Shown piece after piece: positions 1 through 64,000 of a DNA stretch of 64,000 nucleotides. This stretch comes from Porphyridium purpureum (Eukaryota): the NCBI GenBank assembly GCA_008690995.1, contig VRMN01000003.1, forward strand, positions 1,860,001-1,924,000, written 5' to 3'. Position numbers and translations under genes: made by a program. The stretch's first letter is position 1. The number at the start of each line of letters is the position of its first letter. The notes beneath the pieces were generated by a model. That model did not search any database and had not been told where the DNA came from. It was given only the letters and a program-made list of their open reading frames with translations.

Positions 1-363
1 CACAACCGCGCACGGCACTGTGACGTGCCCCTTTTTGTCCAAGCGGCAGACACCGGATTGAGGCGACGCGCAACGTCTGTGCGCACCACGTGCAAGATGT
101 CTCCCACCGCGCATCACGCGCACAACACACAGCGCACGTGCGGACTTGCACACCGCGCATGCCATCTTACCCAAGACCATTCCTTCGTCATGAGTCTGTG
201 TGAGTGTATGTGAGTTTCCTCTCTCTTGCCTTCGTCGCAATCTCGCATTTCAGTCCTCCCCTTCTCCCGCGCGAGTTTCTACGATCGGCGGCTTACACGC
301 GCACTGTACCTTATCACGAAAGTCAGTCGCACGCATGATTCGCGGGTGTACAGTGCGCGATCG

Positions 364-369
364 ATTCTC
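364..369. repeat. Left target-site duplication ATTCTC (right copy 6305-6310; could be 8 bp CGATTCTC, 362-369 / 6303-6310)
   Basis: The same hexamer immediately flanks both outer LTR ends. Confidence 0.85.
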
Positions 370-666
370 TTTGATGATAGCGTCTTCGTGAAGCACGCGT
401 ATACCAAACGTGTACCAATAGTAAACTACTGGTGTCTAGCTGAAGCAAGAGGTCCACAACAAGACGACTTTACTCCTTAACACAACCTAGCTCTTACCTC
501 AAAAGGAGACAGAGCGCCGACTCGTCGGCCGTCTCTCACACTCTAATGATATACTACTGTGGTTAACCATTACGGTCACCAACCAACGGAGAGTTGTCAT
601 CATTAAGTATTTGATGACTCCACATCACGTCATCAGGCAGGCAGAGAGGGATGACTATATTCCACG
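370..666 (-). repeat. 3' LTR (297 bp; internal TG..CA core 372-664)
   Basis: Matches 6008-6304 at a constant offset of 5638 with no mismatch found by eye. Lies downstream of the ORF and abuts the PPT. Confidence 0.95.
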
Positions 667-678
667 CACCCCCTCATC
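667..678 (-). promoter_or_regulatory. Polypurine tract
   Basis: Minus strand GATGAGGGGGTG immediately precedes the 3' LTR; this is the typical copia-like GAGGGGG tract. Confidence 0.8.
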
Positions 679-706
679 ACTTCTGCGCTGGCTGCAAAGG
701 AACGAA

Positions 707-3700
707 TCACACTCGCTCGACAAGGTGCCAGCGGGTGTACGGATCATTGTCACGCGACATTTTCTCATCATCATGGCTGTACGCATAGCCGCGCATGCCA
801 GCGTCATCGTCGCAGTCGTCGGGCTGCATGAGCATCGCGAAGGCGTTGCCACGGTTTGCGGCGGAGCGAGCATGCGTCATACGCTGGGCGATGCCAAGGG
901 ATAAGCTTGCACCGTACAGGCCCCACGCGGCTGCATGGCCGCGAAACACGTCGGTGGCAATCGGCTTCGTCAAGCCGTCAGCGACGTTGTCGCGCGTAGC
1001 GACATAGACGAACCTGACGAGTCCGTCCGCTGCTATCTCGTGCAACCATCTCAGAGAGATGCGTTGCATCTTTGGCGCATGCAGTAGCCGGTCACTGTGG
1101 CCGCGCTCCACCGCGCGCAAAGTCGACTCGTTGTCGCACCGCACAACGATCGGAGGCCAGCGCCTCAAAAGTTCTTCCGCCAGTGTCGCCACTGGGAACA
1201 CGCTGCCTTGCGCTGCGTCGTGCAGCGCTACCAACTCAGCCTCGGTCGTCGAGGTGCTGACGCGCCGCTGGCGCCGACTGGTCCAGTCTACAAGGTGTCG
1301 GCATCTGCCATTCGATATGAAGAGCACGGCGCCGCTCGTGGATGACGGTGCCGAAAAGTCGGCATCAGCCCATGCGTGCAACCGAACGTCGCGACTGCCT
1401 GTCGCGGGTATGTCGTATTGCAGACAGACGTCCGCATGCTTCTTCAGATACCCGACGATCTCGTCGAGCGCGCGATCCGCGCTTGGCCCCCACCGGTCGA
1501 CATAACGCGCCACATGCGCCGTGGCATAAGCGATGTCTGCTCGCGTGGTTCGGCTGAGCCACAGCAGTTGGCCAATCACAGTTCGCTTGTTTGTCGGGCA
1601 CGCGCGCCCGCCGGGACCATTGTCGTCGACCCGCTCGCTGAGTGGCGTGCTGCGCACGCGCAAGTTGTCCGCGGTGTGGCCGTTCGCCACATGGGTGGCG
1701 TACACCCCCGAATCCAATACCCATCGGCCGCCGTTGCGATAGATGTGCATGCCGAGATACTTGATAGGGCGCGTACGCGCCGAGTCTGCAATGTATTCGA
1801 CCTTCTGGTCGATTCTGAAAACGGTCTTCAGTTGTTTGACCGCCACTCGTACCGCATCCGTATTGCCGAAGAGTGCGCCATCGTCTACGTACATGCTCAG
1901 CGTGAGCATGCTGCCGTTTGCGCCGCGGCGCCAGTACTGGTTCTTGTCCGCGTTGGATTCTTGCCATCCAAGCCGCCGGGCACGCTCGCGAGCGTCGTGG
2001 CTGAAGTCATTGCCGCTCCGTTTCATTCCGTACAGAGCCTGCGGTAGCTCGACGACAGGCTCGCTACACGCGGCCATCTTCCTGTAGTCAGCTTCGCTGA
2101 CTAGACCCTTCACGACCGGGACCAGGTCGCGCAGATATCCGAATGTCGGACGGCCGCCCAATGGTGCACTGGGGTAGGCACACGTTACATCGAAAAAGGC
2201 GCCGTCGGCGGATGGTCCATGGAGCATGAGCGCCATGCTCATCGAGGCACGGATCGCCAGCAAACCTGGTGGGCGATCAAAAGGGTACGGTTCTTCGCGC
2301 GCGCGACGCCCATCGGCGTCCAGCACGACGCATCCTTGCGCGACGATGCGGCACTTCGTCTTGTGGAACGACGAAGGCATTTCTGAATTCTTCTTGTTGA
2401 AGAGGAGCTTCAACTTAACGAATTGCGCGTTCGGAACGCGCGCCGCCACTGCCTTGTCCATCGTGCGGCGGAAAGGCAGAGCGCCGGTGCTGCTGAGCGC
2501 ACGAAGCTCGGATGCTAATGCATGGCGGCCGGCGGGCGTGGCCATCGCCACCGCTGTGGCCACAACTTCTGCCACCCCCAGACCTGCCGCTTCGTCCTCT
2601 GGTCCCCCTGTCGCCGCGCTTGTATACGTTGCGTCGCTGCTACTCTCTGCTCGCGTCGCGTCGTTCCGCGTCGCGTCGCTCGCTGCTGCTGCGTGCACTG
2701 GAAGCACACCCAGTTCCGCTGCGCGCGCGCGCAAGCCGGCTGGTTTGCGGCCGCGCATGAAGAATGCTGGCCTACCCGCGATGGCAAGCCAGTCCTCACC
2801 AAAACGGGCAATGCCTTCGGATATGGCAATGTCCTCGGCCGGACTCCACGGCAGCTCAATGCGCCGATACTGTGCTCGCGACGCGAGCTTTCCGTGCTCG
2901 TCTCGGTCGCACTGGCAGTGCATTTGCCTGCATGTGCCGTCACCAGTGTGACGTCGGCTGGGCGCCGGACCCAAAATGCATTTCTCGCATTCGGTGCTCC
3001 CACCGACTATTTTCTTGCACTGTGTGTAGAATGCACGGTCCGGTGCATTGTCGCGTGCTCGCGACCATTGATCACCCGTCGCAATGGCCTCATCCGGAGG
3101 CCGCAGTGCCAAACGTCGCAATGGCCACTTGTCGGGAAGTGGCTTCCATTCGCCGACCTTCCTGATCGCAGATGGCCGCAAGTCGGCAATAGGCAGGGCG
3201 AGCAGGTTTATGGGCTGCCGCGGGTCATTCGGCCTCGGTGCCGTGAACCCAACGACGATTGCAGGCAAGCCTTTCGGCTCAAATTTGCCGCGGCTCTCAT
3301 CGTATATGAGAATGCCGCTCCCGAATCCAGGGATGGGCTTGTGCCATGTCAGACCGAGCCGTTGCTCGAAGCTGGTCTGCTCCTGCTTTGCGCCGCGCCA
3401 GGCAAGGTTTCTGGCCAGGCAAAAGTAGGCGGCGGCGAACGGATACCACGCGGTCGGCAAACCAGACTGCATCAGCAGTGCTCGCACTGCTCCGTTCAAG
3501 TCTGCGTGCTTGCGTTCATGCGTCGCGTGCGTGTTCGCCCGGTACGGTACACCAGTGACTTTCTTCACGCCCTTTTCCGCGATGAATCCGTCGAATTCGC
3601 CCATGAACTCGCGGCCCTCGTCACACCGCAACACTCGTGGCCAATCACCACGTCCGCGCTGCAGCTCCGTCAACCCGCGAATGCACTCAGCGGCGGACTT

Positions 3701-5761
3701 GTCCGCCAGCCCAATTGCTGAGAACCACCCAGTGGCTTCGTCGAGGTGAGTGAGCAGCCACCTGCTGCCCTCCACGGCTGCCAGTCCGGGATCCACAATG
3801 TCAATCGACACCACGTCGTTGAACTCGCGCGCTCGTCCGCGCTCTTTGCCAACCGAGTCGTCTCGCCTCACAGCACGCGCGCGCCGCAGCTTTGCCGCGC
3901 TGCATATTCCGCACGTGTCGCGCGACGGCATGTGCAGAACGCAATGGTCCTGCTCTACATGCTCAGCCTCGGCTGTGCCAAGACTGTGACCGCCGATGGT
4001 CATTTCGAAGCGGTTGGTTCGAAGCCAATCGAGACCGATCACGAGGTCATTGTGGCCATTGTACACGACCACGTCCTGCTGCTTCTCTGCTGAATCCAGC
4101 ACCGCCAGATTCACTGTCGCGCGCCCGCGAGACATGCACTGCGTGCCGTCTGCCAATCGAATGGTCAAGGCATTCGCGGTGCTATTTGTGCGCACTCGCA
4201 CCATCGCGCATGCGCTCTCGCTCAGAAAGGTGTGCGTTGCGCCGGTATCGATGACTGCTTTCATCGCCCGGCCGTTCACCCAAGCATTCACCTTGAGCAA
4301 CCCTTTGCCCGCACTGGCGGTCATCAACTCGGCTCCGCCGAGATTGGCATCGCGATCATCGCGCCTATCTGCACAGTTGTGCGTCGCTGGCCCCCACACG
4401 GAGCACCGATGGCAGTAATAGCGCCCACGCTGATTACTCTTCTTGCCATCTTGTTGCGACTTCGGCGTCTGTCGCGGTCGTGGTCTACTGGCACCGCCTC
4501 GTTGCGGTGCGCCACGCTTCTGTCCGCGCCCACGCGCGTCGTTCTGGCCGCCACCACGGTTCCAACCGTGCGTGCTCGGCTCTCGCCAGCCGCCGTCTCG
4601 TCCGTCCGCGCGGCTCTGCGCGTACTGCTCTGCATGATTCGCACGCAGGTTCCGGTGCGGTCCAGCTGGTGACCATTGGTCATGCTGTTGCTGTTGATAC
4701 TCGTTCGAGCGATCCCGCTGGAAGTCGTTGTATCCTCGTTCGTGCACCCGTGCGCGGCTGCCGCTGGCGGTGCCCAAGTCCATTGGCACCGGACCATGCT
4801 GGTTATAGTTCATCTGGGGGTGGTATGCAGGCTGCATGGCTGACGGGTACGTGCGTGCTGTGATGGGCTGCTGGTCTCGACCACGCTTAAATATGACTTT
4901 GTCGGCAACTAAAGCCAAACGCAAAGCGTCGTCATAGGTGGGAGGGAAGTGAAGCGCTACGTGAGTGGCAATAGAAGTGTCAAGAGATTCTGTAAAATAG
5001 TGAAGTTTATCTTTGTCTACCAAATTTGGTATACGCAGACAAACTTCACTAAATGCAGCTTCAAAATCTTGGACACTCATTGCACCCTGCTTCATCTTTT
5101 GCAGTTCATCCCGCACGTCATTTTCTGTTTCTTTTGGCTCGAAGCGCCGCTGAAGCGCGAGCAGAAACTCTTCTACCGAGGTGGGTCTCTGATCAGGTTG
5201 TAATGCCTGGTACCAGAGTTGCGCCAATCCGAAGAGGTGAGTCGAAAGCGTCGACACTGCTTCCTCTTCCTCGGTTTCCGTCCAAAGACGGCCCTGCGAC
5301 CGCCAATCCGAGCGCGCCGGGTTGTACACCCGCGAACGCGCTGCTGCCGTCCAGGTCATAATGGCCGCAGTGGATCGCTCGCCGCCATAGTACAGCATGG
5401 CCGCAGGGCGCATGCAGCTCGGCAAAGCGCCACTTCCACCGGATCCATCGCGAAGCGCCCTCAGACGAACGTTCTCGCTCCGCAGCTCGGCGAGCTCACT
5501 CTGAACAATCGCCGTCCGGGTATTCAGTTCGGTCGCCATCTTGGCGCCGAATTCCTCCGAGAGTTGGCGATGCATTTGGGCGTATGCCGCATTCAGCATC
5601 GCCGCCATCTCTCGTTTCGTTTCCTCGCGCGCGGACTCGCGCCGCGCACTTGCTGCCGCGCCAAGGCGGGTTGCCGAGGCGTTTGCACCACCGCGTGCCG
5701 GCGACGGTGTTGCTGGGGTACTAGCACCCGCAGCCCTATCCATGTCATATTCCATGACCAA
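707..5761 (-). CDS. Gag-Pol polyprotein (Gag, aspartic protease, integrase, Cys/His cluster + Myb-like domain, reverse transcriptase, RNase H), 1684 aa
   Basis: Gag: LFGLAQLW..QGAMSVQDF..PVPMDLG. PR: VIDTGATHTF..VIGLDWL. INT: HCVLH..CGIC, SID, RCDEGREF, HERKH. RT: KCRIVAQG, FDVTCAY, QALYGMKRSG, MYVDD. RH: WADADF, STTEAE, CDNES, NVADGLTK. The frame is uninterrupted. Confidence 0.96.
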   Translation of the reverse strand: MVMEYDMDRAAGASTPATPSPARGGANASATRLGAAASARRESAREETKREMAAMLNAAYAQMHRQLSEEFGAKMATELNTRTAIVQSELAELRSENVRLRALRDGSGGSGALPSCMRPAAMLYYGGERSTAAIMTWTAAARSRVYNPARSDWRSQGRLWTETEEEEAVSTLSTHLFGLAQLWYQALQPDQRPTSVEEFLLALQRRFEPKETENDVRDELQKMKQGAMSVQDFEAAFSEVCLRIPNLVDKDKLHYFTESLDTSIATHVALHFPPTYDDALRLALVADKVIFKRGRDQQPITARTYPSAMQPAYHPQMNYNQHGPVPMDLGTASGSRARVHERGYNDFQRDRSNEYQQQQHDQWSPAGPHRNLRANHAEQYAQSRADGRDGGWREPSTHGWNRGGGQNDARGRGQKRGAPQRGGASRPRPRQTPKSQQDGKKSNQRGRYYCHRCSVWGPATHNCADRRDDRDANLGGAELMTASAGKGLLKVNAWVNGRAMKAVIDTGATHTFLSESACAMVRVRTNSTANALTIRLADGTQCMSRGRATVNLAVLDSAEKQQDVVVYNGHNDLVIGLDWLRTNRFEMTIGGHSLGTAEAEHVEQDHCVLHMPSRDTCGICSAAKLRRARAVRRDDSVGKERGRAREFNDVVSIDIVDPGLAAVEGSRWLLTHLDEATGWFSAIGLADKSAAECIRGLTELQRGRGDWPRVLRCDEGREFMGEFDGFIAEKGVKKVTGVPYRANTHATHERKHADLNGAVRALLMQSGLPTAWYPFAAAYFCLARNLAWRGAKQEQTSFEQRLGLTWHKPIPGFGSGILIYDESRGKFEPKGLPAIVVGFTAPRPNDPRQPINLLALPIADLRPSAIRKVGEWKPLPDKWPLRRLALRPPDEAIATGDQWSRARDNAPDRAFYTQCKKIVGGSTECEKCILGPAPSRRHTGDGTCRQMHCQCDRDEHGKLASRAQYRRIELPWSPAEDIAISEGIARFGEDWLAIAGRPAFFMRGRKPAGLRARAAELGVLPVHAAAASDATRNDATRAESSSDATYTSAATGGPEDEAAGLGVAEVVATAVAMATPAGRHALASELRALSSTGALPFRRTMDKAVAARVPNAQFVKLKLLFNKKNSEMPSSFHKTKCRIVAQGCVVLDADGRRAREEPYPFDRPPGLLAIRASMSMALMLHGPSADGAFFDVTCAYPSAPLGGRPTFGYLRDLVPVVKGLVSEADYRKMAACSEPVVELPQALYGMKRSGNDFSHDARERARRLGWQESNADKNQYWRRGANGSMLTLSMYVDDGALFGNTDAVRVAVKQLKTVFRIDQKVEYIADSARTRPIKYLGMHIYRNGGRWVLDSGVYATHVANGHTADNLRVRSTPLSERVDDNGPGGRACPTNKRTVIGQLLWLSRTTRADIAYATAHVARYVDRWGPSADRALDEIVGYLKKHADVCLQYDIPATGSRDVRLHAWADADFSAPSSTSGAVLFISNGRCRHLVDWTSRRQRRVSTSTTEAELVALHDAAQGSVFPVATLAEELLRRWPPIVVRCDNESTLRAVERGHSDRLLHAPKMQRISLRWLHEIAADGLVRFVYVATRDNVADGLTKPIATDVFRGHAAAWGLYGASLSLGIAQRMTHARSAANRGNAFAMLMQPDDCDDDAGMRGYAYSHDDEKMSRDNDPYTRWHLVERV

Positions 5762-5991
5762 ACACTGGGCGCGTCGCGCTCACCAGTTGCGCTTCGAGCG
5801 CCTCTTTTTTTTCCTTCTCGATGTTCGCGGCGCCGATCAGCGTCTTGGCTGTCGCGCTGCCACAGTCGCTTTTCCAAAGCGTGATCGAGGGTAGAGTTGG
5901 GGAATGACCGAATGATAGAAACGCAACCACAATAGGTGGTTAGTCAAGCAAGCAAGAAGAAGAAAGATGAGGGAAACACCACAGCGCAAAG

Positions 5992-6007
5992 GCTGGGCTC
6001 ATAACCC
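5992..6007 (-). promoter_or_regulatory. Primer-binding site complementary to the anticodon arm of initiator tRNA-Met (half-tRNA priming)
   Basis: Minus strand reads GGGTTATGAGCCCAGC. Plus strand GCTGGGCTCATAACCC resembles the tRNA-iMet anticodon stem-loop (CAT anticodon). Same PBS type as Drosophila copia (GGTTATGGGCCCAG) and Ty5. Confidence 0.85.
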
Positions 6008-6304
6008 TTTGATGATAGCGTCTTCGTGAAGCACGCGTATACCAAACGTGTACCAATAGTAAACTACTGGTGTCTAGCTGAAGCAAGAGGTCCACAACAA
6101 GACGACTTTACTCCTTAACACAACCTAGCTCTTACCTCAAAAGGAGACAGAGCGCCGACTCGTCGGCCGTCTCTCACACTCTAATGATATACTACTGTGG
6201 TTAACCATTACGGTCACCAACCAACGGAGAGTTGTCATCATTAAGTATTTGATGACTCCACATCACGTCATCAGGCAGGCAGAGAGGGATGACTATATTC
6301 CACG
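6008..6304 (-). repeat. 5' LTR (297 bp; internal TG..CA core 6010-6302)
   Basis: Copy of 370-666. Followed directly in element orientation by the PBS. Confidence 0.95.
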
Positions 6305-6421
6305 ATTCTCCTGTTGCGCGTGGAGCGCGGGGGGTGGGGCTCGGCTATGTTGGATTCAAGGATCACATGGAAATGTGTGTATGGATGGATGGAAGACACA
6401 ATGAGGTGCGAGAATGGCCAG

Positions 6422-7171
6422 CTATTGCCAGTCACGCGGAGATCCTTGAACCATGCGCATCGCGGGAAGACGAATGTCGTCAAGCAGCGCGTCGTCTGCG
6501 ACTGGCACGGCCTTGAATGTGCCCACCATGCGAAACTCCTCGCGGATAAAGAAGCGGCGCTGCTTGATGGTTAGGTTGCCCCGTTTGCCCAGCACCGCGC
6601 CTTGCAGGAACAGTGCGGTGCTCAGAAAGAGCTTGCCGCGAGGAAGAACCAGGTCGCCGCGTTCAAAGCCGGTGGTGCTGATTACCATTTGCATGGTGTC
6701 GTTTGGTACACGCCAGTCCTTCTTCCTCACGCGCCACGCGGCTGCATTGCATTCGAACGGGGTGAACGATGCCACTTTCAGAACCTGCAGGCTTCCTCCA
6801 GGCTCAACCTGCACAGCAACGGCGCTCTGTAAGCGCCGCGCACTCAAGCCCCATTGCGGCGGCTTTCGAATCCATCGAGCAGTCGAACAGAGTCAGGTTA
6901 GAACCTCCGCGCCACGAGACTCGTCTACGGCACAACAAAGATCGGACATCGCACTTACCATCCACGTATTTTTCTCCCGTCCAAAGTCTAGCTCCAGGAT
7001 GTAGCGCTTGCCCATCAGGCTCGCGGCCTCCGCACTCGCACGTCTAGCACTATCCGCGCCGCTGCATCGCAGGGGCGCCGCGCGCGTCCTCTGCGCTGCG
7101 CAGATCTGCCCGCAATCTGCACCTCCATTCCGCGCTGGCAGCAGTGGGAGTGGGCTCAAGCAGATAAACAT
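6422..7171 (-). CDS. Two-exon hypothetical protein, probably plastid-targeted (exons 7171-6959 and 6862-6422)
   Basis: N-terminus MF.. is Ala/Arg/Ser-rich. Removing intron 6863-6958 joins ..GREKNTWM to PPQWGLSARRLQ.. in frame with ORF 6422-6847. Confidence 0.7.
6863..6958 (-). other. Spliceosomal GT-AG intron, 96 nt
   Basis: Donor GTAAGT, branch point CTAAC, acceptor AAG; phase-0 splice restores the reading frame. Confidence 0.8.
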
Positions 7172-7372
7172 GACGCCCCTTCTGTTCCCTTGATCGTCGC
7201 TTGGAGATTACAACCACGCGCGTGAGGCAAAATCATGTGACATGGGAAAGGTGTGGTCGAGTGAAAGCATGACATCTCTGGAGACGGGGGAGAAAAAGTG
7301 AGAGCAGAGCCGGGCGCATGAGTGCCCGCGCGCACTCGCTCGGTCGATGCTTGGCTCGCTGGGTTGCTGATC

Positions 7373-8791
7373 ATGGAAGCGAATGAGGTCACAGTGGGCG
7401 CCGCCATTGAGCTTGCTGGACTTGGGCGCTTTCAGTACATGCTGGCGATGAAGTGCATCTTTATCTGGATGGCAGACGCGATGGAAATGATGTTGCTAAG
7501 CTTTCTAATCTGGGAGCTGCAGCCGCGACAACACAACGCGTCGTTGCTCGGTTCGGTCACGTTCGTGGGCATTTTTGTCGGGAGCATCGCGTACGGAATG
7601 GTCTCTGATCGTGTGGGTCGTCGAGTCTGCACGCTACTGGTGCTCCTAAACTTAGCTGCGTTTGGGTGCGCATCTGCGCTTGCGCCCAGCTTCGCGTTGC
7701 TCGTGCTGCTGCGAAGCTTGGTCGGTGTCGGTGTAGGCGGTGTGCCCGTGTCATTCGCGCTTTTTTGCGAGTTCATGCCCGCGCAGCATCGAGGCAAGAT
7801 GCTTGTTCTTGTAGAAAGAGGCGCGTGGGCGCTAGGTGCCATAGCAGAATCTCTGCTGGCGTGGCTCGTGCTCCCAAGGCTCGGCTGGCGCGCCTTTCTG
7901 GCTCTCTCTGCCGTGCCGTCATTTCTCGCGTGCTGTTTGTATCCGTGGCTCCCAGACTCCCCGCACTTTCTCATCTGCGCGGGCCGTCTCGATGAAGCCG
8001 CCATTCAAATTGCCGAGGTTGCACGGGTCAATGGCAATTTACTTCCACCCGACTTTAAGCTCGCGGGAGTGGCGCCGAACGATGCACGCGGCAATATTAT
8101 GCGCCTTTTTTCAAGGTCGATGTGGGCTGAAACGCTCCTGATCTGGTTGCTCTGGCTCACGAATGTGGCGCTGTATTATGGCATTGTACTAATTTCGCCT
8201 GGCTTCCTCGAAAGCCGGCACGAAAACATATTTCTAGGAACCATGGTGAGCGCAGTGGCAGAACTTCCGGGCCTGGTCGCGTGCATGGTCATGATTGACC
8301 GAATCGGGCGTCGTGCGACGTGTGCGCTCCTGATGGCATTCGCGTGTGGTTCGCTGGGTCTACTTTGTGCGAATCTCCAAGCAATGCCGAGACCCGTTGC
8401 CAGCGCTGCGCAACTCGTGGCGCGAGCCAGTCTCGCTGGGACGTTCAACGCGCTTTACGTGAGCACTGCCGAATTCTACCCAACCTCTATCCGAAGCACC
8501 GGCGTCGGCGCGGCATCCGCGGCATCCCGCATTGGCGGCTTTGTCACTCCATGGATAGCCAGTCTCGGGACATCTGGGATTGACGCCGACGCTCGTTCGT
8601 TCCGTCTGCCTCTGGCCATTTACACGGCCATGGCGCTGGTCTCCACAGTGCTCGCCATGCTGCTTCCGTTTGAGACCAACGGTGTCATCATGTCAGACGA
8701 ACGTCCAGCTCTCAAACACGAGCGCATTCCGAATGGCGCTCGAAGATCCGATTCACAGGACCGCACAGCCGATGCCGTGCTTTGTCACTAG
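7373..8791 (+). CDS. MFS transporter, SVOP/SV2-related organic cation-like family
   Basis: GLGRFQ, WMADAMEMMLLSF, SDRVGRR, EFMPAQHRG, PDSP, IDRIGRR, AEFYPTSIRSTGVG; about 12 hydrophobic segments. Start placed at the first ATG. Confidence 0.9.
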   Translation: MEANEVTVGAAIELAGLGRFQYMLAMKCIFIWMADAMEMMLLSFLIWELQPRQHNASLLGSVTFVGIFVGSIAYGMVSDRVGRRVCTLLVLLNLAAFGCASALAPSFALLVLLRSLVGVGVGGVPVSFALFCEFMPAQHRGKMLVLVERGAWALGAIAESLLAWLVLPRLGWRAFLALSAVPSFLACCLYPWLPDSPHFLICAGRLDEAAIQIAEVARVNGNLLPPDFKLAGVAPNDARGNIMRLFSRSMWAETLLIWLLWLTNVALYYGIVLISPGFLESRHENIFLGTMVSAVAELPGLVACMVMIDRIGRRATCALLMAFACGSLGLLCANLQAMPRPVASAAQLVARASLAGTFNALYVSTAEFYPTSIRSTGVGAASAASRIGGFVTPWIASLGTSGIDADARSFRLPLAIYTAMALVSTVLAMLLPFETNGVIMSDERPALKHERIPNGARRSDSQDRTADAVLCH

Positions 8792-9135
8792 CAGCACCTT
8801 GCGCAGATACGCGCTCGACTGCGTGGCTCGCATATTCGATTCACGTGTCGTTTCTGCCAGTTTCCAGTCACCGGATGAGGAAAATGGGCCTGTTTTGTGA
8901 ATTTCGTGAGCTGCACGAAAGGAGAAAAAAAAAAAAAGAAAGGAAAAAAAGATCGAACGAGAACGGGGGCGCAACATCTGGGAGGTAGACATAGACAGGT
9001 TCGTGGTCTGGCTTTGGTGAAGGTAGGTTTGCGACAGACGACAAGAGTGTAGGAGAGAGTAATTGGCTGTCCGTTTCGGGCTGCGAGAGTGGGATAGCGC
9101 ATTGAATTCTGTAGAGTCCTGTGAGAACATACATC

Positions 9136-9743
9136 ATGGCCGACGCTGAGCCAGCCGTGCCGACGGCGAACCCGGTGTGGCTGGAGAATTGGCTGCGCGA
9201 CACCAGGCAGCGCTCGTGCGAGCGTCTGGTGCTCGACGACGGAGACACGGAGAGCGCGTCGGGAATTACCGCGAGAATGTCGCTGGACTCTCAGTCAAGT
9301 AGTAGCTTAGAAGGTTCCATCCTGCAGGGTGCAGGCTTGGAGACAGACGCTGCAGAGGCTGCTGTAGCTGAGCCCTATTCTTATTATGAGGATGTATTTG
9401 ACTCGGTGCTTGTGTGCGGGCTTATCCTTGCTGGTGCTTCATTGAGCCTTCTGAATGGCGCGTCTGCGGAATGAGAGAGAAAACGCCAAAGTGGGAAGCG
9501 AATGGCAAGAGCCTCCTGAAAATATTATGGGTTTTTTGATTCTGGTGACAGGTGAATTGCATGAAAAGTGATACATCTTGGGATGAAGCTGCACAGCCGG
9601 CGTGGTGTCAGCACTCGTGCGCGACCACGCCGAAGTGCGTTTGCTGCGAAGTTGCGAAAGACGGAGCAGAAATCCATCTACACGTGGCTCATGAGAAGGC
9701 CATTTTATTGGTATCGTGCAGCACGTGCGCGACGTCTGAGTGA
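9136..9743 (+). CDS. Small hypothetical protein, possibly two exons (9136-9411 and 9552-9743) with Cys-rich C-terminus
   Basis: Protein-like ORF MADAEPAVPT... A candidate GT at 9412 and CAG at 9549-9551 would join it in phase to VNCMK..CVCC..CSTC. Splice signals are weak. Confidence 0.35.
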
Positions 9744-9835
9744 CATAGTGTGAAGTCTTGAGCATTTGCCAACAAAGTACATTTTATACATAGGAAGACA
9801 CATTGACTCACGACCGGGACCGCGCGTGCGGCCGT

Positions 9836-11320
9836 TCAACTCGCCAGCAGACGTGCTCCCATTACAAGACAGCTGAACAACACCACTTTTCGGAAGTTAT
9901 CCGGGTCCAAGCGCGTGGTGACCCATCGGCCAGCAATAATGCCAAGACAGACAACTGGAAGGCTGGACTTGACAAACTCCATCACGTAGAAATCGTCCAT
10001 GCGGCCCTGCGAAAGATCGTGCGCAATCACTGCGACCGAATTGATCGCACAAACGGCCAGGATACTGGCCCGGACTTCGTTGGCGCGAAAGTCAGTGCCC
10101 TGTGTCCAGAAAACAAGGGGCGGGCCCTGAATGTCAAACGCGCCTCCGAACAAGCCGGCCAAGGATCCCCAGAACACCGACCCACTCTTTGACGCAAACC
10201 ATTTGGGCGCCTTGAGACCTGAGCTAAGATAGACCACAAAGCCCAAGATGACCGCGCCCAGCGTCTTGAGTGCTACGCCAACGTCAACGCAATTCAGCAT
10301 CTCCGCGCCGAACGGAGTGGCGCACACGGACGCAAGGATAACTGGTGCGCAGTCCTTCCACTTGACTTCACGCCAGCTGGGAATCAAGTTGACACTTGAC
10401 ACGAACAAACCGCAGATGGCCGCAATGGGCTGCACGTCCTGCAGCAAGTTCGAGTTTGAGATCCAAGGAAACTGCGTCAGGATACCAACTGAAACAATGG
10501 CGAACCCAAAACCAGTCAGACTCTGTGTAAACGCAGACAGTCCCAGTGCAATCGGCACGACCGAGTTTGGGCTTTGCAAGTGCTGCATGAATCTTTCAAA
10601 AACGCCTTGCTCCGTGGCCGGCGGCAAAAGGTCCATCAGCGGCTCGACTGGAAGCGGCGAGCTCTGGACGCACAGTGACAGAATTAGCGCGAACGCACCG
10701 ACCAGCGCGGCGACATTTGCTGCTGTCAAGGTGTCTGCGTGGAAGAAGAATTCCTGCAGCTCTCGAATCACATCCGTTCTCTTGGTGCGCGGATCTTCTT
10801 TTTGTCGCTCGGCCACCCGGCTTAACCCATCGTCCAGAAAGGCGTCCAGGCTGCTCAGGCGCGACAGGTGGCGTGATGGACTTTCCTCCAGTGATCTGTC
10901 CGCTCGCAACGCGTCGTCCCGAACACTTTCTTCTGGTCTGTTGGGCTGTGGGCTCGCGATATTCACGCGTACTTGCGACGGAATGACAATGGAATTGAGA
11001 CTGCCGAGCGAACGATCTTCTCCTAGAGCGCTCGCAGAATCAGAACCGTCACTCAAGCGGTCAGCCTCTTGCTGAACCTGCTCTGTGCAGCAGCGCAGCG
11101 CGACTCTCCGGCTCCTGCGCGCCGCGCCAGACACCGCGCGCCAACGAGGCAACCCTGCGCCAAAACCACCCGCATGCGTCACGCCAGATCTCGTCTCACC
11201 CCACGCCCTCAGCCCTGCCGCCTGCTTCCCGCCCGCTCCCACGCCAGCCCACCCACCACACGCAAACGCGCCGACCGCATTCTGCCCCATGCGCGCAGTT
11301 CCGCGTTCCTCTCTTGCCAT
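9836..11320 (-). CDS. TauE/SafE (TSUP) sulfite-exporter family membrane protein with plastid-transit-like N-terminus
   Basis: SAFTQSLTGFGFAIVS, GSLAGLFGGAFDIQGPPLV and about 8 TM segments. N-terminal extension rich in Ala/Gly/Arg. Exact start uncertain. Confidence 0.85.
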   Translation of the reverse strand: MAREERGTARMGQNAVGAFACGGWAGVGAGGKQAAGLRAWGETRSGVTHAGGFGAGLPRWRAVSGAARRSRRVALRCCTEQVQQEADRLSDGSDSASALGEDRSLGSLNSIVIPSQVRVNIASPQPNRPEESVRDDALRADRSLEESPSRHLSRLSSLDAFLDDGLSRVAERQKEDPRTKRTDVIRELQEFFFHADTLTAANVAALVGAFALILSLCVQSSPLPVEPLMDLLPPATEQGVFERFMQHLQSPNSVVPIALGLSAFTQSLTGFGFAIVSVGILTQFPWISNSNLLQDVQPIAAICGLFVSSVNLIPSWREVKWKDCAPVILASVCATPFGAEMLNCVDVGVALKTLGAVILGFVVYLSSGLKAPKWFASKSGSVFWGSLAGLFGGAFDIQGPPLVFWTQGTDFRANEVRASILAVCAINSVAVIAHDLSQGRMDDFYVMEFVKSSLPVVCLGIIAGRWVTTRLDPDNFRKVVLFSCLVMGARLLAS

Positions 11321-13321
11321 CCGCTTACCTTCCACCCAGAGCGGCACCTGCCGTCTCGTCCGTCACGCCCTTCCTCTCTCTCTCTTTCTCGCACAGTGCG
11401 TACCTGTGTGAATATGAGAGTCTCTCTGTCGCGCCACACGAGTGTGACTGCTGCTTCCTACGTCTCCAATTCACTCACCAGTCTCCCCTCTATCCCTCAC
11501 ACACGCACCATCCACTACTCACTCCAACCCCTCCTTCAATCCCCATGACGCAACTTCATTGCAAACCCGCATGAGCCTTCTTCCTCTTCCTCTTCCGCGT
11601 CTTCTTATGTTCTTCTTATTTGTGTTCCATTAATGCAGTAAGCCTTGTTTTCTATAATGCGAACAGGAAGAGGAAGAAGTACACTCGATCTCGCCGTTCC
11701 ACCTCGCTCGTGGTTGGTTCTTCCACCGCGACAATCAACTACAAAAGAACGCATGCCGCATGAGTCAAGTAGTACGACACAGCTGTACCTCACTGTTCAC
11801 GGAACGTGCTGGAGGGCGATCCAGAAACACGGAAGGGTGTTCCGTGGAAGTACAGCTGACGGGATACGTGGTGTGTGGGCGGTGAAGGGGGTCAGGTGTG
11901 GGTGGGTCAGATGCATTCATGATGAGACTGGACGTGGCGTCCGGCGCTGAAGCATTCGGGGCGATGGAGAACGTTGGTGACGCGCGTAAAGGTTCTTCTT
12001 CGTCTCAAATAAAGATATACATAAATATATGCATTCGTACATGTGCTGGAGATGGCTTTTGCTTTTCCCGTTTTCCTCTCTCCTTTTCTTTCTTCTGTTT
12101 GCTTCCAGACTCGCACAGACAAAGTGGAAGGGTCCAAGCGAGCTCAGCTTTCGGTGGATTGCCGCGGGCGCTGCCGAACCGTGAATGGATCGAATGCTGC
12201 TTTGCTCTGTCTCGCTATCGCAGCCGTGCTCACGACCTGCCACAAGACGTGCTCGATACATAGACAAGAGTCGAGTGCGGAGAGAGACACTGAATCACGT
12301 AGTCTGTCTTTCCAAAAAGCAAAACTCACAAAAAGCCTGACGAGATTGGAAGAGCTGGCGGCAGAAACAATAAGAATATGCTCTGCCGTGGTCACGTCGA
12401 GCACGATAATGATGGCGTTCATACCTTCACGATTGTCTGGTGGCTCCAAGGGGTAAGATTCTGCATCATCACACCAAGAGGACAAGCTACTCAAAGTCCT
12501 GCAAGGAAAAAAAACGGTTGCTGGCGCCGTTGAAATCGCGATGCGTGAATATGCTCCAGGTCGCGGCGAAGCAATTCTAGACCTCGGCGCCGCACCGTGA
12601 CGCCACAAACAGATAGCATGACGTTCGGGCCCAGCTCGAAAAGAGACTAGCAGATGCGCATGCGGCTGTTGCCACCATGGCGGCGCCAGCGCGTTAACGT
12701 GACCAGAGCATTCGAACGCGGACAGGACTGGTTCATCGGAAGGATAGGACGAGTTTCTCCCGACGGCCTCATTGGACCGGAAACTACAAAGGTCTTTCGC
12801 ATTCTCCAAACCTTTTCGCTGGCAGCGGGCCGGTATGTCAAACCCCATTGGAAAGCCAAAGTATCGTTTCTTTCGAGAAACGTGGAGGACCGTGAGAACT
12901 CAAAACCACATGCCTCTCCGGTATCCTCCTTGTGTGCGCCTGCGAACACGCATTACTGCAGTGCCGCTTCTCCATGGACATGTGCAGCTCCCTCTGCGGC
13001 GGGCGCGGGCCCTTCAGATCGCACCCACTGCCATCACATGCAGTGTTTGGCTGGGCGCTCGAGCCGCCCGTCAATTCAGCTACTAGTGCTGACGCCGGCG
13101 CGTGCGCGTGGCTTGCCGGTGCCGCAGCCGCACCAGCCGCACCAGCCGCCGAAGCCCTCGGTGCCACTGCGACCGATGCCTCTCTCCTCAGCTTGTTCTA
13201 TGACATGATGCCCACGCCTTCTGGCGCGGCTAGGTTCTGACACTGCCCCTCGGTCTGTCGCGTCATCCGATGGCGGGCAGGAGGCTGGAGAGCGCCAGAG
13301 GAGACGTGGTGCAGCCGTGTG

Positions 13322-14548
13322 ATGGGGATGAAGCTGGGTGAGAAGCTGCGGAGATGGACGATGCAAGCGAATCTGTGGTCTGGAAAAGGCCAGGGAAGTA
13401 GTTTGTTGTTTTGTCATCGGCGGTATGGAACCGGCCTGGTGAGTCGCGATCCGTCGAGATTCACACGGCTGCTTCTGGCAAGTGACCGCGTGATAACACG
13501 TGCAAAGGATTTCAACAAGTTTATAGATCCTGAGCTTGTGAGTGGGATCGACGGGACTGCCTATGCTCCGAGATATGCTGTGCTCGCGTCCTCGTCGCGC
13601 GGGCCGGAACATTGCGCGATGCTGCGACCCTCGATGGAAGAACTAGATCAGAACAACGCGCTTGCATGGCATGCTCAGATTTTTTTGCGCGCATGGCAGT
13701 TTCTGAAATCCTTAGGCGTCGTGCAGCGTGAGCCGAAGAGGCGGTATTTCATGCTGCGAGACGGCGAGCTGTACGATTTCACACATTCGGACTTTGTTGA
13801 GCGCGGGTGGGATCCAAACATGGAACTCAGACGGCCGTTTGATTTGCGCGAGATCATGCCGATAGCAAATTTAGCCGCTGGCTCAGTTTTGGAGCTCGTC
13901 AACTCGGGAGACATACAAGCACTGCAGCCACTTATGGACCCAGTCGCGTATTCCGAGATCAGCTCGTATGTTGCTCGCGAAGAAGCGTGTTTGCTTCCTC
14001 CGCGAGAGCCATTCCAGCATTTCTCAGCGGTCCCTGAAGCTCTGTGTTGCGCGAAGACGACTCTCGAAATTCGAACTGGGGCGGGGGAACCGCTGCAACA
14101 AGACAAGGAGTGGCTGCAACAGCATGTGGAATCCGCGGACGGATCAGCGTGGAAGGCCTATTTTCACTTGGTTCTTGACCTGCCCATGCGCCTTGAATTT
14201 CAGCGCCAAGGAGATCCATCGACCACAACGGCGTTTACAATCGTACGGATGGACTTCATAACCCCAGCGTGGCAGCTGTCGCTCGCGCAGACCATGTTGG
14301 CCAAGAAGAGTTGGATGGGTCCATTGCAAGACACGCCTCCACGCGAATTCCCTGAAGACGTTAGCGAGACCATCTTGCACGAAGTGGTCGACGGTATCCT
14401 GGACGATATGTACGTTTTCAAGCATACGCCTGAACTCGAAACGACGGACGCTGAAAAAGACGGACAGATGCTCAAGCCAGATTGGATTCTCCACCAGATT
14501 CTGCCCGGCCCAGGCTTGCAATCTTTCAAAAGGTTGGCATTCATGTAG
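13322..14548 (+). CDS. Hypothetical protein with mitochondrial-presequence-like N-terminus (weak Tim44/MAIP1-like resemblance)
   Basis: 409-aa ORF with natural composition and a basic, Arg-rich N-terminus. Segment FDLREI..LVNSGDIQALQPLM resembles Tim44-like folds only loosely. Confidence 0.6.
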   Translation: MGMKLGEKLRRWTMQANLWSGKGQGSSLLFCHRRYGTGLVSRDPSRFTRLLLASDRVITRAKDFNKFIDPELVSGIDGTAYAPRYAVLASSSRGPEHCAMLRPSMEELDQNNALAWHAQIFLRAWQFLKSLGVVQREPKRRYFMLRDGELYDFTHSDFVERGWDPNMELRRPFDLREIMPIANLAAGSVLELVNSGDIQALQPLMDPVAYSEISSYVAREEACLLPPREPFQHFSAVPEALCCAKTTLEIRTGAGEPLQQDKEWLQQHVESADGSAWKAYFHLVLDLPMRLEFQRQGDPSTTTAFTIVRMDFITPAWQLSLAQTMLAKKSWMGPLQDTPPREFPEDVSETILHEVVDGILDDMYVFKHTPELETTDAEKDGQMLKPDWILHQILPGPGLQSFKRLAFM

Positions 14549-14861
14549 CACAGCGCTCAGCCAAGCATAGGATTAACTACATCGCAAAGTAAAAATGTAA
14601 GAGGTGCTACAGACAGGGCGACATGCGCAGTAGATGAGGATAAAGGGGAAGATTTATCGCGCCAGCAGCATTGCCGCAACTTTCTACCAAGTCGCATGCT
14701 GCTTGAGACACTTCTGTCCTTCCACGTTCATCGAGATCCATGACATGTTCAAGTGGTAGAATGAAACAAATGACTCTGGTTTAGTGGAGAGGGCGAGCTT
14801 GTGGCGGGACGTGGACTGGAGACGGCTGCAGGGAGCTCGAAGGGACGGAACGACGTGGGAA

Positions 14862-16685
14862 ATGGTGCCCGCATTCGTGTTCTCTGCGACCCCGACAGGC
14901 GCGACGCGCGACGCACTGGTGCAGTCGAAAAGACTGCAGGTGCGTCGGCAGGAATGCCGCGCGTGTCGGCGCTCCATGCGCGCGGCGGTGTCGTCGGGCA
15001 CTGATGCGGCGGGCTCCGAGATCGCGTCACCTGGACAAGCAGTGGTCATGCCGAAGCCTCTTACGTCGTATGAAAGGATCAAGCGCTCTGTGACCTTTTG
15101 GTCTCGCGTCGTGCCCATTTTGCTCAAGTATCGGCAGACAAAACGCCGAATCGAGTCGTCGAGCACCTACCTGTCCAAGCAGGAGCGGGAAGAAATTTGG
15201 AATCAAACGCACGAGTGGGGCTCAGATGAGCTGATTAATGTCATTCAGGAGCTCAAAGGCTTTTATGTCAAGTCGGGACAGGTGATTTCTTCGCGCGTAG
15301 ATTTGTTCCCTGAACCATACATTCGCAAGCTCTCGGTGCTGCAGGATTCTATTGAACCAATCGATACTGCCATAGTCAAAGAAATCGTGAGACAAGAGCT
15401 CCTCGAAGGCGAGCCTCTTGAAACCCTCTTTTCGCACTTTGAGGAGAAGCCGCTCGGCTCAGCGTCCATTGCCCAGGTTCACCGCGCTGTGCTCGTGGAC
15501 GGGCGCATAGTGGCTGTTAAAGTGCAGCGGCCGGCAGAAGAGCCCAAACTACGCGCAGATATTGCAAATCTCAAGCTGTTTGCCAAGCGTTTCCGAGAGC
15601 AACTTCCCGCAGACTACTTTATTATTTTTTCCGAGCTTGAGCGTGCGCTGTACAATGAGCTCGACTTCCAGAGTGAGGCGCTCAATCAAGAGAAAATTCA
15701 CGCTACCATTGCACATCTTCCAAACGGTCAACTAGCAGAGCCGCCACTGGTAGTGCCCCGACCGATTCCTGGCCTTGTGACGCGCAAGGTGCTCGTTATG
15801 GAATTTGTCCAAGGCCTACCCCTGCTCAAGGCCCAGGCGGCCATGAAGGAGCGTGGGTATGCTGCAAGCTCTCCAGAGAGCCGTCTTGTGGGACTCCGCC
15901 TTTTGGAGTCGCTCACCGAGGCCTACAGCCGGCAAGTCTTTGGCTCAGGAATCTTGCATGGTGACGCACATCCGGGAAATATTCTGGTGCTACCGGAAGC
16001 ATCTGGTTTCGCGCTGATTGACTGCGGGCAGGTGAAACAGCTCTCGGGCAGCTTACAGCAGCTTTTGGCTCGCACTATGTTGTGCGTGCGTGACTTTGGA
16101 GACTTTGGAAAGGGCTCCAGCGCCTTCCCGCGAGCCAAGGTTGCGGAGCTCGCGGGCCTTGTGCGCGAGTTCGGCGTTCAAGTGAATGGCGTTGATGAGG
16201 AGCAGCAGGACAATGTGCTGGCCTCCTGTGGCTTGGTTTTATTTGGGCCTTCCAATATGGAGCGATTGCCCGGAGGTCTGAGTCCGCGTGAACTGGATCC
16301 TAATTCTCCAATCAAGCAGGTGAGCTCGTTTCCGCAAGAGCTGGTGATGTTGGGGCGTGCGACCATTTTGATCAAAGGGCTTGCAGCGCGTTTAAATATT
16401 CCCTGGTTCCTCGCTGAAAAATGGGCTCCCGCGGCTGAGCAGGCGCTGCAGTGTGGAGTCGAAGGCTGCTACCGCGTGCCTGTATACGCCAAGCCGCCGC
16501 CACCAGTTGGCGCAGCGCAGCTGCCCCTCAGATCTTCCGCCACGGCAGGCCGGCCAAAGTTCCGTGAGGTTGTTAGCTTGTTCCGATCCTGGGCGAAGGG
16601 AAAGTCAATCGAGATGCTTCCAGCTAGCGCTAAATCCGTGCTTGCCGAGCGCGCCCTTGCAAAGCAACTGGAAGAAAACAAATAA
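14862..16685 (+). CDS. ABC1/UbiB atypical kinase (ABC1K), likely plastid
   Basis: LKGFYVKSGQ, PLGSASIAQVHRA, VAVKVQRP, ELDF..EA, VLVMEFV, HGDAHPGN, LIDCG. Confidence 0.93.
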   Translation: MVPAFVFSATPTGATRDALVQSKRLQVRRQECRACRRSMRAAVSSGTDAAGSEIASPGQAVVMPKPLTSYERIKRSVTFWSRVVPILLKYRQTKRRIESSSTYLSKQEREEIWNQTHEWGSDELINVIQELKGFYVKSGQVISSRVDLFPEPYIRKLSVLQDSIEPIDTAIVKEIVRQELLEGEPLETLFSHFEEKPLGSASIAQVHRAVLVDGRIVAVKVQRPAEEPKLRADIANLKLFAKRFREQLPADYFIIFSELERALYNELDFQSEALNQEKIHATIAHLPNGQLAEPPLVVPRPIPGLVTRKVLVMEFVQGLPLLKAQAAMKERGYAASSPESRLVGLRLLESLTEAYSRQVFGSGILHGDAHPGNILVLPEASGFALIDCGQVKQLSGSLQQLLARTMLCVRDFGDFGKGSSAFPRAKVAELAGLVREFGVQVNGVDEEQQDNVLASCGLVLFGPSNMERLPGGLSPRELDPNSPIKQVSSFPQELVMLGRATILIKGLAARLNIPWFLAEKWAPAAEQALQCGVEGCYRVPVYAKPPPPVGAAQLPLRSSATAGRPKFREVVSLFRSWAKGKSIEMLPASAKSVLAERALAKQLEENK

Positions 16686-16694
16686 ATACATTGA

Positions 16695-18170
16695 CTATGT
16701 CCTCTCCGGTTCTGCGCGATGTGAGAAGCCGTAGATGTTGCTTAGGTTATCTGTAGTGGTGCACCACGCCTTATAGACAGTGCCCATTTCGTCTGGAGAC
16801 ACAAGGCGAACAAAGTCCTTCTGCAGTTTTGCCAATTCTTGCTCTGACGTGCCCGCCTTTGCCGCAAGCGCCTGAAAGCGCTCGCGGATTCCCAGCTCAA
16901 CCAAAAAGTCGGCTTGAGTGACCATACCATGCTCACATAGCCCATGCACATACTCCACGCCTTGTTTCCGACTGTGCATGACATTGTCCACAGCGCTCGA
17001 CAGCGCCCCGAAATCCACATCCGCGGTCAGGTCAGCCTCGCCTGGTGCAGTCAGAATGTGTTGAAATTGATGCCGCTGAATGGCTCGGACGGACGAGGCG
17101 ATGGGGCCGCCATTACCATAGTCGATAACAAGTGCAGAACCACCAGGCACGCTCCGCCTCATAACGTCGAGCACGAGCTCCATCACAACGAGTGCCTCTG
17201 GGCAGATCTCCACGCAGCCGCCAGGAAGCGCCTTCGTCTCGAGCGCGGAGACGACGCGCTCCTTGTACGCCGGAGCGTCCATGTACATGCACGCTTTGGT
17301 GCGCGCGCGCGACACCACCATGGATAATTGGTCCTTCTCATCGGCAGCCACCATTTTTTCTCTCCACACCGCAAGCGCGGGGTCCCACACGAGTTGATGC
17401 ACAGGCAGGGCGTCGAAGAATTCTTGCGCTAAGAAAATCGGTGCAGCGTTAAATGAATCCTTACTTGCGTGATACGCATGTACCGAATCGAACCAGTGCA
17501 CTTTTAGTCCGCCGCCGGCCTCATCCATAAAGGGCTGCAACTTGGCCTGCTGCATTTCTCGAAGTTTCGAACTGGCCTCGACCAAATGCAGCTCAAGTCG
17601 ATCGGCCCACCGCGGGCTCTTTAGAAGTGTCTTGATGGCACGCAGCGCGTCCGCAATCATTGTTCCACGGCCCGGACCCAGTTCGACGAGCTCGATCTTC
17701 GACCTTAACGGCAGCTTGTGCATGATCGTCACACACCAGACTCCGACGAGCTCTCCGAACGTTTGCGAGACCTCCGGTGCGGTAACAAAGTCTCCGCTCG
17801 CGCCAAACACATCGCTCTTGCTGTAGTATCCAAGCGTATTATGCGTCAGACACTGTTTCATGAACTCGGCAACGGACATGGGTTGCGACGCTCGGATAGT
17901 CCGCGCGAGTAGCCTCCCCAGAGCGGTACTCGGGACCGGCGCGTTGAGGCTCGCAGGTGACGGGCCGACGCTCTCGCCTTCACCACTCGCATAGAATTGT
18001 GTTTGTCCCCTGAGCCCAGATCGATCAATCTTGATCTCTGTGAAGCTTTCGTCGCCTCCATCACTCGCGCGGCTGCTCAGTGCGCGACCACACGCGGCGC
18101 GAAAGCTTTGCCCAAGCAACGGCGACGCTTGGCACAGCCGCCACCCTCTTCCAGCCGCTAGCGCGCGCAT
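16695..18170 (-). CDS. NDUFAF7: Protein arginine methyltransferase NDUFAF7/MidA
   Basis: GYYS..FGASGDFVTAPEVSQTFGELVGVW, LVELGPGRGT, AQEFFDALP, IDYG, PGEADLTADVDF; mitochondrial-like presequence. Confidence 0.93.
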   Translation of the reverse strand: MRALAAGRGWRLCQASPLLGQSFRAACGRALSSRASDGGDESFTEIKIDRSGLRGQTQFYASGEGESVGPSPASLNAPVPSTALGRLLARTIRASQPMSVAEFMKQCLTHNTLGYYSKSDVFGASGDFVTAPEVSQTFGELVGVWCVTIMHKLPLRSKIELVELGPGRGTMIADALRAIKTLLKSPRWADRLELHLVEASSKLREMQQAKLQPFMDEAGGGLKVHWFDSVHAYHASKDSFNAAPIFLAQEFFDALPVHQLVWDPALAVWREKMVAADEKDQLSMVVSRARTKACMYMDAPAYKERVVSALETKALPGGCVEICPEALVVMELVLDVMRRSVPGGSALVIDYGNGGPIASSVRAIQRHQFQHILTAPGEADLTADVDFGALSSAVDNVMHSRKQGVEYVHGLCEHGMVTQADFLVELGIRERFQALAAKAGTSEQELAKLQKDFVRLVSPDEMGTVYKAWCTTTDNLSNIYGFSHRAEPERT

Positions 18171-21100
18171 TCCCTCAGGTCTACACGGGCCGTCTTCCGT
18201 TCTGTCGAGAGCACGCAAGAAGCTACAAACGAATTGACCGGAGAACGGACGCCTACCGATGCTGTATGTGTGTGTGTGACGGGAACCGCAGAATGTTTAA
18301 TTGCGCGCCGCACGCCGGTGACTGTGCCTGTGGGTTCGTCCTGAAGGGCGGTGACCGAAAAGTCGCTACCATGGCGAGCTGGGTCACTTCATGGCACCAG
18401 CGATGTAGGCATCGAGTGGGGCAGGCGCTCTGAGATCCGTGTCCGCATTGCACTCTAGAGAATCAGGAAGCCTGCGTGTGCGGGCCCAACAGCAAGATGA
18501 GCTAGTCACGGGCCCGATACACCCACCGAGATACATGTCCTCCCGCCCCTGTCTGTACTTTAGTGCGAGGGATTGCCGTTCGCAGACAAAGCGCTCGATT
18601 GGTCACAGCCAAGATTGTCACAAACGGCTGCACAACACGAAGCACGAGCTGCCAGCGTGGGCGCAACCACGAAGGTGACACCAAAGTCACTTGCCGCACG
18701 AACTTGTGCGTTCCGGTCACCAAGCTGGACGATGACGATGGCACGCTAAAATTGTGGATGGGCATGATGTTGGTGGTTGTGATATGAGCGGCGGCCGGTG
18801 GGACAACACACGCGAGCTCGAGCAACCGTCAACCATCCCACCACCACGTTACCACGTCCTACGTGCTTTGCGCGATAGTTCCACATCGTGCCAGGCTGCT
18901 GAGTCAGCAGCATCGATTCCCCAACTGGGAACAGCCACCCGGGAGCCGCCTGACGGAAAAAGAAGCTGGAGATGGAAAAACGCAGTCAGCAACATGACTC
19001 AACCAAAATAATGAGGGTTACCGAACGCCGCTCATCTCGTGCCCCGACCCACCGGCCGGTTGTTTCCTGCCCGGCGGGTTTTTGTCAATTCCCGCCGGCG
19101 GTGGTATCGATTTGGGATTCCAAGGTGTGCTCATTGGGAATCGTCGCGATGCTGATGCTTGAGGATATAATGCCCGACATGTAAGGACCGTAGAGATGTT
19201 GAAGGTCGCAATCGTCACGAGTGCGGGCAGGGGTGAGGTCGAGTCTGTAGATGCTAGACCTTTCCTCGCGCCTCGCGAGATCGGAAAGAAGGGGACCCGG
19301 TGAGCCGCTTCAATTAAATGAGCGGGAGCAGAACTGTGGACCAGGACAATCACGACCACGAAAAGGAAAGTATGGCGGCAGGCGTGTGTCGCGCGGAGCT
19401 TGTGATTATCGCACCGGATCAAACCATCGAGAACTCACAATGTGCGCCGCCCACCGCGTTGTTGCAGAAGACCTGCTCGAGGACGCGAGTGGGTCGCACA
19501 CCAGTACCAGTCAAGTGCCCTCTAGGGGAGTATTCCCGACGCAAGGCGTACTACGCGCATCACCGGGGTCAGTTGTGCACCAGAAAGGGCGAAATGCGAG
19601 TGTCGAGTCCAATTGCCTCACCGCGCCATGACTGCTCGCAATGCTGCAGAGTTCGGAGCAAGAGCCATTCCAACCATTCTTCGTCCATCACCCATTGACG
19701 AAGGAACCTTTTGGAATAATGAGGCCAAGCTGCTCCTGCCAATAGCTACAAGAAAGGTCGTAAGTCATTTAGTCGTGTTATTAAGCGTGCTATTGACACA
19801 TAGCAGTGCACAGAACGTACTAAATAGTCTACTCTGCAAATACTTTCGCAACACATGAACACGGATAAAGTAATTGGGAGCCCTGGTCGGTCACGTTCGC
19901 GACATCTCTGATGAAAAAGCCGCATGACGTGTTGACGCGGAACACCATGTAGTTTCTGACTCGCAGAAGTTTCGCAGTGAAAGTGCAGGCATGAACCTTT
20001 TCGCCAAAAAAATGTACGCGCCAACGCTAATGCGCTCGTCAAAAGCCTCGTACCGAACTCACATATGCACAAGGCCTTTCTGTGATGTTCGCGTCACACG
20101 CCTCATGCAGCAAACACCACGTCGGGTCTTGAGGAACTTCTTGCAAGCCGCTTTCATCTCGTGCTTGCGCCGCGTTGAGAATCCAGTCGTGCGTGTGAGC
20201 TCGTTGACTTGCTCGTGCACAAATTAAGCCATGCTGGTATCCATGTGCATACGCGGGATCATTTGTTCGGCACACTGGATTGAAAAGATCCATACCCAGC
20301 CAGCCTCGCGTGGACAACTGAGATTTTTGAGATGAGTAGGCCCCGGAGACCAACATCATGGATACAGCAAGAAACCGCGCTCACAAATGTTGGCTGGGAA
20401 TGGCAGCGAATGGTGATCTGGAGTGCGGAACCGGCATATCGCATTGTTCAGCTGGACGTGGTACAAAGCCGCGAATTCCTGTCGATCGAGGAAATGAACC
20501 AATCGCTCCCTCGGGTCGCTCCCTGACACACAGATTCGTCGACGTCAGAGACAACAAGCTGCTTGGATTTGATGAAACTTGTCCATGAGCAGTCGCTGGT
20601 AAATGACTTGCGCATCTGTAATCCAGGCAGTAAAACTAGCAGCAGCAGCATCACCACCACGGGGCGTCATTCCGCGAAGATATTTTCAAGATGAAATGAG
20701 CTCCTCCTGATTGGCACGCGCCTGAGCTCCATGTCCCAGCCGTCAGGAAAAGCAATTGAGCCGCTGTGCGACGAAAGGTTTCGGCAGTGCCAGACCAATT
20801 ACGTAGACTAGATGTTCAAGTGAAGAGTCAGCGGGCCCACGATTACGCCACACGAGCGTTGCAAGCGGCCGACGCCACCTCCATCGCTGTTCATACACAT
20901 ACTTCATTTCCCAAATCGCAGATTCGTCAGTGTCGACGACGTTCCGTTGAATGAAACGCGCCGGGCTACGATGAACATCGCTATTCCGTTATGAACATTC
21001 GTGCAGATGAACAATGCCATTTGAGTGCATTGGCTGAAACCGCGCGTCACATAGCTGTGCCGCGACTCAGGTGTGGACTTATTCGGGCGTCTTTCAACTC

Positions 21101-21628
21101 TCTGCGTTTGGAATGCGGGATTCAGCCTGATCGCGCACCGCGCCTGGTCGGCGTCAGTACTTTGCACATTTGTTGTTTTTTTTTCTCCAGCTGCGTTTGC
21201 TTCGCAACAAGCCGCAGAATGGAGATTGTCGAGTTCGTCAGACTGGAGCTGGATGGCTACGGTCTGGTGGAAGATTCAGCACGCATGTCAGCCAGGATCC
21301 AAGCGCACCATGCCATGTCCACAGCGCCACGGCACGCAAGACAGATGGGAAAGTCGCGAGCGGCGCAGCACACTTGGACAAAGCGGATGCTGTACCCACT
21401 GTACTTGGCGATACCTGAAAACCACGCTCACACAGTGATTCCAGAAGTATGTTTAATATGCGTTATTTGTATGGTAAAGGACTCTGGGTGTTGTAGTCTG
21501 CAAGTATATCAAAGAAGAGTGGTTTAATATTGATAATTTTCATATTATCAAGCGTTACGCATAGAGTGATTGGCTCTTGAGTTGCTTGTGAGAGGCGATT
21601 GGGAATTTTTGGGTAGTTGGTGAGGGGG

Positions 21629-21662
21629 ATAGAGAGAGAGAGGGAGAGAGAGAGAGAGAGAT
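21629..21662. repeat. (GA)n microsatellite
   Basis: Near-perfect AG run just upstream of the ACBP-like gene. Confidence 0.85.
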
Positions 21663-21687
21663 AAAGGTTTGCGAGCGCTTAAAGGTG

Positions 21688-22821
21688 ATGGTGGTGGTGG
21701 TAAATCATTCGAACAAGGCGCCGTACACGCTCGTCGCAGAGAAGGACGATGAGGTGGAACTGGGAGTGGAACAAAAGGCGCATCATCACACGTACTCGCA
21801 GAATCATCAGTATACCAAGCCGCAGCCGTCTCAGCCAGACGACACGATTTACCTGCAAGAGCACGACGCCATGGCGCCCGTGCTCGGCTTGCAGTACCAT
21901 CCGCGAATAAGGCATGGCTTTGTTTTGCTCATGCTTCTGGGGCTGCTGACCGCGTTGGTGATGCACGTCGACAACCATGCCCAGTTGCTGGCCGACACCA
22001 TGCTCGCAGAACGCAGGCCGCACACACCCGAAAATGCCATTTCCGTCGACGGTTCCCAGTCCGTGCCTGTATATACAGACGGGAAGCCCATGCTCGTGGC
22101 CTCGTCTGCCGAGGCCGCACAGAATGTCGACGCCCAGAGTGGTCAGTCGCCGTCCGAAGAACAAGTCGACGCTGCAGGCCCCAGCACGAGCAGCAGTACA
22201 AGCTCTTTGAGTCAGGACGTGACGTCTATGGTATCCAAAAATGAGCTACAACAAGAGGTCGATGACTTTCTGGCAAGAGCCGAGCCAGGGCCCGTACCAG
22301 AGGAACCGCCTGGACCGGAGAAAGCGGACTCACAAGGTCAAGATCTTGGAACCAGTGCCAGTGCCGTTGATGCCGCGAGTGGTACGCTCGACTCACTTTC
22401 ATCATCGAACGATGGTCACCGCGAGCACGACTTGCCATTTACGTCGAGCGACGTCGAAGAGCTCAAACCGCAATCGGGCGAGTTCTTGGAAGATGCGTTC
22501 CGCAAGCACAAGGCTTTTGTGAACATGAAAATGTTAGGGAAGAAGTGGATTTCGGCCGAAGAGGAGGCCGACCTGATTGGGCTCAAGATGCAGGCGTTAT
22601 TCGGTGACTGCGTGCACGGTGAAGACAAGGCGCTCTTTCAGTCAGACATTCAGGAGGATGAGGAAGAAATTGAGGCTGGCACCCCCGCATACCAAGCGTG
22701 GTGCGAGCGCTCTGGCTTATCAAAGACCGACGCCATGAGACATATGATTCAACTTGTGAACAATCTCTTGCAGGATTTTCTCGAGGAGGAAGCCGCGAAC
22801 AACCCTAGTCGCGACAGCTAA
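21688..22821 (+). CDS. Membrane-anchored protein with C-terminal acyl-CoA-binding (ACBP)-like domain
   Basis: TM segment GFVLLMLLGLLTALVM, then an acidic linker, then LIGLKMQALFGDC..YQAW..GLSKTDAM..IQLV, which follows the ACBP four-helix pattern. Confidence 0.75.
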   Translation: MVVVVNHSNKAPYTLVAEKDDEVELGVEQKAHHHTYSQNHQYTKPQPSQPDDTIYLQEHDAMAPVLGLQYHPRIRHGFVLLMLLGLLTALVMHVDNHAQLLADTMLAERRPHTPENAISVDGSQSVPVYTDGKPMLVASSAEAAQNVDAQSGQSPSEEQVDAAGPSTSSSTSSLSQDVTSMVSKNELQQEVDDFLARAEPGPVPEEPPGPEKADSQGQDLGTSASAVDAASGTLDSLSSSNDGHREHDLPFTSSDVEELKPQSGEFLEDAFRKHKAFVNMKMLGKKWISAEEEADLIGLKMQALFGDCVHGEDKALFQSDIQEDEEEIEAGTPAYQAWCERSGLSKTDAMRHMIQLVNNLLQDFLEEEAANNPSRDS

Positions 22822-23029
22822 GTGGATGTGCGAGCTGGTGAGCTGAAAACAATCCGCAGAGGTGCAGGCGTCGGTGCTTTGGTGTGGCAGGCTTACGAAG
22901 GAGCATCTCGGTTACTTTTCTCCGGCCTTCTGCTTGCCGTTGCTATTCTAGCCGACTTTAGGCCTTGACATGGCAAAGTCGCGCCCTTGCGAACACCAGC
23001 GCCCGCTTTAATATTTAAGTCTGAATGCT

Positions 23030-26000
23030 CTAATCCACCGCAAAGCTCTCATCTGATGCGTACACCTGTTGTGCGGGTATCCCAATCTCATGCTCACCGA
23101 CATCTTCGTCAAATGCAGTGCAGAGTTTTGTAGCCCTCTCCGTGCCGGCGCCTGAAAGAACACCATTTTCCCAGCCAAGCGACATCCGCAAGGCGTCTTT
23201 CACGTCACAGCCGCTGCCACTGCTTTGTTCGCGATCCTCCACTTTGTTTTGAGTGACGGAATCAGAGGAGAATAAAATCGGCTTTGGGTTGTGGCTTCGT
23301 TCAACCGCAGTCCTGTTTGAATCCACTGCTGCGACAATACCTGATTCGTCAAATCGCCGCCGCTTTGTGACCGAAGGAGCGTCATCGCCGGTGCTTTTAC
23401 GGGCCCAACTGTGCTCAACGACCAGTGCATCTTTCGCGTCGCGGTCATCGCCTTGTTGCAATTCCGCGGACACAGTAAGGGCGGAAGCAGGCAGCTTTCC
23501 GACCAACGGAAGTACGCCATCAGACGCAGTGGGCCTCGGTGTCGCCTCATCCACCGCCGCCGCATCTAATCCTTTCCTGCTCGTCGTGACCACCGCCTCG
23601 TTGATCGGGACGTTTTTCACGATACCCGTGTCCAGCAGGTCAACGGCGGAGGCGCCCGAGCCGTCGCTATCCGCCACAACTACCACAGGCGCAGGAATAC
23701 CCGGTCCCTGATCCTGAAAGCGATTCTGACCTTGACCCGCGTCCCCACGCCTGCTCGTATCGTACACCGCCAGTGTGACATTCTCCGCTTGCGCACCTAC
23801 GTCACTCGCATTTTGGCGTACGCGAACCACTCGAGGAGAATCAAGTCGATGCCCTATGTTTACGTCAGGCATCTCTTGGCCTGATCCGTGCTCAAAGGAC
23901 CCAAGATCCAACCCACAGCCACCGACACCGCGTAAATTGAACGGATGGCCCTGGATCTGTTCTGCCAAGGGATATGTATTAAAGTCAAAGCCCACGACAT
24001 AACACTCCGTGCCATTCAAATCAAGAGACGTGAACGGGCCTGAGTTGATGCCACCACCTTGCGCTCCGCTATCAAAACTGTTGCGAGCAACATGCTCGCG
24101 CTGGTCGTTTTCGTCAGTCTGGTTCACCAACGTGGCAGACCCGGCAACCGGTGCACAAGCGCGACTGCGCTCGACCAAAAGCATCATCTCGCGAAGCGCC
24201 GCAATGCGCTTTGCGAGGGACGGGAAGCGCTGTGCATCCGCTAAATCCGGAAAGTCCGGCCCCATGATAACCTTGGCACACATGGTGCGACGCCCCGCGA
24301 GAATACGGTCAAGCAGCTCAAGAAATGCAGAGAGCAGCATGTTATCCTTCCCGTAACCTGCGCTACCCGACTGCATTCCCAGAAAGGCCCGCACGAGTGC
24401 GTGTAGAATGCCGTGCGTCACGCAGTATGCAACCACTTGCTCGTCCCCGCACAACAGACAGCTTTTCAAAAACCGGAACCGCGCTAGCCGCTCGTGGCCT
24501 CGCGACACAACCGCTTCTGACCCGTGGTCCGCCCTCTCCGTTTCCAGCTCGCGCGCAACGCGCTCAAAGACGCCGTGCTCAATAAAAAAGTCGGCTGCCG
24601 CTTTGCCGTGGGACTGAAGGCATGAGAGGAGAATGTCCAAGAACAACGTCGGGCCAACATGTAGGTCCGGGTCGCAACCAGTCATATTCCCATCTACTTC
24701 GCTGCGGCGGCCGTCCGCGTTGGTGCCGCTGCTACAACTGCTGCCCTTGCCATCGTATCGATTGACCAGGTGCACTGCGTAGCGTTCGTAAAAAACGGCA
24801 ATGACTGCCGTACGCTCATGGACAGGAAGCGTGTTATCTAAATCGAGGAGTAAGCGCACGAGATCTGCCACCGCAAAGCTAGCACAGGCGCAGGCTTCAG
24901 GAGCACTGAGAATAGCCAGCAGAAAAGCGACAAACGCTTCGGCACTAACGTTCACCGAAGAGGCTGGCGGGCCAGTACCTCCAGTTTCCGTATTCGCTGT
25001 TTCACTTCCACCTGATCTATTTTCCCCGACACTTCTGTCACTATCAGTACCGATGCCAATATCCCTGACTTGTGCGGTGAAGGCTAGGCTCCGAAGATAC
25101 GCTGGGTCATAAAGGAATGGGCTCTGCAACAGTTCCACCCCCAAATTAAGTACGCGTTCATCGGCGCTGTCGAGTGCAAGACGGCACACGTCCAAAAGAC
25201 CATGCTCCACCAGAACGTTGCGAAGCACATCAAAGTCAATCAGCAGTGTGCTGTTTTGTGCGCTACTGTTCGTGTTTGACATGAAGCCGCCTAACATGCC
25301 TCCTTGATGCTGGAGGTTGTGCTGGCTCTGTACCGACTTGGACAAAACAGATAACTCGACGACAAATTTGAGCCGGTCCAAACTTTGGTCCGACAGGGAT
25401 CCTTCCCTTCGTTCCATTTCAGACAACAGCAGACGAAGTAATCCTCCCAAGATACCACCTTGGTTCTCTCGGTCTCCATCCGACGTCTCTCCTAGCTGTG
25501 CAACGGCAGAATCTTTGGAAGCCGTACAACTGGCAGCCGCTGATGCCGTGAAATATGCGAATATATCCGCGTTGTTGCATGCCACCAGTGCGTAAAAGTC
25601 ATTGCGCAACCCTTCATCGGAGCAACAGTATCGCGCCAAGATAACGTCCTTGATGTACGTGGCTCGATAATTCTGATGTATTTTTTGCACGACATAGGGG
25701 TCGTCAATTGCGACGACTTCTTTTCTGCGTGCAGTATTCATCAAAAACATTCGATGCTTAGCCAGCGGCACCTGAAGTGGCGGCGCATCAGTGGGAATAG
25801 CGACTTCGCCAACACCTTCCCTGCATGTATCGGCAGAGGCGTGCAATACTTCAGAACGAGAGTCCGTCCCAGAAAAGACGGGAGCCGCTTCTGGGTCGTA
25901 CTCAAGAGCGCCGATCAAATCCGGTGCAAAGTCGTCCTGTAGCATGTAGCGCAGAAGACGCAGATTTCCGAGAAGAAAGAGTCCGCGCACGACAAAAAAG

Positions 26001-28072
26001 CACGCACGCAGACCTTGAATGTCATGCGCGCTTTCGAATTCCCGAAAAAGACCAAGCAGTCGGGGCAAAAAGTCGTTCTCTGGCAACAACATTTCAGACA
26101 CGAAATGCTCGGCCGCGCGGGGCCCGCTCGCCAATGCCCTGGATCCGGATTCCTTTCCTGTCCGTAACCATGATTCTCCGCTTCCGTTGGAGCCAGCATT
26201 TGAATGCGGTTGCTGAAGTGAAATGTTTGTCAGTGAACTGTTGGTGGCTTCAAACAACATGCGTGCGATCAAGTCAAGGCTTGTCCTGCTCGGGGTCGGA
26301 AGCGAAGGAATCGCTGCATTCGTGCCTAACCTGGTCAAACACGAATTTCGGCGGCCAGTGCCTGCACCGACTTCACCATGCCCTGAAGTTCTACCTGTGC
26401 TTTCGTCATCAAACAATCTCGACACAGTAATATCATTTAAAACGTTCGCGTGCGCCAAGCCATATGAATTCCCGTCGCTGAAGTCCATCAGCTCCGCATC
26501 AGCTCCGTCTTCCTCGACTGGGCGACCACGCATGCCACCTACCCTACTCGGCTCGCATTCGCTTCCCGATCCATCTTCGAGCCCGTCAAACCATGGATCT
26601 ACATCACCGTCATCCTTCGGACTAGCAAACGACGTTCGCGCAGTGGGATGGCCACCCGATCGCCTGGCGCGCCTACTGTCCACCAAAAGCTCTTCCTGGA
26701 CTCGGCAGATTTCAGCGTACACTTCTTGGCAGCCCGAGGCCTCTGCAAAGGACAAAGCCATCTCCATCGGTTGCTCATCCTCATCGGCCCCCTCGGTATC
26801 ATTGCTATGGTCCTCACCATCAACAGCTTCTCCAGCGGAGCCAATCGGCGTCCAGCGCGGTACATTTTCCAGTGGTTCAGTCCATGAGATGATGGTCTCT
26901 CCTTGTAGCTGATAGATGACATCATCGAGCCTGCGAATCACAGAAAACAGAAGCACCTCGCAGGTTCCTTCTTGAACCATTCGTAGCACCACGTCCCGCG
27001 TCCGAGCGGTACGACGAGACCTGATTCCGCCGACCCGGGATAATTGCCGCTGCTGTTGATGCACAAGTACCTGTTGCTGTCCCTGTTGTCCTTGTTGCTG
27101 CCGTTCCCCTGCACACGGCGCGCTGCCACTGCCGATGGAAGCTGTTATATTCTCGCAGGTCAGGCACCCCGTTCCAATATCTCGCCACGTTGCTGTCGCA
27201 TCCAGTGTGTACAACTTTACGCGCTGCGGCAGCGTGAGCGATGGACTAGTCTTGTGCAGACGCTCCATCGAGCGGTAAGCAGAAAGAAAGTGCTTGATCC
27301 TCTCTCCACTGGTATCTGTCATTTCCTCCTCCGCTTGCTCTGGAAAGTCAGCGGAGCCTTCATTTTCGTCGCCGTCGTCTTCGGTTCTCAACAGGTCATG
27401 TGATGAGCTCTGCTCTGTGCATTCGCCGGACAAATTCTGCTCACAAGATCCATTTGCACCCGCACTGGAACGTTCACCTTCAGATCGCTGTTTTCGCGAC
27501 AGCGTAAGACTTGGCTCATCAAGCGAATCGGCCAAAGGATGGTCCTGACGACATTCGTGCGCGTCTTCAGTCTTCTCGACCTCTTCAGCCTTTGCCCAGC
27601 CGCTTGACTGGATTTCATCCTCTCCATCTGGTACGCGTTGTATATCTCTGCCCAAACCTGTTATTTCCGCGTTTCCAGACGACAAACCATCCTCGGCGGG
27701 CGTGGCGTTCGGAACGTGTGGATCTACCTCATCTGCACGCGACGCGGTGGTATCTTCTGTTAAATGCACTCGTCCTGACGTGAGCGCTGAGCTCTCGGCG
27801 TCGGATGCCATCTCCCGCGGTCTTGCGCTTGCAACGTCCACCGCAGGCGCGCGTGCACGCTCACCCTTCTCAACTAGATCGTCTTTGGCGCTGTTCCCCA
27901 ATGCGGCCGACAAGCATGCGCGTGCAGGCGCATGAGTGCGGTCGCTCCATCCAGGCAGCGGGCGCACTTCCGCCGCCGCCGCCGCACTTGCAGCACCCGT
28001 CTCGACTGCTACAGCGTTTGCACGCGACATCCTGCCGTCCATGCACTCATCTGCCTTTCCCGACGTGTGCAT
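23030..28072 (-). CDS. PPP4R3: Protein phosphatase 4 regulatory subunit 3 (SMEK/Psy2)
   Basis: EVH1-like RVKLYTL..WRDIGTG, YQLQGETIISWTE, MALSFAEASGC. SMK-1 domain IGALEYDPE..KHRMFL..KIHQNYRATYIKDVIL. Start placed at first ATG; true start uncertain. Confidence 0.88.
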   Translation of the reverse strand: MHTSGKADECMDGRMSRANAVAVETGAASAAAAAEVRPLPGWSDRTHAPARACLSAALGNSAKDDLVEKGERARAPAVDVASARPREMASDAESSALTSGRVHLTEDTTASRADEVDPHVPNATPAEDGLSSGNAEITGLGRDIQRVPDGEDEIQSSGWAKAEEVEKTEDAHECRQDHPLADSLDEPSLTLSRKQRSEGERSSAGANGSCEQNLSGECTEQSSSHDLLRTEDDGDENEGSADFPEQAEEEMTDTSGERIKHFLSAYRSMERLHKTSPSLTLPQRVKLYTLDATATWRDIGTGCLTCENITASIGSGSAPCAGERQQQGQQGQQQVLVHQQQRQLSRVGGIRSRRTARTRDVVLRMVQEGTCEVLLFSVIRRLDDVIYQLQGETIISWTEPLENVPRWTPIGSAGEAVDGEDHSNDTEGADEDEQPMEMALSFAEASGCQEVYAEICRVQEELLVDSRRARRSGGHPTARTSFASPKDDGDVDPWFDGLEDGSGSECEPSRVGGMRGRPVEEDGADAELMDFSDGNSYGLAHANVLNDITVSRLFDDESTGRTSGHGEVGAGTGRRNSCLTRLGTNAAIPSLPTPSRTSLDLIARMLFEATNSSLTNISLQQPHSNAGSNGSGESWLRTGKESGSRALASGPRAAEHFVSEMLLPENDFLPRLLGLFREFESAHDIQGLRACFFVVRGLFLLGNLRLLRYMLQDDFAPDLIGALEYDPEAAPVFSGTDSRSEVLHASADTCREGVGEVAIPTDAPPLQVPLAKHRMFLMNTARRKEVVAIDDPYVVQKIHQNYRATYIKDVILARYCCSDEGLRNDFYALVACNNADIFAYFTASAAASCTASKDSAVAQLGETSDGDRENQGGILGGLLRLLLSEMERREGSLSDQSLDRLKFVVELSVLSKSVQSQHNLQHQGGMLGGFMSNTNSSAQNSTLLIDFDVLRNVLVEHGLLDVCRLALDSADERVLNLGVELLQSPFLYDPAYLRSLAFTAQVRDIGIGTDSDRSVGENRSGGSETANTETGGTGPPASSVNVSAEAFVAFLLAILSAPEACACASFAVADLVRLLLDLDNTLPVHERTAVIAVFYERYAVHLVNRYDGKGSSCSSGTNADGRRSEVDGNMTGCDPDLHVGPTLFLDILLSCLQSHGKAAADFFIEHGVFERVARELETERADHGSEAVVSRGHERLARFRFLKSCLLCGDEQVVAYCVTHGILHALVRAFLGMQSGSAGYGKDNMLLSAFLELLDRILAGRRTMCAKVIMGPDFPDLADAQRFPSLAKRIAALREMMLLVERSRACAPVAGSATLVNQTDENDQREHVARNSFDSGAQGGGINSGPFTSLDLNGTECYVVGFDFNTYPLAEQIQGHPFNLRGVGGCGLDLGSFEHGSGQEMPDVNIGHRLDSPRVVRVRQNASDVGAQAENVTLAVYDTSRRGDAGQGQNRFQDQGPGIPAPVVVVADSDGSGASAVDLLDTGIVKNVPINEAVVTTSRKGLDAAAVDEATPRPTASDGVLPLVGKLPASALTVSAELQQGDDRDAKDALVVEHSWARKSTGDDAPSVTKRRRFDESGIVAAVDSNRTAVERSHNPKPILFSSDSVTQNKVEDREQSSGSGCDVKDALRMSLGWENGVLSGAGTERATKLCTAFDEDVGEHEIGIPAQQVYASDESFAVD

Positions 28073-29764
28073 GCCCGTTATTCGCGCGCGGCTCCTGCGC
28101 ACCGCATTCTGGAACGCCGTCCACCCCTCGCGCTCCTCCTCCCCCTTCCTCCACCCACCGTCCCCCCTTTCCACTCCTCCTTCCCTCCCCTCACACACAC
28201 ACACACACCAAACAAATAAGCACTCAGACCCGCTTTCGTTCTTTGCCGCGCTCCTCTTCCACTCCCCCTCTCTTGAACATATGTTTTTTTCTTTTCTTCC
28301 TTCTTTTTCACCCCGCCAACCCACGAGGTACAGTTCCAAGTTCTGTTTCTCCTTCTCTTGCTTCTTCTTCTGTTTCTCCTCCTTCTCTTCTAAAACGAAC
28401 CACTCCGACTATGTTTCCGCTCGTCCGTTGTTTCCATCACGCGCTTTACCACGTCGATATCTACTCCTCCTAGATAAATAGATACGTTTTAGATTGATCG
28501 ATCTAGATCGTTTGGTGGTTGATGCGAGGTGAGCAAGACACACATTCATATGTAAACGTGATGAATTAAATCCACACGGTGATGAGACACAGTGGCGCGG
28601 TGTCAGTGAAAACGGCGCGTGTTGTGATAACAGGGGGAAATTGAGGAGGAGCAAAGTAGGATTGAAATTGAACGGAAGTACAGTGGCGTGGACTGACACT
28701 GTACTTTATCTGGGATTGCGAGGGTGGTTTGGTGTGGAGGCGGAAGCAGGCGGGGGTGAATGGATGGGACGCGTTCATTGGGGGGAGGCAGAGTGTGGTT
28801 AGAGTGGTGCGTGGTGACGATGTGGCGGAGTTACGGAAATGCGCGGCGCTGCTGAGAGAATGTGAGTCGGCGCAAGCCGCCGGGCTTGGTGGTGCGTGCT
28901 GCGAGGTGGTGAGGACTGAGGACAAGTAGGAAGGAAGAGGCGGTGCGTGACAGTATGGGTCTGGTGAGCTGGGTGAAAGTGCTAAGGGAGGAATGTCGTA
29001 GGAGGACGCAAAGCGTGGTCTGAAGGTCGTGGTCTACGGTCTGGCGCAGAGCGTGAGCGGTGGCTCGATGGCGGATTCCGGCGATAGGGTAAATATGCAG
29101 ACGCGGGTCTGCCCTGCTGCGATTTCGTAAAACTCAATGTGCTGTGAGAAGCACGAGCTCGCGTGAGTGTTGGGAGTTGCAGCAGGACGTGCAAGGCACC
29201 AGCAAACGAGCGACTGAATGGAGCTTCCAATGAGGAGACCTAAGGGCTTCGAGTTCGTCGCGAGCGTTGCCGACAGCTTTATCAGCACTGCGTTCAGCGC
29301 GGCGGGGCTCCATCGACGTTTCGGCACGGCAGGCCTTCGTTGTCAGAGCATATGCCAGTTGCGCTCAGGCTTTTGATCAGCAATCTACAACGTTTCGCGG
29401 TGTTCTGCTCGGCGGCTGTTGTATTGTTGCTAACCTCGTGCAGAAGCCGCAGAGGGGTGATCTGGTACAGGATTGCACGCCTCGGCAGGCAACGCTCGAA
29501 TTGACAACAGAATCGTGGCATTCCCTCTCGTAAGATGTTCTCGTCATCGTTTGTGGAGTAGCGTCCGCATCTGTAAGAGTGAAAAGCATTTATCGTGTTC
29601 TTCAGCTACATCCGGTTTTCTCGACATTGTAAGTTTACAAATAATTTGTAGCTTTACGCTGACCTCTGTAGAGACGTCCGTTCACACCGTCGTACAACTC
29701 GCGATTCGTACCTGAGCACCCAATGCGGGAGCAGCACCGCCTGGGTGGATGCGTCTCGTCTCTC

Positions 29765-30691
29765 ATGACGAAGGGTGATCCTGCCTCCGGGGCGAGACTA
29801 GCGCCGCACCTGTTTCGCACGTTCTGGTGGCTCTGCGCGTTCGTATGTACCGCTGCTTGTCTAGTGCAGACAGTGCGTGGCTTGGAGTGTGACCTGTGCG
29901 CAGATAATTGGCTGTTCATTCTTGCGGCAGGAGGCCGCACTGCGAGCACGACGGCTTTGTCCATGTTTTCTCTGCTGCCGCAAATAGAGCTCGCCGGCGA
30001 ACATGCCGGGGGCTTGGAGGAGCAATTCGCTGTTTTGCGGCGGCTGGAACTCATAAACCATGGAAGCGTGGCGTGGAAGGGCCCTCAGCTACACAGTCGT
30101 GCTTTCTTCTGCGTCACACAAGAGCTGGTCAAGACCATGGTGTACGGCGCCGGACAGGCAAGCCGCGAGCCAAAGACCAAAATCGTAGGCTTTAAAGAAA
30201 TTCGGTATGTTTCCTGGCACATGCAGTGGTTCTTGGCCTCCGCCTTTCCTTGCGCGCGCATCATTTTCCCAGTGCGTCAGAATGCTTCTGCGGAAATACT
30301 CGTCAAGTCGGGTTTCAACTATGATCTTCTACACCGGGAATGGGCCGAGGAGCGCAAGGTGGCGGAATCGATCCACAAGGCGTCCCCGCATACCTCGTTC
30401 GTCCTGCCTATTGAGCGAGTGTCTGAGGAAATGTATAATTAAGTTCTGCATGGTCTGCTTGGCGTCCGCAATTGCAGCTTTCGAGCTGTTCTCGGCGAAA
30501 ACATGAACGGCACCTACAGCCACCTCCCGAAAAGAGACGAGATACGCGATCTAAGAGAGAAAGAAATGCGCATGCAGTTCATAGAAGGCGAGTGCGACGT
30601 ATCGCAGGTCGACTTTAAACTCACTGAAGAGCAACTAAGTTATAATCGATATGCGTGGCAAAAGCTCGCTGCTGAACGTGGCCGCTCATAG
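29765..30691 (+). pseudogene. Type II membrane sulfotransferase-like gene interrupted by one in-frame TAA (30440-30442)
   Basis: N-terminal TM; FILAAGGRTASTT (PAPS-loop-like), ELAGE, VGFKEIRY, FPCARIIFPVR. The same frame continues VLHGLLGVRNCSF..NGTY to 30691 after the stop. Confidence 0.65.
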
Positions 30692-31018
30692 GAGAAAGTG
30701 GGAGCTCGTTTGCGATGCCTCCAACTAGTCGTACCATGACGATATCAATCCCACGTTTGACGAAGGCTATAGAAGACGGACTTTAGTTTCACTTGTTCTG
30801 GTCAAGAACATGACCCGGCAAAGTACCGGCAGCTTTTCACAGACTGCAGACAGACGCTCCTTTTTATGGCGTTTTCCATGGTCTTATGTGACGCGCAAAT
30901 GAGGCCCGGCGACAATCTCAGATGTAGGTCTGAGCACAGAGAGCCAAGAAAAAACCCAAGAACAAACTTGCAGGTCAAGCTCACTTTCGCAACCTTGCAA
31001 AGAAAATCAGTGCGATTA

Positions 31019-32419
31019 TCATTCCTTACCAAGCTTGTCTCTTTGGAACCTTGTTCCAGTCTTCGACATCGGTTTGGGCTTCGGCCTTGGTCGAGCATTG
31101 ACGCCATGTGGCAGCGTGGGCCGCTCTCGAACAATATCGCTGAGAGCCGTGCTCACCCCCTCTGTTGGTGTCGATACATACTGCTTCGGTCTGGGACAGA
31201 ACTCCATATTTTCAGTTGCATTATCCAAAGTTTCATTATCTTTGGGAATCGAGCTTATCTCTGGTCGGAGTTCGGGCAACGTCTCGGTGGGAGCAAAAGT
31301 CACCTTCGATGCGCGTTTTTGCATTGCACCAGGCTCTTTAAACGGAGGGGCGACCTCTGCAGATGGACCTGGCGCGGGTCCACCCGAATCGTCCAGAAGA
31401 AATCCCGATCTGAATCCTTGTGCAAATGTGCCACTTGGCTGTGAGACCTTTGCTGAATCAGTTGTGCTGAAGTGCTGAGGTTTGTCATGAGCGGTTCGCG
31501 AACCACCTTCTCTGATATCATCAGCATTAGAGCCGGCTTCTGGAGAACTGCTGTCTAGACCGGTGCCAAACGCTTGCAAGAACGTGCTGTGTAAGGCGTC
31601 CAGTTCCTCTAGTGATGATCCTGCTTCGGATGACATGCCACTTTCACTTGTACTACCGTCAGTACTGTAATTTTCGTGTCGATTGCCAACAGCGCGTTCT
31701 AAATTCGAGCCTTTGGGCAAGGTCCGAAGCGGCGCTGCACTCAGCATGTGGTTCTCTAGTCCCAGCACCTTTGCGGGCACGTCCGATGTCTGATCCGTGT
31801 AGACTTCGACCAAGTTGACCATGGTCTCGTCCTCCTGATTTCCGGCTAGATGTCTAGAGACCCCACCTTCACTGAGAGTCACGCTGTTCTCGCGTCTGGA
31901 CTGAGAGGAACTGTCCAGCCCAGCCACGCTGGCATCCCCAGCTTCAGCAAGCAGACACTCAGCGCACATACCATCCGGTTCCGCGCTCCCGGTCTTCATG
32001 AACCGCGTGTGGCCGCGCTCTATGCAGTCTGGCTGGATGCGCTGCGCACATTTCAAAAGTCGACTGCTTTGAACCACGTCTCCATCCTTACTTTCTCTTC
32101 GGCTATCTAAGATGAGGCCATCGAGGTAAGTCATCCTGCGCTTCAAGTGGGCAATCGTTTCAGCGCGCGAGTACTCGGCAAAGGTGGACTCACCCAGCAG
32201 GACTAAGAGCCTTTCAGTCGAGATGGCACCGGCACGTACGTATACGCGCGGTCCAAAGGGGGCTAACGTTACGGAATGTTCATTTGTCGCGGCGCCGTCG
32301 CCAATCTCCTCACGCCTTTCTAGTTCTGTCACGACACATTCATACTTCGCACGCGTCTGGAGAAGCTTGTGTATGCTCTGCGAAGACGGCGTTTCCACAT
32401 AGTAAGCACCACCCGCCAT
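31019..32419 (-). CDS. URI1: Unconventional prefoldin RPB5 interactor URI1/Bud27
   Basis: Alpha-prefoldin segment APFGPRVYV..TERLLVLLGESTFAEYS..LKRR, long acidic linker, C-terminal DIVRER and KP.SK..RF box. Confidence 0.75.
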   Translation of the reverse strand: MAGGAYYVETPSSQSIHKLLQTRAKYECVVTELERREEIGDGAATNEHSVTLAPFGPRVYVRAGAISTERLLVLLGESTFAEYSRAETIAHLKRRMTYLDGLILDSRRESKDGDVVQSSRLLKCAQRIQPDCIERGHTRFMKTGSAEPDGMCAECLLAEAGDASVAGLDSSSQSRRENSVTLSEGGVSRHLAGNQEDETMVNLVEVYTDQTSDVPAKVLGLENHMLSAAPLRTLPKGSNLERAVGNRHENYSTDGSTSESGMSSEAGSSLEELDALHSTFLQAFGTGLDSSSPEAGSNADDIREGGSRTAHDKPQHFSTTDSAKVSQPSGTFAQGFRSGFLLDDSGGPAPGPSAEVAPPFKEPGAMQKRASKVTFAPTETLPELRPEISSIPKDNETLDNATENMEFCPRPKQYVSTPTEGVSTALSDIVRERPTLPHGVNARPRPKPKPMSKTGTRFQRDKLGKE

Positions 32420-32744
32420 CCCGCGCGACGGCGAGCAAGCTGATTGCGCGAGCTTGTCACTTTGCCCCCCACTTGCGGCGTCGAAAAGAGACAAGAAGAG
32501 TACAGCATAACTATGTCCACGTTTACTGTTCCGGTGGTCGACTCTGTTCCTGCGGAAAATTGACTCGGGTGGTTTGCTGGCATCCCCGGACAGAGTCGGA
32601 GAATCTGCGCCCCTGAAGACATGTGCTTGCGTGATTTTCCGCGTACATGCAAAACCCAAGAGCACAGGAAGAAAGAAAAAATAACCGATAAAGGCAGTAA
32701 AAGAACATCATTCCTGATCTTCTTCACGCAAGAACACACCCATC

Positions 32745-34181
32745 TCACCGACCATGCACGCGCAGCTCACGCAAAAGCATATTACAGGCGTACAAAAAGG
32801 AAAACATGTTGCCGAGGCGGTGGATGATGTCCAGTCGGAATCCGCTTGTGGTCTTGTAAAGTTGGAGAGTAAATCGGCACTGAAGGAGCTCGCCATCCTT
32901 GCTGACCTGCTGCGTCTCGTCGAACACAATGACCTTGATCTGGAAAGGCTGGTGCGATGGGCTCTTCCACCGCCAACGCAGCGCGCTCAAAGCACGGTAC
33001 ACTTCCATCATGACGTCCGCTGCCCGCGGAAGGCGGCTGTGCACGCCAATAATCCAGGAACGCGCGTTGAGCGGGGATCCGTCCGCCGAGCCGTTCAGCC
33101 CTGTGTCTCGAGGCGCCTGCCTTTTGCTCTCTCGCTGCATGCTCGTCGGTTTGCCCATTCCGGCCGCGTTCTCCACAAATGAGCGATCAAGTGTCAGTTT
33201 GCTATCCTTGAGCAAAAAGTAAGCCGCGGTGTATACATTCTTCCGATTCTGGATCAATGAACGATAAATGGTCGCCTGCGGGTAACCCATTTTTTGCTCA
33301 ACCATGGCCAAAATGTTCTGATCAATAGGCTCGCGATCGTATCCCACCTTTGGCGGCACAGCCAAGTATCGTGGCAGTCGCGCTTGGAACCAGCTGTGCC
33401 GGCGGATTTCCTCGATGGATATTCTGCGCATTGGGTCCGTTACCAGCATCTTGCCGATCAAATCGCGCGATAGCTCGCTCAGGAACGATGGAAGAACGTA
33501 GATTCCACCCTTGATCTTCTTGAATAAATACGGAATATTTTCGTCGTCAAACGGCAGGGTGCCGCACAACAGCGCGAACAAAATCACACCGCATGACCAC
33601 ACGTCGACTTCAGGTCCGGCATACAATTTGCCGGAGATAACCTCGGGCGCGGCGTAGTTGGGCGACCCGCAGCTCGTCTTGAGGAAAAAGCCGTCCTGCA
33701 TCAGATTCGAAAGTCCAAAATCCGCAATCTTCACGTTGTTGTTGGCATCCAGCAGCAGATTTTCTGGCTTCAAGTCGCGGTGCGCGACCATATGCTTGTG
33801 ACAATATTCGATGCCCGACACGATTTGCTGGAAGAACATGCGCGCCTCGTCCTCCGATAACCTGCCGCGCTCGACGATATAGTCGAACAGCTCGCCGCCG
33901 GGCGAGTACTCAGTCACTACATAGATGTCATTGGGCGCATCAATCACCTCGTAGAGCTGGATGATATGTGGGTGCGTGAATAGCTTCAGGATCTTGATCT
34001 CGCGCTTCACCTTGTCTTCCATGTCGAGCATTTTGATTTTCTGCCGATTCAAAATCTTCACCGCCACCTTGCGACCGGTTGCCTCGTGCTCGGCAAGCTT
34101 CACTTTACCAAAGGAGCCCACGCCCAACGTTCGCCCGAGGCGGTAATTGCCCACCTTCATAGTGCTGTGTGTGAGCGACAT
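32745..34181 (-). CDS. SNF1: SNF1/AMPK-alpha/SnRK1 catalytic subunit
   Basis: LGVGSFGKVK, HRDLKPEN, DFGLSN, LKTSCGSPNYAAPEVISGKLYAGPEVDVWS; UBA-like and KA1-like C-terminus. Confidence 0.97.
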   Translation of the reverse strand: MSLTHSTMKVGNYRLGRTLGVGSFGKVKLAEHEATGRKVAVKILNRQKIKMLDMEDKVKREIKILKLFTHPHIIQLYEVIDAPNDIYVVTEYSPGGELFDYIVERGRLSEDEARMFFQQIVSGIEYCHKHMVAHRDLKPENLLLDANNNVKIADFGLSNLMQDGFFLKTSCGSPNYAAPEVISGKLYAGPEVDVWSCGVILFALLCGTLPFDDENIPYLFKKIKGGIYVLPSFLSELSRDLIGKMLVTDPMRRISIEEIRRHSWFQARLPRYLAVPPKVGYDREPIDQNILAMVEQKMGYPQATIYRSLIQNRKNVYTAAYFLLKDSKLTLDRSFVENAAGMGKPTSMQRESKRQAPRDTGLNGSADGSPLNARSWIIGVHSRLPRAADVMMEVYRALSALRWRWKSPSHQPFQIKVIVFDETQQVSKDGELLQCRFTLQLYKTTSGFRLDIIHRLGNMFSFLYACNMLLRELRVHGR

Positions 34182-35592
34182 GCTTGCGTGCGCTCCGCGC
34201 TACCGCTGCGTCCCGCTTGCGCACCACTGCAACCCCGTTTCCGAATTCACTCGTTCTTACACAACAATTAAAGCGCTTCCGCGATCACGCCTGAACATTC
34301 ACTCTCTCAGACAGCGTAGATCTCGCCGATCCGCACGCAAGCGCATCGAAGTGCCGCGACCTGAGGAAGAAGAAACAAAAAACAAAAAGGAAAAAGAAAC
34401 ACGCTCGTTGGATGACAACCAATCTGTACACTTGCTCCAACTACTTCCAACGCCGGCCCCAACTTTTAACCACGCGCGTTCCGCGCCGCCCACCGCTCTT
34501 TCCAGCACACCACCACTGCCGCGAGTCGTCACCTCTGTCTTCCCGCTTTCACTTGCCCGACTTACCACCCTTCCGTTGTTCCATCCACCCCCGCTCACAC
34601 AACTTGCACCCAAAGTTCCACCGCTGTACTTCCTTCCTTTCTTCGCAACCAGAACTGTACACAAACCCAATATAATGGTGTCCAAACCCTTGATCTAACC
34701 CGTCGACCACATGGACCAGTTAGATCAAGGGTTTCTGGCATGATCACTTTTGGCATCATGATGGATGTTCAGCAAAAGTACTGTATGACTGTACTATTTC
34801 TATGTTGCCGGAAGTTTATTTTCAGACACCCCGCCCGCGACGCTATTTTTGCAACGGCCGTTTACACCCATCTTGCGCGACATTTCCAGTGTGCTCGCTT
34901 TTGGAAACTTTGTGCACATCCAACAAAATCGGTGGCCGGCACGACATCCCACTACTGAAAAAGAAACAAAAACCAAACAAAAATTTGAAAATCAAGTAGA
35001 AGTCTGGGGTAACTAACCGAGCTCGTATGTTTGTATTAGGAAAAACGCAGTTGTGGTTAATGTGGCGATTTGTTTTTGGTGGTGGGAGAGAGAGAAAATC
35101 GAACGAAGATTTGAAATATGAGTGATCCAGAAGAGCCGGTGTCCCAATACACAAGCAATGGGACAGAGGGAGGGAGAGCGAGAGAGAGAGAGCAAGGGCG
35201 GCAGCGAGACGCATGAGAGACGTCGAACAGGTAGTGTGGGTATATTAATGAACGAGTGCCACCGCGATCAGTTGACAGGCGTGTGTGTGTGTTTGATGAG
35301 AGCGCGACAGGCATGCGTCGACGTTTAGGACAGACTGGACCGAGTGGTGCGTGTGTATAAACGCCAAGTGGGGAGCGTGTGAGGCCGCATGCGCACGAGC
35401 TGCAGAGAGCAATTTGCAGAGGCTGGCTCCCTCGCGTGTCTGCGTGAGCCTCTATCGGTGAACGGCAGAGCAAAGAGATACCAAACTGGCCTCCTTCAGA
35501 AAAGTGATCGACTGCAAGAGAAATGTTTTGAGCAGAGGCAGCGCGACACAGCGTGAGGCGCACGAAAGAGGAGCAAGAACACCAAAGACGAA

Positions 35593-37356
35593 ATGGGAAT
35601 GAGCAGACGACCAGCAAATATGAAAGACCTCGTGTTGAACCATGACGGCATCGACTCGCAGGATCTCTCAGGGAACTCCCAGGGCGCAGGAAATACGGAC
35701 TCAGAAGAAGCCGTGGTGTGCACTCCGCAGAACCAGCCCATCGAGGTCTCGTTCACGTGTCCCTCGGTGGACGCTCGGCGAGTCAAGTCAGCCAAGAAGC
35801 CAAGTGGGGGCTCAGGTCGTCAGCAGCGCGGCAGCCTGGTGAATCATAACGCTACACCAAGCCGACAAAGCTGGCCGGCGAATCGAAAGCATTTATGTAA
35901 CTCCAAAGTGCCCATGCTGCGGCTCAGGCCGTCCAAATTGAGCGGCGGAGCCAAGAAAAGGCCGGCTAACGACGACGGGGTTTCAGAGACGCAGGACGAA
36001 GCCGACACTATAGCCATGATGAGTCAGGATCACTGCGATCTTGCGGATGAAAATGTCGAGCCGAACGCCGACGCTTTATTCGAGTACACACAGACACAGA
36101 CTCAAGGCGACGGAGCGACGAACGAGCTGTGCACGCAGATGTCGATGGACCTTTTTCTTGCCGACAGTCAGGACACTTCCATGGACTTTGTCAAGCAGTC
36201 CGAGCCGGTTGAAACAGGGCCACACAATAAGCGAACCAAGTATGACAGCTTGGACGGCATAACCCGCTTCCATCAAATGACGCAGGCCATGGCGATCCCG
36301 AACCCATTCATTGCGAACCCAACAAACGAGCCAGCGCAGACGTTCCGGATCAAATCACTGGTGGAGCAAGTGTGCACATCTAGCATGCAAAGACGCAAGT
36401 ATGCGGTTGAGTTTGCAGAAGTCAGCGTCCTTGGGAAGGGCGACTTTAGCATGGTGGCGCGTGCCGTGCAGAAGACAGACGGACAGACGTACGCGGTTAA
36501 GCAAACTTCGCGGCCTCTATACTCGACAAATCTCGTGATACAGGCTCTTCGAGAGGTGCAGGCGCTGGCAGCGATCCCCACCCACCCCAACGTGCTCCGT
36601 TTCTACTCGGCGTGGCTTGAGCAAGACTGCACGCGCTTGTATATTCAGACAGAATGCTGCGACGCACTCAAAAATCAAAACATTTGCCCGATGGAATTTG
36701 GCGCTGATCTCAGCCGCGCGCTTGCCCATGTGCATGGCGTCGGAATCATGCATGGCGATGTGAAGCCGGAGAACGTGTTGATTCGCCGTCATGCCACGGC
36801 AACATTACAAAATCGGCCGGACTTTGTGCTTGCTGATTTTGGTCTTGCGTGTCGAATGCACGCTGACGATCTTGGCGCAAACGTCACAGACGGCGACTGC
36901 CGGTATCTTTGCCCAGAAATCCTGCAATCAGGCGGCGCGCCGGGATTTTCCAGGCGGCATGGCACCGAGGCGCTTGCTGCCGTAGACATGTTTGCCTTTG
37001 GTATGAGCCTTCTTGAAGTGAGCCTGTTTGGAAAAACTCGGGACGAAGGCAGCGCCACCTCGAATCTGAACGACACCAAGACGCTTCGCCAGCGCGTGCT
37101 CGAAGGCGAGTTGGAGGACGCCTCTTCTGGCCTGTCATGCGCGCTTCAGGACGCACTGCTCGACAACAACCTTCTTCCGCAGATCATCAAAATGTGCGTG
37201 CGAGCCGAGCCGCACCAGCGCCCAACGGCCGAGACGGTATCGCGCATGTTCGAAACCGAGTCGAGCGCCGCTAGCGTCGAGACGCGCGCGCTCAAGGCTC
37301 GCATCGAGGCTCTCGAGAAGGAAAACAATCGACTGCACGCCTTGCTAGGCAGCTAA
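35593..37356 (+). CDS. WEE1: Wee1/Myt1-family protein kinase
   Basis: NPF motif before the kinase domain; LGKGDFS, YAVK, ALREVQALA..HPNVLRFYSAW, HGDVKPEN, DFG, and the Wee1-typical (E/D)GDCRYL; C-terminal coiled coil. Confidence 0.8.
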   Translation: MGMSRRPANMKDLVLNHDGIDSQDLSGNSQGAGNTDSEEAVVCTPQNQPIEVSFTCPSVDARRVKSAKKPSGGSGRQQRGSLVNHNATPSRQSWPANRKHLCNSKVPMLRLRPSKLSGGAKKRPANDDGVSETQDEADTIAMMSQDHCDLADENVEPNADALFEYTQTQTQGDGATNELCTQMSMDLFLADSQDTSMDFVKQSEPVETGPHNKRTKYDSLDGITRFHQMTQAMAIPNPFIANPTNEPAQTFRIKSLVEQVCTSSMQRRKYAVEFAEVSVLGKGDFSMVARAVQKTDGQTYAVKQTSRPLYSTNLVIQALREVQALAAIPTHPNVLRFYSAWLEQDCTRLYIQTECCDALKNQNICPMEFGADLSRALAHVHGVGIMHGDVKPENVLIRRHATATLQNRPDFVLADFGLACRMHADDLGANVTDGDCRYLCPEILQSGGAPGFSRRHGTEALAAVDMFAFGMSLLEVSLFGKTRDEGSATSNLNDTKTLRQRVLEGELEDASSGLSCALQDALLDNNLLPQIIKMCVRAEPHQRPTAETVSRMFETESSAASVETRALKARIEALEKENNRLHALLGS

Positions 37357-37737
37357 ACGGAAACGCAGCTCACATGATACCGCCGCCGCCGTCGCCGCGT
37401 CCTGCTCCTCGTCGTGCGCACACCCACGTGATGCGCACGCCGATGTATATTTGTGATCGGAGCTCAGGAGTTTCCCGAGGCTCGCACGAAAGAAGTAAAA
37501 GTAGAGTGGAGTACAGTCTGTCACGTGGAATGACCGCGTTTGCGATGAGTCTGCGGTGCTGCGCTGCTGCCGTGCGGGCCAAACACAAGGCGGCTTGCGT
37601 GCAACACGTTCCCGTGCGCGTGTGTGTGGACCCTGACGCCGAGCTTGGGCACAGGGTAGTATGGCGCGTGAAGCATGAGGAGTGCGCAGGTTCAGGCAGG
37701 CAGCAGTACGCGGCGCTCGGCGTCGTTCCGTCTGCCG

Positions 37738-40392
37738 ATGCCCGCCGCAGATGAGCAGCCGGTGTCGTGGATTGCGCGCGCGCCGCAGCAGCACGTCGCC
37801 GCACTGCGCCGCGGCGCGCAGAGTGTGGGCGTGATGGTGGATATGGTGCAGACAAATAGGCAAGCTCGGGCCGCGCTGCTGGTGGGATTGGGTCTGGTGC
37901 TGATGGTGTGGACCCTCGTCGTGCATGAGGACACGGCGCAACCGCTGAAATCAACGCCAGATCGTACCGCACAGCGCCCAGCCACACACCAAGCGAGCGC
38001 CGCTGCGTTTGGCAGGCTGACAAGCGCAGATCCCTTGCAGTCAGCATTGGAAAAGTTTATGAAGCAGAAGACGCAGTTTGTGCGTGGTGGAACACCTGCA
38101 GCCGGTACATCAGCTGGCGGGGTAAACTCAGTTTCATTGCTTGTGTCGTGTCCTGCAGGACGCGCAGCGGACGTGCCTGCAGATTGGAACAACTCTGCCC
38201 CGCGACTGGAAGCTATGGACGCGTTCAGGAAGTGCGCTGACAGCTGGCAGGCTGTCGAAGGCCTCCTGGAGGTCGTGTTTGTGCATTGGGGCTCGAATCA
38301 ATTCCGAAGTGTTCTGCTGGAACGCGAAGGGCCGGTGCCCGTCATTCATGTGCACGCCAGTACTAACGAGTATTTTAGCTCGACGCGTGCGTACAACTTG
38401 GCCTCGCGTTTCTCTAGTGCTGATGCCTTGCTTTTGGTTGACTGCGCGACCGTACTCGCCCCAGATTTTCTAAAGAAACATCGACTTGGGCCGGGCCAGT
38501 ACTACGCCTCATCTTGGGCGTCTGCACACACACCGGAGCAAGAAAGACTGCGAACAACGTTGCTAGTTGCCAAGCAGGATTTTGACTCTGTGTTTGGGTA
38601 CGACGAGCGCATGACACTGAGCGGGTATCAGGAAGCTGACATCAGCCGCCGGCTGAAAAAAGAGCGCAACTTGAAGTATCAGCAGCTAAATTTGGCATTG
38701 ATGCGTCACCTTGAAGCTGCCAGCGAGCGGCCGCCAAGACCATCACCACCAAGCAGGGGCCAAACAAGCGGGGCGATGGCGAATGATTCAGCAAGGCGAC
38801 AAAGACACGGAATATGGCAGTCATTGCTCCTTCCGGAATCATGGGGGGTTCCCGCGGACGAAGTTCCCTTCAAGGTTGGCATTCAGGTGAATGCCGTGTC
38901 GAGCGAGCGTTCCGATAAGTGGAACGATGTGGCGGTGTCCCGCTGCTGCTGGTTTATTTCTGGCACTGAGCAAGATCTCTTTTACGATGTGCGCTCGGAA
39001 TCGGTTCTCGATATCGAGCTCCACGTACGCGGTGATCATCTAGGTGCTGGCTTCGTCGAAGAACTGAGCTCCAGCGAGTTGCGCGCCGAACGCGTGGCGC
39101 TTGGTATTGAAAGGATCTTGCACGATGCCATGCGTGTGCCGTGGGACGTGCTTGTGGAGCTTTCATTCACCGAACTTCTGGATTTACTTTCATTTATGGT
39201 AGACCACGGTTCAGAATCTCATTCACGGGTAGTTTTTGCGATCATCGAGTGCGAGGACGTTGTGCAGGCACTGCACCGGCTTGTCTTGATCGTGAGCTAC
39301 TGCTCGTCGCGACAGATGGCTTGCCTTGTCTCCTTTCTACACTCTACGCTCACGTTGAGTGATTTGCTCGATGTGCACGCCACGACAGCTGCCTTTGATC
39401 GCAGCATGAACCGCGAAGAGGCAACACACTTCTTGCCACTGCCGCATTGGAAGTGTCGTGACATAGACGCGTGCACGCGTTGGGACAAGGCGTATGTCGG
39501 CATGCATGAGTTGCTCGCGTACGAGGATCCGACGAGCAGCGAAGTCTCGTTACTTTCCGGTGAAAATCTTGATGGCAGCGACACAGATGGGAAGAGCGAG
39601 AGCGTTGGACGATACAGGTCCATACTTTTTTCCTTCGAGAGCGCAGCGGGGAACTCTTCCTCCACAATCCTGGACGATTATCGGCACCTGGTGGTCCGGC
39701 TCGTAGATCCGCAATCAGCTAGGGCCAATCTGGTAGATAGTGAACCGCGGCATCTTCCGGAGCAACAGCTGTTGAGCTCTGGAGGGATCAAAGCGATTCC
39801 ATCGGTGCGCATTCCTCACAGGTTGGCGACGTCGATTCTGCACGAGCGGCTCATTCCGGACCGAGCCGTGCAGGACGTCGCACAGAGAGCTCTGCGGAAA
39901 CCCTGTCGAGCCATCTACCTGCAAGGACCAGACGACGAGCTCGACGTGCGCCAAACCGCCGCGCAGGATCTCAACACTGGGTTCCACACGTTTGTGTTTG
40001 GCTCCGACCGTTCGGCCGTTGAAGCGCTCCGCGTGCTTGCGGGCCTGATCGAGCGGGAGGAGGACGACGATGCGAGCGGAATCGACGACGCGCTCGGCAT
40101 TGAGCAGGAGGGGCTGAGCGGGAGCCGAGACGAGCGCGCGCAGCTCGTGGAACGCCGCCGCGTCGAACGGCGCATGCAGTCGACACGCGGCAATGCCGCG
40201 GCGCTAAGCAGCTCGAGCAGCCCGTGCCATGAGCCGCGGTGCTCACAAGCCACCGCGGGCGAGCTGTACGCGGCACTAATGTGCGAGCAATGGTCATCCA
40301 CACGGTCCAGCGCCAGCCGCAGCGCCCAGCGTCTGTGGACGCTCTACCAACCCCAACGCGAGCTGGGCTACTTCCATTTCGAGGAGGAGTAG
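37738..40392 (+). CDS. Type II membrane glycosyltransferase-like protein (GT2/GT7-like domain plus a second degenerate domain)
   Basis: TM AALLVGLGLVLMVWTLVV; RAYNLA, LLLVDCAT, F..VFGYDERM..GYQEADI..RL. Start uncertain. Confidence 0.72.
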   Translation: MPAADEQPVSWIARAPQQHVAALRRGAQSVGVMVDMVQTNRQARAALLVGLGLVLMVWTLVVHEDTAQPLKSTPDRTAQRPATHQASAAAFGRLTSADPLQSALEKFMKQKTQFVRGGTPAAGTSAGGVNSVSLLVSCPAGRAADVPADWNNSAPRLEAMDAFRKCADSWQAVEGLLEVVFVHWGSNQFRSVLLEREGPVPVIHVHASTNEYFSSTRAYNLASRFSSADALLLVDCATVLAPDFLKKHRLGPGQYYASSWASAHTPEQERLRTTLLVAKQDFDSVFGYDERMTLSGYQEADISRRLKKERNLKYQQLNLALMRHLEAASERPPRPSPPSRGQTSGAMANDSARRQRHGIWQSLLLPESWGVPADEVPFKVGIQVNAVSSERSDKWNDVAVSRCCWFISGTEQDLFYDVRSESVLDIELHVRGDHLGAGFVEELSSSELRAERVALGIERILHDAMRVPWDVLVELSFTELLDLLSFMVDHGSESHSRVVFAIIECEDVVQALHRLVLIVSYCSSRQMACLVSFLHSTLTLSDLLDVHATTAAFDRSMNREEATHFLPLPHWKCRDIDACTRWDKAYVGMHELLAYEDPTSSEVSLLSGENLDGSDTDGKSESVGRYRSILFSFESAAGNSSSTILDDYRHLVVRLVDPQSARANLVDSEPRHLPEQQLLSSGGIKAIPSVRIPHRLATSILHERLIPDRAVQDVAQRALRKPCRAIYLQGPDDELDVRQTAAQDLNTGFHTFVFGSDRSAVEALRVLAGLIEREEDDDASGIDDALGIEQEGLSGSRDERAQLVERRRVERRMQSTRGNAAALSSSSSPCHEPRCSQATAGELYAALMCEQWSSTRSSASRSAQRLWTLYQPQRELGYFHFEEE

Positions 40393-40755
40393 ATCGAGGA
40401 GACACAGCCGCCACATTAAAGTCAACGTTAATTAATTAAGTGTTTAAGCGTGAGCAAGTGAATAAAGTACAGCTCCTATTCATGTCGAACTGTACTTTGC
40501 ACCTGTTTGTTTGTTTTCGTTTTTTTGGTGCGTGCGCAGTGCGCTCGTCGGGACGACCGCTTGGGTCTTTTGGTGTGAGAAGGGAGGAGACGGACGGGAA
40601 GAACGGAAGGTGGTGGTGGGGTCTTGGGTGTCTGGCAGCGCGTCGTGTGCACGGAGAGTCGGGGGCGGGGAGGAGTGGTACGTGTGCGCTTGGCCGCAGA
40701 GGAAGGGGGGAGCCTGTGCGGTGCGCGCGCGAGAGGCGGCGGGGTGACGGTAAGC

Positions 40756-43584
40756 ATGGGCGTCAAGGACAAGGACAAAGCAGATGGATCGGCGTCCGGC
40801 TCGGCGTTGCCCAGCAAGGAGGCCGCGTTGTTCCGGAGCATGGTGAAGATGTATGAGATGAAGCAGTACAAGAAGGCTCTCAAAGCTGCTGATCAGATTC
40901 TCAGGAAGGTTCCGGCGCATGGTGAGACGCTCGCCATGAAGGGGCTGGTGTGGTCCAGTCTCGGGCCAGAGAATAAGAGCGAAGCATATGATATGGTTCG
41001 CGCGGGCCTCAGAGCTGATCTGAGATCCCACGTATGCTGGCATGTGTACGGTTTGCTCTATCGAGCAGATCGCGATTACAAGGAGGCGTCCAAGGCATAC
41101 TTGCAGGCGCTGCGCATCGATAAGGACAACATGCAGATTCTCCGGGATCTTGCGCTGCTACAGGTGCAATGCCGCGACTTTGAAGGCTTTGAAAGCACGC
41201 GCAGAAAACTGCTCACCGTCAAGCCGAATCAAAACGCAAACTGGATTGCCTTTGCTTTGGCGCACCAGCTGAATGAGAACCACGCCGACGCCGTGCAGGT
41301 GTTGAACACATACGAAGGTACGCTCAAGGACACGAGTTCGCAAGAATCCATGTTCCCGTACGAGGCCTCGGAGCTGGCAATGTACAAACACATGCTGCTC
41401 TTTGAAAGCAAGGAGTATGAAAAGGCTCTGCAGCATCTAGAGCAGAACGAAGACAAGGTTGTGGACAAGCTGGGCTGGACAGAGGCCCGAGCGCAGTCAC
41501 TAGCCATGCTGGAGCGGTACGATGAGGCCGAAGCGGCTTATCGAACTTTGTTGCACCGTAATCCTGAAAATAAGACGTACATAGCAAGACTCGCCGACAT
41601 TATGGTCACTCGAAACAGAATACACGCCAGTCAGGCCGGCAATGAGGCTGTGACAAAGTCAGAGTCAGAACTTTATGTAGAGCTGTGCGATGCGTTGAGC
41701 GTGACATACCCAGAGGCGCTGAGCTTTCGTCGCCTCGCGCTAGAGCACACAGACGGTGACGACTTTCTGAGGCGCGCAGACGTTCTTGTTCGTCGCTTTT
41801 TGTACAAAGGTGTTCCTTCCTTATTTTCCATGTTCAAATCGATTTACAGAGATCAGCCTCACAAGGCGCAGCTTCTGGGAGGTCTGTTCGAGTCGTACGC
41901 TGCGCATTTAAACTCCAACAGCACGGCATCACTGCCTCCGTTCAAAGGTTCCGCCTACGTGGACGCGAATGGCAGTGCGAACAGCAGCGATGGAGCCAAG
42001 GAAGACAACGTGTCAGAAGCAAAATTGCAAGATTTGACACTGTGGGTGGACTACTTTTTGGTGCAGCATTACGTGGCGCTTGGTCAGCATGAAAGAGCGC
42101 TACAACTTGTCAACGACGCTCTCCTGCGGACGCCGTCCAGTATTGAGCTCTTGCTGGTAAAAGGTCGCGTGCTGAAGGTCGTGGGCGATGTAAATGCGGC
42201 CGTGAGTGCGCTGAACGCCGCGCGCAAGCTTGATCTTGCCGATCGATACCTCAACCATAAGTGTGCGAAGTATGCCATGCGAGCGAACCGCGTTGATCTT
42301 GCCGAGCAATGGATCGGGTTATTTACGCGCGAGGGCGATATCCCGCCTGTGCAGGCAATGTACGAAATGCAGTGTCTGTGGTTTGAACTCGAAAGCGGCG
42401 CAGCGTTCCTGCGCCGGGGCCTGACTGCAAGAGCCTTGAAGCGCTTTATCGCGGTGGATCGCCACTTTGCAGACTTCATTGAGGACCAATTTGATTTCCA
42501 CAACTACTGCGTTCGCAAAATGACGCTCCGCAGTTATGTGCAGGTGCTACGACTCGAAGATCACATTAAGGATCACCATGGTTATATGGCCGCGATGCGT
42601 GCGCTTGTGAGGCTTTTCCTTCGTCTCGCTGATCAGCCTCTCGAAGAGCAGCTGAAGAGCAAAATGTCGCTCATGGAAGCAGAGCTCGAGAAAATGACCG
42701 CGGCTGACCGGAAAAAGGCGCTGGCAAAGCGGAAAAAGGCTGAGGCCAAAGAAAAGACCACGGAGAAAGACAAGGAGGATGTTTCAAAAGCGGCGAGTGG
42801 AACCGGAAAGAAGGGCGATGAAGATTCGGTCGCCGGTGGAAAGAAGAAGCCGGGCAGCGCCGTGAGGCAGCCTGGCTGGATGGAAACGGACCCGGACGGC
42901 GTTGAGCTGCTGCGCAGCGTCGGCGATTTTGTGGAAGAGGCCCACAAGTATGCAAACGAGCTGGACCGTTGGGCGCCGAGAGAGCTCGAGACGCAGGTGC
43001 TCGTGTTCGACGTCGCGTTGCGTCGAAAGAAAGTGCTTGTGGCTGCGCGGGCGTACAAGCGCGCGCAGACAATCTGTAGAAGCAGCGAGGCCTTGGAGCT
43101 CGTGTGCATGGCCATCCATCTGCTCAGAGTCAGTGAGGCAGCGAGCTGGAAGCCGGTACTCAGCGCGCTTCCTGCGGAAGTGTCTGATGTGTTTCAAAAT
43201 GTTGTCGAAGAGATCCGGGGACAGACTGGAGTCAGCAGCGCGCTGGAGTACGCGCAGAAAGCGGCGACTCGTCAAACAAAGGCGTCAAGTGGCGAGGGCA
43301 TCAGTGTTGATGATCAGCTCATGCTTGCTCGGGCGCTACTCAAGATGTGCCGCACAGACGACGATTGGGCACGCGATGCGCGCCCGATGGCCGTTGGCCT
43401 GCTGCTTGAGTGGCCGAAAGATGGCGCGTCAGGCCCTTGTCTTCGCACGTGCGAGGAACTCTATTTGAACGAGCAGGAGCTTGCACTTGGCGCGGACGAT
43501 AAGCAACGGTATGTGCAATTATGCCTCGAACGGTTTCCGCGCGCCAACGTATTTGGCGGTGGCGACAAGGAGATTGTTATGTAG
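40756..43584 (+). CDS. NAA15: N-alpha-acetyltransferase NatA auxiliary subunit
   Basis: LPSKEAALFR..YEMKQYKK, HGETLAMKGL, SHVCWHVYGL, LRDLALLQ, KGVPSLF, LDLADRYLN, EDQFDFHNYCVRKMTLRSYV. Confidence 0.97.
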   Translation: MGVKDKDKADGSASGSALPSKEAALFRSMVKMYEMKQYKKALKAADQILRKVPAHGETLAMKGLVWSSLGPENKSEAYDMVRAGLRADLRSHVCWHVYGLLYRADRDYKEASKAYLQALRIDKDNMQILRDLALLQVQCRDFEGFESTRRKLLTVKPNQNANWIAFALAHQLNENHADAVQVLNTYEGTLKDTSSQESMFPYEASELAMYKHMLLFESKEYEKALQHLEQNEDKVVDKLGWTEARAQSLAMLERYDEAEAAYRTLLHRNPENKTYIARLADIMVTRNRIHASQAGNEAVTKSESELYVELCDALSVTYPEALSFRRLALEHTDGDDFLRRADVLVRRFLYKGVPSLFSMFKSIYRDQPHKAQLLGGLFESYAAHLNSNSTASLPPFKGSAYVDANGSANSSDGAKEDNVSEAKLQDLTLWVDYFLVQHYVALGQHERALQLVNDALLRTPSSIELLLVKGRVLKVVGDVNAAVSALNAARKLDLADRYLNHKCAKYAMRANRVDLAEQWIGLFTREGDIPPVQAMYEMQCLWFELESGAAFLRRGLTARALKRFIAVDRHFADFIEDQFDFHNYCVRKMTLRSYVQVLRLEDHIKDHHGYMAAMRALVRLFLRLADQPLEEQLKSKMSLMEAELEKMTAADRKKALAKRKKAEAKEKTTEKDKEDVSKAASGTGKKGDEDSVAGGKKKPGSAVRQPGWMETDPDGVELLRSVGDFVEEAHKYANELDRWAPRELETQVLVFDVALRRKKVLVAARAYKRAQTICRSSEALELVCMAIHLLRVSEAASWKPVLSALPAEVSDVFQNVVEEIRGQTGVSSALEYAQKAATRQTKASSGEGISVDDQLMLARALLKMCRTDDDWARDARPMAVGLLLEWPKDGASGPCLRTCEELYLNEQELALGADDKQRYVQLCLERFPRANVFGGGDKEIVM

Positions 43585-43786
43585 AGTAGAAATGCCTTTC
43601 CTAAATCTTCCCGGTAGGTAGTTTAGACGAAACAGGCTCGTCGTGCGGGATGTCTCAGTGCAGGATAGAAACTGGTTCCCTGCACGCACTCAACCTAGGT
43701 TTGGCCAAGGCTGATGGAGTTGAAACGAGCATGTTGTTCCAAACCACACGGCAAGCTGCTGAACAAACTAGTCAGGCCGCGGCCAT

Positions 43787-44521
43787 CTACAATGCGGGCG
43801 TTCCGTCGAATTCGGCTATCAATTCGTCGAGACGTGGCTGAACTCTCTCTCGCTCAGGCTCACTCAAGCGGTCAATGTACAAAACCCCTTCCAAATGGTC
43901 GTACTCGTGCTGAAACACAATAGCTTCCCAGCCCGTGTACTTCACCTTGAACTTCTTTCCGTTCGGCTTTTGCGCCTCAACTTTAATCCACACACTGCGG
44001 TCGACCTTGCCGCCCATTCCTGGAAACGACAGGCACGCTTCGTCACCGAGCTCCGTTTTACCAGACTGTTCCACAATGCGTGGGTTGACGAGCGCGACCT
44101 CACTCAGCCAAGCCGCAGCGTCACCCTTAGGATTGAACACCATGACTCGCTTGTTGACGCCCACTTGCGGTGCCGCGAGTCCCACGCCTCGGGACGCGTA
44201 CATTACCTTGAACATCTGCTTCGTCAGTTCAACAAGTTCCCTATCAAATTCGGTCACAAGCGCATTCTCTGCGCGCAGAATGGGACTCGGGTATTTCACA
44301 ATCTGTAGCGAAGTACCAGGCACCACCCCCGGGTCCACCTCGAGCTCAATCTCCACCTGTTCTTTCGCATTCATGGCCAGCGCGGAACGCGCCCTCGTAC
44401 CGCAGCGTCCTCCCGGACGCCTGCCGGAGCTGGCCGCATACGGATGCGCGCACCTTTGATGCCGCGTCTCGCGCGGGGCGGTCGCCGTTACGCACCAACC
44501 TCCCACAGGAAGAAATGCCAT
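43787..44521 (-). CDS. def: Peptide deformylase (plastid, PDF1B-like)
   Basis: GVGLAAPQVG, EACLS, FQHEYDHL; MAF.. transit peptide. Confidence 0.96.
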   Translation of the reverse strand: MAFLPVGGWCVTATAPRETRHQRCAHPYAASSGRRPGGRCGTRARSALAMNAKEQVEIELEVDPGVVPGTSLQIVKYPSPILRAENALVTEFDRELVELTKQMFKVMYASRGVGLAAPQVGVNKRVMVFNPKGDAAAWLSEVALVNPRIVEQSGKTELGDEACLSFPGMGGKVDRSVWIKVEAQKPNGKKFKVKYTGWEAIVFQHEYDHLEGVLYIDRLSEPERERVQPRLDELIAEFDGTPAL

Positions 44522-44671
44522 CTGTACCTGCTGCTCCTTGTCCGCGACCCGTGTCGTCTGTCACTGCTCCCTTGCCCCCAGGGTGTACCAAAGCTGACCT
44601 TGAAGTGTGCGGCGTCGCGGGCAAAGGTGGGTGAAAGGAAGGTTGCGTGGTGATGCCATGTGAATAGAGTG

Positions 44672-47140
44672 ATGTCGGACCCGCGTCGAAGGATGTCAAA
44701 GCCGCGTGCGGCTGCGGCCGCGCGCGGTCCTGCGGCTGCGGCCGCGACGGCGGCAGCGACGACACCGCAGCGCCAGGTGGTCAAGTCGCAGGCAGAGAAG
44801 GACCGGGAATATGCAGAGCACAACGTCAATGTTGGCGTTCCGGACGCTGTGATGACGACCGCTGGAATAAAGTCATTCGTTGCCATGCTGAGCGAGTGGA
44901 GAGGTCTTGTCGAAGTCAATCGAGTGGTGCAAAGGTTCGTAGATGGGGACGAGATCGGAAACGGGTACCAAGCGTATCAAGCGAAATGCAAGATTGTGTC
45001 CGACGTGCTCTGCAGGGTGATCCAAGAGAAGGACGCCATTTCAACAGCCGAAGCGCAACAGAAGATTGATGAAATTGGGCAGAAGAAAATAGAGGAAATC
45101 GCTTTCAATGAAATTGAAGCCATTGCTCGCAGGCGCGGAAAACCGTATCGAGAGAAGGCAGTGAAAAGGCTCGACGAGCTGTTTCTTTTACCAGAAAGAA
45201 GGGAGTTCTATGACCGCCTCGTGAAGCTTTGCTACCCAGACCACTCTGAGCTCTTCAAAAGTATGGCTAAACTGCTGCCAGAGAGCCAGTTTGCCAGGGC
45301 GATTGTGCGTGACGGTGAACGTATACGCGAACGCGACAGAGTCAAGCGGGAAAGAACTGAGAGCGGTCATGACGCGCAAGAATCCGTTTTACATGATAAA
45401 AAGCGGCATGTGCCTGCGTCGCGTATGGCACTGAAAGAGGCGTCGAGTCGTTTCAGAAAGGAAATTGGTTGTTGTCGAACACCGACTGATGTGGCCAACA
45501 TTCCCACGACTCTGATGGAGTGGGGGCTGCGCATGTATGAAACAAATACTCAGGAACCCACGCAATTTCCTCAGGCGCTATCCACACCCACATTCATGAC
45601 GCAAATCGACTTGCTCATTCGCGAGACGATTTCCATGAAGTCAGGTGTCGACGGCCGCGCTGCATTGGTCCTTGTGCGTGTCTTTTGTGCAGCAGCAGCT
45701 CGCTTACGAAAGATGGCTGCAGATGGAGGGAATGATGCAGACTTTTTCGCAAGCGCAGCTTCGTTCATCAACCTATTGGCCCATCGAAGTGCCAGAGGCC
45801 TGTTCTTGAGCCCGAGGCCTCCCGGTCTTCATTTACGGGCCAGCCTTTCTCCCAGCGTCGAATGGGGTGCTCATTTTGGTGAACTGGCGTTATTTTTGTG
45901 TTGTGCAAGAGCCGGGACGATTGAAATTTATGACACTGGAGCTCTGTGCCTCGTAAACGCTGCTGTGCAGGCACGCAACTTGTTGGACCCGCCGTTGAAT
46001 GGGCGAGTACTTTTCGCGCACGAATTTGGGCCTACGTCTGAGTATGCATGCATAGCTCATCCGCGCACAAGCGATTCGAAGAGTCTGTCGCAATCGATGG
46101 CAAAGGAACCGAACTCAATGAATGCAGAGTCTGTTGGACATGATAGCAGTCGCTTAATCTACACTTTTGAGCGCGAAATGTATGCGGTTGTACCTGAAGC
46201 GCTGCAATTGTTGCAGAAAGAGTTCGACAGGCAATCAAGCGAGCGGGAAGCAAAACGTCTTCTCGAACTGCCGGGCGTGCGAGAGGCTCTGGTGTGGCTT
46301 GCATTTAGACCTCATTGTGACGACGATGTTGCCATAGATTTGGACAGTACGCACAGTGCTTCTGACTCGGAATCAGTTCTTTCTGTAGACGCTGAAACAG
46401 CCATCAGGATGCTAGGCTTGTGGTATCCAGGAGGTCGGGCAAGGCAGGAGTTCATGTTCAATTTTCGGGCCGCCGTTCAATTGTCCTGCGTTACGATCAG
46501 GAGCGACTTTCAGCTGAGAAAGGTAAAGCAGCACCAGAACGGGCTGCTTACTTTGGCGACGAGCTCGGCGCTGATCGCGCTCGGAGTGCTTTTTTGGCTG
46601 CAACGATGCGTGGCACGTCTGAGCCATCAAGGAGATCTGACTGGATACTCGGTCCAGCGTGTGAATGATATGATCGTACGGATTCTGTCTACTTTCCCGG
46701 GTCTGTGTGAGCATGGGCTGACTGTGATACGTGTCGGTATACAGAAGGGGCATGCGCGAGGCACGAGTCCGTCGCGTGTGTTCAGATTTCGCAGGATGTT
46801 CATTCACATGCTTGCGATATTCTGCACCGCGAATCCGGCGGCGGCTTGCCTTGGCATGCGACTGGTAAAGAGGTGCGAAGCAGAGGGCTTGGACAGAAGA
46901 CTTGCGCTCACCTTTGTTGAAATGCTTGTTGAGGGTTTGCTGCCGAACAACGATCGCATCCAGGAGTTTACGTTGAAGCAGTACCTGTACGACACTGTCA
47001 GTGCGAAAAGTGTCGATCCGTTCAGACAGAAACTCGACAACGCGGTGCAAAGGTGGCTTGCGCGCCGCACGTTTCAGGTCCAGAGGAGCGTGTCTGATGT
47101 ACAGAACCTGCCTGATACCGGTGCGCCAGAAATTCCTTGA
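44672..47140 (+). CDS. Negative elongation factor C/D (TH1)-like protein
   Basis: Ordered matches by eye to TH1 motifs: PDAVM, LLELPGVREALVWLAFRP, IALGVLFWLQRCV, FRRMFIHML, LDRRLALTFVEML. Confidence 0.6.
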   Translation: MSDPRRRMSKPRAAAAARGPAAAAATAAATTPQRQVVKSQAEKDREYAEHNVNVGVPDAVMTTAGIKSFVAMLSEWRGLVEVNRVVQRFVDGDEIGNGYQAYQAKCKIVSDVLCRVIQEKDAISTAEAQQKIDEIGQKKIEEIAFNEIEAIARRRGKPYREKAVKRLDELFLLPERREFYDRLVKLCYPDHSELFKSMAKLLPESQFARAIVRDGERIRERDRVKRERTESGHDAQESVLHDKKRHVPASRMALKEASSRFRKEIGCCRTPTDVANIPTTLMEWGLRMYETNTQEPTQFPQALSTPTFMTQIDLLIRETISMKSGVDGRAALVLVRVFCAAAARLRKMAADGGNDADFFASAASFINLLAHRSARGLFLSPRPPGLHLRASLSPSVEWGAHFGELALFLCCARAGTIEIYDTGALCLVNAAVQARNLLDPPLNGRVLFAHEFGPTSEYACIAHPRTSDSKSLSQSMAKEPNSMNAESVGHDSSRLIYTFEREMYAVVPEALQLLQKEFDRQSSEREAKRLLELPGVREALVWLAFRPHCDDDVAIDLDSTHSASDSESVLSVDAETAIRMLGLWYPGGRARQEFMFNFRAAVQLSCVTIRSDFQLRKVKQHQNGLLTLATSSALIALGVLFWLQRCVARLSHQGDLTGYSVQRVNDMIVRILSTFPGLCEHGLTVIRVGIQKGHARGTSPSRVFRFRRMFIHMLAIFCTANPAAACLGMRLVKRCEAEGLDRRLALTFVEMLVEGLLPNNDRIQEFTLKQYLYDTVSAKSVDPFRQKLDNAVQRWLARRTFQVQRSVSDVQNLPDTGAPEIP

Positions 47141-47281
47141 GGGGTTTTCCGGCCCCTTCCAGTCCAAGGGCAGAACGCGTGCACTGCGGCAGCCGACATT
47201 GTGACCAGATTATCACGCGGCGAAAGTGGTCTCAACGAGCGGTCGATTTATTTCATGGTTCCGCCTCGCGTACTCCTCCTT

Positions 47282-48331
47282 CTACCGAATTAATGAAAAG
47301 AACTCTGCGCGCCTGTCGCGCTCCGAACGAAACACGCCGCGCATGGCCGTGGTCACCGTGCTGGCACCAGACTTCTTCACGCCACGCATCACCATGCACA
47401 TATGTTGTGCTTCAATATGCACGGCGACGCCCTTGGGTCGAATCTCTTCCTCGATCGCGTCCGCAATCTGCGACGTCAGCCGTTCCTGTACCTGCAAGCG
47501 CTGAGCGAATGTGTCCGCAATCTTGGCGAGCTTGCTCAATCCAACCACCTTGCCATTTGGGATGTACGCGATGCAGCACTTGCCGTAAAAGGGCACTAAG
47601 TGGTGCTCGCACAGCGAGTAGATATCGATACCTCGCAGCAGTACCAGTTCATGGTGATCCTCATCAAACTCTGCCGAGCCCAGAATCTGGGCGGGGCTCT
47701 CGCTGTACCCGCTGGTAAAACTAAGCATCGCCTCTGCAAACCGCAAAGGCGTCTTGAGCAGCCCTTCGCGGTCCGCGTCCTCGCCAATTGTGGTCAGGAT
47801 CGTGCGTACCGCAGCCGCGATCCTGCGTCTCTTCTCCTCGTGTCCGAGCACCAGCGCCGCGCTGCTTTCATCCTCTGTGTTCGTGGCGACCTCGTCACGC
47901 TCTCGCTTGCGTGACAGCACCTGGCTGCTCTGCTTCTGTACGGGCAGCTCCATCGATGCCTTTGCAGCATCAAGCGCCCTGCTCGCGCTCAGCAAAGGCT
48001 CCTGCGTCTCCGCCGACGAGGCGGCCTGAGGCTTGATGGCCGGCCGGCCGTCCACGTCATTCTCGTCGTTGTCGTTTTCGTCTTGGGACATGGACAGCGA
48101 CGGCGACACGGTCGATGCGTCCACGGCTGGTAGCGGCGGGTGTGAGCTACTTGGCGATACCACGTCATTCTCCTGCAGACGCCCGGCGTCATCCGCCGCG
48201 TCGGCCAATGCGCACTGCGAGCACGGCGTCCTGCTGCACTTGCTGCATTGCGTCTTGCTGGGCTTCTTCCCATTCATGACGTGGAGGTTCTTCAGCAGGC
48301 TCTCGCGGCCATGCTCGGCCCCCGCGTCCAT
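47282..48331 (-). CDS. GCH1: GTP cyclohydrolase I (single-domain type) with long N-terminal extension
   Basis: [55 protein letters not shown]. Start placed at MDAG; uncertain. Confidence 0.95.
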
Positions 48332-48778
48332 CCTCAGCTTCGCGTCCACTTGACAGCCACGCGCCACGCCCCCGACCTCAGCGCGCAGCAGCTTCCGCGG
48401 CACGCACTCCGCTCCTCGCCGCCGCACTTCTTGCATCCACTTCCCGGCCGCCCGCAAAAATTCAACTCGCTGTTCTTTCCCCGCAGCGCCAAGACCACGG
48501 TCTCAATCCACGAAACCCACCCACTTGCTGACGCGACGCACGTTCTGGCCGGACCTGCGCAGTGGAATCGGAGCTTTACCTGGCCACGTCCTTTCCCACC
48601 CGCCAAACCTCGACAACCGCACTGCCCTTCCCGCCGCTGCTCATCTGTCTGCACGCTTCTATCCTCCCCGTCTCCAACCCACCCACCTCACCACCCCCTC
48701 TGTCCTTTCTCCCCCTTCCTCTTCGCACGACTCACGCACTCTCATCACCATCCACGCCGGCCACTTCACCTCCCTCTT

Positions 48779-48813
48779 ACTACTACCACTACTACCACTA
48801 CTACTACTACTAC
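48779..48813. repeat. (CTA/CCA)n trinucleotide microsatellite
   Basis: actactaccactactaccactactactactactacc run. Confidence 0.8.
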
Positions 48814-48929
48814 CACCTTCTATCACAACAACCCGCTTTACTAGACAAACATGCGCACAGTACTCTACATCGATCGACTCACCAAGCCGCATCCCACTTA
48901 TACTAATAACACCACCCACCTACATACAA

Positions 48930-48957
<28 letters not shown>
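48930..48957. repeat. (CA)n microsatellite
   Basis: Perfect AC run of about 13 units. Confidence 0.9.
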
Positions 48958-48960
<3 letters not shown>

Positions 48961-49783
48961 CCTCACAATAAGAAACGGGGCGTCGGCAGTCGTCCGTGCA
49001 CTGTACCTTATTCGCACTGTACTTTACGACTTCTGGTTCGTCCAAGCCCACGGGTTTGTTATGACACACACACGTGCAGAAGAAGTGATGTGGTTAGTTA
49101 GAAGGGTTTGGGTTGACGCGTGGAAGGCGCGACCATGGCAAACATGAAAAGCGGTGTGTAGCAACAACGCAACTCACATGCTTGCGTGCGGAACGGCGTG
49201 TTGTGCGGTGGTGGACGGAACTATCCGAGTTCTCGGCTGCGACACTGTGTAACTAAGAAGAACACGAAGAACAAGGACAGTGACTGACGACAGCACGCGC
49301 GCGCATGCGGTAAGGTTCTGTGGTGTCCGCAGTACCTCATTTCTGCCATGTCGTCGAATCGTCGTGACATGACGCAGCGTCGCAACTTTCTGGTTTGGTG
49401 CGGCGGTTCTGTGATAAAGTACAGTGCGTGAGTTTCCCACACCCCCCCCCCCCCCTTCCAAATCTGTTTTGGTGACAGAAAGAGACAAACAAGGCGGTCG
49501 ATGAGAATCACTGTACTCTCATTGAAGGAGCTGGATTTTGTATGCAAGGGCGCGCGGGGGGTGAAGGAAGGAGGGGAGTGGTTGGTCTTGTGCTTTTATG
49601 TTTGCATGGGCGAGTGACACGAGAGAGACAGAGAGACAGAGTGTGTGCGTGTGCGTGTGCATGTGTGTGTGGGGTTGGGAGGGTGAAGATCGGTGGGGTT
49701 AGGGGCAGAGTGTGGAGAGAGAGAGAGAGGGGGAGGGTGGGCAGGAAGGAGAGGAACGGTGGTGGTGGTTTGGCGGCCTGTGT

Positions 49784-51517
49784 ATGGAGGAGCCGCCGGT
49801 CGCGCGCTTGAAGCGCGTGCTGTCTCCGCGCGCGCCGGGCTGCGCGTCCGCGGCTGGGGCGACTGCGAGCGCCGTGCATGCGTGTGAGGTGGATGAGCTC
49901 GCCAGCAGGCACGCGGGGGTCGTGCATGCGTCCAGCGGGGCGACGGACGCGGTGAAGGGCAGCCATATGCATGCGCTGAGCGAGTCTTTGACGTGTCTGG
50001 CAAACACCGCCGCCGCCGCCGCCGCCGCGACGAGGGATGATCTTTTTGCCTCGGACGCACCGCCGTCCGCGTCCCCGGCGAGTGCATGGAAGCGACGCGC
50101 CATGCTGCCTCATGCAAGGCCGGCTCTGTCCCTGGCATCCGCGCAGAATTCCGAAGCACAACCTCCGCTGCCTCTGTCAGGTTCATGCGCACCGCCGTCG
50201 GAACCTTCGGCACGGCGCATCGCATCGTTCCGTCGGCAGATTCCAGCCGTTCCGGTGATAGATCCGCTTTTTGTTCCCTTTGGCCAGCCAACGCCGCCTC
50301 GGGATGAAACGCAGCAGGTGGGGTCGCCCGCGGAGTCCGAAGGGGCCTGGATGATGGACACGGACATGCTTGCGAGATGTGCGTTGACGCCTGCCGTCGC
50401 CACGTCGTCTCATCTTCCTGACAATGCTTTACTCTCAGACCAAATCGATGCTGCCGTGCCGCAGAGTGCGTCGGGCACATCCATTGAATGCCTACCCGAG
50501 GACGCACTCATCAACGTGCTCCGCCACCTTCCGCACATTCGCGACGTGCTGCGCGCGCGCTCGGTTTGCCGCCCGTGGCGCGATCTGATAGATTCCAACG
50601 CTGTCATTTTCAGCGAATCATCGTTCAGAGGCGTCAAGTTTCACCGGCGCGTCAAGCTTGTGCTCGAGCCTTCGTTGCGCCTTCCCAAACAAGTGCGGAA
50701 CGGCACCCGCGGCGCGCTCTCCATTCAGAATGCGCGGCAACGAGATCGGCACCAGAACGCGCGCATTATTTTGGAAGAACCCGCGGGGAAGCATGTCGTG
50801 CAGTGCGCCCGTCGGGGTGGCAACCTGGTAGCAGCTCTGCTCTACTCGGTATTCTTTGAACGATATCGGGTGAGCGTGGTGACTCTTTCCTTGAACGCCG
50901 CGCTCTCTCTTCTAGAGCCCCAGCAGCAGCGATGCGCTGCTGGGTCACCGATGACTGCTTCCAGAGCAACGTCGCCAAAAGGATTGAGGCGCTTGCATTG
51001 TGCGTGGCTTGTTCCGCACCCGCAGTGGGTTGCCCTCCACGTCTCTCGGTCTGCATGGGCGCAACAAGGTACGGAACGGCAGACAACCGACAGGAACTCA
51101 GTGACCGACTCGTTCATATCAGACTTTGAAACTTCCTCACCGCATGACGCCCGCGGCTCTATTCTGGGACTGGTTCTCGTGACGTCCTGTGTCGACCGCT
51201 TTACCAGCTCGGACGGTCGTACCGAAAGAAGGCCGCACGTGCCGGACAGAGAAGCAAATGGAAGCCTTCTTCGGACACGAAATGATGATTCACATACTCA
51301 GCCCTCGGTCGAAAACCATGTGGGTGGCTCACATCCTGTTGATTCTGTTTCCGCGGACCTGAGCACGACCAGTGCTCGCTTCGAATGGCGCGTTGGCGCG
51401 GCTTTACGCTTTGATAAGGCGCTCATCTGTGCTGGTCACCGAGGCTTGAGGAAGCTGAACAACGAAATGAGCGAGATGATCGTCCAAATGCCTAGCGAGC
51501 TCGAGTGGTTCGCATGA
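49784..51517 (+). CDS. F-box protein with C-terminal ASCH-like domain
   Basis: F-box LPEDALINVLRHLP..VLRARSVCRPWRDLI. ASCH-like WVALH, RGSILGLVLVTSCV, FEWRV..RFDKALICAGHRGL. Confidence 0.8.
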   Translation: MEEPPVARLKRVLSPRAPGCASAAGATASAVHACEVDELASRHAGVVHASSGATDAVKGSHMHALSESLTCLANTAAAAAAATRDDLFASDAPPSASPASAWKRRAMLPHARPALSLASAQNSEAQPPLPLSGSCAPPSEPSARRIASFRRQIPAVPVIDPLFVPFGQPTPPRDETQQVGSPAESEGAWMMDTDMLARCALTPAVATSSHLPDNALLSDQIDAAVPQSASGTSIECLPEDALINVLRHLPHIRDVLRARSVCRPWRDLIDSNAVIFSESSFRGVKFHRRVKLVLEPSLRLPKQVRNGTRGALSIQNARQRDRHQNARIILEEPAGKHVVQCARRGGNLVAALLYSVFFERYRVSVVTLSLNAALSLLEPQQQRCAAGSPMTASRATSPKGLRRLHCAWLVPHPQWVALHVSRSAWAQQGTERQTTDRNSVTDSFISDFETSSPHDARGSILGLVLVTSCVDRFTSSDGRTERRPHVPDREANGSLLRTRNDDSHTQPSVENHVGGSHPVDSVSADLSTTSARFEWRVGAALRFDKALICAGHRGLRKLNNEMSEMIVQMPSELEWFA

Positions 51518-52281
51518 AAGCATTGCTCGTGAGGAAAAAGGAAAAAGGAAAAAGAAGAGATAATGGGCAGAAGTTTGGTGTCTAGGTACGCTGGGCATTC
51601 TGCCCAAGTACGCTCTATGTAAATAAGTCAAAGAGAGCCTGTAGAACAAGGGCTTTTGTGTGTCGAACGTTGAGACGGGATGGGCTGAACAGGTATCCGG
51701 GATCTGAAAGGCGTGTCAGAGCGGCAGAGCTTTCGGCGCCTCAATGAAACAGCCCAGGATTACACCGTGGGACAAAGTACCGAACGCTTCTCACACTTCC
51801 CGACCACTCTTGCACCGCGTGGCAATGGGTGCTAGAGAAATCTTGTACGCGCACTTTAAGTTGGCAAGTCCTGGCCTTCTTATTTTGGTGGTCAAGACGT
51901 GCATTCGTGACTGGTCATGTGCCGGCCCCAAAAGCTTGCTCGCATCCAAAGTAGGTAAACGGTTCCGCATAGCGCGACTCCTAATCGAAGTCATCAGCTT
52001 TTTCACCGGTCAAAGACTTTGAAGGGGCGCGAAAGCTTGTGCAAAATGCGAACCTAGCGAGAACCAAGAGAAGTTCGGCTTGTGTACAGTGAATCCACGG
52101 ATGAGAACTCGACAGGGACGCATAGTTTTCTGCGATGAAAAGGCAGGACCGAGTGTGTGACATGTGAAAAAGAAAGAAGAATGCAAAGTAAAAACCTGCA
52201 AACCGGAGCAACGCTTTTGAACATTAAACTACGCGTATGATTCTTGACATGACGTATTCTCCGTCGATCCTTGACCAGGAC

Positions 52282-53595
52282 TTACACCAGCCACGGAGTA
52301 CGAATGTTTGCGCCAGCGTACACGGCCTTATCGCCCAACTGTTCCTCAATTCGAAGCAGTTGGTTGTACTTTGCCAGACGCTCCGACCTGCAAGGCGCAC
52401 CCGTCTTGATGCTGCCTGTGCCAAGACCCACCACAAGATCTGCAATGAAGCTGTCCTCGGTTTCGCCAGAACGGTGGCTCACCATGACGCCCCACTTGTT
52501 CTCACGGCACATGTTGTGGGCCTCGATAGCCTCGCTGATCGAGCCGATCTGGTTCACCTTCAGCAGCAGAGCCGTACATGCCTTCTTCTCGAAAGCCATC
52601 TTGATGCGATCCGGGTTCGTGACCAGCAGATCGTCACCGACAATCTGGCAGTCGGTTGCGGCGGTCATCTTGGCATACCCAGTCCAGTCGTCCTGGTCGA
52701 ATGGATCCTCTATCGAAATGACCGGATAATTTTCAATGAAGCCCTTGTACATATCGATCATCTCGTCTTCGGTCTTGTAGAACGATCCATCCGAGTTGGG
52801 GTTCTTGAAGTCGAGATCGTACTTCTGCTTATCCTCTTTCCAGAACTCAGATGCGGCGACGTCCATGCCGATCGAGATCTTGCCCTCGTACCCTGCGATC
52901 TTGATGGCGTCCATGAGCAGCTTGAGGCCCTCCTCGTTATCCTGAATGTTCGGCGCAAAGCCTCCCTCGTCACCGACTCCAGTCGCATCGATGCCGTACT
53001 TCTTCTTGATCACCGACTTGAGGTGCTGGTACACTTCGGCGCCCATCTTCATGCCCTCCTTGAACGAGGTGGCACCAGTGGGCATGATCATGAACTCCTG
53101 CATGGCGAGCTTGTTTCCGGCGTGCGAGCCGCCGTTGATCACGTTGAAGCTGGGCGTTGGCAGGATCATTTTATGCCCGCCCGCAAGTTCGTTGATGTGC
53201 ACGTACAGCGGCACCTTCTTGGCCGCGGCGCCAGCACGGCACACAGCCATGGACACGCCAAGAATGGCGTTTGCTCCCAGGCGCTTCTTGAAGCCTCCCG
53301 GGGTGCCGTCCAGCTCGATCATCTTGGCGTCGACCGCCTTTTGATCGGCGGGATCCATGCCCGTGATGGCCGGGCCGATCTCGTTAATCACGTTTGCGAC
53401 CGCCTTGCTGACGCCCTTCCCAAGGTACGCCGACTTGTCTCCATCCCGCAGCTCGAGCGCCTCGTAGATCCCCGTGGACGCACCGGACGGCACCATGGCG
53501 GAGAACACGCCCAGCTCGGTCGTCACCTCGACCTCCACGGTCGGATTCCCACGCGAGTCAAACACCTCGCGCGCATGCACGCCTGTAATCCCCAT
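52282..53595 (-). CDS. ENO: Enolase (cytosolic)
   Basis: [77 protein letters not shown]. Confidence 0.99.
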
Positions 53596-54266
53596 CTTTA
53601 CCCAGCCACCCTTCTTCCAACACTCCTCAACCCAGCCCCTCTCCTTCCTCTTCCTCCTTCCTCTCCTCTCCTCTCCTCTCCTCCCTCTCCTCCCTCTCCG
53701 TCTGTCCCAGTCTTCTTATCAAAAACACCTCAGCCAACCAACAAACCTGTTCAGCGCCTCTCACCTGAAAACCCAAAAGCCAAAACCTTAGAAGCCAAAC
53801 TGAGCCCATCACCGCGGGCGCACCCTATGAAAAACAGACCGTCTGCATAGGAACCCGAGCTGTTCCTTGTGTCTGGCCTGCGGCTAACGAAATCCGTTAG
53901 AGCGTGGTGAATGGAGTCTCTGAACACCGAGCGACAGGCTTCTGATGTGAAGAGCGATGATGCCGTTTGCGGTGCGCAGTGCGCTGCTGCTGCTGCTGAT
54001 GCTGTTGCCGTTGCTGCTGCTGCTCACCATTGCAAGTATAGACGCACAAAGTACAGCCGCAGAACGGTTGGGTTTGGTTCTCGATATATCTGCCAAAATG
54101 TGACACGCTGCTTCCGGTTGATTGCAGGACCCGAGTATCAAGCCTGCTCTGCGTGGATTAGAAGTAGGGTTTATCACACCGGCAGCCAGCCACGTCACGC
54201 TTTCCTTTTTTTTTTTTTTTTTTTTTTCCTTCTTTCTTCCTTCCTCGGCAATGCATCTTGGAGGGC

Positions 54267-55862
54267 TCAAGTCTCTGCCTCGTTGCGCGGGGCGCCTGGA
54301 GCAGTGCCCGTCGACTGGGAAGACTTTGCGGCGCCGGGACGGGCGGGGCCGTCGGTAGGTTTCGCGGGAAGCGGGCGCAACAGTGCACTGAAAATGCTGT
54401 GAAAATCGCGCGCCTCGCGTATTGACTCGGGAGATAACGGCTCATTCTCCATGCAATGGCGATATAACGCCGCGCTCTCCTTCAGTATGTCCTCAACGCC
54501 TGAGCGCTGGGACGAGTTGAGCAGAAGCGGGGTTTCCAGACTAAGTACAGGCAGTACAGGGACTGGGAGCGGGACGCCGAGCCGATTCACACGCTCCAAC
54601 GAGCTCCAAACCTGAACAAGGTCAGAGTTTTCGCTCTGGACTCGCCCAAGCAGGCCCGCAGGTACGCTTAAGTACAGCTGGTGCAGCGCGTCTTTACCAG
54701 CGCTTAAAAGGTCTTGCTGCTGTAGCCAAGGGTGCTGCAACAGCTGCACAGCCGTCGGCCGCGAGCTCGGCGAAAGTCGCATGCACCGTGTGGTAAAGTC
54801 AATCAGCTTCAGCGACCATAGCCATCCATCTCGGAAGCGCGGCTGGTCGTGCGCGCGAAGTCTACGCAACGTGTCTGCGCTGCAATGCTTTGAGGATGTC
54901 GCATCTTTGTACATTGCCGTATGTTCTTCTCCGCCGGCAAGCTCAATACACAAGAGACCCAACGAATAAATATCGGCGCACGCTAGCTGAGACCATAGTC
55001 CAGTACTTTGCGGCTGCTCCCAAAGGTCTGACCGAGCAGCTAGAAGCTCTGGTGCTGTGAATCCTAGCAAAGTTGTGGCGCTTTCTCGGCGTCTTGGACC
55101 AAGTGCCGGCGCCAGAAGATGGTATATCATAGCGTCTTGCAAAAATATACCTTGGTCGCTGTCCGGCTCATAGAACACGTTTGAGGTTTTTATACGGCCG
55201 TGCGCGTAGCCCGCTGCGTGCAAGTGACAAAGCACATCCAAAGCGCCACGTATTATGTAGGCGATAATGGCTTCCACGAACCGGCGCTCCACAAGCACAG
55301 ATAAGAGGTCGTGTATAGAGCCCCGGAGCATCCATGGAAACTGCAAGCAAATCTCATCCTTTCTCTCACGCACAACGCACGGCACGATGCCGGCTTCCTT
55401 CCAAGACAGTGCACGATAAAAGAGTGTGCGCTCTAACTTTTCATACGAAAGAGTGACCAAGTAGGCTGCGCGACTTGCGGTCGTTGGACTGTCCAGCGAA
55501 ACAACTTTCAGCATGCAACACTGCTTGGGCGCATCTGGCGCGGGACGAGCGCGTTCGGCGCCATCCGTCGGTGCATGCTTCTGTGTCCCATCGTTCACTG
55601 CCGTCAAGGTGGGTACACCATCTTCCATGGTTTCCACGACGCTCGCCAGTGTCACCTTCTTACGCCCTCTGGAGCCATCGGGTCGTACAGCCGCCTGCGC
55701 CGGCTGCAGCGGCGACGCACCGCTGGACGGACTCACGCCGCTGTCCGCACCTGCGGGACTTCCCGAGCTCTCCCCCACCAACCCAGTGCCATACCAACAA
55801 TCTCCCAGCGCACGCAGCTCCAGCTCCGCATTCCGCGTATGATCGCAATTCACAGGCAACAT
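54267..55862 (-). CDS. STE20-like pseudokinase
   Basis: GSIHDLL..EAIIAYII..LCHLH..HGRIKTSNV, QDAM, FTAPEL, ADIYSLG, RPTAVQLLQHPW. HRD and DFG are not conserved. Confidence 0.78.
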   Translation of the reverse strand: MLPVNCDHTRNAELELRALGDCWYGTGLVGESSGSPAGADSGVSPSSGASPLQPAQAAVRPDGSRGRKKVTLASVVETMEDGVPTLTAVNDGTQKHAPTDGAERARPAPDAPKQCCMLKVVSLDSPTTASRAAYLVTLSYEKLERTLFYRALSWKEAGIVPCVVRERKDEICLQFPWMLRGSIHDLLSVLVERRFVEAIIAYIIRGALDVLCHLHAAGYAHGRIKTSNVFYEPDSDQGIFLQDAMIYHLLAPALGPRRRESATTLLGFTAPELLAARSDLWEQPQSTGLWSQLACADIYSLGLLCIELAGGEEHTAMYKDATSSKHCSADTLRRLRAHDQPRFRDGWLWSLKLIDFTTRCMRLSPSSRPTAVQLLQHPWLQQQDLLSAGKDALHQLYLSVPAGLLGRVQSENSDLVQVWSSLERVNRLGVPLPVPVLPVLSLETPLLLNSSQRSGVEDILKESAALYRHCMENEPLSPESIREARDFHSIFSALLRPLPAKPTDGPARPGAAKSSQSTGTAPGAPRNEAET

Positions 55863-56209
55863 GATGTCTCAACCATCTCGATCGATGCACTCGCCTGCCC
55901 TGCTCTCTCTCTCTCTCTCTCTCTGTGTCCCTTGCAACTACCTGACCTTTTCGGTTTCCGGTTCAATCCAAATAAAACGGTTTCTTCCATTCAAACCGAA
56001 CTGAACCGAAAACATAAACCGATTTCGGCCAGTGGCGATGCGGAGTGCGGATCGTGCTACACGACACGAGGAGAAAGGGCCGGACAGTCTGAAGAGTGCA
56101 ACATGCTGAGAGACCAACGGGACAACTGAAGGCTCTGAGCATCATCCAGCCGGCAGTGACGAAACGTGACACGACTTGATCCAGAACACGCCGACGTAGG
56201 CGGTTTGGC

Positions 56210-57997
56210 ATGGGTGGGAGCATCATGGGACTTGGATTGGGATCGCCGATGGCGCGGTCCAGCAGCGTGATTCATGGAGTGATCAGGAGATTCGCGAGCA
56301 CAAGGATGGTGGACATTATAGGCAAGCGCATTGCTGTCATTGGTGGTGTTGCCGGTGGAGCATCCGCGGCCGCTCGTGCGAGGCGCATGTCTGAGGACGC
56401 AGAGATCACGGTGTTCGAGCGCGGGCCGTATGTGTCGTTCGCGAATTGTGGACTGCCGTACTACGTGGGTAATGTGATCAAGTCACAGGATAAGCTCGTG
56501 CTGGCAAGCCCCGAGCTGTTCATGAAACGCTACAATATTCGTGTGCACACGAATACAGAGGTCATGCGCATCGACACGAGGGGTAAGGTTTTGGTCGTGA
56601 AGAAGACAAGCGACGACAGCGGCGAGAGTTCAGTGTGGCTTCACCCGTACGATGAGCTTGTGTTATCACCCGGGGCGACGGCGATCAAGCCAAGTATTCC
56701 GGGTATCGACCTTCCAGGCATCTTTTCTATTCGAACCGTACCAGATTCGGAGCATGTGCGTCAATACATCGAGGACACAAAGGCAAAGTCTGCAGTGGTC
56801 GTCGGAGGGGGATTCATCGGGCTGGAAATGGCCGAAAACCTGCATCACCTTGGGCTGAAAACCACCATCATTGAAGGCCTGCCACAGGTCATGGCACCGC
56901 TGGATGCCGAAATGATCGCGCCTGTGCACGATCGGATTCGGGCCTCTGGAAGCGAACTGCTTCTTGAGGAGCAAGTTACGTCATTTGAGCGAAAGGACAC
57001 GGGTGGGCCAATCACGGTGACTACCGCAGCAGGAAAGACAATCGAATCGGACATCGTGATCATGTCCATTGGCGTACGCCCCGTGGTTGACCTTGCTAAG
57101 GCTGCAGGCATCGAACTTGGTCGGAAGGGAGGTATCAGCGTAGACGCCTCGATGCGAACGTCGCAACCTCATATTTATGCCGTGGGTGACGCAATTGAAA
57201 CCGAGAACGTCGTCTCTGGTGAACACGAGCTTGTCCCATTGGCAGGACCCGCCAATCGACAGGGTCGAGTGGCTGCAGATAATGCAGTGACAGATCGTCA
57301 AGTCCGTTTCCGGGGCGTTCAGAGCACCTCTGTATGTGGCGTGTTCGGTCTCACGGTGGCAAGTACAGGCTTGAGCGAAAAGACATTGAAAAAGTTGGGC
57401 CGCGAATATGCAAAAGTGTACCTGCATCCAGGACATCACGTCTCTTACTACCCAGGAGCCAAGACAATTGACTTCAAGCTTCTGTACGATCCGAAAAGTG
57501 GCCAGGTGCTCGGTGCACAAGGTGTGGGCGAAGAGGGTGTTGAGCGGCGCATTGACGTGCTTGCAGTTGCCATCCAAGGAAAGATGACTGTGTTCGACCT
57601 GGAGGAAGTAGAATTGTGCTACGCTCCAGCGTATGGATCTGCCAAGGACATCACAAATATGGCCGGAATGGTTGCAGCAAATTTCATTCGCGGGGATCAT
57701 CCTACACTGCATGCTGATCAAGTCCAACTTGGCGATTATTTTCTGCTTGACGTTCGAGAGCAATCAGAGTTCCAGGCCGGACACATTCCCAACGCAACGA
57801 ATGTGCCTCTTTCGGAACTGCGCCAGCGCATGGATGAGCTTCCACTGGACCGCCCGATTTTGTGTTACTGTGCTGTCGGACAAAGAGGATACAACGCCAC
57901 TCGAGCACTCATGCAGAACGACTTTGAGGTGTACAACTTGAGCGGCGGATTCCGTACGTACATGGCCGCGAAAGCTGCGAACCTGCTCCTTGAGTGA
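56210..57997 (+). CDS. CoA-disulfide reductase-rhodanese fusion (CoADR-RHD / NADH-dependent persulfide reductase family)
   Basis: GGVAGGASAAARARR, redox Cys in SFANCGLPY, GGGFIGLEMAE, IYAVGD, PLAGPANRQG, ELCYAP; C-terminal rhodanese LDVRE..GHIP..YCAVGQRGY. Confidence 0.95.
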   Translation: MGGSIMGLGLGSPMARSSSVIHGVIRRFASTRMVDIIGKRIAVIGGVAGGASAAARARRMSEDAEITVFERGPYVSFANCGLPYYVGNVIKSQDKLVLASPELFMKRYNIRVHTNTEVMRIDTRGKVLVVKKTSDDSGESSVWLHPYDELVLSPGATAIKPSIPGIDLPGIFSIRTVPDSEHVRQYIEDTKAKSAVVVGGGFIGLEMAENLHHLGLKTTIIEGLPQVMAPLDAEMIAPVHDRIRASGSELLLEEQVTSFERKDTGGPITVTTAAGKTIESDIVIMSIGVRPVVDLAKAAGIELGRKGGISVDASMRTSQPHIYAVGDAIETENVVSGEHELVPLAGPANRQGRVAADNAVTDRQVRFRGVQSTSVCGVFGLTVASTGLSEKTLKKLGREYAKVYLHPGHHVSYYPGAKTIDFKLLYDPKSGQVLGAQGVGEEGVERRIDVLAVAIQGKMTVFDLEEVELCYAPAYGSAKDITNMAGMVAANFIRGDHPTLHADQVQLGDYFLLDVREQSEFQAGHIPNATNVPLSELRQRMDELPLDRPILCYCAVGQRGYNATRALMQNDFEVYNLSGGFRTYMAAKAANLLLE

Positions 57998-58069
57998 CGT
58001 GCAACGCGAGTCTTAGAGTAGTAAAACTTCACTAGTGTATTTCTGTAAGGGTGATACACCGATCACCAG

Positions 58070-58921
58070 TCAGGAAATTTTTCGCATCAGAGCGTCTCTG
58101 GCACCTATCACGGGGCGCATGCATACGGGACATGAATTGTGCCGCCGCATGATAAGCCAGCGGTCGACGCATTTCGCGTGGAAGCAGTGTCCGCATCTTA
58201 AGGCTCGCAGGTCCATGAGATGATGCGCGCGGGGCGAGCACGCCGTCCTAATCATTGGAATCTCTTCGAAGCACACCGTGCAAAGTTCAAATTCGTCTTT
58301 CATGTCCTCGTCCTCTCGTATCTCGTGATCAGCTTTGCTTTGCATACTCCAGGGCTTGAATCGCTGCGTGTTCTGCTCGACCTCTTCTGCTATCACTTGT
58401 GAGCTGATGTAACGATCCTGAAAGAACACAGTATGTGAGCGACCGTCCAGAGGGTCGTACTCAATGTCTTCCGAATGCCGCCCCTGTCTCTGGTCACGGC
58501 TGTTCCGCTGCCCATTTCGCATCGTCCGCACGGCAATCAGGCCCGTAAGGGGCAGCAGGACAAAATACAAGACCACCATTAAACTTAAACCGAGAACTGT
58601 GCTGGCAATGGAGGCGCCCTTCTCGTGTCTTTTCTCTTGCTTCAAACGCTGGTTTCGTCTGACATGCTGCGCCGGCGTGGCACGGTTCCGACTCCGGAAA
58701 CTTTCTTTCGGTGCGGAAGAACGTTCCCTCCTCCCTGGAGGCCGCTGCGCATGACTCGTGGGTGAAGACGCGAAAAGGTGGAATCCAAATGAAGCTTGTG
58801 CCACCTCCTTCAAGCGTGCAGTTGAAATTCCCGAGACGGATTCTGTGTCCCGATAGACTGCCAGCCCGCGTGCCAAAAGAACCGCGCAGATGACGATCAC
58901 TACGGCTGTCCAAGGCTTCAT
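58070..58921 (-). CDS. Membrane-anchored RING-H2 E3 ubiquitin ligase
   Basis: N-terminal signal-like hydrophobic segment, second TM, CTVC..LRCGHCFHAKCVDRWL..SCPVC. Confidence 0.9.
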   Translation of the reverse strand: MKPWTAVVIVICAVLLARGLAVYRDTESVSGISTARLKEVAQASFGFHLFASSPTSHAQRPPGRRERSSAPKESFRSRNRATPAQHVRRNQRLKQEKRHEKGASIASTVLGLSLMVVLYFVLLPLTGLIAVRTMRNGQRNSRDQRQGRHSEDIEYDPLDGRSHTVFFQDRYISSQVIAEEVEQNTQRFKPWSMQSKADHEIREDEDMKDEFELCTVCFEEIPMIRTACSPRAHHLMDLRALRCGHCFHAKCVDRWLIMRRHNSCPVCMRPVIGARDALMRKIS

Positions 58922-59037
58922 TATCTTCGTTGTCGCACGCCCCTCGCAGAAGGCAAAGGTTTTCTTCCAACTCAAGCCGTTAGATGACTTGCTCTCAATC
59001 ATACAAAATTCAGCAATTTTACGATGAAAATATTTGG

Positions 59038-61305
59038 TTAGGGTTCAGGGAGCGCTCCGGCTTCTTCCTTGAGCAGCAAGTGCTCCCACTTTTTCTCAAT
59101 CCAGTCGAGTTCCTCCACCTGCTCGCGATTCTGGCTGTGCGAAAAGCGCTGTGTGCGCTCCAGTGTAACATGCGATGTCCCATCCTGTCCCATATGTACC
59201 GCATGCGTGGCCGCGTGTACCAGATGTTGACTTGTCGAGCGCAGAGCGCCCTGCCGAGGTTCCATGCTCTTCGCTTCATCACCCATTTCGGTCACTCTGT
59301 CCCTAGAGGCTGATTTCCTTAGAGTACCTGTCTGCTCCAGGAAGCTGTCGAACAGGCGGCGAGTCATTCCTTTTTGGCCAGATCTATCGAAACGTCGTGG
59401 ACATGAAACCCCACCGAGAGCGTCGAACAAGGTATTCCACTCGCACTGCAGCCGCGGCTCTTCGTCGATCAAGAGATTGTCCGGTAGCTCAAGACTTCCC
59501 CGCCACTCACAGAATCGCCTCAAATCAGGTGATTTTTCCTCGTACATACTGGCGAGATATCTGCTTGCTCGATCCACAACTTCCGAGTCTCCAATGGTGG
59601 CGTCCGTGGGGACGCCTGCGCTTCTCTCAGCTTGAATCTCTACGCTTTCCACGAATCCGGCGGGATTGAGCTGTTCTCGATAGACAGCGCGACTAAAGCT
59701 CGAAGGATATTCGACCACAGATGTTCCGGTCTGACTTTTGAAATCTTGCATGAGCAAGTCACCGAAGCGCGAAAGTTGGACCAGACCAAGTGAAGAACTC
59801 CCCGTCGATACCCAGGACAGCCCCGCGAGAAGTGGCCGCGACCTGGTGGACTGCTTTTGGTATTGATCTTGAAAGGAAGGAATAGAAGCTACGGGCGAGT
59901 GCAGTTGCGCGATGCTTGACGTGAACACTCCCACGGCGCGCCCTGTCCTTTGGACCAGCTCGCGACAATAAGGAGCCACCACAACCTCGCTTGTGACTGG
60001 ATTCGCCAGCGCCAGGCACCAGGCGCCCGCCTCCAATAAAGGTGCGGATGCAAGTAAAAGCGAGTGCCCGTCTTCGAGCCAGAATGGCATTCTTGTTTCA
60101 AACAGAGCGCGACCAGGTGCTCGTTCATCAATTACCGCGAGCACCGAGTCTGTTGCCAACAGGTAGCTGTGTGGCCCGGCAGCATACGGTAGGGGTTCAA
60201 AGCCGCAGCAGCCGCGGTCCAGAGCTTTCAAGCTCCAGTCGCTCGCCTCCCAGAATGAATAAGTGCTGGGAGCTCGAAAGTCAAGGCGGCGTACTGACCG
60301 AGGCAAACACAGGAGACGTACATATGCAGAATTTGAGAGTGACGAGTTCCGCAGCCGAACAAAAGGACTCCATGACGCCGCTCCGTCTGGTACCGTGACG
60401 CTCTCCTTCAGTCCGACACGAGAGGTTAGGCTCGAGACATAGAGGCGTGATTCTGGGAGAGAAAGAGAGACGTTCTCAAACGAGGTCTTATCCGGCGCAA
60501 GACATGATTCCAAAAGCCTTTCTGTCGGCGCGCTAGTGAACGCCTCGTATCGCACTCCGTCAGGGACAATCGAAAGCTGCTGCAGCATGTGAGGCTCTGA
60601 GCGTGCAGTCCTCTCCAAAGGGAACGTGTGCAACGTTGACACAGTTCGTTTCCGGCACAGCACTGCAGTCCCGAAGCCGTTCATCAAAGGAGCTGCTTTC
60701 AGGTCCAACATGGGCTCCTCATTTCCTTGATTGCGTCCCATGAATCCTAGTCCTGAAAAGTTGCAGCGGCGAACTTCGACCGAGTTGGACATCAATGTGG
60801 AAGCGTGCGAGTCTACACAGAAGAACCTATCATGCAGCGAACCGTAGACATGCTGCGGCCTAGCTCCCACCACAAGGGCATTTCCATAGCCTTCGCAAGA
60901 GTCTGCTCTGTGAGCGATCCCAGGCTGCGAACATGTGCCGTTCACTGACATCACTCTTGCCAGCGACACCGGCCCGAAGCGATGTTTCTTGTAGTGAGCC
61001 GAATTCCGTACCACGTTGGTCACGAGGGCGGACGCATACATATGCGGCACAGCTGAAGCCGAAGCCGAAGCCGAAGCCGGCGTAGCATCTGGAACAGCCC
61101 CTTTGGCTCGCTTGACACCACTTTTCTGGCTTGACTCGCCTGCCGTTCCGCTCGGCGCGCTGTACCGTAGCCTGCCCATCGGCGCCGCGGCGCCCTCAGT
61201 GCCTGCCCAGCTTGCCCAGTCGAACACATGCTCGCTGTTCTCACCGTTGTCAACTTCCGAGTGGTTCTGATCGCTTCGGGTCCGGCTTACCCCGAGATGG
61301 TCCAT
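59038..61305 (-). CDS. TAF1C/Rrn6-like RNA polymerase I core-factor subunit
   Basis: About 755-aa ORF with beta-propeller-like motifs SVRRLDFR and LAVIDERAP, and GLVQLSRFGDLLMQ resembling the TAF1C FQLS..GD.F.Q motif. Confidence 0.55.
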   Translation of the reverse strand: MDHLGVSRTRSDQNHSEVDNGENSEHVFDWASWAGTEGAAAPMGRLRYSAPSGTAGESSQKSGVKRAKGAVPDATPASASASASAVPHMYASALVTNVVRNSAHYKKHRFGPVSLARVMSVNGTCSQPGIAHRADSCEGYGNALVVGARPQHVYGSLHDRFFCVDSHASTLMSNSVEVRRCNFSGLGFMGRNQGNEEPMLDLKAAPLMNGFGTAVLCRKRTVSTLHTFPLERTARSEPHMLQQLSIVPDGVRYEAFTSAPTERLLESCLAPDKTSFENVSLSLPESRLYVSSLTSRVGLKESVTVPDGAASWSPFVRLRNSSLSNSAYVRLLCLPRSVRRLDFRAPSTYSFWEASDWSLKALDRGCCGFEPLPYAAGPHSYLLATDSVLAVIDERAPGRALFETRMPFWLEDGHSLLLASAPLLEAGAWCLALANPVTSEVVVAPYCRELVQRTGRAVGVFTSSIAQLHSPVASIPSFQDQYQKQSTRSRPLLAGLSWVSTGSSSLGLVQLSRFGDLLMQDFKSQTGTSVVEYPSSFSRAVYREQLNPAGFVESVEIQAERSAGVPTDATIGDSEVVDRASRYLASMYEEKSPDLRRFCEWRGSLELPDNLLIDEEPRLQCEWNTLFDALGGVSCPRRFDRSGQKGMTRRLFDSFLEQTGTLRKSASRDRVTEMGDEAKSMEPRQGALRSTSQHLVHAATHAVHMGQDGTSHVTLERTQRFSHSQNREQVEELDWIEKKWEHLLLKEEAGALPEP

Positions 61306-62217
61306 GTGCACGAGATCGCTTGGTTACATTGCTGTTTCGCTTCGCGCCACCGTTGCTGTGGCAAAATTGGAAGGCGAAGGCCCGCCCCTCGCTTCTACAG
61401 AAGACAGAAAGATACGAACGCCGCTTCAAACCGCATCCGCTGACTGCACGCTTCCTTTGCCCGCACGACCAAGACACCACTGGCGGACACTTGCACAATC
61501 GAACGAACGAACAGAATGTGGCACCCGGTCCGAGGAACCCGCAAGAATGACACCTATGTCAGCACAAGCTTTCCCCGTCTCTGCTGAGGTCGCGCAAATT
61601 TTCAAGCGCAGCGTCGTCCGCGGGCGACCGGCTTCTTCTGTGCCACGTGTAGGCACACACCCAACGACCATCTCGTCCTGGTCCAAGCACCACACGCCGC
61701 CGCCAACCACCCCGCCGCCTGGATTTCTTTATCGGCTTCAACCGTGTAACCATGTAGCCGATAAACCGTTATCTTTCCGATGAATCGAGCTTGGCTGTCG
61801 CGTGCACAGAGCTGCCGAGCGTGCGTATCTGCGAAATACGCACGCTCATACCTGCAGCGATGCCAAGAACTGCATGTTGCACACTGTGCGACGCATTCAA
61901 GGATTGCGATGTCAGCGCTCCGCAGCACATCTTTCTCCGCAGCTGCGAAGTATTGCACATCTCGGCTTCCACCTTTTCGGGGCCAGCACCTGACAAATTT
62001 GAAGGCCATTGCGAAGGTGACGATGCCCTTGTCACCGTCGAAGTCTCAGAAAAAAATGGGTGCGAGGAAGCTGATTCATAGTAGACTAGTAGCTGTGGGC
62101 TCGACTCGCCCTTTTCCACTCACAGGAGGATTTTGGAATGATTGTGAAACGTGGGCACGAGGTTTCCGGGAACATCTGGTTTTATGAATTGCAAACTTGG
62201 CGAGACGGTATCTCGCT

Positions 62218-62772
62218 TCACATGGCAAAGCTCTGACCGCAGCCGCAGTTTTGAGTGGCATTCGGCTGGGTGAACTTGAACCCGCCGCCAATGAGCGCGT
62301 CCGAATAGTCCAACTTCATTCCAAACAAGTACAAGAGGCTTTTCGGGTCACACACGACACTGACCGCGCCATTCAGAAGCTTAACCATGGTATCATCTTT
62401 GCTCACTTTCTCCTCGCTCTCGAAATCCATCACGAAGCTCATGCCCGAGCACCCACCCGACCGCACGCCCACGCGCAGCACTTTGGCCTCGGGAGTCGAG
62501 CTCAGCAGCTTACCGAGCTGCTGCAGAGCCGCGTCTGTGACAGTAATAAACGACTCGTCCTCCTTCCCGTGCAGAGACTGCTCTTGCAAACCCGCGGCAG
62601 CCGCCTGCGACCCAGTCTCGATCTCCGCCGCGAGGCGTTGCACAACGCCTCGCCCGCCCCTCGCGTTCCTCGTCCTCCCGGCCAGCGGCGCTCGCTGAGC
62701 ACACATGCGCTCTGAGCCGCGAGACGCGGGAACCAGGGCGACGCCAGGGAGCACGTTCACAAACCCCACCAT
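62218..62772 (-). CDS. sufA: A-type Fe-S carrier SufA/IscA (plastid-targeted)
   Basis: LRVGVRSGGCSGMS, DPKSLLYLFGMKLDY, GGGFKF..PNA..CGCGQSF; transit peptide. Confidence 0.95.
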   Translation of the reverse strand: MVGFVNVLPGVALVPASRGSERMCAQRAPLAGRTRNARGGRGVVQRLAAEIETGSQAAAAGLQEQSLHGKEDESFITVTDAALQQLGKLLSSTPEAKVLRVGVRSGGCSGMSFVMDFESEEKVSKDDTMVKLLNGAVSVVCDPKSLLYLFGMKLDYSDALIGGGFKFTQPNATQNCGCGQSFAM

Positions 62773-62921
62773 CTTTTCTTTGTTCTTGCTCCTTCGACTC
62801 CTTCTCTTGCCACTCTTTCCACGCATCGCCTCTTTCGATAAAGTTGCGGGACGCGACGCACTTTAGGCGGTTGACTGGCAGGCTGGCTTGGCTGCTGATC
62901 CCGAACGAGGAATCGTTCAAG

Positions 62922-63851
62922 ATGGCATTTTGTGTGTCTGGCCTCGGGTTCTCTGGTCAACTAGTAGCTCTGCCTTCTCAGAGAGCACGGCAGACTCGGT
63001 CGCGTGCGCCGATTTGCGCGACTCGGGATCCTGACAGCAACAGCTGCCGGAAGGAGAAGAATCAGAATGAGCAGGATATAGAGATGGCCCCGTCGATGTC
63101 CCGGCGGCGCGCGATGCTGACCTTCGGCGCACTGACAGGAATGATGATTGGAGGCTGGACACTGCAGTCGGTAGAACAGCAAGGTCTCGTGGGGCGGGTG
63201 GGTGCAAAGGAATTGCCAGTCGCCCCGAAAGACGGGCTGGAGACGGCTGTTTTTGCCGGCGGCTGCTTTTGGTGCATGGAGAAGCCCTTTGATGTGCTTC
63301 CGGGTGTGGTGTCCACCACGTCTGGGTACTCGGGAGGGCGCGAAATGGACCCGTCGTATGAGCTCGTCTCGATGGGCCGCACAAACCATGCCGAATGTGT
63401 GGCCGTGCGCTATGACCCGAAGCAGGTCAGCTATGAGACATTGTTGGACGTCTTTTGGCACAATGTTAATCCAACCACAAGGGATCGGCAATTTTGTGAT
63501 CGAGGCCATCAGTACCGCACTGCGATATTCTACACCACGGACGCGCAAAAGGTCGCGGCACTCCGCTCACGTGACGAGCTAGCGCGAAACCAGACATTTG
63601 GGAAGGTGCCGATTGTGACAGAAATTGCGGCCGCAGGTGAGTTCTGGGAGGCTGAGGAATACCATCAGGACTATTATCGCAAGCAGCCGCAGCTGTACGC
63701 GTTCTACCGATTTAATTGTGGTCGTGATCAATGGCTAGAGCGACAGTGGGCCGAGAAGGGCACCGATGAGAAAGTGGACCAAGGGCGCTCCACGTTCAAT
63801 GTGTGGGACATACCAAGCGCGATTTGGCAACGCATTAATCGACCGTTCTGA
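62922..63851 (+). CDS. msrA: Peptide methionine sulfoxide reductase A with bipartite (transit + twin-arginine) presequence
   Basis: AGGCFWCME, SGYSGG, HAE, QFCDRG.QYRTAIF, AEEYHQDYY; MAF.. transit peptide, then SRRRAML plus a hydrophobic stretch. Confidence 0.95.
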   Translation: MAFCVSGLGFSGQLVALPSQRARQTRSRAPICATRDPDSNSCRKEKNQNEQDIEMAPSMSRRRAMLTFGALTGMMIGGWTLQSVEQQGLVGRVGAKELPVAPKDGLETAVFAGGCFWCMEKPFDVLPGVVSTTSGYSGGREMDPSYELVSMGRTNHAECVAVRYDPKQVSYETLLDVFWHNVNPTTRDRQFCDRGHQYRTAIFYTTDAQKVAALRSRDELARNQTFGKVPIVTEIAAAGEFWEAEEYHQDYYRKQPQLYAFYRFNCGRDQWLERQWAEKGTDEKVDQGRSTFNVWDIPSAIWQRINRPF

Positions 63852-64000
63852 ACGTACTAGGCAGAGGAATGCGTGGTTAGCGCGTATTCATTTATAATAC
63901 CTTCGATTTAGCATAGAACACAGCCCCCGTCCTCCTTCCTCTTAGTGTTCTGCTCCTTGAAAGACTGTGGATCCATCACTCGAATGAGTGTAACAAAAGC

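Follow-up and report, generated by a model that had tools for sequence, protein, structure and literature searches.

We found that an intact LTR retrotransposon of Porphyridium purpureum encodes a single, divergent Myb-type repeat between its copia-type integrase and its reverse transcriptase (RT), and that this Myb-like feature is real and conserved across element families. The element occupies positions 369-6304, minus strand, of the window, as we call the whole 64,000-nucleotide stretch of DNA analysed, and its features are the following:

6303-6310, no strand: target-site duplication, left copy (5 bp at 6305-6309; up to 8 bp at 6303-6310)
6007-6304, minus strand: 5' LTR, 298 nt, 100% identical to 369-666, its outer 1-3 nt ambiguous with the target-site duplication
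5992-6007, minus strand: primer-binding site, complementary to the anticodon arm of initiator tRNA-Met
707-5755, minus strand: single gag-pol ORF of 1682 aa with no stop or frameshift (stored protein P0017)
4907-5272, minus strand: Ty3/Arc-type capsid domain (Ty3_capsid E 1.2e-10, Retrotrans_gag E 3.6e-12; its profile matches Ty3 Gag 6r22, E 7e-8)
3995-4300, minus strand: aspartic protease of the Gypsy/DDI1 type with an ILG-type motif (gag-asp_proteas E 1.2e-10; motif scan; DDI1 matches)
3110-3946, minus strand: integrase of the Ty1/copia type with HHCC finger, DDE core and SH3-like region (rve E 4.1e-8; closest solved structure 7z0h_W, E 4e-7, which we take to be the Ty1 integrase)
2909-3028, minus strand: C4-H-C3 Cys/His module, likely zinc-binding from its sequence (aa 918-957; Tyr at the first ligand in the window copy)
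2708-2866, minus strand: Myb-type repeat, single, divergent, TRF/Tbf1-like (aa 972-1024)
905-2575, minus strand: copia-type RT plus RNase H (RVT_2 E 4.8e-5, below the cut-off)
669-675, minus strand: polypurine tract, read from the sequence
369-666, minus strand: 3' LTR, 298 nt, identical to the 5' LTR
362-369, no strand: target-site duplication, right copy (5 bp at 364-368 if the LTR has 298 nt; up to 8 bp at 362-369)

The Cys/His and Myb-like peptides that the initial annotation had placed between integrase and RT both lie in the 707-5755 minus-strand ORF. Pfam matches along the polyprotein came in the order Ty3_capsid/Retrotrans_gag, gypsy-type protease, rve, a weak Myb and RVT_2, and the succession of protease, integrase, RT and RNase H (PR-INT-RT-RH) is that of Ty1/copia elements (Pseudoviridae). 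The RT was matched by RVT_2 and not by RVT_1; RVT_2 was found across the relatives, reaching E 1e-20, and the window RT-RH was 50-57% identical to those of two sister families. Assignment of the integrase SH3-like region relied on SH3_retrovirus matches obtained in relatives only. A copia-type Gag and an LLS-type protease were not found, their places being taken by the Ty3_capsid match and the ILG-type motif, while nearly all copia proteases have LLS according to a section of PMC2774666. Several distant relatives keep an LLS protease, and the combination of Ty3-type capsid and ILG protease is common to the Porphyridium clade. Since a Ty3 Gag-like capsid and a DDI1-type protease are joined here to a copia-type integrase, the sequences point to an apparent chimera of a gypsy-derived gag-protease and a copia pol. 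Single-sequence PDB searches with the capsid and the RT-RH gave no informative match. A Gag zinc knuckle (4370-4415, minus strand) has atypical spacing and no zf-CCHC match in families 1 and 2, and is canonical in family 3; among relatives, P0088 carries CCCH zinc fingers before the protease (aa 735-822) and P0057 an AAA_28 kinase-like domain after the RT-RH (aa 1213-1375). The database proteins closest to the polyprotein were named P. purpureum by their sources and fell into three clusters of 16, 4 and 2 members.

Two readings of the LTR termini fit the sequence, a 5-bp duplication with CG...AG ends or one of up to 8 bp with TG...AA ends, and neither gives TG...CA, the usual arrangement, to which the Zam clade is a known exception (PMC3601003, in part). 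Three other junctions in sequencing run X2 matched through position 369, which favours the 5-bp/CG...AG reading at that end. The LTR ends are probably non-TG...CA, and CG...AG with a 5-bp duplication is most likely; a TG lies just outside the repeat, directly after the polypurine tract. Positions 6007-5995 are the 3' 13 nt of an initiator-tRNA probe given in part of PMC11230868, and we infer half-tRNA priming from initiator tRNA-Met. An internal initiator tRNA-Met match of this kind and a half-tRNA-Met primer are described for the Osser, Bryco and Gymco-II copia elements in sections of PMC6317226; the window element differs from these by its Ty3-type capsid and ILG-type protease, and our tree was built without a reference Osser sequence. 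GalEa-like copia elements of red algae (PyRE10G, CoPorcru1/2) have already been reported from Porphyra and Porphyridium (PMC3587641, in part). The primer site of metazoan GalEa is, by the relevant portion of PMC5445492, the tRNA-Met 3' end, unlike that of the window element, and CoPorcru was compared by description only.

In run X2 the sequence of one contig passes directly from position 361 to 6303, 8 letters being assignable to either flank, and this contig thus represents an empty site (one run of four read). Because of this empty site and the identity of the two direct LTRs, we consider the insertion polymorphic and recent; part of the assembly paper (PMC6811547) puts LTR elements at 8% of the P. 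purpureum genome and describes a recent expansion. The insertion site lies in gene-dense DNA, about 110 nt past a predicted stop codon. Neither a telomere-type repeat array nor a tRNA gene was found in the window, and no motif shared by the loose ends of the three other X2 junctions (two of them merged into one consensus) was seen by eye. Near-consecutive accessions on single scaffolds (KAA8497378-84, KAA8493469-75 and KAA8490511-13, in one case from three different families) hint that copies of these families are physically clustered in the genome.

The Myb match exceeds what chance would give. PF00249 matched the window repeat with E 1.9e-4 and 22.0 bits (curated cut-off 24.4) over model positions 3-28 of 46, and in the same slot it matched families 2 and 3 (E 0.19 and 0.16), P0023 (0.036) and P0024 (3.3e-5; 24.3 bits for the cut-off of 24.4), so that all Pfam Myb scores remained below the curated cut-off; for P0030, P0126 and P0155 no Pfam Myb match appeared even at E 10. 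A profile search with the integrase-to-Myb alignment against 1.84 billion representatives listed 150 proteins and, with P0002 and P0004 added, 152 integrase relatives were examined. Eight of them, all named P. purpureum and each from a different family, carry the Myb domain in the same slot, in agreement with the earlier proposal of a Myb domain at the integrase C-terminus. Pairwise identity among the eight domains ranged from 16 to 63%. In a leave-one-out comparison, a profile built from seven families retrieved the slot of the eighth with 26-71 bits, a score reached by none of 200 shuffles for each of the eight. Both core Trp positions are kept in seven of the eight. Between families 1 and 2 the Myb slot is 48% identical, against 19% and 7% for the flanking linkers and 45-57% for PR, INT, RT and RH; the family 3 and window Myb domains share 28% identity, near that of their linkers (22-24%). 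Only the start of the domain is retained in P0027. P0152, a multi-repeat Myb protein of Triparma, is unrelated.

Word-based searches gave no short relatives, the Cys-Myb piece retrieving family 1 only; no relative was found in the viral contigs searched, PHROGs had no match for the Myb domain, and an atlas search with Cys and Myb returned Myb clusters at 0.83 or less, which serve as a lead only. Run X9, from a cold-spring metagenome, contains 0.71 of the element's sampled words. A metagenome scan yielded eight loci (L001-L008) with integrase cores about 30% identical, which are stand-alone genes, Polinton-like by eye, and Myb was absent from all eight. In the literature, searched by titles and the starts of abstracts, with Repbase, GyDB, REXdb and supplements outside this scope, we found no report of Myb/SANT on an LTR integrase, and the word 'Myb' does not occur in the main text of PMC2774666, PMC6317226 or PMC2836005.

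AlphaFold, given an alignment of element families only, predicted three helices (residues 14-27, 30-35 and 47-57) with pLDDT 77-90 over residues 11-60; mean pLDDT was 74.9, a level attained by only two of the five models. The best 15 Foldseek rows were all Myb/TRF domains, every one at E 0.64 or worse. By VIA-align, zebrafish TRF2 superposed with Z 5.8 (rmsd 2.4, 51 aligned), and in a wide structure search a bacterial GcrA domain (Z 5.8, rmsd 1.7, 49 aligned) tied with TRF1 (Z 5.4, rmsd 2.7, 51 aligned). Taken alone, these scores for a predicted model show only a common three-helix arrangement; considered alongside the Trp-spaced signal in the sequence, they lend support to a Myb-type assignment. 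The three-helix fold with a spaced Trp core that characterises the Myb/SANT superfamily is thus present in a predicted model, as distinct from a solved structure, and the single Myb-type domain initially proposed holds up. Its first Trp had been given the number 972; the residue is correct, but its number is 978 counted from the upstream stop and 970 from the ATG.

The proposed affinity to TRF also stood, the closest profile being the TRF-like Tbf1: the best full-length profile matches were budding-yeast Tbf1 (E 0.003) and S. pombe Tbf1/Trf1 (E 0.045 and 0.059). The telobox proteins Tbf1, TRF1/2 and NgTRF1 have, like the element domains, a single repeat with similar spacing, and they gave the best profile and joint-best fold matches. 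In TRF1 structures, the telobox Asp and Arg read bases. The element domains differ from the telobox proteins in these residues, the Asp being replaced by Ala or Ser in all eight families and the next Arg surviving in only one, and the telobox recognition helix LKDK(W/A)RN is not present. As both residues are missing, binding of telomere repeats by the TRF code is unlikely, and the telobox-type reading suggested at first was abandoned. In helix 3 an Arg is kept at the first basic position in seven of the eight families, and the helix otherwise varies between them. The Ala that replaces the third Trp had been taken to suggest a SANT-like, histone-binding domain; this argument does not follow, because Tbf1, a DNA binder, has Ala aligned to the third Trp of c-Myb in both yeasts. 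Estimated at sequence level, the pI of the domain is 8.4-11.2 in six of the eight families (8.7 in the window family) and 6.0 and 6.9 in the other two, and the acidic surface and loss of basic DNA contacts that mark histone-binding SANT domains were not seen.

The Cys/His module upstream had been recognised as a cluster, but one metal ligand had been missed. In the window copy, Tyr stands in place of the first Cys ligand; run X2 shows a Cys codon at that position, and the motif is complete in 11 of the 12 stored family-1 proteins tested. The strict pattern of four Cys, one His and three Cys occurred in 25 of the 152 integrase relatives, most of them without Myb, and in none of 3040 shuffles, mostly about 70 residues downstream of the integrase core. 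Relaxed scoring, including three proteins added by eye, gave 37 carriers, and 34 of 70 among the proteins reaching 200 aa or more past the core. Carriers include Myb-less P. purpureum families, an MMETSP transcript and metagenome contigs. In the window protein and the relatives scanned, no Pfam family matched the module, which is a conserved integrase-tail domain lacking a Pfam model, and to judge from its ligands it likely binds zinc. A single-sequence AlphaFold model of Cys and Myb together had a mean pLDDT of 38. Identity as a PHD finger was considered and rejected: the ligand order agrees, but the tail reads H-x(4-6)-C-x4-C-x-C, a spacing that differs from that of PHD fingers, and no PHD match was obtained.

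Capture of the Cys cluster and the Myb repeat as one module, as the initial annotation had it, was contradicted by their distribution. The sequences indicate two separate modules, each occurring without the other, of which C4-H-C3 is far older and wider: P0004, P0023, P0024 and P0155 have Myb without C4-H-C3, and in P0030 and P0126 the C4-H-C3 is degenerate. A conserved basic tail ending in (H/D)RRG comes right after Myb in P0004, P0023, P0024 and P0155. An RT-RH tree (LG+G4, rooted on three canonical copia-like rows) was built from 39 of the 70 long proteins, the others having too little RT. The six Myb carriers long enough for this analysis, together with P0025, formed a clade with 100/100 support, P0025 lying inside it without a Myb. 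On this tree the Myb requires two changes and is compatible with one origin, branching inside the clade being unsettled, and C4-H-C3 requires six changes and is spread over most of the 36-row ingroup. The simplest reading of these sequences is an ancestral Cys module, a single Myb gain and later losses of either. We infer that a wider copia lineage ancestrally had C4-H-C3 as its tail domain and that some of the Myb families have lost it, a loss that suggests partial functional overlap with Myb.

The slot between integrase and RT holds other sequences elsewhere. The distant relative P0112 has a zf-CW finger there (aa 1265-1306; E 1.1e-5, just under the cut-off) as well as a C4-H-C3; zf-CW is a histone-mark reader. 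A short basic motif, defined by a pattern drawn from the same sequences, was present in 6 of the 51 linkers examined (P0033, P0035, P0040, P0059, P0078 and P0089), none with Myb, and resembles the CENP-C motif and similar anchors to the nucleosome acidic patch. Scans of the window protein and of 60 long relatives revealed no chromodomain.

From the position of the Myb repeat and by analogy with other elements, its most likely role would be to anchor the integration complex on host DNA or chromatin as a tether, a proposal to which we give about an even chance. Proteolytic cleavage would leave both the Cys/His and the Myb modules on the integrase, where the Myb would stay on the tail and bias the choice of insertion sites. 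The repeat may have come once from a host TRF/Tbf1-like protein, into a slot behind the older C4-H-C3, with which it would overlap partly in function, and its basic third helix may bind DNA with relaxed or new specificity and not through the telobox code. Among known systems, Ty5 has a C-terminal targeting tail on its integrase, and Ty1 combines the copia order with an integrase targeting tail. Tal1/EVD (ALE4 copia) of Arabidopsis also has the copia order, and its integrase C-terminal region decides target preference, as stated in a portion of PMC11735389. These three, for which targeting has been demonstrated, rely on short motifs or single residues, whereas the window element has a folded Myb whose targeting role is proposed by analogy. 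Accessory domains at the integrase-tail position of other LTR elements have been tied to target choice in passages of PMC12477314 and PMC11735389. The CoDi-A copia elements of diatoms and the Ty3/gypsy chromoviruses resemble the window element in having an accessory nuclear-protein domain at the integrase C-terminus; in them it is a chromodomain, in the window element a Myb-type repeat behind C4-H-C3. CoDi-A, as excerpted from PMC2774666, shows that copia elements can capture such a domain. Sections of PMC7998251 describe a Myb/SANT-like domain linked to site-specific insertion in the proteins of R2 and R4/Dong, in R2 with adjoining zinc fingers. These are non-LTR elements whose Myb is N-terminal and whose endonuclease is restriction-like; the window element has LTRs, a DDE integrase and no evident fixed target.

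The Myb repeat might instead bind the element's own cDNA ends or LTR, assembling or stabilising the integration complex without any choice of target; Tc1/mariner transposases bind their own ends in this manner, through helix-turn-helix domains. We regard this as possible but unlikely. The fold is of the same class as the DNA-binding domain of Tc3 transposase (Z 4.8, rmsd 2.1, 46 aligned), the atypical look of the LTR ends means that end recognition may be unusual, and the divergence of helix 3 between families would be expected if each read its own LTR; yet Myb-less sister families have intact-looking polyproteins, and accessory domains at the integrase tail of other LTR elements are tied to target choice. 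Decidedly unlikely, in our view, is a SANT-like contact with histone tails or a host chromatin protein, tethering the complex without reading DNA. The missing telobox Asp and Arg, the two of eight domains that are neutral or slightly acidic (pI 6.0 and 6.9) and the zf-CW finger in the P0112 slot would agree with it, but six of eight domains are basic, in seven of eight the first basic position of helix 3 remains Arg, the third-Trp Ala is shared with Tbf1, and SANT structures score less well than Myb and TRF, if only by up to about 1.5 Z units.

The Myb could also be cleaved off or kept with the RT and serve a purpose other than integration, be it regulation of the LTR promoter or, by binding nucleic acid, assistance to reverse transcription. 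Unmapped protease cleavage sites leave room for such a role, and in family 2 hardly any linker separates the Myb from the RT-homologous region, which would suit it. Against this, the Myb lies upstream of the conserved RT start, a stretch that in Ty1/copia elements is the integrase tail, and we consider action outside integration quite improbable. That the Myb is a decaying passenger with no present function appears very improbable indeed: profile scores are weak, P0025 lacks the domain and the window copy lacks one neighbouring Cys ligand, but the repeat has been kept in frame in eight families, with both core Trp in seven, while the flanking linkers diverged.

LTR elements that carry an accessory domain on the integrase tail are already known; a Myb in this role was not described in the literature searched. 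A bolder interpretation, to which we attach little probability, is that these elements form an undescribed copia branch with a Ty3-type capsid and protease, non-TG...CA ends and a swappable reader slot on the integrase tail, in which the Myb would read a host DNA motif directly. The slot would then hold an uncatalogued C4-H-C3 zinc module followed by Myb in Porphyridium or zf-CW elsewhere, and an LTR integrase would be steered by its own captured sequence-specific DNA-binding domain and not by a host tether. Target choice by LTR elements is understood for few of them only, through chromodomains or short host-protein-binding motifs, and an active copia integrase with a folded Myb would add a new route to it. 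The relatives provide a natural series of tails (Cys only, Cys plus Myb, Myb only and Cys plus zf-CW), the first three of them in one small gene-dense genome, so that a role in targeting would be testable within that genome by comparison of insertion maps.

Follow-up and report, generated by a model that had tools for sequence, protein, structure and literature searches.

A Porphyridium purpureum LTR retrotransposon with a Ty3/gypsy-type Gag and protease and Ty1/copia-type integrase, reverse transcriptase and RNase H

A complete LTR retrotransposon lies on the minus strand at positions 369–6304 of the window, the 64,000-nt stretch of Porphyridium purpureum contig VRMN01000003.1 that was analyzed (positions 1,860,001–1,924,000), and in it a Ty3/gypsy-type Gag and protease (PR) are fused in frame to a Ty1/copia-type integrase (INT), reverse transcriptase (RT), and RNase H (RH). 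Copia and gypsy elements are placed in separate virus families, and all domains of an element are expected to obey that split. The fusion itself is confirmed, and we put the probability that it was formed by an old replacement of the Gag-protease block in a divergent copia lineage at roughly 0.8. An earlier examination of the letters alone (hereafter the sequence-only reading) had called the element a chimera of this kind, and every signature it quoted, namely the Gag core, PVPMDLG, and the protease from VNG..MKAVIDTGAT..FLS to DLVIGLDWL, is present in the single ORF, with the Gag core and protease at the window positions it gave for that span (Table 1).

The two 298-bp LTRs are 100% identical and enclose a single open frame of 1,682 aa with the domain order Gag-PR-INT-RT-RH. 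AGAAT (element strand) is duplicated on both flanks, a 5-bp target duplication that falls within the 4–6 bp general for LTR retrotransposons. The primer site, GGTTATGAGCCCAG, directly abuts the 5′ LTR and presumably matches half of the initiator Met tRNA (half-tRNA-iMet type). Half-tRNA primers were found only in Ty1/copia elements in a plant survey (PMC6317226, partial text). The LTR termini are CG...AG and not TG...CA, the norm for LTR termini (PMC3601003 and PMC12440569, partial texts), with TG lying 2 nt in from one end and CA 3 nt in from the other, which suggests an integrase that would join DNA ends without trimming them to CA. The window contains no tRNA genes and no further copies or solo LTRs of the element. 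Protease, integrase, and RT all have a GC3 of 0.72, with no base-composition seam by this measure at the protease-integrase junction; the capsid region alone is low, at 0.53. A strong stem-loop is predicted within the capsid coding region (z −7.96, for a region chosen after being seen; best of 90 windows, z −5.3). The closest database protein to the ORF, 99% identical, is also from P. purpureum, a species for which a recent LTR expansion with 545 Copia-labelled and 364 Gypsy-labelled repeats has been reported (PMC6811547, partial text).

Table 1. Features of the element, in window coordinates and in element order.
Feature	Position	Strand	Basis
Target-site duplication, 5′ copy (AGAAT, element strand)	6305..6309	-	Sequence; empty-site contig of run X2 skips 5941 = 5936 + 5 bases
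5′ LTR, 298 bp, ends CG...AG	6007..6304	-	Repeat match; LTR ends fixed by run contigs
Primer-binding site, half-tRNA-iMet type (tRNA identity presumed)	5993..6006	-	Sequence
Single Gag-Pol ORF, 1682 aa (P0001)	707..5755	-	Open frame
Ty3/gypsy-type Gag capsid domain, aa 115-290	4886..5413	-	Pfam, PDB sequence matches, Gag profiles; fold common to copia and gypsy capsids
Strong RNA stem-loop within capsid coding region	4960..5090	-	Folding z-scores
Degenerate nucleocapsid zinc knuckle (Cx2Cx7HxC)	4373..4414	-	Sequence; canonical CCHC at equivalent place in P0004, P0007
Ty3/gypsy-type (ILG) aspartic protease, aa 484-590	3986..4306	-	Pfam, PDB matches, motif, protease tree
Inferred gypsy/copia junction, protease end / integrase zinc finger	3950..3990	-	Domain comparison; bridging contigs in X2, X12, X8, X10
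Copia-type integrase, short HHCC finger (H-x3-H-x-P-x4-C-x2-C)	3206..3964	-	Pfam, cross-scoring, finger spacing, tree
Integrase C-terminal extension: Cys/His cluster and Myb/SANT-like stretch (2777-2851)	2531..3205	-	Pfam E 0.017, below cut-off
Copia-type reverse transcriptase, YVDD at 1880-1891	1376..2518	-	Pfam, searches, trees
Copia-type RNase H	881..1363	-	Cross-scoring: ≥15 bits in 65/65 copia, 0/10 gypsy proteins
Polypurine tract abutting 3′ LTR	667..683	-	Sequence
3′ LTR, identical to 5′ LTR	369..666	-	Repeat match
Target-site duplication, 3′ copy	364..368	-	Sequence

Pfam searches of the ORF returned PF03732 Retrotrans_gag (E 3.6e-12), PF19259 Ty3_capsid (E 1.2e-10), and, for a protease of gypsy/retroviral type, PF13975 (E 1.2e-10); the three exceed their curated cut-offs and lie within the first 590 aa, whereas UBN2 (PF14223), Pol_BBD (PF22936), and RVT_1 were absent at E ≤ 1 and no chromodomain was matched. 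A profile search with the Gag-PR region recovered 12 proteins, as against two for a single-sequence search; two were family members, and the 10 others contained RVT_1 in every case, RVT_2 in none, and a chromodomain in three. These 10 proteins form a small gypsy comparison set selected by likeness to the element's own Gag-PR, and identity of that region to named gypsy proteins is low, at 19–29%. The best match to the Gag-PR profile among PDB sequences was Ty3 Gag (E 2e-6), whereas the Copia VLP was matched at the zinc knuckle only (E 0.15). Against a gypsy Gag profile, six family Gags scored 45–72 bits, and against a copia Gag profile they did not exceed 1.6; five Gag regions from relatives in the lineage with copia-type proteases reached at most 2 bits on the gypsy profile. 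The chimera Gags also have in common a helix extension and a PM(D/E)LG motif, both missing from six gypsy Gags.

The protease has a DTGA motif, and an ILG motif in place of the copia marker LLS. These two states mark non-copia and copia proteases, respectively, and ILG is the commonest among the former (PMC2774666, partial text); in Additional file 3 of that paper, ILG occurs in 0 of 69 Ty1/Copia elements (62 with LLS, seven with the motif lost), and only two of 71 elements with the integrase after the protease have ILG, both of them Gmr1 gypsy elements. In a predicted structure model of the ORF (pTM 0.29, ordered parts confident), the capsid and retropepsin folds are both present. The modelled capsid does not discriminate between copia and gypsy, as its match to the PEG10 C-terminal domain, at Z 13.0 (84 aligned, rmsd 1.9), is tied with that to the Drosophila Copia capsid, at Z 12.1 (159 aligned, rmsd 10.2), which is expected given that capsid folds are common to the two superfamilies (PMC11835246, partial text). 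The listed fold-search matches included no solved copia protease with which to compare the retropepsin fold.

The remainder of the ORF matched the integrase core family rve (E 4e-8, aa 646–739) and RVT_2 (E 4.7e-5, aa 1231–1363; below the curated cut-off, 23.5 vs 31.6 bits). An RT-RH search recovered 71 proteins, six of them close relatives and 65 at 22–33% identity; RVT_2 was present in all 65 non-family matches and PF03732, PF19259, or PF13975 in none, and all 30 matches of a separate RT search fell in the RVT_2 set (score 0.97). The element's domains were cross-scored at ≥15 bits against the 65 copia and 10 gypsy proteins, sets that had been picked by the same domains, so that the zeros are the informative part: Gag was matched in 0/65 copia vs 5/10 gypsy proteins, protease in 0/65 vs 7/10, RT in 20/65 vs 0/10, and RNase H in 65/65 vs 0/10. 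The integrase core was matched in 23/65 vs 5/10, with best scores of 61.9 bits for copia and 43.7 bits for gypsy. The spacer in the integrase finger measures 6–7 aa in 8/8 chimeras and in 15/15 relatives with copia proteases (the latter partly picked for this trait), as opposed to 24–32 aa in 18/18 canonical copia elements and 21–29 aa in 7/8 gypsy elements (short in 0/7 scorable). The finger was shortened independently, and in another way, in the Porphyridium elements P0241 and P0250, which have canonical-type integrases, and a short finger is thus not a clean lineage marker. The Myb/SANT-like stretch of the integrase extension recurs in the relatives P0083 (E 3.3e-5), P0093, and P0250.

The sequence-only reading had proposed a search for the architecture elsewhere, and the same gypsy/copia join was found in at least five diverged Porphyridium families and two metagenomic proteins; being common to diverged families, the join is old. 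Three of the proteins with this build (P0003, P0004, and P0007) have RTs 44–54% identical to the element's protein. From a profile search of 1.84 billion representatives, the best 150 of 44,649 matches added P0113, P0140, and a distant P0104/P0237 family, all from Porphyridium, along with P0116 from ENA and P0183 from JGI, all with an ILG protease immediately before the same kind of integrase. Within the same 150 matches, the wider lineage consists of copia elements whose integrase zinc finger is very short; it includes a Prorocentrum cordatum protein (P0135) and many metagenomic proteins, and most members readable as far as the protease have an LLS-like copia protease. Three other Porphyridium families (P0241, P0249, and P0250) have an ordinary copia front end, with a UBN2 Gag and a Pol_BBD protease. 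No related loci were confirmed in metagenome, prokaryote genome, and viral contigs.

Separate domain trees, also proposed from the sequence alone, were in conflict, as the protease grouped with gypsy and the integrase and RT-RH with copia. The protease tree separated nine chimera and eight gypsy proteases from 25 copia proteases (99/93), which together with the Pfam and PDB matches sustains the assignment of Gag and protease to Ty3/gypsy. The integrase tree placed the element on the copia side (100/96), within the short-finger lineage (91/81), and this placement, the position of INT before RT, and the uniform presence of RVT_2 among the RT-RH matches agree with the copia type first given to the enzymes. 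In the RT-RH tree, the clade of the element was joined first by P0241, P0249, and P0250 (95/94) and then by three relatives with LLS proteases (87/88), and a larger quick tree gave broadly the same placement. P0241 is itself in conflict, with a protease (99/100) and an integrase that group with canonical copia and yet an RT-RH beside that of the element; its protease and RT-RH disagree without any root, and its canonical integrase and protease imply that front ends have probably been exchanged more than once on this RT-RH lineage. With regard to the number of swaps leading to the chimeras, a single origin would fit the concatenated data better (+9.7 lnL, p 0.70), whereas the careful RT-RH tree would need two changes.

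The sequence-only reading had allowed either an inter-superfamily recombinant or a deep lineage outside the standard classification. A form of the latter, in which a deep copia lineage would have kept the Gag and ILG protease of the copia/gypsy ancestor without any swap and other copia elements would have gained the UBN2 Gag and LLS protease afterwards, is unlikely. The formal AU tests on this point are weak: a position of the chimeras basal to all other copia elements is not rejected on the full set of 39 rows (p 0.357), and is only marginally rejected on a set of 30 rows (p 0.049) from which P0096 (mosaic), P0125 (long branch), and, for thinning, P0102, P0108, P0080, P0083, P0088, P0193, and P0210 had been dropped, and the best trees of concatenated pol with a gypsy outgroup nest the chimeras among copia-protease elements (SH-aLRT 96 and 97; 95 and 93 in a second set). 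The low identity to named gypsy proteins, the capsid folds common to both superfamilies (our fold comparison; PMC11835246, partial text), and the frequency of ILG among non-copia proteases (PMC2774666, partial text) would each suit an ancestral front end; against this, canonical copia would need to have reacquired a long integrase finger like that of gypsy, and the nearest RT-RH relatives have a canonical copia Gag and protease (95/94). Since the front ends of these relatives (Gag, protease, and integrase) are of the ordinary copia kind, and other members of the divergent lineage have copia-type proteases, we favor an old swap of the Gag-protease block over a relict of the ancestral state. Of the two options, the evidence favors the recombinant, but as an old and lineage-wide one that was not made at this locus.

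Convergence, in which Gag and protease would be ordinary copia domains that came by drift to resemble gypsy profiles, is far less probable. Gag and protease are fast-evolving and poorly covered by profiles (PMC6317226, partial text), and the protease data alone do not reject the pol topology (p 0.248); however, two neighboring domains would have had to change together over their whole length, the element's Gag has no similarity to the copia Gag of its RT sister P0241 (best E 1.0), and not one of the 65 copia proteins reached 15 bits on either the Gag or the protease profile.

Eight of 24 listed sequencing runs were compared with the window, of which X15 and X22 are sparse RNA runs. The protease-integrase junction was bridged by single contigs in four of the eight, from four studies (X2, 2799–6036; X12, 3494–4107; X10, 3200–5500; X8, 3908–4056), and run X2 also contained the empty insertion site, in a contig that skips 5941 bases, the length of the element together with one copy of the 5-bp duplication. 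One contig of run X1, 298 nt long and lying exactly at 369–666, together with other flanks, places the LTR ends at CG...AG. The identical LTRs and the empty allele indicate a recent insertion, and the bridging contigs from four studies and the empty site in one run establish that the element is real and recently mobile; it is intact, and it may be active at present. A joint in run X4 that "goes back 5638" was considered as a circular form and rejected, as it fits a collapsed LTR. In the RNA of run X22, 29 of 10.9 million reads fell on the element, mostly in the sense-RNA orientation, a thin signal that was not counted as evidence of expression. A misassembled junction, which the sequence-only reading had named as one way it might be wrong, or a nested insertion and deletion that occurred recently at this single locus, is the least credible account of all. 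Short-read contigs may collapse repeats, and the listed pieces of X1 and X4 break near 3970–4020, but the single open frame lies between identical LTRs with a target duplication, the X2 and X10 contigs each cross the join in one piece, and the same join recurs in families of 44–54% RT identity and in the ENA and JGI proteins.

In the swap that we favor, an ancestor in the divergent copia lineage would have exchanged its own Gag-protease block for that of a gypsy element. The primer site, which precedes gag, seems to be copia-type, and two crossovers are therefore likely, one falling between this site and gag and the other between protease and integrase. An internal replacement of this kind would leave the signals for priming and integration to the enzymes that recognize them, and would move Gag and protease together, so that the protease stays with the Gag that it has to cleave; the swap likely came about by template switching between co-packaged RNAs. 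In the resulting element, LTR-driven RNA would give one polyprotein, the gypsy capsid would package the RNA, and the gypsy protease would cleave its own Gag and the copia enzymes alike, after which the copia RT would use the half tRNA and the polypurine tract for priming, and insertion of the DNA by the copia integrase would make the 5-bp duplication. We also lean, with less confidence, toward a broader reading in which this is a plug-and-play lineage: one copia RT-RH module would have been combined with at least three front ends (the gypsy Gag-PR with the short-finger INT; the canonical copia front end of P0241, P0249, and P0250, which are from the same host species; and the lineage's own LLS-protease front end, in metagenomic relatives), the capsid-protease would be exchangeable between copia and gypsy with mobility retained, and the integrase would join the CG...AG ends untrimmed.

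No earlier description of this build was found in the literature searched, a scope beyond which lie Repbase and most subscription papers. The nearest printed precedent in that scope is a paper that, by its title, reports a copia element of Porphyra whose integrase is gypsy-like. The available parts of PMC5890265 and PMC5776459 contain nothing on this build. A large plant survey discarded elements with chimeric signs as likely mispredictions (PMC6317226, partial text), and such lineages can thus be filtered out by design; similarly, repeat-library labels based on RT only or Gag only may misdescribe or split such elements. The swap, if true, means that the two main classes of LTR elements can trade parts. 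That a gypsy shell and protease accompany copia enzymes across several families of one mobile lineage shows that the parts can cooperate across the copia/gypsy divide. The lineage may also serve, in a small algal genome, as a natural test of what capsid and protease need to recognize, namely the RNA packaging signal and the cleavage sites.

The element resembles Ty1/copia (Pseudoviridae), as a divergent short-finger lineage, in having INT before RT, copia INT, RT, and RNase H, a single ORF, a 5-bp duplication, and what we take to be a half-tRNA-type primer site; it differs in its PF03732/PF19259 Gag instead of UBN2, its ILG protease instead of LLS, and its CG...AG ends. With Ty3/gypsy (Metaviridae), including chromoviruses, it shares the Gag core, in sequence, and the ILG protease, but its RT and RNase H have no gypsy match (0/10), its INT precedes RT and groups with copia, and it has no chromodomain match. 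Gmr1-like elements also have an ILG protease directly followed by the integrase (PMC2774666 Additional file 3, in part), but Gmr1 itself is gypsy throughout, has its domains in a rearranged order, and contains a GPY/F motif, whereas the INT, RT, and RH here are copia-type. PyRE10G of Porphyra yezoensis, related to GalEa, is likewise reported as a red-algal copia element with a gypsy-like part (PMC3587641, partial text); there, as far as that text goes, it is the integrase that is called gypsy-like, whereas here the integrase is copia-type and the Gag-protease is gypsy-type. The GalEa primer site TGGTAGCAGAGC and protease motif DTGC (PMC3587641 and PMC5445492, partial texts) are not in the element, which has its own primer site and DTGA. 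Troyka, like the element, has LTRs that start with CG instead of TG, but has CG...CG ends, 3-bp duplications, and gypsy order, in contrast to CG...AG, 5 bp, and copia order (PMC12440569, partial text). On the tests that define copia, gypsy, Gmr1, Troyka, and GalEa, the element is a clean member of none, and it would work like copia in replication and integration and like gypsy in packaging and processing.

The insertion is polymorphic, because the empty site (window 361-6303) is represented by a high-depth contig in sequencing run X2 while flank-to-LTR joins are present in runs X1 and X12. The LTRs themselves end in CG...AG, with TG lying 2 nt and CA 3 nt inward of these termini. One base past each LTR end matches in several other flanks, hinting, from few contigs, at a target preference of A-N-N-N-T for the element. 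Elsewhere in the window (7373-63851), ORF translations suggest compact algal genes of ordinary appearance, three of which, judged by their motifs, presumably encode a transporter-like protein, a kinase, and an enolase.

Features located in the window
Feature	Position	Strand	Remarks
LTRs	369-666 and 6007-6304		termini CG...AG
Integrase tail	2531-3205	(-)	Cys/His cluster and Myb/SANT-like stretch
Nucleocapsid knuckle	4373-4414	(-)	degenerate
Strong stem-loop	4960-5090	(-)	~125 nt, inside capsid coding region
ORF	7373-8791		presumably transporter-like
ORF	32745-34181		presumably kinase
ORF	52282-53595		presumably enolase

The nearest RT-RNase H relatives of the element, the Porphyridium purpureum records P0241, P0249, and P0250, combine a canonical copia Gag and protease and a canonical-type integrase with an RT-RNase H of the element's own divergent copia lineage, and are a second kind of mosaic beside the window element. 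In the more distant sister family from the same species (P0236/P0104/P0237), the junction between protease and integrase lies inside a single ORF (P0104). The records of this family also include a short stand-alone ORF for Gag, which carries a zinc knuckle of its own. This knuckle is missing from the full-length model P0237, which may therefore be a gene-model join.

Among the elements sharing the chimeric build, the nucleocapsid knuckle is degenerate in the window element and P0003, and canonical in P0004 and P0007. The capsid-region stem-loop ranked first among 90 windows across the element and coincides with a region of low GC3; it is possibly a packaging or dimerisation signal.

Both the Cys/His cluster and the Myb/SANT-like stretch of the integrase tail were found again in relatives. 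By analogy with chromodomains, which guide target choice, this tail might act likewise in the element.
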